Assembly: GCA_029856365.1 (NCBI GenBank)
Contig: JAHQWW010000058.1
Location: 1 to 22,436 of the forward strand
Source of the DNA: Candidatus Hodarchaeota archaeon
GTDB taxonomy: Archaea; Asgardarchaeota; Heimdallarchaeia; Hodarchaeales; Hodarchaeaceae
Direction of reading: 5' to 3'
Length of the DNA stretch: 22,436 nucleotides
Shown: in pieces, positions 1 to 22,436 of the stretch
How the letters are laid out: every line of letters starts with the position of its first letter
How positions within the stretch are numbered: the first letter of the stretch is position 1
Notes under the pieces: model-generated
What the model saw: only the letters and a program-made list of their open reading frames with translations
Database searches by the model: none
What the model was told of the DNA's origin: nothing
Position numbers and translations under genes: made by a program

Positions 1-33
1 GTTTCAAAATTATACTTTCCTATAATTTGTAAA

Positions 34-420
34 CTAATAGACATAGGCTAATAATCGTCCACCAAGGTTTTTTTCTTTAGCTTCATGGTGAGACATTACT
101 CCTTCGGAAGTTGAAACTACCAGAATTCCCATATCACGAGCAGGAAGAAAACGTTTTTCCCATTCAACATATTCTTTGACTTTAACAGGATAACGGGGTT
201 TGATAACTCCGATTTTGGAGATTCGACCTAATAATTGAACAGAAATTATCCAAAGGTCTTCCATTACTTCAAATTCACCAATGGTGCCATACTTCTGTAT
301 TACTCGAAGGACATTCGCAATGATCCGGCTTGCAGGTCTAATGGCAACTTCTTTATAACCAAGAATTTCGGCATTTGCTATAGTCGACATCGCATTGGCT
401 AGAGGGTCAAGCATAACCAA
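34..420 (-). CDS. rps8: 30S ribosomal protein uS8 (S8/S15Ae)
   Basis: [13 protein letters not shown]-terminus, [42 protein letters not shown]-terminus typical of archaeal uS8; start TTG 420 or ATG 414. Confidence 0.97.
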
Positions 421-597
421 TATTATCTACTCATTGATGGTAATTGCTCATGAAGATAGTATATTCAACCTATCCATTTGATAAGAGAGGTCTAATGCCT
501 CTAAATATCCATCTATTTCGTCCTTGTACCGAGTTGTTAAAGTTTATCGTGGAGTTTTGAAGAAGAATTTCTGATTTTAAAGAGAAATAATTTCGAA

Positions 598-1119
598 TTA
601 TGATGATTTACTACTTTTCTTTCTTTTTATTTTAGCAATTGAACCTATTGTAGTTGACTTGGGAATAAAATCTTCTATAATAGAACCCTCCTCAGTTACC
701 TCTGTTTTCAGTTCAATCTCTAGTTCACGTTCAATTTTTGCTACAACACGATCAGTAGGCAGTACTTTCTCCGCTTCGATTCTTGCAAGTAAGGTTTCTT
801 TTTCTTTAATCATTTGAGCAAATTCTGCCCGTCCCAACCCCTGTTTGCGTCTAGCTTCCTGGATTAACTGACCATATCCATCTACTAGGATCTTATCATG
901 GAGAAAATCTTTCTTCGGAGGTTTTATGTGTCGTGGTTGAGATTTCTTCTGAGGTTGATACCGAGGAACAGGTTTCATAATCCTCTTTTTTGGCCGATGT
1001 ATCACGGGTTTTCCAAATCTCGCACATTTAGGACATGCAAGCAACTCTACATGATCAATTTCAATTAAGGTGACTGGTGCTTCGACCCCGCACATCTCAC
1101 ACGTTTGTATCCTGCTCAA
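598..1119 (-). CDS. mbf1: archaeal multiprotein bridging factor 1 (Zn-ribbon + Cro-HTH)
   Basis: CEMCG...CPKCARFG Zn ribbon, then YGQLIQEARRKQGLGRAEFAQMIKEKETLLARIE HTH and TTIGSIA tail; adjacent to PAN as is common in archaea; TTG start with upstream GAGGA. Confidence 0.93.
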   Translation of the reverse strand: MSRIQTCEMCGVEAPVTLIEIDHVELLACPKCARFGKPVIHRPKKRIMKPVPRYQPQKKSQPRHIKPPKKDFLHDKILVDGYGQLIQEARRKQGLGRAEFAQMIKEKETLLARIEAEKVLPTDRVVAKIERELEIELKTEVTEEGSIIEDFIPKSTTIGSIAKIKRKKSSKSS

Positions 1120-1489
1120 TATGACTACATCCTCTTGTGTTTGGAAGTTATTTTACATTGTTTTAAAACCTATTTTTAACAGATTTCTTGTGTTAAATCA
1201 TCTGTAATCTACTCTTTATGACTTATTTGACAGATTGATATGATTTTTACTTATAATCCAGAATGTATTACCAGATTTCATCAATAAAGGCGTTTTAATT
1301 GCCATTATCACTAATTATAAAACTAAGTTCATTATGGTCTATAGTGCAAAAAGAAAAGAAAAGAAAAATAAGGGATGATTTACTGAGAGACCTCGACAGA
1401 ATCATGCATAATCTTGTCAGCTAATATGATCTCCGACCTAATAGTCAAATCTCCAATACTATTCAATATGTCAGCCTTTCATAAATCAC

Positions 1490-1500
1490 TTATATTTAAA
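1490..1500 (+). promoter_or_regulatory. candidate TATA box of pan
   Basis: TTATATTTAAA about 30 bp upstream of the pan ATG. Confidence 0.4.
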
Positions 1501-1528
1501 ACAAATCGAACGTTAAGTAGGTAATATA

Positions 1529-2722
1529 ATGCCAGACACTGTGGATAATAAGAAAGCTTCTTTTGATGATTTCGCTGATTCATATACAAGAACCATGGAA
1601 CGTCGAATTCGTGCTTTAGAGACTGAAAGACAACTACTTGAAGTCCAACGAAATAAATTAGAAGAGGAAAGAGATAATCTCAAACTTGAACTACAAAAAC
1701 TTCGACAGCCACCATTATTTACCGGAACATTGCAAGAAATTTTGGAAAACGGTAAGGCTATTGTTAAAAGCTCAACAGGGCCCTCTTTTGTAGTTGTTGT
1801 CGATTCATCAATTCCTAAAGAGTTACTATCTCCGAGTACACGTGTTGCACTACATCAAAGAAATTTTGCTGTTCTTGAGGTTTTACCTCAGTCATTGGAT
1901 CCGAGTGTTCGCTCCATGGAGATCGAAACAAAACCTTCTGAAACGTATGCAGATATTGGTGGATTAAAAGAACAACTTCAAGAACTTCGTGAAACTGTAG
2001 AATTACCTCTATTGCAACCCGAATTATTTGAAAAAGTCGGTATTGAACCACCCAAAGGCGTATTACTTCATGGCCCCCCTGGTTCGGGAAAAACACTCAT
2101 GGTTAAAGCTGTTGCTCATGAAACTAAAGCTACTTTTATTCGAGTAATTGGTTCAGAACTGGTACAAAAATACATTGGAGAAGGGGCACGATTAGTTCGT
2201 GAAGTCTTTTCATTTGCTCGAGAGAATTCACCAAGTATTTTATTCATTGATGAACTTGATGCAATCGGTAGTAAGAGACTAGATATCGCTACTAGTGGAG
2301 ATCGTGAAGTACAAAGGACTTTAATGCAGTTACTTAGTGAATTAGATGGATTTTCTCCTCGGGGAGACGTTAAAATCATTGGAGCGACTAATCGTGTTGA
2401 TATTTTAGATCCTGCTCTTTTACGGCCTGGCCGTTTTGACCGACATATTGAGATTCCTTTACCCAACCAAGAAGAAAGATTAGAAATCTTTAAGATTCAT
2501 ACTCGTTTAATGAACATCGATTCCAAAGTTGATTTTTCATATTTCGCCGATGAAACTAGACACTCCTCTGGTGCTGACATTCGTGCAATAACACAAGAAG
2601 CTGGTATGTTTGCCATTCGTGAAAGGCGAACAACAGTTACTTTTGATGATTTCAAGTTGGCTGTTAGAAAGGTTTTATCGATTCGTGGAGACATTTTATT
2701 AGGTCGTAATCAGTATCTTTAA
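1529..2722 (+). CDS. pan: proteasome-activating nucleotidase (AAA+ ATPase)
   Basis: N-terminal coiled coil, OB domain (PPLF...VKSSTGP), Walker A GPPGSGKT, pore loop KYIGEG, Walker B FIDELD, SRH LLRPGRFDR, C-terminal -YL (HbYX-like). Confidence 0.97.
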   Translation: MPDTVDNKKASFDDFADSYTRTMERRIRALETERQLLEVQRNKLEEERDNLKLELQKLRQPPLFTGTLQEILENGKAIVKSSTGPSFVVVVDSSIPKELLSPSTRVALHQRNFAVLEVLPQSLDPSVRSMEIETKPSETYADIGGLKEQLQELRETVELPLLQPELFEKVGIEPPKGVLLHGPPGSGKTLMVKAVAHETKATFIRVIGSELVQKYIGEGARLVREVFSFARENSPSILFIDELDAIGSKRLDIATSGDREVQRTLMQLLSELDGFSPRGDVKIIGATNRVDILDPALLRPGRFDRHIEIPLPNQEERLEIFKIHTRLMNIDSKVDFSYFADETRHSSGADIRAITQEAGMFAIRERRTTVTFDDFKLAVRKVLSIRGDILLGRNQYL

Positions 2723-2807
2723 TGCAACCTGATGAAATAAAAAACAGAATAAATCTTCATATTAGGCGAAAGGCTTTGAATGTTATTTTTTTCATTTTTT
2801 ATGATAT

Positions 2808-3269
2808 TCAATCAAGATAAAAATCGTATAGGAAATCTAAAAGTCTTTGAAATGAGAAGACTGCAGAAGAATGCTCTTCTTTAGGATGATGAAGACGGTC
2901 AGGTTCGAGTTGGGCTATAAGGGGACTTATAAGCTTCTCAAGATTTAAATCTTTATGAACCCAGAAATAGAGAATAAGAGCTTCAATAGCATCAGCTATT
3001 CGGTTTTTCTTTCCTTTTAACTTTAAAGTATTTGTAGAATGCCACAAGGATCTTCTATATGCCTCTAAAAGAATAGAATCCGAAACTTTTGTACCTGTTG
3101 GCATTTCAGAAACAATACTCTTCGCCACTGAATAAATGAAGTTGACCAAGGAATCTCCAAGTTTTGAATTACTTTTATTATGAATAAATGCCTCTAAATT
3201 TCCTTTTTCTCCCCTATTCTCACTGAAATTACGAAGTGAATTCTTATATTTCTGCACTTTACAACCCAA
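2808..3269 (-). CDS. archaeal stand-alone ribonuclease III-family protein
   Basis: SKLGDSLVNFIYSVA and IADAIEALILY match the RNase III signature segments (LGD...; AD..EA); no dsRBD; exact start uncertain. Confidence 0.8.
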   Translation of the reverse strand: MGCKVQKYKNSLRNFSENRGEKGNLEAFIHNKSNSKLGDSLVNFIYSVAKSIVSEMPTGTKVSDSILLEAYRRSLWHSTNTLKLKGKKNRIADAIEALILYFWVHKDLNLEKLISPLIAQLEPDRLHHPKEEHSSAVFSFQRLLDFLYDFYLD

Positions 3270-3277
3270 AATAAGGG

Positions 3278-3562
3278 TTAAACGGAATCAGAGAGTGTTT
3301 GTTCAAAGATGTTTGTTAAATCATCACATTTATGGATGATATCATCAGCAGCTTGCTGAAGGGCTTTAACTGGATCAGTTGAAGATGTTTGTAAATAAAA
3401 AATTGGATTTTCGAGAAGAGGATGAGGAAACCTGTAGGCTGTAAATAATACCCCAGCTTGGTCTTTTAATGTCTCACGGAGCACACTCAAAAACGTATGA
3501 TCCTCACCTATTACCTCAAATTCTAATAGTGATTCTTCTTTTCGAATAATCTTTACCTGCGT
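3278..3562 (-). CDS. rpoL: DNA-directed RNA polymerase subunit Rpo11/RpoL
   Basis: Frame extends 24 codons upstream of the ORF-track call: (M)QVKIIRKEESLLEFEVIGEDHTFLSVLRETL...AYRFPHPL, containing the conserved GEDHT and HPL motifs; first codon after the in-frame TGA is ACG (3562-3560), 6 nt after GAGGTG; 94 aa. Confidence 0.92.
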   Translation of the reverse strand, partial: TQVKIIRKEESLLEFEVIGEDHTFLSVLRETLKDQAGVLFTAYRFPHPLLENPIFYLQTSSTDPVKALQQAADDIIHKCDDLTNIFEQTLSDSV

Positions 3563-3612
3563 TCAGAACACCTCTACAGACCATTCTCTCTTATAATCGT
3601 CCATTTTAATAA

Positions 3613-4593
3613 TTAGTTCAAATAACTTTCTTTGGGAAAATCCGTCAGGACTTGTTGTGCTACTGCTTTGGCCATTAATGGAGGTACACTTTCTCCAACC
3701 TGATTATATTGTGAATTTATGGGACCATAGAATTGAAAATTATCAGGATAGCTCATTAAACGAGCATGTTCCCGTACTGTACAAAGACGAGGATCATAGG
3801 GGTGAATAAATCGACTTTTCCCCATTACGGTAGGACTAGGATAATTAGCTTGTAAACGAATAAAATTGCGAAAAGATCCTCTGTGACTCCCCTTAAAATA
3901 AACAATAGCTCCTCCTGGGGGCGTCTTAGAAATCTTCCTAGTGATTTTAGGAGAAAGAGGTATGAATTCGTGATTTATCATTTCAATTCCTGGATCAGGA
4001 AGAGAGTGAAAAGCATCATTTACAGAAACAGATGAAGTGGTGGGAAATAATTTCACTTCAATATTCGAGATAAAAACTCTTTTTCGTTGGCTTGGTACCC
4101 CAAAATCCTCGGCTTTAAGAATATTGAAATACACTGATTCATATTTAGAACGAGAAAATTCATGTAAAATTAATCCTATCATCTCAGTTGAGGCCAATTG
4201 GGGGACATTTTCTATTAAAAATACCTTGGGTTCTATATCAATGATGATACGTATCGTGTCCAGAACCAGACGCCCTATCTCATCCGCATAAAGCTGATTA
4301 TAAGCTGACCTCTGTCGATTGGGATTTGCTACTGAAAATGATTCACAGGGGGGACTAGAAATGATTATATCAGGAGGTTGATCATCTAGTAGTTTAAGAA
4401 TATCATTTGAGTGGACTTCTTCTATGTTTTTGTTATATACTTGACTTGTGATGTTTTCGCTGTAAGTTTGAAGTGCCCTAAAATCATTATCGATCGCTAA
4501 GACAACATTATTTCGGGGATTTGCTAGAAGAAATCCACACGCAAAGCCTCCAGCACCACAAAATAAATCTAATATCCTCATTCTAATCTTCAA
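3613..4593 (-). CDS. cytosine-C5 methyltransferase (orphan, Dcm-like)
   Basis: Motif I LDLFCGAGG, catalytic SPPC, ENV, QRKRVF, motif IX/X REHARLMSYPD...QVGESVPP; TTG start overlaps upstream stop (TTGA), alternative ATG 4581. Confidence 0.92.
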   Translation of the reverse strand: MKIRMRILDLFCGAGGFACGFLLANPRNNVVLAIDNDFRALQTYSENITSQVYNKNIEEVHSNDILKLLDDQPPDIIISSPPCESFSVANPNRQRSAYNQLYADEIGRLVLDTIRIIIDIEPKVFLIENVPQLASTEMIGLILHEFSRSKYESVYFNILKAEDFGVPSQRKRVFISNIEVKLFPTTSSVSVNDAFHSLPDPGIEMINHEFIPLSPKITRKISKTPPGGAIVYFKGSHRGSFRNFIRLQANYPSPTVMGKSRFIHPYDPRLCTVREHARLMSYPDNFQFYGPINSQYNQVGESVPPLMAKAVAQQVLTDFPKESYLN

Positions 4594-5066
4594 CTATCTT
4601 TTATAACTTTAGATAGCCCACTTAGAAATAGAGCTGTTAAAGCAATCGGATTAATATCTGAACTGACTTCATCAGCAAAGATACATTGTCCCAAGTCCAA
4701 TTCTTTTCTTGTGAGTCCAGGAGATGTTCCTCCAACTACAACTAATACTTTTCCATCCTTTAAATCAGTAGTTATTTCTTTAAATGGGATGGGTTTCTCC
4801 CCATACTTCCGAGAAACAAGTAGATATATTTTATGAGGCTTCAAGGCTTCTAGGATATCTTCCACATTAGTAAAAAAGAGTAAATTTCCTCCCACGCTAA
4901 GAACTGATTTTTGTGCATCAGGAATTCCTATGGAGGCTGCAGAAGCAGTGATCTTACTAAAGATTACATTCCTGCATGATAAGCCGACACAGGTGTCAGC
5001 AAAGAGTTTTACGGCTTTACGACTATGTGAATTATGTAATACCATCAATAGATTTTTGGATATCAT
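4590..5066 (-). CDS. COG4080/DUF2122 protein (predicted SPOUT-fold; often annotated RecB-family nuclease)
   Basis: VLHNSHS...SKITASAASIGIPDAQK...EDILEALKP...VVVGGTSPGLTRKELDLG resembles the archaeal DUF2122 family; ATG 5066 preceded by GGAG. Confidence 0.75.
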   Translation of the reverse strand: MISKNLLMVLHNSHSRKAVKLFADTCVGLSCRNVIFSKITASAASIGIPDAQKSVLSVGGNLLFFTNVEDILEALKPHKIYLLVSRKYGEKPIPFKEITTDLKDGKVLVVVGGTSPGLTRKELDLGQCIFADEVSSDINPIALTALFLSGLSKVIKDS

Positions 5067-5107
5067 TCTTATCTCCAAATAATCAGCAATTTGTTAGTAA
5101 AAACAAG

Positions 5108-5288
5108 ATTATTATAATTAATAAAAGCTATATCAATTTTATTTGCATGAGGTTAGCAATTAGCCCATTACCGTCCCTGATCTCCCTTATGTTGGTAGAA
5201 ACTCGGCAGCCTCTATCCCATCTGCTGTACCTTTAGTGATCGCCAGTATTCAGGATGTAACTCAACATCCTCACTTCCATCACTGACT
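5108..5288 (-). mobile_element. IS200/IS605 (tnpB) 3'-end and right-end relic, copy A (two tandem tnpB tails)
   Basis: Minus strand encodes decayed TnpB C-terminal peptides DGSEDVELHPEYW (about 5288-5232) and ADGIEAAEFLPT* followed by a GCTT-loop hairpin (5116-5138); 65/89 nt ungapped identity to 19382-19470. Confidence 0.7.
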
Positions 5289-5352
5289 ATTGTTAAAATG
5301 AATTAGACAGAAAGTTAATTAAATGAGAAAAAATGCTTCTAAATAGTTTTAT

Positions 5353-5456
5353 GTCGGGATATCCAAGCCTGGTATGGAGCTGGCCTGCTAAAAATTATGT
5401 TTGCCGAGAGTCAGTGCTCTTTGAGCTCGGGGGTTCAAATCCCCCTCCCGACGCCA
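5353..5456 (+). tRNA. tRNA-Ser(GCU) with an 18-nt intron at 37/38 (5391-5408); CCA encoded
   Basis: Acceptor GTCGGGA/TCCCGAC-G-CCA, D arm TCCA/TGGA, anticodon stem CTGGC/GTCAG with CT-GCT-A, long variable arm GCTC/GAGC, T arm GGGGG-TTCAAAT-CCCCC. Confidence 0.93.
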
Positions 5457-5773
5457 TTTCTTTTCATGTTTTTATTCAACTGATAATTCAGTTCAGTCAT
5501 CATTCAACAGAAAAGCAACATTTTTATTCATATCCAGATTAATGGACAAGTTAGTAATATCTTTGGTATGTTGACTAGAATCAGGCAAAATAGCTGAACT
5601 CAGAAGATGTAAATAATAGAAGTTATATAAAATGTTAACTAAGTGATCTAATAATTTATCAAAAGTGTGTCACCCTCATCAATCTCTAAACACTAGATTA
5701 GCAGCCCTATTTTTTCTGAATCATCAAAAGTCATTCATAGTTTTGTTTCATCTATTTCTGCAAAAAATTGGCT

Positions 5774-5810
5774 CTCTATGAGCTCGAAGGTTTAAAGCCC
5801 CCTCCTGAAG
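5774..5810 (+). repeat. degenerate duplicate of the tRNA-Ser(GCU) 3' half (attR-like scar)
   Basis: 30/37 nt ungapped identity to 5417-5453; T-loop and T-stem are broken, no 5' half. Confidence 0.75.
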
Positions 5811-5914
5811 TTTTAAGGAAAGACGGATTGATTTTTTAAGATTCCACACATAGGGGAGACTCTATTGTAAGAAAAAATAGACACAATTTTTCATGTAGGT
5901 TTAACAACAAATAA

Positions 5915-5989
5915 TGGGCCGACCCAGATTCGAACTGGGGACCTTCTCCGTGTCAGGGAGACGTCATAGCCGGGCTAGACCACCGGCCC
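5915..5989 (-). tRNA. tRNA-Val(GAC), intronless
   Basis: GGGCCGG/TCGGCCC-A acceptor, anticodon arm TCTCC-CTGACAC-GGAGA, T arm CCCAG-TTCGAAT-CTGGG; no encoded CCA. Confidence 0.96.
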
Positions 5990-6057
5990 GTTTTTTTCTA
6001 AATTACTAATTTAAATAAACTAGAGTAAATATGTTAATCTGACTATAATTAAAAATC

Positions 6058-6504
6058 TTATTCTGGTGATGAGCTTGTAAAAGTTTTACCTCCAGCAGCT
6101 TCAATTTTTTCCTGAGCTTTTGACGTAATATTTTTTGCAATTATATGAAAAGGATGCTTTACTAATCCTTTTCCCATGACTTTAGAATACCCCAACTTGG
6201 CAACATTAATTTTAATAACAGAACCCTCTTTTATGGCAATGTTCTTTGTTAGTAATAATTCGATTTGTTCATCAATATCGCCGATATTAACTGACAAATA
6301 TGATGATGGAGTATTTGGAGTAGTGAACCCTTTTTTACGACGAATCATATCTAATATTCGACCAATTCGATGGTGATCCTTAATTCCAGCATTTCCTTTT
6401 CCCCCACGAGACCCTCCTTTACGGTGACCGCCAGAGACCCGACCATATCCATAAGTCCGGCTTCCCCGCTGTTTACGAACCTTCTTTTTCTTTCTAATAG
6501 TCAT
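6058..6504 (-). CDS. rpl15: 50S ribosomal protein uL15
   Basis: RKQRGSRTYGYGRVSGGHRKGGSRGGKGNAG, KVMGKG, AQEKIEAAGG. Confidence 0.97.
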   Translation of the reverse strand: MTIRKKKKVRKQRGSRTYGYGRVSGGHRKGGSRGGKGNAGIKDHHRIGRILDMIRRKKGFTTPNTPSSYLSVNIGDIDEQIELLLTKNIAIKEGSVIKINVAKLGYSKVMGKGLVKHPFHIIAKNITSKAQEKIEAAGGKTFTSSSPE

Positions 6505-6515
6505 TAGAAATCACT

Positions 6516-7013
6516 TTAAGCCATTTTTAATATAAGATCGTTGATTTCATTACCACGATATCCAAGAGCTCCTCCAAGACTAAAAGGCTGCTTTACACCA
6601 CGTCGTCTATGACCTTTTCGAGGAGGATGGAGACGAAAAACTGGTTGAAGCCCTTTGATGTCCGCTAGGCTAGCCTCAAACTTGATAAATTTGTCTACAA
6701 AGTCATCTATATTTGAGAAATCAGTGTGACTCTGGATATAGTCTTCTGTAATCCGTTTTCCACCTTCTAAACGACCTCTTTTTAGAAGTAATTCTTTCAT
6801 TGTTGTTGAGTCTAGTTCTCCCCAAGCAATGAGATCCTTTGCTTTCTGTAACATTCCCTTGTAGGTTTCTCGATCATCAATAATAACACAATGATTTGTA
6901 CGATTTAATCGTAAAAGCTCTAGCGTTCTCTTAATAGATAAGCTACGATCAACACGACCTCGAATTCTTATCACAGCGAGCCTTTTCGAATTTTCTTGGA
7001 TATTTTTGGGCAT
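6516..7013 (-). CDS. rpl30: 50S ribosomal protein uL30 (long archaeal/L7e-like form)
   Basis: LAVIRIRG, TLELLRLNRTNHCV, WGELD, FRLHPPRKG, GALGYRG; true start most likely ATG 7013 (the longer ORF-track call overlaps uS5). Confidence 0.95.
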   Translation of the reverse strand: MPKNIQENSKRLAVIRIRGRVDRSLSIKRTLELLRLNRTNHCVIIDDRETYKGMLQKAKDLIAWGELDSTTMKELLLKRGRLEGGKRITEDYIQSHTDFSNIDDFVDKFIKFEASLADIKGLQPVFRLHPPRKGHRRRGVKQPFSLGGALGYRGNEINDLILKMA

Positions 7014-7014
7014 A

Positions 7015-7683
7015 TTAATCACCCCATTCTGTAATGTGAGAAATATGATATGTTGCTCGCAGTGCTTCAAATGTAGCTTTACAGAAGTTTTGAGTTGTTC
7101 GTGTGTCACCAAAGGTTTTACTCCAAATATCGGAAATGCCAGCTAATTCTAATACACTTTTTGCTACATCTCCAATAACTAATCCCAAACCTTTAGGAGC
7201 TGGTTTAAGTACCACACGTACACTACCAATTTTACCCTCGACTTGATATGGAATGGAATGAGGATTGCTACATGTGCATTCCCAACTCCCACATCCTCTT
7301 TTAACAGGAACTATATTTAATTTAGCCAAAACAATAGCATTTCTAATTGCTGTACCAACACCTGCAGCTTTCGCTTGAGCGACACCTACAATCCCATTGT
7401 TATTACCGACACCAGCAGTAGCTACAAATAAAGTCTTTCTTCCTGCATCAGTTTGACGCTGAACACGACCAACATCAAGGACTGTTTCAGTCAAATTTGG
7501 TACCAAGAAGTCTACAATACGAACGTCGTCGATTCTGAGGGAATCTCTAAAAATATCATAAATAGTTGCAATGGTTCCATCCTTTACCATCTGTCCAACT
7601 GTGGTACGTGGAGTCCAAGATTCTAAATCTACTGTTAGGAGCTTCCTTTCCATATCTCTGCGCCTACTCATTACAATTGACAT
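7015..7683 (-). CDS. rps5: 30S ribosomal protein uS5
   Basis: WTPRTTVGQMV, VQRQTDAGR, RGCGSWECTC, PAPKGLGLV, TFGDTRTTQNF; start ATG 7683 or 7671. Confidence 0.96.
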   Translation of the reverse strand: MSIVMSRRRDMERKLLTVDLESWTPRTTVGQMVKDGTIATIYDIFRDSLRIDDVRIVDFLVPNLTETVLDVGRVQRQTDAGRKTLFVATAGVGNNNGIVGVAQAKAAGVGTAIRNAIVLAKLNIVPVKRGCGSWECTCSNPHSIPYQVEGKIGSVRVVLKPAPKGLGLVIGDVAKSVLELAGISDIWSKTFGDTRTTQNFCKATFEALRATYHISHITEWGD

Positions 7684-7702
7684 CCGGGTTAATCTTTGTG
7701 TA

Positions 7703-8293
7703 TTAATGATATTTAGCTTGAATTTCCTTCTTAGTTTTATCAAAAATTTGTGGAATTTTTGCTGGATCGATTTTTTGTTTGGTGTAGTTTGAAAACTGCT
7801 TGTTGAATAACTCTTCATCATTTTCCTTAAGATTTATTGCAAAATCTGCGATATGAGCTCCATTTAACCGATTATTGGCAGGAAAAATTTTATCTGAGTG
7901 TGGAACCTCTATTCCTGCATCGACTATCCCTTTTAGAGCGGCAAAAATACGAGATCCATAAACTGGAGGATTAAGTCCAATATCTAAAACTGCCGTGGAT
8001 ATTCCACCATTTTTTGCTTTTAATCCTGCTAATAATCCGACTAAATATGCACTAGGAAGATTTGAAGTAGCAACATTCCAGTTAAAATTCTTTAATTCAC
8101 GTGAGTGCGATGCGGAAAGGGTAATATCTCCTGCAATGCGAGCTTTTACAAATTGCACGAGACAATGACTGTTTGTTACACGCACAACGGCTCTTATTCT
8201 ATTACTTCGAACAAGTCTTCTTCGTAAATGATAATTTGTTTTTCCTTCTCTACGGCGCCTGAAAGGAATTCGATATCGTGCATTTCGAGCCAT
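7703..8293 (-). CDS. rpl18: 50S ribosomal protein uL18
   Basis: RYRIPFRRRREGKTNYHLR, NLPSAYLVG, LDIGL, FAALKGIVDAGIEVPHS. Confidence 0.97.
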   Translation of the reverse strand: MARNARYRIPFRRRREGKTNYHLRRRLVRSNRIRAVVRVTNSHCLVQFVKARIAGDITLSASHSRELKNFNWNVATSNLPSAYLVGLLAGLKAKNGGISTAVLDIGLNPPVYGSRIFAALKGIVDAGIEVPHSDKIFPANNRLNGAHIADFAINLKENDEELFNKQFSNYTKQKIDPAKIPQIFDKTKKEIQAKYH

Positions 8294-8298
8294 TAGAA

Positions 8299-8766
8299 TT
8301 ATCTCCTCTTCTTTTTGGGCTTTTTAATAATACCTAAATCTTCAATTGTGTTTCGAAGATGAGTAACACTTCGATAGGAATTTCCTTTCACTTTAACGTA
8401 GAGTTTTCTGTATTGTGCTGGACTGAGAAGCTGGTTATCACGTAAACCGCGAAGATATCTCCTTTGGCTCCGCACTTTATTTATCCAATTCATTTTATTA
8501 TACTGGCGTGCGCCAGTTCGTCCCTTACGTCTCCCATGACCCCTTCGTTGACCTCGTCTTTTCTGAATTTTAATTAAACGTGTACGTCCCTTTGAAACCC
8601 CCTTAATACCTTTCTTTCGAATTACTCTATCGGAGATTAATTTTCGAATGTCATCCCGTGTTAACGCCAGTGATAGATCCTCTTCTATATCTGGATCAAT
8701 CCAAACACGTTTGATACCAACACCTAAGATATTAGCCGCAATCTTCTTCTGGGGTCTTAAGTTCAT
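8299..8766 (-). CDS. rpl19e: 50S ribosomal protein eL19
   Basis: QKKIAANILGVGIKRVWIDP, GQRRGHGRRKG, YRKLYVKVKGN. Confidence 0.97.
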   Translation of the reverse strand: MNLRPQKKIAANILGVGIKRVWIDPDIEEDLSLALTRDDIRKLISDRVIRKKGIKGVSKGRTRLIKIQKRRGQRRGHGRRKGRTGARQYNKMNWINKVRSQRRYLRGLRDNQLLSPAQYRKLYVKVKGNSYRSVTHLRNTIEDLGIIKKPKKKRR

Positions 8767-9287
8767 TCTTCTTCACCAAATTCTTCGTCCTCTGACAACT
8801 CTAGATCCTCAATGTCTATCTCTTCTAGGAGTTCATCATCAAGCTCTAATTCTTCTTCAAGATCACCTAGATCGATTTTGGCTGAAATTGGATTTAATAT
8901 ACGTATATTGAGTAATTCAGCTTCCATAATGATTTTTTCTCTCTTTTTCCTACCTATATTTGCTGCAATGCGTCCAACTTGTCGATTAGAATCAATTAAA
9001 GATAGATCTACAGGTGAAAAAATTAAAATTTCTTCTTTTCCTGAAGATGATTGATAACGAACCTTTTTAGGACTTCGAAAACCAATCATTGGAGAGATCG
9101 GCCATCCACCTTTCTTTTTACGGGTTTTAGAATCAATCCCACGTGCTTTTCGCCATCTTTCCTTTACTCGCTTATATCGCCAAGATTCAATCCGTCGAAA
9201 AGTAGGCCGTTTACGCTTTAAATTTTCACGGATTTTTCTCAGACGTATAATCTCTGATTGGGTTTTATCTTCTGGAATATTGGCCAT
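8763..9287 (-). CDS. rpl32e: 50S ribosomal protein eL32 with acidic C-terminal tail
   Basis: KRPTFRRIESWRYKRVKERWRKARGIDSKTR, GFRSPKKVR, NIRILNP. Confidence 0.96.
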   Translation of the reverse strand: MANIPEDKTQSEIIRLRKIRENLKRKRPTFRRIESWRYKRVKERWRKARGIDSKTRKKKGGWPISPMIGFRSPKKVRYQSSSGKEEILIFSPVDLSLIDSNRQVGRIAANIGRKKREKIIMEAELLNIRILNPISAKIDLGDLEEELELDDELLEEIDIEDLELSEDEEFGEEE

Positions 9288-9808
9288 TTATTTTCCATCC
9301 TTTCTTTAAATGTGGGAATTATTTTTTTAGCCGCAATATAACGATTTCCAATGTGTTCCAAAAATTTTAGGAATGTTCATCTTCAATTATCATCATTTGA
9401 CGCATGATCCGTTAATAAAGATCAGCGAGAGCCCCGAAGAAGCGACTGTTGCGACTCTATTTAAGTGATACAGGAGGAGTATTTTCGAGGATTCTTAAGT
9501 TATTGTCGACTCTATTGACAATAAAATCAACATTTAAACGGAGATTTCGAGCTATAGACAACTAGTATCCATTCATAAATAAAAATTAATCTTTTTAGCC
9601 TTGATATTTCAATTGAGATTGATAAAAACTTAATTAGTTATTCTTTACTAATTATTTTAAACCTCTGTACATGATTCATTCAGGGTCATTGATAAACACT
9701 GATTCATTTCATGTTAAAAATTGGTACCTTATTTAGTGGAGCTAGATAATATAACTGAAAATTAAATGGTATCATAGTATAAAAAACTTCCAAAGTGGGG
9801 ATCAACCT

Positions 9809-10102
9809 ATGATAGTTACTCATACAAAACAGTTCTGGATTAAACCAAGCAAAACTCTTTTATGGCCCTATCATGTGTTAAAGAACCTTTACAATGAATG
9901 TAATTACCAAATCTCTCAGGAATTTTTCAATGATGGCTGTTGGATTCGCTATTGTTACTTTTACCATTTCATTAAGACCTCTAATAACCATCAAAAACTT
10001 CTAGCTCAGACGGGTCAACAGATCTTGAAAAAACTTGATAGAAACTTGAGATCATTCAAATTTAATAACTTATCTGAATCTTCAAACGATAAACAAACTT
10101 GA
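9809..10102 (+). pseudogene. tnpB: truncated IS200/IS605 TnpB (N-terminal HTH/REC part only)
   Basis: KNLYNECNYQISQEFF...WIRY...LLAQTGQQILKKLDRNLRSF matches the TnpB N-terminus pattern (KNLYN.ANY..RQ.FF...LPAQ.AQQ.L..LD..WKSFF); no RuvC or Zn-ribbon follows. Confidence 0.82.
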
Positions 10103-10263
10103 TCGATCTTAGTAAAAGTTGCAGAATATCTATAAGCTGATAAAGTTAATCTAGGAGAGTATTATTAATTCGCACCATTGTTGAAAATGCATTTAATGAA
10201 ATAAACGAATATTTAACTGAAATAACAAAATTAAATACGCAAAAAATCGAATTTTGTAAAATC

Positions 10264-11307
10264 TTGCGTTCTTTAAACCCTAATTTGTCAGATCTACCTC
10301 CACATTTATATAATTTGATTTATGATAACCAAATGTTTACTCAGTTATTCCCTCAAGACATTTCGGGGCTAACAATTGGAGGTGTTGATGGAGGATATGC
10401 TTCACGTTTGTTTATTGGCTTTGATATCTTTGCCTTTCGTGCTGTCGCTGTATTTTCGACTTACACTCCAGAAGGAATTCAAAAAACTACCTATTATCCT
10501 ACTAAAACCCCTCCCTTAGAGATCGCAGTATCCGATGTAGGGTTATCATTAATGGATTTCGAGAATATGGGGACGATACGTCGTGCGATTACTGAATTAC
10601 AGATAGCATCCCAAGTCCTCGAGCAGAGTAACAAAAAATTGGACATCCTACTCTTAGATGGAAGTCCTGTTATAAGAAAACCTCTTACTAAAAGTCGAAA
10701 AATCTTAAATTATTACCAGACGTATTTATCTATACTTTCAAGGTTGGTCTTACTTGCAAGAAAACAGGGAATTAAAATGGCTTGGATTGTTAAAGATAGT
10801 CGATTAAACTTGTTCACAAAATTCCTCGGTCAAATTATACCATTCATTGTTGAAGAAATGTCTGATATTCTTTCTTTAGATTATCGTAGAATAATCAAGA
10901 GAAGTCGTGATATGGATCTATTTTACTACCTCTTAGAACCTAATGTTCGATCTATGGCCTATCATCGTCAGTTTAGCATATCAAAACAATTTAATCAAGA
11001 ATTTACTCTTTATGCATATTATTTAAAGACTGCTCCCTTTGACATTCCTATTCGTGTAGAATTATTCCAATCCATTCATAGAGATCAAACTGATCTTACA
11101 AAGGAGATTAATTTCATCTCAGAGGCAATTTTACCAGTTTCCCAATACAACAAGAATTATGGAATTCCTGCTCCTATCGTCGAAGCAGATGCACGAGCTA
11201 AAATTAAGAAAACCGAAATAGATGCTCTTTTCCAACTGATACGGATTCGTCATCCGACTCCAGATTTATGGTTTTACCGCAGAAAAAGGGCCCCTTGGAA
11301 ATTTTAA
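10264..11307 (+). CDS. nurA: DNA double-strand break repair nuclease NurA
   Basis: GVDGG, LLLDGS, VKDS, YGIPAPIVEADARAKI; directly upstream of herA. Confidence 0.9.
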   Translation: MRSLNPNLSDLPPHLYNLIYDNQMFTQLFPQDISGLTIGGVDGGYASRLFIGFDIFAFRAVAVFSTYTPEGIQKTTYYPTKTPPLEIAVSDVGLSLMDFENMGTIRRAITELQIASQVLEQSNKKLDILLLDGSPVIRKPLTKSRKILNYYQTYLSILSRLVLLARKQGIKMAWIVKDSRLNLFTKFLGQIIPFIVEEMSDILSLDYRRIIKRSRDMDLFYYLLEPNVRSMAYHRQFSISKQFNQEFTLYAYYLKTAPFDIPIRVELFQSIHRDQTDLTKEINFISEAILPVSQYNKNYGIPAPIVEADARAKIKKTEIDALFQLIRIRHPTPDLWFYRRKRAPWKF

Positions 11308-11328
11308 ACTAAGATAAGTGAAAAAGCC

Positions 11329-12813
11329 ATGGCTGCAATTGGAACAGTAGTTGCCACACCAGACTCACCAAGTCTAGAAAATATTGAATTTATCATCGAT
11401 AAGAATGCTCAACCACAAATTGAAAGAGGGCAATTTGTGACAATTCCAAAGAATAAAAATCAAGTAGTTTTGGGCATTATTACAAGTATAAAGAAGTATA
11501 ACGCTTATTATGAAACTATAGACTCAAGTATACACGAAATATCATCACGAAATTATGAAGCCATTTTTCCTATCAAAGAATGGGAAAACACTCTAGCAAA
11601 TGCTAAACCTCTTGGAGAAATAAATTTTACAAATGAAAGAATAACCCGATTGAAGTTTCCTGTCTCTCCTGGGTCAAAAATATATGTTGCTTCATCTTCA
11701 ATTGTATCGAAGTTTTTAGGACTTGATAAGAATGGAATATATTGGGGAGATCTTTCTTCTAACAATGTAAAAATAAGGGTAAGTCTTTCCAGATTATTAC
11801 GTAAACATCTTGCTATTTTAGCAATTTCTGGTGCTGGGAAATCTTATGCTGCATCTATTTTATTAGAAGAGTTACATAAAACAGGAAGTATTAGCGTTCT
11901 TGTCATAGATCCTCATGGAGAATATTCCAGTATGGTACCGACCAATGTAGAAAATACAAACACAAAGGTTATTAGAGGTTCATTCATATCAATTGGAATT
12001 CCAGAACTATCAGCATGGGAGATTTCGGAATTTATTCCAGAAATATCAGTTGTACAAACGAGAGTTTTAGATAATATCATTTCTAATATTCGAAAAAAGA
12101 ATAGAAATCATTATGGCTTACAAGATATCATTCAAATAATTGATACTTCAGAAAAGATCAATGTCCGAACAAAAGAAGCTCTAATTGGCTGGTTATACTC
12201 TTTACAACGTACACATCTGTTTTCTACGGAAACTAGTCCAAATCTTTCAGAACTATTTCAACCTGGTAAGATTGTTATTTTGGACTTATCAGAGATTACA
12301 AATCTACGAAGTCGAAGTATTATTGTGTTACATTTCCTGAGTCGTCTTTATTACCAACGTACTCGTGGTGAAATTCCCCCATCTTTATTTGTGATTGAAG
12401 AAGCTCATCAGTTCTGTCCTCAAGGCTCTCGTTCTATTTCAAAACGTATTATCGAGACAATAGCGCGTGAAGGAAGAAAATTTTATGCTTCCTTATGTTT
12501 GATATCACAACGTCCTGTGAATCTATCTGTAACGGCTCTTTCTCAATGTAATACTAATTTAATTCTTCGTATAAGAAACCCTTATGACCAGGATTTCATT
12601 GGAAAAACTTCTGAAGGTATTGATCGCTCTACTCTCAAAATGATACCTGATTTAGAAATTGGAGAGGCTCTCTTGGTTGGAGAAGGCATCAATTACCCAA
12701 CTTTCTTTCGGATTAGATCACGAACCTTTTACAATAAAGTTACATCACCAGATTTAGAGACAATGGCAGATAAGTATAAAGAAGCCTGGAGTGTTAAACG
12801 TAATACATCTTAG
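11329..12813 (+). CDS. herA: HerA helicase/ATPase
   Basis: N-terminal HAS barrel, HLAILAISGAGKS Walker A, IDPHGEY, Walker B VIEEAH, AREGRKF, ISQRP. Confidence 0.92.
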   Translation: MAAIGTVVATPDSPSLENIEFIIDKNAQPQIERGQFVTIPKNKNQVVLGIITSIKKYNAYYETIDSSIHEISSRNYEAIFPIKEWENTLANAKPLGEINFTNERITRLKFPVSPGSKIYVASSSIVSKFLGLDKNGIYWGDLSSNNVKIRVSLSRLLRKHLAILAISGAGKSYAASILLEELHKTGSISVLVIDPHGEYSSMVPTNVENTNTKVIRGSFISIGIPELSAWEISEFIPEISVVQTRVLDNIISNIRKKNRNHYGLQDIIQIIDTSEKINVRTKEALIGWLYSLQRTHLFSTETSPNLSELFQPGKIVILDLSEITNLRSRSIIVLHFLSRLYYQRTRGEIPPSLFVIEEAHQFCPQGSRSISKRIIETIAREGRKFYASLCLISQRPVNLSVTALSQCNTNLILRIRNPYDQDFIGKTSEGIDRSTLKMIPDLEIGEALLVGEGINYPTFFRIRSRTFYNKVTSPDLETMADKYKEAWSVKRNTS

Positions 12814-13043
12814 AATTCATTGTTTTTAACTCCTAACTATGTTCAAGTCGATTATATAGTGGCGAATGCTATTAGAAGCTTATGTACATTCACATTTCAA
12901 AAAAATCTGGAAATATACATTATAAAAACGTGTTTTGAAACATGAGAAGAGTTGGGACTTTCTCGAATGTACTATTTATATAAATAATGAAATAAGCCTT
13001 TCCTGAGAATATTTTCTTATAAAAACAGCGGAGACATTAATTT

Positions 13044-13178
13044 TTGGCACTTATTAATTGGTATTATGCAAAATTCATTGCTAGTGCTTTGGTTATTATC
13101 GTTCTTCTTTTAATATTGGCATATTTACTATTCTACAATGAGGAAGAGGAAGATTTGGAAGAGGAAATAGAAATATAA
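13044..13178 (+). CDS. putative 44-aa single-pass membrane protein with acidic tail (not in ORF track)
   Basis: TTG-start ORF MALINWYYAKFIASALVIIVLLLILAYLLFYNEEEEDLEEEIEI*; GGAG and TTATAAAA upstream. Confidence 0.55.
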   Translation: MALINWYYAKFIASALVIIVLLLILAYLLFYNEEEEDLEEEIEI

Positions 13179-13443
13179 CTTTAACTCTGTTTTATCAAGA
13201 AGTAATCCCATAGAATTCTAAGAGAAACTATCTAATAAAACAACCTGCTGACAACTTAAATGAAAGCCTTTCAGTATTATTTAAAGAAAAAATAATAATA
13301 ATGCACTCTATCCTATAGATTGATTTATTTAAGAAAATATTCAGAATTTTCAGGCAAGTTAGTACTACAGAACTCTTAAAGACTACTCTAAGTCTCGGCT
13401 TATTGTATGTTTTTGACTGCAAAAAATAAGGAGCTAATGTTTA

Positions 13444-14049
13444 TTGAGCCATCGGTCACGATCACCTCGTAGAATGGTAGATAAGTGGTCTGCTAAACAG
13501 TTATATCAAATTTACTCTCCATCTAGCTTTTTGGAAGGTGAAGAAAAGATTATAGGTGAAACTATAGCTGATGATCCTAATAAACTTACAGGCCGTGTTA
13601 TTGAAGTTTCACTTGCAGATATTAACAATGATTATTCAAAGATGCATGTAAAACTAGAGTTTCAGATTGTTGATGTTGTTGGTAATAAAGCACGAACTAG
13701 ATTTAAAGGACATTCTTTTGCAAGAGATTATTTAAGATTTCTTGTCAGAAGACGACGAACACGTATTGACAGTATAAGTACAGTAAAAACTAAGGATGGA
13801 GTTCCTTTCAGAGTTACAGTTACAGGTTTCACAGCTAATCGTTCAAAAACAAGTAAGAAAGATGCAATTAGACGTAAAATGTTAGATGTTGTTGCAAAGC
13901 GCGCTGGAGAACTTGATAGTGAAGATTTTATTCGTGAAGCAACTGGGGGAAAGTTATCTTCACTTGTTTATTTTCAATGTAAACCAATTTATCCACTAAA
14001 AGGCGTAGAAATCCAAAAAACGCGGATTTTAAAGGCGATCACGGACTAA
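13444..14049 (+). CDS. rps3ae: 30S ribosomal protein eS1 (S3Ae)
   Basis: DKWSAKQLYQIYSP, GRVIEVSLAD, RDYLRFLVRRRRTRID, IYPLKGVEIQK; TTG start after AGGAG. Confidence 0.96.
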   Translation: MSHRSRSPRRMVDKWSAKQLYQIYSPSSFLEGEEKIIGETIADDPNKLTGRVIEVSLADINNDYSKMHVKLEFQIVDVVGNKARTRFKGHSFARDYLRFLVRRRRTRIDSISTVKTKDGVPFRVTVTGFTANRSKTSKKDAIRRKMLDVVAKRAGELDSEDFIREATGGKLSSLVYFQCKPIYPLKGVEIQKTRILKAITD

Positions 14050-14304
14050 TTATAAGCTAGTCCGTAATTTTATGACGTTCTCTGTCATTTGGAATGCAGA
14101 CAATAAATCTATCAAAGTAGCTAACATTGTTTCAATACTTTTCACATTTTTTATTGTATATATTATACTTTCAGCAATGCAAACAGAATTGAAAGTCATA
14201 GGTGGTTCTGAAAGATTATCTGGATCAATGGCTGCATGAATTATCCTGACATCCTCAATAGATCCAATTATCTTAATTAACGCGTTTATATTCTTAATGG
14301 GCAT
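14050..14304 (-). CDS. pcc1: KEOPS complex subunit Pcc1
   Basis: 84 aa, AAIDPDN motif, C-terminal helix; conserved position downstream of the RecJ/GAN gene in the uS15 cluster. Confidence 0.75.
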   Translation of the reverse strand: MPIKNINALIKIIGSIEDVRIIHAAIDPDNLSEPPMTFNSVCIAESIIYTIKNVKSIETMLATLIDLLSAFQMTENVIKLRTSL

Positions 14305-14307
14305 TTA

Positions 14308-15726
14308 TTACAAACCTTCTTTAATCAAATGGTTAATCTGGGCTATAAAATCATCCAGAAAAGTTTCTGAAATTATTGCTCCTGCAGCAGCATCATGTCC
14401 TCCTACTTCTGATTCTGGTTCCACATCCTGAACAACTTGATTCAATAAACGACCAAGATCAATTACTTGGTCTTGAAAACGAGATAATCTCATACTTATC
14501 TTGACTCTTCCCGAAGCAGTTAATGCGCACCCTAAAAATGGTTTTGGATTTATATCTCTCCTAGAACTCAGTATTGAAATGATAGTACCTATCATTCTCT
14601 CATTTATGGATTTTCGTCCATCTAATAAATGGATGGATGTTAGTTCCTGCAAGTGACCTTCAGATAATGCCCACTTCAGATTCTGAGCGATAATTCTGGA
14701 ATATTCATTCTCTACTAATTTAAGATCACGTAAAGTTGTCTGACGGTCACCAAGACACAATGATATTCCGATGTCATGACGTTGTAGCTTTCCACAAGCA
14801 TTTAATTTTGAAGCAAAAACACGAGCATCTTTTAAAAAGTTGATTTCCTCACGAATCAGCTGATAATCCCTTTTATAAATTTCATCAGGATCTATATTAT
14901 ATTGCACAATTAGTTCAGAGGCCAAACGCCGACATTCTTCTTCATTTAGATCATAAAAATTTCTTTCATCATCCCCTTTTTTAAAGGGAATTTCTAACTT
15001 TTCTAAAAAAGCTCTGATTTCTATTTCATTCTCAAAACCTAAAAATTCAGCACGTCTTAAAACCGAGATGATAGGGCGAGTTCGATCAAAGAACCATACA
15101 GAAACATTATCTGAAACCATTTCTAACTTCTTTGCATCTTCGACAATGAGTTTGTTTAGTCCAATCACAGATGAATATTCCCCTTGATCTTGACGATCCC
15201 CAAGAGCTCCAATAAGGGCTAATGGTGCTAGATATTTATTCTGGGGATTTAAATGTATTGAAACAAAGTAAACCACACCTGCACCACTCAATTCAGTGGC
15301 TCCATTGATAGAATAATTATGGGGATTGAGATGTCTAATGTTTCCACTTAATTCTATCTTTGAAGTGGGGGAATGATGATCTAAGATGAAAATTTCTTGA
15401 GATGTTTTCCATTGTGAAAATGCTTCTAAAACACCAGTCCCAATATCTGAAAAAATGATGGTACTTTCATGAGGTAATGTATCCTTGAGATTATTCAAGG
15501 TTTTATATTCTAAACGCTCAAGAATACGAATTTGGAAGTTAATATCTGCTTGTGAGAGTGTGGCGGCTAATATCGAAGCTGCGGCCAATCCATCCGCGTC
15601 AAAATGAGAAAAAATAATGAAGGGTGAACTTTTTTCGATTGTTTGTATATCTTCAGCTACTATTTGACATGCCTCGAAAAAAGAGGCCTTATTTGTCAAG
15701 TTAACTTTCTCCGTGATATTGGTCAA
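14308..15726 (-). CDS. RecJ/Cdc45-like DHH phosphoesterase (GAN-type)
   Basis: HFDADG, FSDIG, ILDHH, GALGDRQ, DHHA1 GGHDAAAG; uS15-RecJ-Pcc1-eS1 neighbourhood. Confidence 0.9.
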   Translation of the reverse strand: MTNITEKVNLTNKASFFEACQIVAEDIQTIEKSSPFIIFSHFDADGLAAASILAATLSQADINFQIRILERLEYKTLNNLKDTLPHESTIIFSDIGTGVLEAFSQWKTSQEIFILDHHSPTSKIELSGNIRHLNPHNYSINGATELSGAGVVYFVSIHLNPQNKYLAPLALIGALGDRQDQGEYSSVIGLNKLIVEDAKKLEMVSDNVSVWFFDRTRPIISVLRRAEFLGFENEIEIRAFLEKLEIPFKKGDDERNFYDLNEEECRRLASELIVQYNIDPDEIYKRDYQLIREEINFLKDARVFASKLNACGKLQRHDIGISLCLGDRQTTLRDLKLVENEYSRIIAQNLKWALSEGHLQELTSIHLLDGRKSINERMIGTIISILSSRRDINPKPFLGCALTASGRVKISMRLSRFQDQVIDLGRLLNQVVQDVEPESEVGGHDAAAGAIISETFLDDFIAQINHLIKEGL

Positions 15727-15802
15727 TCTTTTGAAGACTCTAGATGTTTTAGATAAATATTAATATAGATTTTCGTGAGATTTAGATTGATCTTAAAATG
15801 AG

Positions 15803-16726
15803 TCATATTAAACCCTTGTCAATTAATGTACGAAACTCCTCGAAAGATAGCTTTCGACCTTCCTCGAATTTTTTCTTTGCATCTTCGGTTTTTTCCTCAA
15901 TCTTTTCACGACGATGAGCATCTTGTTGAGCCCGATATTGTTGTTTATTTTTATTAATGTCTTGACGAATCCGGCTTATCTCGCGAATATAGCTAAGATA
16001 TTCATTATGAATAGAGTTTGCTTGTTCTTTTGCTTCTAGAAATTGTGCATGTAGCTCATCCGCTTGTTTTCGTAGTATATCGGCGTTTTTAAACGCCTGA
16101 ATCATTGTTTTATGGTGAAACCTACTTTCACGAGCTTGGGAACGAAGTTCATTTTCAAGTCCTCTGAATCTAGTTTTTAACACGTTGATTCGACTTGTTA
16201 TGGTTCTAAGGTCTCTAGCAACAACATCTGTTTCACGTACTTCACGAAATTTTTGTTCAAGTCGAGCGATTTTTTCAACAATTTCTCTCTCCTCTGTAAT
16301 TGATATATTAGAGGTTGTTTGGATCTTCCATTCTAGCTCTTGAATGTTATGTCGGATTTTTTTTGCAGAAGGTTCCGATTGGCGTTTTTGTTGGACCTTC
16401 TTCTCCTGGGTTTCATTTAATTGCTTATCTAATCTCCTAGCCTGTTCTTCAAATCCTTCAACTTCTTTTAGTAATAGCAATTTTTTTTCCTTGATCTCTG
16501 AAATCGATTCATTACATTTATCACGTTTTTCTCGTTCTTCTTTTGCGGTTTTAATTAGCTCTTTAACCTGTTCATTCAACAGATTCCGCTTATTAGCTAT
16601 TGAAGTAACCTTTCGATTGAATTCTTCTCTTTGTTGCTTGATATCTCGAGCCAATGCTTCCATATTAGAGATTTTTAGAAGAAATGATTCAATATCTTGT
16701 TCTGACAAGGGAGAACCTTCGTTCAA
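15803..16726 (-). CDS. conserved archaeal coiled-coil protein (COG1340-like)
   Basis: All-helical K/E/R/Q-rich, IQELEWKIQTT...EEREIVEKI, ADELHAQF, C-terminal KKFEEGRKLSFEEF. Confidence 0.8.
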   Translation of the reverse strand: MNEGSPLSEQDIESFLLKISNMEALARDIKQQREEFNRKVTSIANKRNLLNEQVKELIKTAKEEREKRDKCNESISEIKEKKLLLLKEVEGFEEQARRLDKQLNETQEKKVQQKRQSEPSAKKIRHNIQELEWKIQTTSNISITEEREIVEKIARLEQKFREVRETDVVARDLRTITSRINVLKTRFRGLENELRSQARESRFHHKTMIQAFKNADILRKQADELHAQFLEAKEQANSIHNEYLSYIREISRIRQDINKNKQQYRAQQDAHRREKIEEKTEDAKKKFEEGRKLSFEEFRTLIDKGLI

Positions 16727-16812
16727 TTTTCGAAACTCTTTTTTTTATCGACTCTTGAGTATGTTCCAATTGTTAATGATGTGATGCTTAACTTTAGAAG
16801 TTTGAAATCATC

Positions 16813-17271
16813 CTATCTTAGATAGAGTGTTGCTTTAGATGGCTCATACTTAAAGTCTGGTTCAAGAATACCTTTTTTCCGATAATATTTGACTAATCGT
16901 CTGATCTTTGACTCAATAAGTTGAAGTCCACGTCTTGAGTGTTTATCCTTTTTATTACCGCTCTCAAGATGGTTACGTAGATTCGATGCACGACGAACAA
17001 GATTCAGAAAGTCTTCGGGCATTTTTGATCCTAAATCATTTTCATTCATGATTCTCGTAATTGATTTCCCAGTGATTTTCTTGACACTTGGGATTGCATA
17101 TCCATCTCTGAGAATCAATCCTATCTGAGCGGATCCTACACCCTCTTTAGCCTTTTCAATAACTAAGTTTTCAATTTCCTCAGAAGAATAGGGGACCCAT
17201 TCTGGTGTTTTTCTCCATATTGGTCTAGTAGATCCGCTTTTTCCTTTTCGTCTTGCGTGCATTCTCGCCAT
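16813..17271 (-). CDS. rps15: 30S ribosomal protein uS15 (S13e)
   Basis: [49 protein letters not shown]. Confidence 0.98.
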
Positions 17272-17409
17272 TTATTGCTTCACCAAGAAATATAACTTAA
17301 AATCCTATTTTGTTAAGTGTTATATAATTTAACACCTAATAGTAATTATTTACTGGAGAATTTGTATGATACATAAATCTTATTTCATCCAATACAACCT
17401 CATTCTTTC

Positions 17410-18000
17410 ATGGTTGATTCAACTAGAACATTAAAAATTTTCTTTGCCACTAACAATATACACAAATATAATGAGATTAATGCAATATGTAAGCAGCATA
17501 CATTAATTCAACTTAAATTTTTGCAAACCTCCTTAGTAGAAATCCAATCATCAGATTTAGAAGAAATAGCCGCCTTTTCACTTAAAAAATGCTCAGGACT
17601 TGTCAAAAACAACCCCGTTTTCGTGGAAGACTCAGGTCTCTTTATAAAACAATTGAATGGCTTTCCAGGCCCCTACTCTGCTTTTATTTTTGAAACAATT
17701 GGTTTAAAGGGAATTCTGACTCTGATGGAAAAAATTAGGGATCGAGAGGCTTATTTTCAATCTAGTATTGCCTTAAAAATTAAGAATAAAGTTGAAATTT
17801 TCACAGGACGAGTGAAAGGACAAATATCACAGGATATTTCCGCCACAGGATGGGGATATGACCCTATTTTTATACCCCAAAGTAATGGAAAATATACTTT
17901 TGGTGAACTAGGTTCTAAAAAAAATGTAATTTCACATCGTTATTTTGCTACTCGTAAAATGATCAAGTTTCTTAATAAATATGTAATTTTGGTGGATTAG
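17410..18000 (+). CDS. rdgB: non-canonical purine NTP pyrophosphatase (RdgB/HAM1)
   Basis: FATNNIHKY, EDSGLFI..LNGFPGPYS, GWGYDPIF, KNVISHR. Confidence 0.95.
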   Translation: MVDSTRTLKIFFATNNIHKYNEINAICKQHTLIQLKFLQTSLVEIQSSDLEEIAAFSLKKCSGLVKNNPVFVEDSGLFIKQLNGFPGPYSAFIFETIGLKGILTLMEKIRDREAYFQSSIALKIKNKVEIFTGRVKGQISQDISATGWGYDPIFIPQSNGKYTFGELGSKKNVISHRYFATRKMIKFLNKYVILVD

Positions 18001-18714
18001 ATGTTTACTTCTAATACATCTATAAAGGAAAATAAGGTGTTAAATCTAGCATATTGTGATTTGATCTACTTATTGGATCGTAATTATCCTAAAAAAAGTG
18101 CTCTGACATTTGTGTCAAATCATTACACCCTTGATAAGAAATTACGAAACATCTTGAATCGTGCAGCGCTCCCATTAAAAATGGTTAAGACAATTCAGAA
18201 CAATCTTTTCGGGGATCCTGATTTATTAAAAGACAGAAACTTTCATATCGATGCTTACAATCAAATAATAACGTATTTCTCTATTATAAACCACGATCCT
18301 GTTATAATTTGTCGTGATGGAGTACTAAGAGATATATTTTCGTCATTGCATTCTAGGAAAGACTTATGTATTGATCGTGGGCTATTAATCCCATATTTTC
18401 GGGCTTTATTAAAGCTAGATCCAAAAAATATTTATTTCTACTTTGACAAACAGATAAGCTTTAGCAAAAATCATGCTAGATTGTTTTCAACCCTGATGCA
18501 AGAGTTTCAAATAACAGGTTCGTGTGGGATCCACAAAGCTGTCGATTGGAGTCTGAAAACCCAAACTGAGGAAGTAGTTTTTTCTCACGATACGGCTGTT
18601 TTAACAGTAGTTCCTTATTGTTTTGACTTTTTATCATGGTTTTTTAGCACGAATTTCCCGCGTATGCTATCCCAACGACTTTCCATTGATTTTCTGAATA
18701 TTACCTGCTTTTAA
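18001..18714 (+). CDS. DUF434-domain protein
   Basis: DLIYLLDRNYPKKSALTFVSNHY, IDAYN, CRDGVLRD, FDKQISFS typical of DUF434. Confidence 0.8.
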   Translation: MFTSNTSIKENKVLNLAYCDLIYLLDRNYPKKSALTFVSNHYTLDKKLRNILNRAALPLKMVKTIQNNLFGDPDLLKDRNFHIDAYNQIITYFSIINHDPVIICRDGVLRDIFSSLHSRKDLCIDRGLLIPYFRALLKLDPKNIYFYFDKQISFSKNHARLFSTLMQEFQITGSCGIHKAVDWSLKTQTEEVVFSHDTAVLTVVPYCFDFLSWFFSTNFPRMLSQRLSIDFLNITCF

Positions 18715-18791
18715 CAAGAATGTCCGAAAATTATTAAAACGGAACATCTTCTAACTTGTCCTAGGGAATAAATAACGAAACAACACGTATT

Positions 18792-18990
18792 GGGGACGTA
18801 GCGAAGCTAGTGGTCTTACTAAAAGCTAGCAAGACCGGACAAGTATCGCGCCGGGCTCCAGAACCCCCTGTGAACTCCACTGGGTTAACTGAAACTCATG
18901 ATGAAGTTCTGGAAAAATGAGGAAACTCGGTGTCACCTCTGCTGGTTGCAAGGTGTCCGAACATCGCCGGTTCAAATCCGGCCGTCCCCA
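18792..18990 (+). tRNA. tRNA-Trp(CCA) with three introns (about 18811-18842, 18862-18924, 18933-18962)
   Basis: Acceptor GGGGACG/CGTCCCC-A; D stem GCGA/TCGC; anticodon stem CCGGG/CTCGG with CT-CCA-G; T arm GCCGG-TTCAAAT-CCGGC; removing the three inserts gives a normal cloverleaf. Confidence 0.9.
18862..18924 (+). ncRNA. intron-encoded box C/D guide RNA of pre-tRNA-Trp
   Basis: D' CTGA 18889-92, C' ATGATGA 18898-904, D-like ATGA 18917-20; guides complementary to the host anticodon arm, +5 positions fall on C39 and C34. Confidence 0.85.
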
Positions 18991-19356
18991 AGTTCTTCTT
19001 TTCCGAGCTAGAATCTGTCCTCATTTTTTCATAATCATTTTTGATTTCTCCTATTAAAAGTATAAGCTTGTTGATAATGTTTCTCGCAGATAGGATGCGA
19101 ATTATTGTTTGAAGCTGATAACGCGTCATTAAGAGAATTCATTACTGAAAAAGTGCTACGATTATCGATTGTACCACAAGAATTGTTACTAAATTTTACT
19201 TCTGACACTTTGAGCTATAAGACTTCAATTGATCTGTAAATTGGTTGATAGAAAGCTCCATTAATAAATAGTCAGATATTATGGGATTTCCTAATTTCTG
19301 AATTAAATATGGAAAATCTAATTCTCTACATCGCATAGATGTTACTTTTTCCTAGA

Positions 19357-19495
19357 GTAATCCCGAATGCCGTCACAATAAATGGAATAGAGGCTGTCGG
19401 GTTACAGGCCACACGATGGAGACGAGTACTAGTAATGAGCTAGTTGCTGACCTTATATAAATAAAATTGAAACGCTTGTTATCAGTTTTTATAAC
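19357..19495 (+). mobile_element. IS200/IS605 (tnpB) 3'-end and right-end relic, copy B
   Basis: Encodes VIPNAVTINGIEAVGLQATRWRRVLVMS* (TnpB-tail pattern PNA...GIE.VGL.P), then hairpin AAAATTGA-AAC-GCTT-GTT-A-TCAGTTTT (19463-19489); homologous to 5108-5221 minus. Confidence 0.72.
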
Positions 19496-19712
19496 CTAGG
19501 GAGTAAATTAGGTTTCGCAAACAGATAGACAACCAGAATCCATTCCATTACACAGATAAACTTACACTGAAAAATGCGAGAAACAGAAGTAAGATTGTTC
19601 TAATCAATATTGTGATGCGTAAATAAAGTGAAAAAGCTAACAATAGTGTTAGGACTTATCAAGAACCCTGAAAAGAGAATAATGCCTCATTATCATAAGG
19701 AAGTGACTGTAA

Positions 19713-20015
19713 TTGCAATATTTACACGCTGCTTTGGTTCTACACTCGACAGGTAAAGAAATATCAGAAAAAGGAATTGAAGCGATAATAAAAGCTGCTG
19801 GTGGAAAACCAGATGAATCCAAAATTAAAACCCTTGTTGCATCGCTATCATCCATTAATATTGACGAAGCTATCAAAGGAGCATCATTGATGACAGCTGT
19901 GGTTCCAAGAACATCCGAATCTATCAAGGATGTGAAAGATGCAGCTGTAACTGAAGAAGAAGAAAAAGATGAGGAAGAGGGAGACGATCTTGGTTTATCT
20001 TCTTTGTTCGGCTAA
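19713..20015 (+). CDS. rpl12: 50S ribosomal stalk protein P1 (L12p)
   Basis: MQYLHAALVLH..GKEI, acidic hinge and C-terminal GLSSLFG; TTG start. Confidence 0.96.
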   Translation: MQYLHAALVLHSTGKEISEKGIEAIIKAAGGKPDESKIKTLVASLSSINIDEAIKGASLMTAVVPRTSESIKDVKDAAVTEEEEKDEEEGDDLGLSSLFG

Positions 20016-20022
20016 AAACGCT

Positions 20023-20042
20023 CCTTCTTTTTCACCTTTTTT
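20023..20042 (+). terminator. oligo-T archaeal terminator of rpl12
   Basis: CCTTCTTTTTCACCTTTTTT directly after the stop codon. Confidence 0.5.
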
Positions 20043-20301
20043 ATAAAACTCCTCCAGAGAATCAAATCGTTTTGACGCTGAGACAAAAAGATCTTTGTTG
20101 CTTTATATATTTTCAAACTAATAGATTATGTTATTTTTCAGATTATCCTCTGTTTAATTTTTTGATAGTCTATACTTGGCTAAGCTTGGAGACAATTTTT
20201 TAGAATCTTTTAAAAAAACTGACAAACATAAGCTAGTCAAAGTTAAAAGATATTAGGATATATTCCTTCCTACAAAAAAAACTTTTAATATATTTAAAAT
20301 T

Positions 20302-20406
20302 GGGCCAGTGGTGAAGTTGGTATCACGCCGCCTTCGCAAGGCGGAGTATTCATAGGGTTTGCCCTTGGATGACCGCAACCCCCGAGTTCGAGTCTCGGCT
20401 GGTCCA
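20302..20406 (+). tRNA. tRNA-Ala(CGC) with a variable-loop intron (about 20347-20378, position 45/46)
   Basis: Acceptor GGGCCAG/CTGGTCC-A with the G3:U70 alanine determinant; anticodon arm CCGCC-TTCGCAA-GGCGG; T arm CCGAG-TTCGAGT-CTCGG; 32-nt hairpin insert. Confidence 0.92.
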
Positions 20407-20441
20407 CAATTTTCAACATTAGTTAATTCTTGGAATCCCTA

Positions 20442-21533
20442 ATGTCAACTCAGGAGATTGTCACGAAGAAAAAATTGGTTGGTCAATCAAAGAAAGAATT
20501 TCTTAAAGCAGGTTATTCTCTTTGGAACGAGAATGTCAAATCAAATACCTTTGATTTCATTGCCAAAAAGGATATTTTGAAAGATTTAAGATCATATCCA
20601 CAAAAAATTGTTACAAAGGTATTAGTTGACTTAGATCTATTTAAAAAACAAGCCTCCATTGAACTACAGCTGATTTCAAAACTTATATCTGGATTTCCTT
20701 TGTTAGTAGCTCATTCCGCTGCAGGAAAAGAAATAGAGAAAGCGACCTTGTATCGGCGACATAGTGTTTCTGCAATCTCATTAAAAACATTACAATTGTT
20801 TTTTCAGTATGAAAAAGGTTCAAATACAACTAAAATTTCCAAGTTTGCCCATCGTGGTGGAGTTTTTGTCAATCTTTCAAAAGAAAAATTTAAAACGCGG
20901 AGAAAACGATTAGAACTTGACATGACCATTCTTGCTAAGAAAGTAGGAATTTCACGGCAATCACTTTACAAATATGAAAAAGGGGAAAGTTTTCCCAAAA
21001 TTAAGTATTTTAAAATCTTAAGTAACATCCTTGGAGACAATTTGGACATTCCCTTGGATATTTTAGAGAATCAATTTGAGAACATTAGTCAACATACATT
21101 AAAAGATTATAAACAGCCTAGATCCCAATTACAAAAGGAAGTTGCAAGTTATTTAGCAGATAAAGAATTTAATGTCCTTTGGTTTAAATCAGAACCCTTT
21201 GATGGCCTTTCTGAACCAAATACAGATCAATCTACTGCTAACATTCAATTAGATACTCTGTACCCGATGATTACTGGTGTAACATCCTTAAATGAAAGAA
21301 GTGATTCAAATAGACTTCTATTAATCAATAGTCTTTCAGGATTTTTACAAAAGAAAGCGATTTGGTTTTTGGACGATGAGGATAACATTGAAAATCTTGA
21401 ACCTTCTAAAGAATCTTCACTTCTTACTTTGGTTAAAATTTCAGATCTAGAAGGAATGGCTCTTATTGACTTTAAGAACATGCTAAACAAAAAAAGGTAT
21501 CCTGAAGTCTTAAGAGAGACGAAAAATGACTAA
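20442..21533 (+). CDS. COG1395-like archaeal Cro/C1-HTH transcriptional regulator
   Basis: FDFIAKK N-terminal domain, FAHRGGVFVNL, HTH LAKKVGISRQSLYKYEKG, PFD motif; start ATG 20442 or TTG 20430. Confidence 0.8.
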   Translation: MSTQEIVTKKKLVGQSKKEFLKAGYSLWNENVKSNTFDFIAKKDILKDLRSYPQKIVTKVLVDLDLFKKQASIELQLISKLISGFPLLVAHSAAGKEIEKATLYRRHSVSAISLKTLQLFFQYEKGSNTTKISKFAHRGGVFVNLSKEKFKTRRKRLELDMTILAKKVGISRQSLYKYEKGESFPKIKYFKILSNILGDNLDIPLDILENQFENISQHTLKDYKQPRSQLQKEVASYLADKEFNVLWFKSEPFDGLSEPNTDQSTANIQLDTLYPMITGVTSLNERSDSNRLLLINSLSGFLQKKAIWFLDDEDNIENLEPSKESSLLTLVKISDLEGMALIDFKNMLNKKRYPEVLRETKND

Positions 21534-21743
21534 TAATTTTGGTACTAATTAAATTCGAAAAGAAATTAAGCTGGATTCATTGCTCCCCATCCTGTAAATT
21601 TAATGATTGTGTTACCCCCTACACTTGCATTCCAAGTAAAGCACACAATTATTGCGTTTAAAAATATTACTGAGAAATCTTGGTCTAGAAATGGATCATC
21701 AGTCTAAATTCTCAACACTTAAGACATCTTAAAGGTTATATAA

Positions 21744-22199
21744 ATGTCAAAAAAACAACCTGAAAGAAATAAAGGGCATTTGTCCCGACTTCCTTGGATT
21801 CCTGGCTTAAAAAAACCTACAATCGATTTCAGGGTTCCAGATATCGAACTCCCTTATGAAGCTCCTCATAAATATATTTTGGCTTTAATACTCATTGCTA
21901 CTCTATTCATTTTAGCAGGTGGGCTTTATAATCTTACTGAACAACCATTACCAATGGGACAAACAGCCACTCAACTTGTACCAGTCTTTCGATCGTCAAG
22001 CGAACAATTTTTAGTTGAATCTCTTATAGCTGGACTATTTTTCGGATTAGGGGCGGGAGGACTATATTTAATTCGTTACTCAACTCGTTTTGCTTATGAT
22101 ATTAGGACTTCCATTACATTATTAATCTTGGGCATTATCATTACTCTTGTCGCAGCAGTCGGAACCACTGTAATGTATGACTTCAAAACTAGTCCGTAA
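21744..22199 (+). CDS. OST3/OST6-family oligosaccharyltransferase subunit, OSTC/DC2-like
   Basis: 151 aa, three TM helices, FILAGGLYNLTEQPLPMG and EQFLVESLIAGLFFGLGAGGLYLI parallel the GG.IY..I.EPP and QY..EGL..SFLF..GG.G motifs of eukaryotic OSTC. Confidence 0.75.
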   Translation: MSKKQPERNKGHLSRLPWIPGLKKPTIDFRVPDIELPYEAPHKYILALILIATLFILAGGLYNLTEQPLPMGQTATQLVPVFRSSSEQFLVESLIAGLFFGLGAGGLYLIRYSTRFAYDIRTSITLLILGIIITLVAAVGTTVMYDFKTSP

Positions 22200-22223
22200 T
22201 GCAACTTAATAACCATCCGTTTT

Positions 22224-22436
22224 GCCGGGGTTTAGTACATATCTTCATTTAGAGTACTCATGAAGTATTACTATCCGAGAGCCAAGCGGACGGGTTAGTG
22301 TTTATCCATTTCCCTGCAGTACGGCGCTGGCCTTGAGTTATTAAAGAGAATTGAAATGCAGCACTAGAAAGCCAGTGTACTTATTGTACTCGAGGGTTCG
22401 AATCTCAGGATGTTATTATCCTGAAAGAAAATCCCT
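22224..22436 (+). tRNA. tRNA-Ser(UGA) with at least four introns; 3' end beyond the window
   Basis: Exons: GCCGGGGT (22224-31) | AGCCAAGCGGAC (22280-91) | TACGGCGCTGGCCTTGAG (22320-37) | AGCCAGTGTACTTATTGTACTCGAGGGTTCGAA (22370-402) | TCCCT (22432-36); joined they give D stem GCC/GGC, anticodon stem CTGGC/GCCAG, long variable arm GTAC/GTAC and T arm GAGGG-TTCGAAT-CCCT. Confidence 0.85.

Follow-up and report, generated by a model that had tools for sequence, protein, structure and literature searches.

Positions 18792–18990 on the forward strand of the window, by which we mean the whole 22,436-nucleotide stretch of DNA that was analysed, very probably hold a real tRNA-Trp(CCA) gene that functions in its host, a Hodarchaeales (Asgard) archaeon, and in which three BHB-type introns separate four exons. 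This degree of confidence attaches jointly to the gene, its three introns, the self-targeting guide, the enzymes and the most likely order of the steps. The unspliced locus is detected neither by ARAGORN nor by the Rfam tRNA model, and only an 18-nt fragment of the T arm scores, with 13 bits; once 18811–18842 (32 nt), 18862–18924 (63 nt) and 18933–18962 (30 nt) are excised, ARAGORN reads a 74-nt tRNA-Trp(CCA) with a flawless cloverleaf. All coordinates and motifs given in the original prediction of a triple-intron gene were found present, and the features of the locus are as follows.

18765–18776, forward strand: TATA-like A/T-rich element GGAATAAATAAC, about 20–25 nt 5′ of the mature end (read from the sequence)
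18792–18810, forward strand: exon 1, tRNA positions 1–18 (acceptor 5′ strand, D-stem 5′ strand, D-loop to G18; ARAGORN)
18811–18842, forward strand: intron 1, 32 nt, at 18/19; one bulge nucleotide, 10-bp hairpin (18812–18821/18827–18836), GGAC strand, AA bulge
18843–18861, forward strand: exon 2, positions 19–37 (G19, D-stem 3′ strand, anticodon stem 5′ strand, CUCCAG; ARAGORN)
18862–18924, forward strand: intron 2, 63 nt, at 37/38; box C/D guide RNA by box layout, N+5 rule and guide–target covariation
18870–18876, forward strand: C box variant GUGAACU, RUGA core retained, R being G or A in 17 of 17 species
18877–18888, forward strand: D′ guide CCACUGGGUUAA, 12 nt, pairing with the last intron base and positions 38–45
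18889–18892, forward strand: D′ box CUGA, invariant in the alignment
18898–18904, forward strand: C′ box AUGAUGA, with UGAUGA invariant
18905–18916, forward strand: D guide AGUUCUGGAAAA, 12 nt, pairing with U33–G37 and the first three intron bases
18917–18920, forward strand: D box variant AUGA, with GA invariant; two species have ACGA and CAGA
18925–18932, forward strand: exon 3, positions 38–45, only 8 nt (A38, anticodon stem 3′ strand CUCGG, U44 G45; ARAGORN)
18933–18962, forward strand: intron 3, 30 nt, at 45/46; one bulge nucleotide, 8-bp hairpin (18934–18942/18948–18955), unpaired U, CCGA, AC bulge
18963–18990, forward strand: exon 4, positions 46–73 (variable loop AUC, T arm, acceptor 3′ strand, discriminator A73; ARAGORN)
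18993–19003, forward strand: T-rich run TTCTTCTTTTC, immediately 3′ of the gene (read from the sequence)

Every stem of the spliced product is paired (7-bp acceptor, 4-bp D, 5-bp anticodon and 5-bp T), the 7-nt anticodon loop presents CCA, and the bases U8, A14, G15:C48, G18 G19, A21, U33 and G53, the T-loop U54-U55-C56, A58, C61, G1:C72 and A73 can all be read. As had been predicted, removal of the first insert at 18/19 restores the D-loop (AGCUAGGUA) and removal of the third at 45/46 restores the variable loop UGAUC within the ARAGORN cloverleaf. G1:C72 and A73 fit the TrpRS identity set of archaea and eukaryotes; the CCA end is not encoded. Going by the usual layout of archaeal promoters, the element GGAATAAATAAC may serve as the promoter, and the run TTCTTCTTTTC is a likely archaeal terminator. 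The transcript of the locus would be a precursor of some 199 nt, with introns interrupting the D-loop at 18/19, the anticodon loop at 37/38 and the variable loop at 45/46.

The same architecture of four exons and three inserts is found at the same locus in 19 of the 21 genomes (species) of the genus, which includes Ca. Hodarchaeum mangrovi (Asgard, Hodarchaeales); the comparison of tRNA-Trp across related MAGs that the original prediction had proposed as a check thus recovered the same gene in relatives. When 17 species are aligned, pairing reaches 96.7% in the cloverleaf stems bridging the inserts and in the hairpins of the two flanking introns, with compensatory changes at 13 pairs, and sliding the partners by one to three columns lowers it to 34–43%. 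Such conservation of architecture and pairing goes far beyond chance. RNAalifold independently finds these same stems. The acceptor pair 4:69 varies among the species as GC, CG and AU, and compensatory changes are also seen at the anticodon pair 29:41 and at two T-stem pairs. The stems spanning the inserts, the hairpins of both flanking introns and the splice helix at 45/46 are all supported by compensatory substitution.

The splice motifs share one geometry, in which each cut falls 2 nt beyond the 3′ end of a central-helix strand and the hairpin begins 1 nt past the 5′ cut, and all of them are relaxed, which was counted against the three-intron explanation. The hairpin of intron 1 has compensatory changes at seven of its ten pairs and stops 6 nt short of the 3′ cut, as the BHB register demands; the register is exact, with the bulge AG^U, the hairpin from +2 and 4 nt after it followed by AA^G. 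The central helix formed by A14–U17 (AGCU) with GGAC is weak, as had been suspected: it is 60% paired, only C16:G and U17:G are constant, all four pairs form only in G001 (GGCU) and G021 (GGUU), and the 3′ bulge is enlarged to effectively 5 nt. The cut sites are fixed because G18 G19 must be restored. An alternative GCTA/TAGC helix, earlier thought to hint at a nested intron, turned out to be the upper part of the intron 1 hairpin, and it is missing in four species (G010, G019, G001 and G007) whose boundaries are unchanged; we have dropped the idea.

The predicted TCGG/CCGA helix at 45/46 proved real and covarying. The CCGA of intron 3 (18957–18960) pairs with U40–G43, and this 4-bp central helix, UCGG/CCGA, is 92.6% paired across the alignment, with two of its pairs doubly changed (U:A to C:G and C:G to U:A). 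Two further pairs of the intron hairpin are compensatory, and the bulges UG^U and AC^A are in register; the motif departs from the canonical form in an extra unpaired U opposite the 5′ bulge and in having no outer exon helix, and is thus of the HBh′ type. Cuts shifted by one were rejected, as the variable loop would become UCAUC and the register with UCGG/CCGA would be broken. An unrelated insert built on the same helix plan sits at 45/46 of the tRNA-Ala gene, which also lies in the window. Intron 2, for its part, uses the anticodon stem as the outer helix, with the 3′ bulge AA^A, the central helix CUCC/GAGG and no inner helix, which makes it hBH type. The central helix contains a C34.A mismatch that is invariant, and RNAalifold favours a 3-bp register shifted by one; cuts at 37/38 or at 38/39 give an identical product.

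Intron 2 has the box order C, D′, C′, D in a relaxed form, the D′ and C′ boxes being exact and the terminal C and D boxes degenerate, and both spacers (18877–18888 and 18905–18916) measure exactly 12 nt. By the N+5 rule, the D′ guide places G18884, the fifth base before the D′ box, opposite C39 in a duplex of 9 bp that is 100% paired in 17 species, and the D guide places G18912, the fifth base before the D box, opposite C34, with 98.5% of the pairs intact. The D′ duplex forms its 9 bp equally with the precursor and with the mature tRNA, and in G019 and G001 one of its pairs has changed from G:C to A:U along with the change of C41 to U41. The D guide forms 8 bp on the precursor and 6 bp once the tRNA is spliced; since it gains pairs with the intron bases at the junction, the likely substrate of methylation is the unspliced precursor. 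Together with L7Ae, Nop5 and fibrillarin, intron 2 would 2′-O-methylate C34 through the D guide and C39 through the D′ guide of its own host tRNA. The C/D families of Rfam give no significant match to the intron, the best being sR3 (RF01133), whose 11.4 bits (E = 1.6) fall short of the gathering score of 41; since Rfam covers archaeal guides by family-specific models, the missing match carries little weight.

The genome encodes a heteromeric (alpha-beta)2 EndA with a specificity loop, fibrillarin, Nop5 and RtcB. The alpha subunit of the endonuclease (183 aa; L021:1474–2025, reverse strand) matches both Pfam domains, at 92 and 52 bits, and has the Tyr, His and Lys residues in the motifs ...YRRGPGIDHAP... 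and ...SVRKR.... Its best match in the PDB is the catalytic subunit of Aeropyrum pernix EndA (3p1z_B, E = 1.6e-42), with which it aligns ungapped through the Crenarchaea-specific loop, GKPVGIRKPKSPRFDRP against GQPLDVEKPRGADFEGP, such that K39 of the query is aligned with K44. The beta subunit (210 aa, both domains; L022:1222–1854, forward strand) is without the catalytic His at the aligned site and finds its nearest matches in the N-terminal unit of the ARMAN-2 enzyme (4fz2) and the EndA-like unit of M. kandleri (5x89). Asgard archaea have been described as having an (alpha-beta)2 EndA with this loop, in which K44 is named (PMC5829648). The typing of the endonuclease, left as a check by the original prediction, accordingly gave the heteromeric type with the specificity loop. 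The fibrillarin (263.6 bits) and Nop5 (218.8 bits) genes are adjacent on one contig (C118). As predicted from these genes, the (alpha-beta)2 endonuclease, with its loop allowing relaxed motifs, would cut the introns out and RtcB would join the exons. The gene, its inserts with their conserved structures, the geometry of the guides and the enzyme genes are observed, and the triple-intron reading is backed by the species comparison, the covariation and the enzyme set alike.

That splicing and methylation actually take place, and in which order, we infer. Nucleotides 40–43 are shared by three mutually exclusive helices, namely the anticodon stem, the D′ guide duplex and the central helix at 45/46, and the altered 40/41 of G019 and G001 is accompanied by changes at 29/30, in the guide and in the intron 3 strand. 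The predicted competition of the three for nucleotides 39–43 is thus borne out by all partners changing together; as the covariation of guide and helix comes from these two species, which possibly share it by common ancestry, it may represent only one or two events. Each step would need another fold of 39–45, the guide duplex for methylation, U40–G43 with CCGA for the cut at 45/46 and the anticodon stem for the cut at 37/38, and the most likely order would be methylation, then splicing at 45/46 and then splicing at 37/38, with the D-loop intron removed independently. In the nearest-neighbour model, the conformers with the anticodon stem and with the 45/46 helix are isoenergetic as long as intron 2 is present (−73.8 vs. 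−74.0 kcal/mol), and removing intron 2 first would penalise the 45/46 conformer by only about 2.9 kcal/mol. The set order that had been proposed remains inferential, these energies amounting to a bias rather than an obligation; a fixed order of processing is plausible. That nucleotides 39–45 form a three-way switch with coevolving partners, imposing an obligatory sequence from methylation through the variable loop to the anticodon loop, we regard as unlikely; if true, the tRNA would be unable to lose its own guide before Cm34 and Cm39 have been made.

A different account falls a little short of an even chance in our estimation: the gene and its introns would be as described, with no fixed order of events, the precursor sampling its folds and each enzyme capturing its own conformer, and methylation maybe acting in trans, with the intron, once excised and perhaps circularised, guiding it on other molecules, be they precursor or mature. 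The conformers being 0.2 kcal/mol apart with intron 2 and 2.9 kcal/mol afterwards would permit this, and in trans action the D′ guide would find its 9 bp on the precursor and the mature tRNA alike. The intron-encoded guide of Haloferax volcanii acts in trans according to Singh 2004 as related in PMC11408192, and in the sister genus G023 the homologous guide is a separate gene, so that trans action is possible within Hodarchaeales. On the other hand, the D guide loses two of its eight pairs upon removal of intron 2, the 45/46 conformer is less favoured once 37/38 has been spliced, and the D box overlaps the 3′ strand of the 37/38 central helix (18919–18922), such that K-turn formation and the 37/38 cut exclude each other on one molecule.

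We probably see here the sole tRNA-Trp gene of the genome. No second tRNA-Trp was found in this assembly (83.6% complete), nor in five relatives that are 94–99% complete, including the single-contig G009 (96% complete), and in these five the mature tRNA-Trp sequence matches only as three exon pieces at the single locus. A contiguous 75% match to the mature tRNA in another genome (G014:C181) belongs to tRNA-Phe(GAA). That the locus is a decaying pseudogene, with the working tRNA-Trp elsewhere, unassembled or too interrupted to be recognised, we consider extremely improbable: the assembly is incomplete, and the additional 5′ and 3′ gene fragments in G001 indicate that duplication and decay do occur in the genus, but the exons are nearly invariant in 17–19 species, the stems are kept by compensatory change, G009 and the four other relatives have this locus only, and this genome has no other tRNA-Trp-like sequence. 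The idea that only the 37/38 intron is removed, the D-loop and/or variable-loop inserts being expansion hairpins kept in the mature tRNA, fares slightly better and is still very improbable. It could appeal to the weakness of the D-loop central helix and to the observation that some D-arm insertions in Asgard archaea show no canonical motif and may be something other than introns (Goswami et al. 2026 preprint, 10.64898/2026.10.13.758758). Under it, however, G18 and G19 would sit 32 nt apart, whereas removal of intron 1 joins the two, and a retained variable arm gives no reason for the 3′ end of intron 3 to covary with the 3′ strand of the anticodon stem at 40/41. The insert sequences evolve fast, with only the hairpin and the BHB register kept, and the exons are still conserved where G022 is without the D-loop insert and G023 without the variable-loop insert; the unrelated insert of like design in the tRNA-Ala and the broad-specificity type of the endonuclease also speak for introns.

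The spread of the three introns beyond and within the genus adds new observations. Two species of the genus, the type species included, have a fourth, canonical intron at 59/60; a sister genus (G022) is without the D-loop intron; and in another sister genus (G023), also without intron 1, the guide is a separate gene downstream of the tRNA. At 45/46, G022 has an intron of 47 nt and G023 none. In G022, the letters of the guide differ and its two N+5 targets are the same, and the C34.A mismatch in the 37/38 central helix is present there too. We considered whether the stand-alone guide of G023 is enclosed by a BHB and rejected this, since its terminal stem has a central helix of 6 bp and one bulge of 2 nt. 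The guide may have moved between a stand-alone gene, as in G023, and an intron, as in G022 and this genus, within one order; if true, the group regarded as nearest to eukaryotes would offer an archaeal counterpart to the snoRNAs that reside in introns.

Searched for in 399 Asgard genomes, a phylum-wide pattern of the tRNA-Trp anticodon arm followed by a C′ box and guide matched this genus and G022 only, the single other match (G154) lying inside a coding region; the pattern requires GGGCTCCAG, and the result is thus no proof of absence elsewhere. A looser guide pattern run across the class gave, outside the genus, only chance or coding-region matches, those recurring in the genus g8 falling within a conserved protein gene. 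Among the matches inspected in a scan of the collection for the guide, the archaeal ones were this genus and, as L093, G023, and a Methanoxibalbensis match and the bacterial matches were not tRNA-Trp loci. No paralogous copies of the introns were found in this genome with blastn-short, which gives no sign of recent intron transposition.

Standard tools miss this gene, and Hodarchaeales genomes therefore appear to be without tRNA-Trp; once it is recognised, the tRNA complement is complete for the archaeal group now placed nearest to eukaryotes, and the self-targeting guide intron of tRNA-Trp, so far described for Euryarchaeota, is seen to exist in Asgard archaea too. As a natural substrate that is compact and conserved, with as many as four introns whose motifs range in quality, the gene could serve to test what degree of motif relaxation a loop-bearing (alpha-beta)2 endonuclease will accept and whether competing RNA folds order modification and splicing. 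Multi-intron tRNAs of Asgard archaea and guide introns of tRNA-Trp have both been published, and the locus combines known features; we see in it a clear and well-supported example, not a new principle, and the current understanding is left unchanged.

A close relative in design is the guide intron of the H. volcanii type, known from Euryarchaea through Clouet d'Orval 2001, Singh et al. 2004 and Joardar et al. 2008, as these are presented in PMC11408192 and PMC4090602. By those accounts, it too interrupts tRNA-Trp at 37/38 and carries boxes C, D′, C′ and D, its two guides choose positions 34 and 39 of the host, which are modified in H. volcanii tRNA-Trp, and the guide fold and the splice motif are mutually exclusive. 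In contrast, the Asgard intron is only 63 nt long, its terminal boxes are degenerate (GUGAACU, AUGA) and position 39 is C, not U; its host gene has two more introns, the D′ target doubles as a strand of the 45/46 central helix, and the sister genus G023 has the guide as a separate downstream gene. Our literature search found no report of a tRNA-Trp guide intron in Asgard. Regarding the enzyme, the (alpha-beta)2 EndA of A. pernix (PDB 3p1z, 3ajv; PMC5829648) has a catalytic subunit with which ours aligns end to end, with the loop, a lysine at K44 and the triad kept, and likewise a separate structural subunit without the catalytic His.

Studies of multi-intron tRNAs in Asgard archaea (2024, PMC11291895; Goswami et al. 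2026, 10.64898/2026.10.13.758758) describe several introns per gene, many of them at noncanonical sites, D-arm insertions undetected by standard tools, up to five insertions per gene and two EndA paralogues consistent with (alpha-beta)2, all of which resembles the present case. Their focus differs, being Atabeyarchaeia and Jordiarchaeia/Freyarchaeia, and tRNA-Trp and methylation guides are mentioned in neither; for several Heimdallarchaeia lineages, the 2026 preprint gives fewer than one insertion per gene. In Thermoproteales (Sugahara et al. 2007, 2008; Marck and Grosjean 2003; as summarised in PMC4090602), tRNA genes have up to three BHB-type introns with relaxed hBH and HBh′ motifs, and these go together with a heteromeric endonuclease. 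The gene described here belongs to another phylum, its middle intron has a predicted function, and in two species of the genus the number of introns reaches four.

The original prediction read the locus as a triple-intron tRNA-Trp(CCA), and the presence of three inserts is confirmed:

18792-18990, + strand: tRNA-Trp(CCA) gene, 199 nt including three inserts
18811-18842, + strand: insert 1 (intron 1, at 18/19 in the D-loop), 32 nt
18862-18924, + strand: insert 2 (intron 2, at 37/38), 63 nt
18933-18962, + strand: insert 3 (intron 3, at 45/46 in the variable loop), 30 nt

With all three inserts removed, the remaining 74 nt are called by ARAGORN as a flawless tRNA-Trp(CCA) with all four stems paired, D-loop AGCUAGGUA and variable loop UGAUC, and taking out only one or two gives wrong or distorted calls. 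The unspliced 199-nt locus is recognised neither by ARAGORN nor by the Rfam tRNA model, in which its sole scoring part is an 18-nt T-arm fragment (13 bits). An A/T-rich TATA-like element lies upstream and a T-rich run downstream, and no overlap with a plausible ORF was found. Apart from a fixed order of processing and a nested intron in the D-loop, the triple-intron interpretation is upheld.

A separate tRNA-Trp was looked for in the genome itself (4.24 Mb, 35% G+C, 83.6% complete) and in five relatives of 94-99% completeness, and none was found: in the former, BLAST of the mature sequence matches the exon pieces of this locus only, and in the latter it matches as three pieces at one locus. 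The one weak match in those relatives that is contiguous is a tRNA-Phe. ARAGORN with intron search lists 31 tRNAs in the 83.6% complete assembly, 17 of them intron-bearing and none a tRNA-Trp; also missing from the list are Cys, Asp, Glu, Phe, His and Tyr, and non-canonical or multiple introns probably conceal many tRNA genes of this genome. An intron-bearing tRNA-Pyl(cta) call on contig C32 is probably a misread.

The locus also stands up to comparison across related MAGs, among them Candidatus Hodarchaeum mangrovi FT_5_011, Hodarchaeota archaeon YT2_004 and Heimdallarchaeota archaeon B3_Heim. BLAST with the 199-nt query finds one full-length homologue in each of 19 of the 21 genus genomes (76-95% identity), and every aligned genus homologue has all three inserts at identical sites; exons and the middle insert are nearly invariant, and the flanking inserts vary freely in sequence and retain a hairpin. 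In two draft genomes (G003, contigs C41 and C65; G018, C1 and C5), the gene straddles a contig break; the contig ends share ~110 identical overlapping bases within the gene, and this looks like an assembly artefact rather than a split gene. Another relative, G001, has two fragments in addition to the intact gene (loci L023, G001:C16:10631-10757, and L020, G001:C16 about 33050-33140). The 3' fragment begins at the intron-2 C box and extends to the 3' end, 22 kb from the intact gene; the 5' fragment, 160 nt upstream, holds exon 1, a differing intron 1 and exon 2 to about position 33. Both lack the anticodon and are probably leftovers of duplication or rearrangement.

Structure was assessed in a 17-species alignment, in which the cloverleaf stems pair exon pieces across the inserts. 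These stems and two intron hairpins are 96.7% paired, with both-sided changes at 13 pairs; in a control with partners slid by 1-3 columns, pairing is 34-43%, and none of 500 shuffles matched the observed covariation score. Acceptor pair 4:69 is GC, CG or AU among species, and covariation is also seen at anticodon pair 29:41, at two T-stem pairs and at 7 of the 10 pairs of the intron-1 hairpin; RNAalifold independently recovers these stems. In each insert, the hairpin begins one base past the 5' cut and either cut lies two bases 3' of a strand of the putative central helix, the bulge-helix-bulge register. The putative splice motifs are relaxed, of the HBh' and hBH kinds, and the suggestion of a nested intron within the D-loop insert fails.

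Putative central helices of the three introns
Intron 3 (45/46), UCGG/CCGA: 92.6% paired; two covarying pairs
Intron 2 (37/38), CUCC/GAGG: 75% paired; C34.A mismatch invariant, inner helix absent
Intron 1 (18/19), AGCU/GGAC: 60% paired; two constant pairs, four of four in same-genus genomes G001 and G021

Intron 2 has, in order, a C box (GUGAACU), a 12-nt guide, a D' box (CUGA), five bases, a C' box (AUGAUGA), a 12-nt guide and a D box (AUGA), and on this sequence evidence is a putative box C/D methylation guide for its own host tRNA. The D' guide makes 9 bp, with positions 38-45 (tRNA numbering) and the final base of the intron, and C39 faces the fifth base before D'; the D guide makes 8 bp, with U33-G37 and the three bases that open the intron, and C34 faces the fifth base before D. 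The predicted targets are the same positions, 34 and 39, as those of the tRNA-Trp intron in Haloferax volcanii and other Euryarchaeota (PMC11408192). Both guide duplexes are 99-100% paired across species, and a guide G is changed to A in G001 and G019, a further genus member, alongside C41 to U41. Two D-guide pairs are lost after intron removal, which fits action on the precursor. The D box shares bases with the 37/38 splice helix (its 3' strand), so the guide fold and the splice motif would be mutually exclusive in any one molecule. Fibrillarin and Nop5 genes are adjacent in the genome. Before the C box, AACCCC(C) at 18862-18868 is complementary to GGGUU of the D' guide, and the ViennaRNA minimum-energy fold pairs the two; it may be a terminal-stem remnant or a self-masking element.

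The original prediction also held that helices compete for nucleotides 39-43, and here the relatives are informative. U40-G43 have three pairing partners: anticodon-stem positions 27-30, the D' guide, and the CCGA of intron 3. Positions 40 and 41 read U40 U41 in G019 and C40 U41 in G001, and in both all three partners are altered to match. This co-adjustment, in two species and perhaps from one or two events, confirms the competition. Of the set order that was claimed to follow, a mild energy bias stands but an obligatory order is unproven: the conformer energies favour, only mildly, cutting 45/46 ahead of 37/38.

Conformer energies in the nearest-neighbour model
Intron 2 present: anticodon-stem conformer -73.8 kcal/mol; 45/46-helix conformer -74.0 kcal/mol
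Intron 2 removed: anticodon-stem conformer -59.2 kcal/mol; 45/46-helix conformer -56.3 kcal/mol

Two neighbours in the window deserve mention:

20302-20406, + strand: tRNA-Ala(CGC) with a 32-nt insert at 45/46
19713-20015, + strand: 100-aa ORF with acidic tail ...EEEEKDEEEGDDLGLSSLFG

The tRNA-Ala insert is unrelated to that of tRNA-Trp and has the same design, CCGC near its 3' end pairing with positions 40-43 (GCGG), and splicing therefore requires the anticodon stem to open. The ORF looks like ribosomal stalk protein P1/aL12.

Intron content varies further among relatives. Two genus members, Hodarchaeota CSMAG_10 (G004) and Ca. Hodarchaeum mangrovi (G005), have a fourth intron, located at 59/60 in the T-loop and about 31-33 nt long, with a canonical hBHBh' motif: the T stem, a central helix UUCA/UGAA, bulges of 3 nt and an inner helix of 5 bp.

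L009:1501-1732: four-intron tRNA-Trp of G004
L015:1456-1686, minus strand: four-intron tRNA-Trp of G005

In G022, from a sister genus within the order, the D-loop intron is absent, the 37/38 intron carries a guide whose two N+5 targets are unchanged, and the 45/46 intron is 47 nt. In another genus (G023), the sole tRNA-Trp intron is a 46-nt 37/38 intron without boxes, and a separate box C/D gene lies ~90 nt 3' of the tRNA (L049, G023:C473:800-1800); it matches intron 2 exactly in D guide and D box, its D' guide is for C39, and the AACCCC flank before the C box is common to both. A terminal stem of 12 bp encloses the stand-alone guide, whose T-rich D'-C' spacer is unusually long at ~45 nt. Judging from the intron content of these two genera, and leaving aside the 59/60 intron found in two species, the 18/19 intron appears to be the most recent of the three, and the guide appears to have relocated at least once within the order. 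Pattern searches of 399 Asgard genomes, with narrow patterns, found the intronic guide arrangement only in the studied genus and G022.

On the type of splicing endonuclease (EndA), the genome has two genes, of the heteromeric type. A 183-aa protein has both Pfam domains and aligns end to end (E = 1.6e-42) with 3p1z_B, the catalytic chain of the heterotetrameric Aeropyrum pernix enzyme; the alignment covers the Crenarchaea-specific loop, in which a lysine aligns with K44, and the Tyr/His/Lys triad. A 210-aa protein has the fold, lacks the catalytic histidine and most resembles the structural units in the enzymes of ARMAN-2 and M. kandleri. Asgard archaea are reported to have an (alpha-beta)2 EndA with a loop permitting relaxed motifs (PMC5829648), and the present pair is of that type. 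RtcB is also encoded.

A tRNA-Trp guide intron is a textbook euryarchaeal feature; no published report of one in Asgard archaea was found in the literature searched. The gene is a combination of already known kinds, and its interest lies in how a self-targeting guide is combined with an adjacent intron drawing on the same nucleotides, in the type species having four introns and in guide mobility within one order. Some Asgard archaea were reported in 2024 to have almost every tRNA gene interrupted (PMC11291895). A 2026 preprint (10.64898/2026.10.13.758758) describes genes with as many as five insertions, and D-arm insertions missed by tRNAscan-SE; it gives several Heimdallarchaeia lineages less than one insertion per gene, focuses on other classes and makes no mention of tRNA-Trp or guides. 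For the Thermoproteales it is established that one tRNA gene can hold several introns, that splice motifs can be relaxed and that the endonuclease is heteromeric (reviewed in PMC4090602).

Follow-up and report, generated by a model that had tools for sequence, protein, structure and literature searches.

The tRNA-Ala(CGC) gene described here carries 32 surplus nucleotides in its variable region, which raises the question of whether they are spliced out of the transcript as a non-canonical archaeal intron or are kept in the mature tRNA and, if they are spliced, whether they speak for a recent accumulation of introns in this lineage. The gene lies in a stretch of 22,436 nucleotides (the window), which is an entire contig of a MAG of 4.24 Mb with 35% G+C, 83.6% completeness and 4% contamination. 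Judged by the splicing endonuclease EndA, the relatives of this organism (75-93% identity) mostly carry the labels Candidatus Hodarchaeota, Hodarchaeum mangrovi or Heimdallarchaeota, besides a few other Asgard names, and DNA of the same population occurs in metagenomes from marine sediment, seawater and mangrove. Hodarchaeales is the Asgard order nearest to eukaryotes in published phylogenies. Our analysis points to positions 20347-20378 being an archaeal protein-spliced intron of the bulge-helix-bulge (BHB) type, removed by EndA through a relaxed motif, with an origin at or before the base of the genus, a later enlargement and at least three losses; we assign to this reading a probability of about 0.88.

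Anatomy of the tRNA-Ala(CGC) gene

ARAGORN missed the tRNA-Ala(CGC) gene at 20302-20406, and the Rfam tRNA model placed all of the surplus sequence that it saw (35 bases) in the variable region. We analyzed the gene with a cloverleaf parser written for this work, which was allowed to skip candidate BHB introns and which returned a single best solution: removal of 20347-20378, with a mature variable loop AGCCC and the anticodon CGC. Once the 32-nt insert is taken out, a canonical cloverleaf of 73 nt is restored, as is expected for a BHB-type intron, with the acceptor stem GGGCCAG/CTGGTCC including G3:U70. The restored variable loop is identical to that of the alleles of two species of the same genus, G016 and G001, which have no 45/46 intron. 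The features of the gene are the following.

20302..20406, + strand: tRNA-Ala(CGC) gene, two exons, 105 nt (53.8 bits with the Rfam tRNA model; score of 42.4 in the parser, which removes one intron; G3:U70 read directly)
20302..20346, + strand: exon 1, tRNA positions 1-45 (parser; 89-93% identity to the 5' exons of orthologs)
20341..20344, + strand: 5' strand GCGG of the predicted central 4-bp splice helix, positions 40-43 of the anticodon stem (fold; covariation of the short form)
20347..20378, + strand: predicted 45/46 intron, 32 nt (parser; missing from G010, G009, G016, G001 and family f3)
20348..20370, + strand: predicted inner intron hairpin, AUUCA-U-AGGG, loop UUUG, CCCU-UGGAU (fold; pair counts in 8 long-form orthologs)
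20371-20372, + strand: GA spacer, 2 nt, on the 3' side of the inner hairpin
20373..20376, + strand: 3' strand CCGC of the predicted central helix, followed by AA and then by the 3' splice site (fold; parser; covariation of the short form)
20379..20406, + strand: exon 2, tRNA positions 46-73, with no encoded CCA (parser)

The MFE fold of the precursor (-45.5 kcal/mol, z -2.6) shows the acceptor arm, the T arm and a pairing of GCGG (40-43) with CCGC that encloses the intron hairpin, exactly as the first-pass annotation of this DNA had described it; parser and fold agree on the 32-nt insert at 45/46, on this helix and on the hairpin named there. All four pairs of the central helix are formed, each splice site lies two bases into its bulge (AG^U on the 5' side, AA^C on the 3' side), and the fold has a good inner helix. 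The strict hBHBh' motif cut by narrow-specificity EndA, in which each flanking helix has 2 bp or more and the bulges are pure 3-nt ones, is not reached, with an outer helix of 1 bp and the GA spacer opposite the 5' bulge, and the near-absence of the outer helix together with this spacer makes the motif a relaxed one. Among shuffled inserts, the same motif criteria were satisfied by 0.9% when the boundary had to be exact and by 3.8% when it could be up to 3 nt away. We also considered by eye a box C/D guide within the intron and rejected it: GGAUGA is a partial C box, the CUGA D box is absent and 32 nt are too short.

We propose that positions 40-43, the 3' strand of the anticodon stem, would leave their usual partner in the precursor and pair instead with the CCGC that lies toward the 3' end of the intron, giving the 4-bp central helix. 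The 5' cut would then fall after A44-G45, within the 2-3-nt bulge beside the intron hairpin, and the 3' cut after the AA that follows the central helix; both sites would be cut by a two-subunit (alpha-beta)2 splicing endonuclease, a ligase would join AG to CCC, and the anticodon stem would form afterwards. We infer this cutting and joining from the anatomy of the gene, from its conservation, covariation and pattern of presence and absence, and from the enzyme genes of the genome.

Distribution and covariation of the insert in the genus

The tRNA-Ala gene was matched by BLAST in 20 of the 21 other genomes of the genus, and the same HTH-domain gene lies downstream of it in all 21 genomes (this one included), so that the loci are orthologous. 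The 45/46 intron was found in 17 of the 21 species, with a long form of 31-32 nt in eight of them, including this genome, and a short form of 21 nt at the same site in the other nine. The four species that lack it differ in their remaining introns: (i) G010 has a tRNA-Ala(CGC) free of any intron, with the variable loop AGAGC, (ii) G016 and G001 have D-loop and 37/38 introns, none at 45/46, and the loop AGCCC, and (iii) G009 has a D-loop intron only, with the loop AGCTC. Beyond the genus, Ala(CGC) is a compact gene of 74 nt in family f3 of the same class and was not found in two genomes of family f2.

We placed gains and losses on a tree of one flanking protein that includes two long branches, where both deep clades have the intron, one sub-clade is marked by the long form and the absences are scattered. 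This distribution reads as one old gain, one enlargement of the hairpin by 11 nt and at least three losses, and the compact gene of the other family points to a gain at genus level with later losses. The Ala intron would thus be as old as this Hodarchaeales genus, or older, and have been enlarged in one sub-clade; it reads as an old, genus-level gain and not as a sign of ongoing bursts.

The tRNA-Ala(CGC) of G009 (L021 1473-1579, compared with L017, L020, L006 and L008) agrees in its exons and its D-loop intron with the type of another sub-clade (G019/G004) and lacks the 45/46 intron, with AG joined exactly to CTC, yet its flanking gene is sister to those of G014 and G017, two species with the 32-nt intron. 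The allele could be due either to a precise loss of the intron or to an allele replacement, and there are hints of a replacement similar to that proposed below for tRNA-Ser.

The pairing of the insert was then compared among the orthologs. In the nine species with the short form, 98.9% of cells are paired and five of the ten pairs have changed on both sides, a combination of pairing and two-sided change reached by none of 500 shuffles, while slid registers pair just 28-53%. Within the central helix of this form, G42:C passes through G:U to A42:U in species with U at position 28, and position 42 thereby satisfies its anticodon-stem partner 28 and its intron partner together, as a three-way covariation. 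Such a pattern is predicted by a splice helix and not by a retained extra arm. The long form, represented by eight close-kin sequences, shows 82.5% pairing and one-sided changes only, with a C-A mismatch in the central helix of three relatives (G011, G014 and G017), and the lack of any two-sided compensatory change leaves weak support for the base of the inner hairpin in the form found in this genome.

These results bear directly on the possibility that the insert is never excised and forms a long extra (variable) arm of the mature tRNA, an idea to which the self-contained hairpin within the insert lends some appeal. A class II-like arm of this kind should not be missing from 4 of 21 species and from family f3, where the same locus has variable loops of 5 nt in the four species of the genus and is likewise compact in the other family. 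Nor would a retained arm have any use for pairing with positions 40-43, with which it would compete against the anticodon stem, and yet the 3' part of the insert stays complementary to these positions and shows compensatory change at 42. Besides, the other long arms in this genome are confined to Ser and Leu tRNAs, and we consider a retained arm highly improbable. Still less credible, in our view, is that tRNA-Ala(CGC) is a decaying pseudogene, with GCG codons read by tRNA-Ala(UGC): an intronless gene for the latter on contig C81 could indeed read GCG by wobble, but the cloverleaf, G3:U70 and the T-loop consensus of Ala(CGC) are intact in 21 of 21 species, its stem changes are exclusively compensatory, and it is the single CGC gene found in the genome. 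With intronless orthologs on one side and covariation of the splice helix on the other, the comparative sequence evidence upholds the earlier choice of an intron over an unspliced extra arm, and the insert of tRNA-Ala is almost certainly a spliced intron.

The splicing endonuclease

A relaxed motif such as that of tRNA-Ala would require an enzyme with a specificity loop of the crenarchaeal type, and the genome encodes one. Two EndA paralogues were found, each with both Pfam domains: alpha on contig C38 (183 aa) and beta on contig C152 (210 aa). The alpha subunit has the motifs FAVY, DHAPF and VRKRY with the catalytic Tyr, His and Lys; its best solved relative is the catalytic subunit of A. pernix (PDB 3P1Z, E 1.6e-42), to which it aligns gap-free through the Crenarchaea-specific loop, with Lys at the K44 position. 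The beta subunit is devoid of the specificity loop, its alignment to alpha ends before His, and its best matches are the structural units of the ARMAN-2 and Methanopyrus enzymes.

In A. pernix, K44 and the Crenarchaea-specific loop give EndA its broad specificity (PMC3241643), and the (alpha-beta)2 enzyme is the type said to cut non-canonical introns (PMC5829648). The two paralogues fit an (alpha-beta)2 enzyme, whose activity we infer from this homology, and the broad-specificity endonuclease that the first-pass annotation had called for thus has a plausible candidate in a predicted two-subunit EndA with a Lys in the specificity loop. The likeness to the A. pernix enzyme (Hirata 2011, PMC3241643) comprises the gap-free loop, the Lys at the K44 position and a non-catalytic partner encoded elsewhere in the genome, whereas the beta subunit appears nearer to the ARMAN-2 and Methanopyrus structural units than to A. 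pernix beta.

Introns of the window and of the genome

Besides tRNA-Ala, the window contains four tRNA genes.

5353..5456, + strand: tRNA-Ser(GCU), with an 18-nt 37/38 intron at 5391-5408 and an encoded CCA (parser)
5915..5989, - strand: tRNA-Val(GAC), intronless (parser)
18792..18990, + strand: tRNA-Trp(CCA), with three introns, in the D arm at 18805-18834, at 37/38 (18862-18924) and at 45/46 (18933-18962) (parser in relaxed mode)
22224..22436, + strand: tRNA-Ser(UGA), truncated by the end of the contig, with four introns (parsed by hand, as the parser fails with the 3' end missing)

In the hand parse, the introns of tRNA-Ser(UGA) lie at 8/9 (22232-22279), in the D loop (~22290-22320), at 37/38 (22338-22369) and in the T loop (~22403-22432). 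The contig stops at 22436, 4 nt into the last exon of this gene, and tRNA searches of the other contigs did not find the missing 3' end.

Altogether, parser and hand parse yield nine introns in the five tRNAs of the window (none in Val, one in Ser(GCU), three in Trp, one in Ala and four in Ser(UGA)), three of them at 37/38 and six at non-canonical sites, in agreement with the count of at least nine and six made before. The description of their motifs as mostly relaxed was also fair, as most of them have three of four central pairs or miss one flanking helix. The third intron of tRNA-Trp (45/46, 30 nt) shares its site with the Ala intron and is unrelated to it in sequence, as had been noted: their identity of 59% falls inside a shuffle null with a mean of 52% and a 95th percentile of 62%.

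For the genome-wide census we used a search anchored on the T arm and the acceptor, plus hand corrections to four genes, Arg(CCG), Pro(UGG), Phe and Glu(UUC); two or more introns were confirmed in this way in tRNA-Phe. Standard tools fail badly here: ARAGORN, run with its intron option, reported 12 tRNA genes in the genome and the Rfam model 28 above its cut-off, while about 41 are present. The census comprises 40 genes, plus one tRNA-Leu on C152 that was added later, and about 43 introns, or about 1.05-1.1 per gene, a lower bound since the anchored search is blind to acceptor-stem introns and to degenerate T loops. Of the 40 genes, 12 are intronless and 11 have two or more introns, so that about 70% of the genes are interrupted. 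By site, 18 introns are at 37/38 and two are one base off, seven are at 59/60 and about nine in the D arm, with single introns at 8/9, 26/27, 30/31, 41/42 and 43/44; the two at 45/46 (Ala and Trp) are both in the window. Non-canonical introns make up more than half of the total.

With nine introns in five genes against a genome mean of about 1.08, with both 45/46 introns of the genome, and with an insertion scar at tRNA-Ser, the window could be taken for a local hotspot of intron gain, driven by the IS200/IS605 relics nearby or by integrative elements. When five genes were drawn at random from the census, however, at least nine introns were obtained in 7% of the trials (P about 0.07), the Ala intron goes back to the ancestor of the genus, the window introns are unrelated to one another, and an association with mobile elements was not found in the published survey (bioRxiv 2026.10.13.758758). 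A hotspot is therefore very unlikely, and of the window-wide excess claimed at first, the richness stands but a significant elevation above the rest of the genome does not.

All-versus-all comparison of 40 introns gave a single related pair, the 59/60 introns of two tRNA-Glu genes (94% identity). All other pairs stayed at or below the maxima of 20 shuffled sets (65% to 74%), and the best match of the Ala intron in the genome, at 59%, equals its identity with the Trp 45/46 intron. The proposed translocation between tRNAs thus finds no backing beyond the Glu/Glu pair, the only one above the shuffle null, and no copying between tRNA types, as in the transposed families of the Thermoproteales, was seen in this comparison. 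The two tRNA-Glu genes, CUC (C24:28712-28851) and UUC (C79:13061-13200), have a near-identical 59/60 intron of 31 nt, and their remaining introns differ in site (37/38 vs about 43/44) and in sequence. The seven T-loop (59/60) introns, on C24, C33, C41, C79 and C81 and in the window at 22403-22432, are all 29-31 nt long and, apart from the Glu pair, unrelated in sequence, which suggests a constraint on length in the absence of homology.

Three further observations were made in the census. Gln(CUG) and Gln(UUG) each occur twice with differing intron states (C32:26889-26996, C81:42520-42623 and C142:30208-30436), one pair being adjacent on C142; these duplicates could be genuine paralogues, or some of the contigs could belong to a second organism that was binned with this one. 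The tRNA-Leu(UAA) gene (C79:19982-20140) has an intron of 57 nt in the region of the D stem and position 26 that contains AGAUGAU, and tRNA-Tyr (C96:58292-58426) has a 37/38 intron of 60 nt. Both of these introns are long enough for a small guide RNA.

Relation to known systems

The 45/46 position is a listed site of non-canonical introns (PMC4090602). The tRNAs of the Thermoproteales (Sugahara 2008; Fujishima 2010; PMC4090602, PMC4033280) resemble those described here in their relaxed motifs, in the use of the 45/46 site, in having up to three introns per gene and in their dependence on an (alpha-beta)2 EndA, which is predicted here. They differ in that many of their introns form sequence families common to different tRNAs, which has been read as transposition, whereas only the Glu pair (94%) is related in our genome.

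Closer parallels come from the surveys of Asgard archaea (PMC11291895, 2024; Goswami et al. 2026, bioRxiv 10.64898/2026.10.13.758758), which describe short introns at canonical and non-canonical sites, several introns per gene that are missed by standard software, BHB-like boundaries, repeated gain on the tree, no copying between tRNAs, a negative result with which this genome agrees (bioRxiv 2026.10.13.758758), and a two-subunit EndA (PMC11291895; bioRxiv 2026.10.13.758758). These surveys centre on Atabeyarchaeia and Jordiarchaeia/Freyarchaeia, with 2.2 introns per gene and a maximum of five; the extreme families stand at 2.2 and the others at 0.91, and several lineages of Heimdallarchaeia lie below one intron per gene (bioRxiv 10.64898/2026.10.13.758758). 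This Hodarchaeales (Heimdallarchaeia) genome, at about 1.05-1.1 per gene, is near the 0.91 of the other Asgard families. The claim of extensive intron gain in this lineage consequently holds in that about 70% of the genes are interrupted, but such a burden is nothing unusual among Asgard archaea once the two extreme classes are set aside.

The Ala insert adds to a kind already published, the intron-dense Asgard tRNA genes and their EndA background being known (PMC11291895; bioRxiv 2026.10.13.758758), and the general claims of the first-pass annotation were already in print for Asgard archaea. The Ala 45/46 intron and its genus-wide history did not appear in the parts of the two sources that were consulted. 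What is new here is this genus-wide history with its three-way covariation, and the tRNA-Ser mosaic described below. The Ala gene offers a variable-loop intron that would borrow the anticodon stem for its splice helix and whose gain, enlargement and loss can be traced over 21 species, and it is good comparative evidence of selection on relaxed motifs in Hodarchaeales.

The tRNA-Ser(GCU) locus

The att scar that had been reported at tRNA-Ser is real, and two features downstream of the gene describe it.

5454..5757, + strand: AT-rich insert without an ORF, between the present tRNA-Ser and the displaced old 3' part
5758..5810, + strand: the att scar, a degenerate duplicate of tRNA-Ser(GCU) that spans positions ~32-73 (anticodon loop to 3' end)

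From 5758-5810 onward the window runs collinear with the DNA downstream of the intact tRNA in G006, G007 and G008 (80% over 328 nt vs G006). In these three species tRNA-Ser(GCU) has no 37/38 intron, no encoded CCA and different anticodon stems. The allele of this genome combines the intron with the stem CTGGC/GTCAG and an encoded CCA; its only counterparts, at 96-97% identity, are in G014 and G017, two species that are not the nearest kin of this genome in the flanking-protein tree. About 105 nt downstream of the gene also resemble G014. The locus (5353-5810 of the window) is thus a mosaic, whose upstream flank resembles the nearest relatives G006 and G007 and whose intron-bearing anticodon arm, 3' half, CCA and flank of about 105 nt resemble G014 and G017.

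Nothing similar to the insert itself (319 nt) was found in the genus, of which 21 other genomes were searched, and the only matches in a scan of metagenomes were two chance hits and a contig identical to this population. Two junction patterns gave no hit in viral contigs, so that no donor came to light; neither an integrase nor an element body remains in the about 300 nt, and the genome held no further partial tRNA 3' copies, although this last search revealed the unlisted tRNA-Leu on C152.

The simplest reading of these sequences would be that about 400 nt with an intron-bearing gene fragment were imported and the old 3' part was displaced. The imported DNA would have carried the intron-bearing anticodon arm, the 3' half, the encoded CCA and the flank. 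Alternatively, an ancestral tandem pair may have collapsed differently across lineages, which would need at least four independent collapses. That the canonical Ser(GCU) intron arrived ready-made, rather than by insertion into the resident gene, with foreign DNA replacing the gene from the anticodon arm onward and the old 3' part decaying downstream, is a tentative proposal to which we give somewhat less than an even chance. If the import is true, integration-like import of tRNA fragments is one route by which introns spread among Asgard lineages. The arrival route of Asgard tRNA introns is left open in the recent survey (bioRxiv 2026.10.13.758758), and the mosaic is the sole element of our data that touches this question.

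The displaced copy, running from the anticodon loop to the 3' end, has the span typical of archaeal integrase duplications at tRNA integration sites (PMC4090602; Caldiarchaeum insertion, PMC4033280). The idea that introns shield tRNA genes from integration is an existing hypothesis (Randau and Soll 2008, reviewed in PMC4090602), which the first-pass annotation had extended to this window. On either reading it draws no support from this single gene, whose intron-bearing part seems to have come with the insertion: the intron of tRNA-Ser would lie in the part that the insert brought, the opposite of what shielding supposes.

Follow-up and report, generated by a model that had tools for sequence, protein, structure and literature searches.

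In archaea, tRNA genes with several introns were reportedly described in the Thermoproteales by Sugahara et al. in 2008, and the tRNA genes of this group reach a maximum of three introns. Split and tri-split tRNAs are found in Nanoarchaeum equitans and Caldivirga maquilingensis. Permuted or multi-intron tRNA genes occur in Cyanidioschyzon merolae (PMC3728597). Among the Asgard archaea, the complete Atabeyarchaeia and Freyarchaeia genomes reported in 2024 have introns in 92 to 95% of their tRNA genes, and more than half contain several (PMC11291895). A census of 90 Asgard genomes, presented in an October 2026 preprint and made without using the splicing motif, found up to five intervening sequences per gene, an enrichment of bulge-helix-bulge (BHB) boundaries and repeated gains and losses. 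In the same census tRNAscan-SE systematically missed inserts in the D arm, two EndA paralogues were present in most genomes, and several lineages of the Heimdallarchaeia had fewer than one insert per gene (10.64898/2026.10.13.758758).

The gene described here belongs to this series. We read it, with a probability of roughly 0.9, as the functional gene for tRNA-Ser(UGA), and probably the sole one, in an Asgard archaeon of Hodarchaeales type (class Heimdallarchaeia); its precursor, about 222 nt in length, would be spliced at four introns to an 85-nt class II tRNA. Like the genes of the two Asgard reports (PMC11291895 and 10.64898/2026.10.13.758758), it has several short introns, many of them at non-canonical positions in the D and T arms, with BHB-type boundaries; its D-arm insert is missed by standard annotation, the genome encodes two EndA paralogues, and the intron positions were repeatedly gained or lost. 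Those reports centre on Jordiarchaeia and Atabeyarchaeia, whereas the present gene comes from a genus whose records are named Hodarchaeota or Heimdallarchaeota, and has four inserts as against a maximum of five. As in the Thermoproteales, where such genes are processed by a two-subunit EndA of broad specificity, the gene is encoded in cis and has BHB introns at canonical and non-canonical positions. It differs from the genes of that group in belonging to another phylum, in having four introns instead of up to three, and in the absence of second intron copies, in contrast to the related introns that recur between genes in Thermoproteales. The original prediction had placed four or more introns in one gene at or beyond the known extreme. 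This part of it is contradicted by the Asgard genes with up to five intervening sequences (10.64898/2026.10.13.758758) and by the multi-intron genes described in 2024 (PMC11291895). The locus adds a verified and rather extreme case from a Hodarchaeales-type genus; it is neither a new kind of gene nor a record in intron number.

The window, that is the whole stretch of DNA that was analysed (22,436 nt), is the entire contig C65 of an assembly of 204 contigs (4.24 Mb, 35% GC, 83.6% complete), and it ends inside exon 5 of the tRNA-Ser(UGA) gene. In its last 213 nt, AT-rich inserts alternate with GC-rich blocks. The gene, which lies 3′ of a conserved gene for a 151-aa membrane protein, is divided as follows, where C81 is another contig of the same assembly and the 21 genes are the present one and its 20 syntenic copies.

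22224 to 22231, plus strand: exon 1, the acceptor 5′ strand (G1-G7) and U8; invariant in 21 of 21 syntenic genes; pairs with CCCCGGC at C81:11-17.
22232 to 22279, plus strand: intron 1, 48 nt, at position 8/9, with a full hBHBh′ motif.
22280 to 22291, plus strand: exon 2, A9, the D stem 5′ strand and the D loop up to about 20a; conserved throughout the 21 genes; joined directly to exon 3 where other families have an intronless Ser(UGA) gene.
22292 to 22319, plus strand: intron 2, 28 nt, in the D loop (about 20a/20b), with an HBh′ motif lacking the outer helix.
22320 to 22337, plus strand: exon 3, the remaining D arm, G26, the anticodon stem 5′ strand and the loop C32-G37 with the anticodon UGA.
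22338 to 22369, plus strand: intron 3, 32 nt, at the canonical position 37/38, with a relaxed motif.
22370 to 22402, plus strand: exon 4, A38, the anticodon stem 3′ strand, the long variable arm (GUAC stem), the T stem 5′ strand and the T loop up to A59.
22403 to 22431, plus strand: intron 4, 29 nt, in the T loop at 59/60, with an hBHBh′ motif that has one mismatch.
22432 to 22436, plus strand: the first 5 nt of exon 5, U60 and C61-U64; the other 9 nt (C65, the acceptor 3′ strand and G73) are C81:10-18.

All five exons follow one another in order on the same strand, in a span of about 222 nt, and nothing is trans-spliced or permuted. This sets the gene apart from split and permuted tRNAs, although it shares with the split and tri-split tRNAs of Nanoarchaeum equitans and Caldivirga maquilingensis and with the genes of Cyanidioschyzon merolae that the mature tRNA is put together from several pieces through BHB-like junctions.

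The original prediction had called for a 3′ end of the form C-CCCCGGC-G beyond the window. When the predicted CCCCGGC was sought close to contig ends, it was found at the start of C81. The first 9 nt of this contig repeat the end of the window (22428-22436 = C81:1-9); C, CCCCGGC and G follow, as closing base of the T stem, acceptor 3′ strand and discriminator, respectively. Over its first 1500 nt, C81 runs collinear with the DNA directly 3′ of the orthologous gene in 7 relatives (81-89% identity), and the alignment to these relatives begins 10 nt ahead of the acceptor 3′ strand. Exact matches to longer stretches of the window end (its final 15 to 60 nt) were absent from the other contigs of the assembly. 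The 9-nt overlap together with the synteny supports the adjacency of C65 and C81, the assembly having apparently broken inside the tRNA gene.

The four inserts had been proposed at position 8/9, in the D loop (about 20a/20b), at 37/38 and at 59/60, and their coordinates proved exact: their removal yields an 85-nt product of five joined exons that ARAGORN calls tRNA-Ser(tga) of class II. The assignment is upheld both by this call and by the alignment of the 21 genes. The ARAGORN fold comprises an acceptor stem of 7 bp, a D stem of 3 bp, anticodon and T stems of 5 bp each, and a long variable arm. Besides this arm and the anticodon UGA, the product has the conserved core bases of a class II tRNA-Ser, with U8, A14, G18 G19, U33, the T loop GTTCGA and C61. 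The gene encodes no CCA. When ARAGORN and the Rfam tRNA model were run on the window in its interrupted form, two other tRNAs were found and none at the tRNA-Ser(UGA) locus, in agreement with the expectation that standard finders would be blind to the gene. The Rfam tRNA model also missed the interrupted orthologues in the relatives L023 and L028.

To place the junctions by comparison, the gene was aligned with 20 copies collected by synteny with the 151-aa membrane-protein gene. These come from congeneric MAGs and from CP070665.1 and CP070695.1, two records of a single contig each, under the names Hodarchaeota, Heimdallarchaeota or Promethearchaeota; the records named Hodarchaeota or Heimdallarchaeota bear out the assignment of the window to an Asgard archaeon. 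Across the 21 genes the mean pairwise identity is 94% in exon columns and 55% in insert columns, and the inserts vary in sequence, length and presence. Exon 3 has only two variable columns (about 20b and 22), and the anticodon stem and loop are invariant in all 21 genes; exon 4 is conserved apart from the loop of the variable arm. The T stem shows two compensated pair changes in L030 and L032. Taken together, these comparisons demonstrate purifying selection acting on the spliced tRNA sequence.

None of the 21 genes lacks intron 2 or intron 3. Intron 1 is cleanly absent from seven of them, in which GCCGGGGT joins AGCCAAG directly, and intron 4 is cleanly absent from 13. All four introns occur together only in the window genome and in its closest relative L023 (CP070665.1). 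Uninterrupted Ser(UGA) genes occur in other families of Heimdallarchaeia, where they score 60.2 and 52.4 bits with Rfam RF00005, and their D arm, AGCCAAGYGGAC[T/A]ACGGCG, corresponds to the predicted splice of exons 2 and 3. Removal of the inserts thus restores a canonical tRNA, with junctions that agree with those of intron-free homologues, in congeners for introns 1 and 4 and in other families for introns 2 and 3. Because introns 1 and 4 are either present or cleanly missing, and because compact genes exist in other families, all four junctions are fixed independently of the splicing motif.

The motifs were then scored without alignment, starting from the splice sites, with a central helix of 4 nt placed 2 nt short of each cut, bulges of 3 nt, and an inner and an outer helix. 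In BHB motifs, each cut falls after the second bulge base. Proposed and shifted junctions were compared on a boundary grid over all carriers of each intron, and for introns 1 and 2 the motif signal appeared at the proposed junctions only. Intron 1 has the sole full hBHBh′ motif of the four in this genome. Its central helix is formed by C3-G6 with UCCG at the intron 3′ end (4/4 pairs here and in 13 of the 14 carriers), the bulges are GU/U and AG/A with the cut at the slash, the inner helix has 5 bp (mean 4.6 over the carriers) and the outer helix 2 bp (G1-C2 with G10-C11). In intron 2 the central helix is GCGG/CUGC, which had been predicted as GCGG/CTGC in the DNA and is indeed present; it has 4/4 pairs here and in 16 of the 21 genes and at least 3/4 in all 21. 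No other cell of its grid exceeds two of the 21 genes with 4/4 pairs, and position 16 covaries with its partner (C-G, U-G, U-A). The inner helix of intron 2 has 2 bp (mean 2.4), and an outer helix is absent in all 21 genes.

The other two motifs are less regular. The central helix of intron 3 has 3/4 pairs here, with a U34-U mismatch, and 1/4 in some relatives; its outer helix is the anticodon stem and its inner helix comprises 1 bp, the intron is highly variable in sequence, and another cell of the grid outscores the proposed junction. A boundary at 36/37 was ruled out for this intron, as position 37 would then be U or C in seven relatives, whereas the 37/38 reading gives an invariant G37. 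Intron 4 pairs U54-G57 with AGAA, with 3/4 pairs here (G57-A mismatch) and 4/4 in four of the eight carriers. Its outer helix is the 5-bp T stem, and its inner hairpin, predicted and found as TCAGGAT/ATCCTGA, has 7 bp here after a C-A mismatch and 7-9 bp overall. The proposed junction of intron 4 stands out in the grid only when the flanking helices are counted.

The four BHB modules lie on disjoint exon segments (1-11, 15-20b, 27-43 and 49-65), each with its own intron, and can be drawn in one structure with no shared bases. The original prediction had concluded from splice helices that use exon bases needed for the cloverleaf that splicing must be ordered. Such competition is seen for the motif of intron 1, which alone competes with the cloverleaf (acceptor and D stems), but it does not imply an order: with no base common to two motifs, splicing need not follow a fixed sequence of steps.

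The enzymes expected for such a pathway are encoded. Two EndA-domain proteins match PF01974 with 93.5 and 61.1 bits; in the paralogue of 183 aa the active-site Tyr, His and Lys are all kept, and the paralogue of 210 aa lacks the active-site His. An RtcB ligase is found with 545.6 bits. The two paralogues match the two-subunit arrangement reported for the EndA of Asgard archaea, which accepts HBh′ and other relaxed motifs, its broad specificity being conferred by the L1 loop (PMC5829648). The gene structure, its exact boundaries, the motifs in their full or relaxed forms and the presence of the enzymes are shown by the genome sequence, and we infer that the RNA is made and spliced, with EndA as the putative enzyme for all four introns. 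In the proposed pathway, a precursor of about 222 nt would be transcribed with the four short introns still in place, each of which would form, with the neighbouring exon bases, a local bulge-helix-bulge or a relaxed variant of it. The two-subunit EndA would cut in both bulges, RtcB would join the exons, and the resulting 85-nt class II tRNA would gain its CCA post-transcriptionally.

Not all of these motifs are of the classical type, and in a working gene the D-loop or 37/38 insert may be recognized by way of the mature tRNA body, which is how eukaryotes do it, or be excised by a different pathway. The outer helix missing from intron 2 throughout the 21 genes would fit this, as would intron 3, which in most relatives has 1 to 3 of the 4 central pairs and whose junction is not the best cell of the grid; moreover, canonical motifs were found at only about one third of D-arm inserts in the Asgard census (10.64898/2026.10.13.758758). 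However, the complete central helix of intron 2 in 16 of the 21 genes and the covariation at position 16 occur at the very junction that the compact relatives demand. HBh′ and relaxed motifs are, in addition, accepted substrates of the two-subunit Asgard EndA (PMC5829648), two paralogues of which are present here. We therefore consider a non-classical removal of either insert unlikely, and attribute all four excisions provisionally to EndA.

The organism would also need the gene. TCA makes up 27.5% of the serine codons (19.4 per 1000 codons in 962 long reading frames) and is one of the two commonest serine codons. That the genome holds no other tRNA-Ser(UGA) had been part of the original prediction, and none was seen in the 83.6%-complete assembly by ARAGORN (31 calls), by Infernal (28 hits) or by BLAST with the spliced sequence; the same searches found Ser(GGA) and Ser(GCU). 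In the single-contig congener CP070695.1 (G009, 96% complete), the Rfam tRNA model detected with Infernal only 28 tRNA genes, a number well short of a complete set. Neither Infernal nor ARAGORN found a Ser(UGA) gene in it, and the sole candidate is the interrupted syntenic gene. A large share of the tRNA genes of CP070695.1 is probably hidden by multiple introns.

These data bear on the possibility that the locus is a decaying pseudogene whose role is filled by another Ser(UGA) gene, compact or with fewer interruptions, in the 16% of the genome that was not assembled. The completeness of the assembly leaves room for such a gene, and imperfect motifs are found at two of the four introns here. 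Against it stand exons that are near-invariant over 21 species while the inserts diverge, the compensation of the T-stem changes, and the same four-intron gene in L023. Since Ser(UGA) was found only in interrupted form both in the assembly and in CP070695.1, and since TCA is a major codon, the pseudogene reading is very unlikely. An assembly artefact, in which the end of the contig is chimeric or C65 and C81 are wrongly joined, would account for a contig that breaks inside the gene and for an overlap of only 9 nt; yet the same architecture and the same downstream gene are found in independent assemblies, including the two single-contig records CP070665.1 and CP070695.1, so that we regard this explanation as extremely unlikely. 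A working tRNA-Ser(UGA) gene with four introns accordingly stays our preferred reading.

Other interrupted tRNA genes were noted in the same genome. In the window, tRNA-Trp(CCA) at 18792-18990 (plus strand) has three inserts, in the D loop (about 18811-18842), in the anticodon loop (63 nt) and in the variable region (18933-18962), and their removal gives a 76-nt product according to ARAGORN. Within the 63-nt anticodon intron, ATGATGA and CTGA look like C and D boxes, such as those of the known tRNA-Trp intron guide RNAs of other archaea. Also in the window, tRNA-Ala(CGC) at 20302-20406 (plus strand) reaches 53.8 bits against Rfam; no insert interrupts its anticodon arm, and one of about 32 nt lies in the variable region after this arm and not at 37/38. 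On contig C24 (minus strand, about 3660-3795), a tRNA-Ser(CGA) gene, missed by ARAGORN and Infernal, was recognized by eye with introns at 37/38 and 59/60. Its T-loop intron uses the same 59/60 site as that of tRNA-Ser(UGA), with a central helix UUCA/UGAA of 4/4 pairs, likewise judged by eye. A Thr(UGU) gene on C33 has a T-loop insert, and an interrupted Phe gene of 159 nt lies on C79.

The intron pattern was also followed within the genus, on a weakly resolved tree of a single neighbouring gene (450 columns), which places the window genome inside a well-supported clade of nine species. The introns at 8/9 and 59/60 are both polymorphic within this clade, and over the 21 taxa each requires at least four changes on this weak single-gene tree. 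Both thus appear to have been gained or lost precisely, several times within the genus. The identity between the two subclades is 84% for the T-loop intron, 75% for the D-loop intron and 58% for the anticodon (37/38) intron, values that fit vertical descent under differing structural constraint. A recent lateral spread of the T-loop intron, suggested at first by its seemingly unusual conservation, was ruled out, because its 84% identity fits the vertical descent of a mostly base-paired 29-mer. Transposition of introns between tRNA genes was rejected as well: no second copy of any of the four was found in the genome by BLAST, which returned short matches at chance level (best non-self E value 0.05). 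As to direction, we would suggest only tentatively, and with more doubt than confidence, that the four-intron state was ancestral to the nine-species clade and that precise loss was the main process, the sister species having lost the 8/9 or the 59/60 intron.

In summary, tRNA-Ser(UGA) is the only tRNA found that can read TCA in this genome, and it is encoded by a gene that ARAGORN and the Rfam tRNA model do not see. Together with the 28 tRNA genes detected in CP070695.1, this indicates that genomes of Hodarchaeales type seem to lack tRNAs at least partly because multi-intron genes escape annotation. The comparatively verified junctions at the unusual 8/9 site, in the D loop and in the T loop provide test cases for intron-aware tRNA finders and substrates for probing the range of Asgard EndA. 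How BHB introns leave or enter tRNA genes is called open in the Asgard census (10.64898/2026.10.13.758758). If the proposed history of the 8/9 and 59/60 introns is true, the locus would offer a natural series for this process in the archaeal order closest to eukaryotes.

Follow-up and report, generated by a model that had tools for sequence, protein, structure and literature searches.

At the end of a contig from a Candidatus Hodarchaeota archaeon, a tRNA gene appears to be interrupted between positions 8 and 9 by an intron whose bulge-helix-bulge (BHB) motif recruits the 5′ strand of the acceptor stem. The locus raises the questions of whether this is a real, spliced intron and how such a motif could form and be cut in an RNA in which the same nucleotides also belong to the acceptor stem. 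The DNA analyzed here (the window) is 22,436 nt long and is the whole of contig C65 of a 4.24-Mb, 35% GC assembly. It contains a tRNA-Ser(UGA) gene with four introns (8/9, D-loop, 37/38, and 59/60) that overruns the contig end and resumes at the start of contig C81, the first 9 bases of which are the last 9 of C65. A preliminary description of the window had recognized the 8/9 intron; the three further introns and the crossing of the contig end had escaped it. The predicted parts of the gene and its leader are the following.

22216..22222 (+): 5′ leader strand, positions −8 to −2, UCCGUUU; can pair with 22284–22290
22224..22231 (+): exon 1, G1–U8 (GCCGGGGU), the acceptor 5′ strand plus U8; G1C2 lie in helix h, C3–G6 supply the 5′ side of the central helix H, and G7 U8 open bulge 1
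22232..22279 (+): intron 1 (48 nt), position 8/9, followed by AGC; comprises the third base of bulge 1 (U, 22232), the h′ strands UAGUA/UACUA, an inner hairpin, the H 3′ strand UCCG, and the AG of bulge 2 (22278–79)
22280..22291 (+): exon 2 (AGCCAAGCGGAC), from A9 to the D-loop; A9 is also the last base of bulge 2, G10C11 can pair with G1C2, and 22284–22290 with the leader
22292..22319 (+): intron 2 (28 nt), in the D-loop following mature base 20, with a central helix GCGG/CUGC that draws on 22286–22289
22320..22337 (+): exon 3, D-stem 3′ strand, anticodon stem 5′ strand, and anticodon UGA
22338..22369 (+): intron 3 (32 nt), canonical position 37/38, with only three of four central-helix pairs
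22370..22402 (+): exon 4, anticodon stem 3′ strand, long variable arm, T-stem 5′ strand, and T-loop to base 59
22403..22431 (+): intron 4 (29 nt), T-loop, 59/60
22432..22436 (+): start of exon 5 (UCCCU), which continues on C81
C81, bases 10–18: remaining T-stem, acceptor 3′ strand CCCCGGC, and discriminator G (G73)

The intron at position 8/9 and its host gene

The sequence from 22224 to 22282 forms a textbook BHB motif. As the preliminary description had stated, G1C2 (22224–25) can pair with G10C11 (22281–82), and the central helix is the one that it drew, CGGG (22226–29) with UCCG (22274–77), in which the last pair is G-U. Both 3-nt bulges were also borne out, G7 U8 ^U (22230–32) on one strand and A G ^A9 (22278–80) on the other, as was the intron helix, UAGUA (22233–37)/UACUA (22269–73), which continues into CUUCAU/AUGAAG around a GAGUACUC palindrome. 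The topology, h-H-B1-h′...h′-H-B2-h, is that of the canonical hBHBh′ motif, with an intron-side helix h′ of 5 bp and an exon-side helix h of 2 bp, or of 9 bp with the leader if the latter is transcribed. Cuts after the second base of each bulge are the sole sites that yield U8-A9-G10, and the predicted cuts, U8^U and G^A9, would excise the 48-nt intron 1 (22232–22279). RNAfold recovered both the central and intron helices from 22224–22282. The folding energy of these 59 nt alone is unremarkable (z −0.95); the support for the BHB comes from its register, conservation, and covariation and not from energy. Intron 1 is AU-rich (31% GC vs. 64% in the exons), and its BHB is the best formed among the four in the gene. 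The central helix of the D-loop intron has all four pairs in most orthologues. At 37/38, nearly all orthologues have a mispaired base opposite U34, and most form one to three of the four central-helix pairs; the boundaries as assigned may be one base off in places.

Removal of the four introns leaves an 85-nt tRNA-Ser(UGA) for which ARAGORN gives a perfect cloverleaf, with seven perfect acceptor pairs, a long variable arm, a normal T-arm, and G73. This is the sole Ser(UGA) gene of the assembly, in which UCA accounts for 27.7% of serine codons. The unspliced gene was called by neither ARAGORN nor Rfam, and 22224–22436 had no Rfam match at E values up to 10; for annotation, an essential tRNA is thereby entirely missed by standard tools. 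The exons are collinear, the break between the contigs, which overlap by 9 nt, reflects an assembly gap, and the downstream flank on C81 is homologous and syntenic with that of complete genes in two related genomes (G006 and G012). A split or permuted tRNA gene was ruled out by the collinear exons and the syntenic flanks in these relatives. The assembly break falls at the intron 4/exon 5 boundary inside the gene, and strain variation in intron content could explain it.

Intron 1 contains no box C (RUGAUGA) or box D (CUGA) within 22232–22279 and no intron-encoded guide RNA like that of pre-tRNA-Trp. A mobile or repeated intron was considered and rejected, as none of the four introns has a second genomic copy; besides self-matches, they match the genome only over at most 19 nt, at E values of at least 0.05. 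Four more tRNA genes lie in the window, at 5353–5453 (+), 5915–5989 (−), 18792–18990 (+), and 20302–20406 (+). Two of these four were found by cmscan at the gathering score, and ARAGORN run on the window reported a tRNA-Val only. The tRNA gene at 18792 (199 nt) has multiple introns, and the gene at 5353 was also found in a whole-genome Rfam search. Another intron-containing tRNA (G000:C32:26888-26996) is labeled tRNA-Pyl(CUA) by ARAGORN; it shares its acceptor stem AGCCCCG with two C142 tRNAs, so this label is probably wrong, owing to misplaced intron bounds.

The genome contains two PF01974 genes. One encodes an EndA α subunit of 183 aa that matches the catalytic α subunit of the Aeropyrum pernix enzyme (3P1Z_B) at 1.6e-42, and its loop with K44/R46 aligns without gaps, both positions being basic. 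The other encodes a β-like subunit of 210 aa that matches the structural units of the Methanopyrus kandleri and ARMAN-2 enzymes. RtcB is also encoded. As judged from these matches, the EndA is of the (αβ)2 type with the broad-specificity loop. An (αβ)2 EndA with this loop has been reported for Asgard archaea (PMC5829648), and the K44/R46 loop confers a broad substrate range (PMC3241643). The proposal of a BHB intron at 8/9 is upheld by the motif geometry, the valid mature tRNA, the matching enzymes in the genome, and the conservation and covariation described below. Together these make it very probable that tRNA-Ser(UGA) carries a real, spliced 8/9 BHB intron.

Conservation, gain, and loss within the genus

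Orthologues of the gene were sought by BLAST, a strict pattern scan, and a covariance model, by which it was recovered in 20 of the 21 other genomes of the genus. An initial, looser pattern scan had given chance matches in bacteria only; the stricter pattern succeeded. An insert of 36–49 nt is present exactly at 8/9 in 15 distinct genes, all from the same Hodarchaeales genus, and seven copies are without it. The middles of these inserts are mostly unalignable, and both ends are fixed in register. Across the 15 genes, 93–95% of cells are paired in the BHB register (93.3% in alignment A1), compared with 18–44% (17.6–41.2% in alignment A1) when the 3′ partner is slid by one to three columns, and in 500 shuffles neither the pairing nor the covariation score of the real alignment was reached. 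For the central helix, pairing in these genes is 98.3%. The intron strand opposite C3–G6 reads UUCG, UCCG, CCUG, CUCG, or CCCG, such that only C and U vary opposite G; the exception is genome G005, with ACUG and a G·A mismatch. The bulges are 3 nt in all intron-bearing genes. In the intron helix, four of the five pairs show changes on both sides, and the first pairs alternate (UA/CG/AU and GC/AU/CG/UA).

With a covariance model of exon 1, the BHB, and exon 2, matches were obtained in 15 of 22 genomes of the genus, source genome included, and the 61 genomes representing the other 17 genera of the class gave none, the model being bound to one exon sequence such that other 8/9 introns would escape it. 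Within the source genome, no other 8/9 BHB was found among acceptor-plus-T-arm tRNA candidates in a nonexhaustive scan that required a TTCRA T-loop and a near-perfect acceptor stem. The other multi-intron tRNAs of this genome have a 5′ end that is intact through the D-stem.

The 59/60 intron is present in 8 of the 22 copies in the genus, which display genes with 8/9 only, with 59/60 only, with both, and with neither, plus a tandem relic. In a HerA tree, the deep lineages of the genus have the 8/9 intron, with an unresolved backbone, and two well-supported clades lack it and have the 59/60 intron instead. This pattern suggests, but does not prove, an old intron with later losses. No outgroup tRNA-Ser(UGA) was found, the BLAST match in G022 being an intron-less Ser(GGA). 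In G006 (C1:983452-985935; L180, L184), the HerA orthologue matches as residues 1–365 and 363–494, ~1 kb apart, and the two pieces share one 835-aa open frame, which looks like the result of an intein or other in-frame insertion.

Two tRNA-Ser(UGA) copies in tandem are found in G012 (C266, about 1240–1490, minus strand; L007). The first is decayed, having kept the 8/9 intron (GCUGGGAU...) and lost the acceptor 3′ strand. The intact copy, ~60 nt downstream, has neither the 8/9 intron nor the leader motif and contains a 59/60 intron. The window gene, with both introns and the same downstream flank, looks like a recombinant of the two G012 copy types. The presence and absence of these introns within one genus provide a clean, small system for the analysis of intron gain and loss.

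The 5′ leader and competition between folds

The preliminary description had limited the outer helix to G1C2/G10C11. That pairing stands, and its extension into a conserved 5′ leader had been missed. Leader nucleotides −8 to −2 can pair with exon 2 from A13 to about A20, in exact register with G1C2/G10C11 past a single U·C mismatch, so that an outer helix of 2 bp would grow to 9 bp. The upstream motif, (C)CAUCCGUUUU, is common to all 15 intron-bearing genes. Counting the seven leader pairs together with G1C2/G10C11, the nine-pair outer helix is 97.8% paired in those genes. Twelve of them have GC at pair −5/C16, two have AU, and one has GU, and pair −4/G15 is UG or CG; this covariation amounts to one or two events among related genomes. 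As a control, the best leader/D-arm runs, in any register, were 2–6 in 30 other tRNAs of the genome, compared with 7 here. Runs of 6 occurred by chance in 3 of the 30, and the control lends support to the leader pairing but is not proof of it.

Of the seven intron-less genes, three, forming one clade, have the leader motif and four do not. In the former (G009, G017, and G014; L008, L009, and L011), the motif UCCAUUUU is kept 12 nt upstream of the tRNA and is still complementary to the gene's own exon 2 (AAGUGGA), which may be a relic of precise intron loss or reflect another role of the leader. TATA-like boxes lie ~30–42 nt upstream of G1, so that predicted leaders are only ~6–11 nt, and leader conservation could reflect promoter function. 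A 151-aa ORF without a Pfam match (window 21744–22199, +) ends 24 nt upstream of the tRNA, and the sole conserved TATA-like box upstream of the tRNA (UUCAAAAC and variants) sits in its 3′ end. The tRNA promoter may lie inside this ORF, or both genes may be co-transcribed. Upstream of the 22 copies, no conserved duplicate of the acceptor 5′ strand able to pair with the acceptor 3′ strand was found; the best such runs are mostly 4–5 nt, ~60 nt upstream and within the preceding ORF, and in 19 of 22 copies do not exceed shuffles. We infer that the leader is transcribed. On that assumption, its pairing with exon 2 as the outer BHB helix is supported by conservation and some covariation.

As the preliminary description had noted, the motif consumes the acceptor 5′ strand, since C3–G6 cannot pair at once with the intron and with C67–G70. 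It had also concluded that the intron must be removed before the acceptor stem can form. The BHB and the acceptor stem do exclude each other, but the acceptor stem can form with the intron present; indeed, the acceptor-stem fold is the predicted minimum free energy structure of the full precursor, in which the central-helix pairs have a probability of ~0. Thus, the BHB would have to be cut before, or in competition with, acceptor-stem formation. For the leaderless 222-nt precursor, the acceptor-stem fold has an energy of −69.9 kcal/mol, and the BHB fold costs about 12 kcal/mol relative to it (12–14, and 12.2 in one computation). With a leader of at least 8 nt, the gap between the two folds is 4.9–5.7 kcal/mol. 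In the exact BHB structure, the 80 nt that run from −12 through exon 2 have an energy of −21.5 kcal/mol; in their local minimum, at −22.3 kcal/mol (z −2.7 vs. shuffles), RNAfold places the central-helix pairing slightly differently from the exact BHB. Predicted folds of nascent prefixes of 90–225 nt retain the leader helix, which is lost only once the acceptor 3′ strand is present. The computed BHB is therefore favored only before the 3′ end is made; because the acceptor fold is predicted to win by ~5 kcal/mol in the full precursor even with the leader, the BHB needs a kinetic window or stabilization by the enzyme. In addition, the leader helix covers G15–G18 (22286–22289), the 5′ strand of the intron 2 central helix, and hence the first two BHBs of the gene exclude each other.

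These features can be assembled into a predicted order of events. An 80-nt, leader-clamped hBHBh′ hairpin would form on the nascent transcript well before synthesis of the acceptor 3′ strand, ~200 nt downstream. The (αβ)2 EndA would cut both bulges, at U8^ and ^A9, while the 9-bp leader helix would clamp the 8-nt 5′ exon to exon 2 for RtcB to join U8 to A9. The acceptor 3′ strand would then displace the leader, allowing the acceptor stem to form and RNase P to trim the leader. The D-loop intron BHB would form only after leader release, as both use G15–G18. Taken as a whole, intron together with leader clamp and early order, this explanation appears likely to be correct. Considered separately from the intron, the leader clamp and early order of splicing are what we cautiously lean toward. 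The leader might go further and act as an obligatory cis "splint" that completes the BHB, holds the 8-nt exon, and blocks both the acceptor stem and the BHB of the next intron, so that maturation would proceed in a set order, largely during transcription, from intron 1 through leader release and acceptor-stem formation to the D-loop intron. This stronger version is offered tentatively, as a serious possibility.

The same intron could instead be spliced from a minimal motif in which h consists of G1C2/G10C11 only. The enzymes would then retain the 8-nt exon, or it would be passed on to the acceptor 3′ strand, and the leader would belong to the promoter or initiation region or have some other role. 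The covariation signal is already present in the central helix and h′ alone, the leader persists in three intron-less genes (G009, G014, and G017), and chance complementarity reaches runs of 6 in other tRNAs, all of which speak for such a motif. However, the complementarity of the leader is exactly in register with h and accompanies the intron in 15 of 15 genes, with a GC-to-AU compensatory change, and four intron-less genes work without this leader, which indicates that it is not needed for expression as such. Moreover, without the leader the acceptor fold would be favored over the BHB fold by ~12 kcal/mol, and just 2 bp would retain the 5′ exon after cutting. We judge this minimal motif unlikely, though it deserves some weight.

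Far less probable is that the acceptor stem has already formed when the broad-specificity EndA cuts, using a relaxed motif of the bulge-helix-loop type. The acceptor-stem fold is the predicted minimum of the full precursor, and relaxed motifs are cut in vitro by (αβ)2 EndA with the specific loop (PMC3241643, PMC5829648), but in the acceptor fold both cut sites flank one and the same helix, h′, at its base, with no stagger across a 4-bp helix, so that no known EndA geometry fits; the strict conservation in 15 genes of the four intron bases opposite C3–G6 would also be left unexplained. One might also suspect a decaying pseudogene or an assembly chimera whose insert is never spliced, given a gene split over two contigs with an overlap of only 9 nt, missed by ARAGORN and Rfam, and with a truncated, 8/9 intron-containing copy in G012. 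This we find scarcely credible for the only Ser(UGA) gene of an assembly that uses UCA as a major codon, with all stems perfect once spliced, a C81 flank syntenic with complete genes in G006 and G012, an 8/9 element that lies entirely within one contig, and a BHB maintained across 15 diverged genes. The reading that we prefer remains that of an 8/9 intron spliced early from a leader-clamped BHB.

Comparison with known systems

The intron occupies a rare site for a known kind of intron; it is conserved, lineage-restricted, and located in an essential tRNA, and a leader-assisted splice signal is plausible. If correct, archaeal splicing tolerates an intron whose signal comes from the acceptor strand itself, which forces a choice between two folds of one RNA and leaves an eight-base 5′ exon. 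The impression of the preliminary description that 8/9 is not a common site agrees with its absence from the position lists in the accessible portion of PMC4090602. The noncanonical sites that this portion gives for Thermoproteales include 20/21, 22/23, 25/26, 29/30, 30/31, 45/46, 53/54, 56/57, and 59/60, with an extreme at 3/4. In the papers that our literature search covered, we found no published 8/9 intron and no leader strand that completes its BHB.

Like the noncanonical BHB introns of Thermoproteales and other TACK archaea (PMC4090602, PMC4033280), the 8/9 intron has an hBHBh′ motif with two 3-nt bulges and a 4-bp helix, and it shares with TACK tRNA introns the presence of several introns per gene and, as predicted here, excision by EndA and ligation by RtcB. 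The classic TACK sites 20/21, 37/38, and 59/60 co-occur in this gene. Unlike in TACK introns, the central helix is provided by the acceptor 5′ strand and the outer helix, as proposed, by the 5′ leader, in competition with the acceptor stem. The host also differs, being an Asgard archaeon, and the nearest 5′ site in the lists accessible from that work is 3/4, not 8/9.

Three introns per gene was the earlier maximum (PMC4033280, PMC8450103). Asgard archaea have been described in which nearly all tRNA genes are interrupted, a single gene holding as many as four or five introns (2024, PMC11291895; Goswami et al. 2026 preprint, 10.64898/2026.10.13.758758). With an Asgard host and four introns in one gene, the locus belongs with these heavily interrupted genes, with which it also has in common noncanonical sites with canonical BHB boundaries, gain and loss between close relatives, and a failure of standard callers to detect the genes (PMC11291895; 10.64898/2026.10.13.758758). 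Those studies center on Atabeyarchaeia and Jordiarchaeia/Freyarchaeia, whereas Heimdallarchaeia were reported to be less interrupted. The available part of the Atabeyarchaeia-1 table contains no called intron starting after base 8, and the accessible text of the Asgard intron studies describes no leader role.

The proposed leader helix resembles those of split and permuted tRNAs (Nanoarchaeum, Caldivirga, and Cyanidioschyzon; PMC4390854, PMC3978253), in which sequence from outside pairs with the tRNA, builds the BHB, and holds the pieces for ligation. Unlike in those systems, the gene here is contiguous, and the helper would be a short cis leader on the D-arm half of the next exon. A leader clamp, if true, would explain how tiny exons are retained for ligation and provide a concrete, testable case in Hodarchaeales of tRNA processing that follows an order and is probably co-transcriptional. 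If the leader is indeed an obligatory splint, it would be the cis equivalent of the leader helices of split tRNAs and would allow introns to persist at the extreme 5′ end of a tRNA, in the archaeal order nearest to eukaryotes. The predicted order of splicing also has a parallel in the ordered removal of BHB introns in Cyanidioschyzon merolae (PMC3728597) and in the iterative search of tRNAscan-SE 2.0 (PMC8450103), where one BHB awaits another. Unlike in C. merolae, the exclusion predicted here, from sequence, is between the outer helix of intron 1, the central helix of intron 2, and the acceptor stem.
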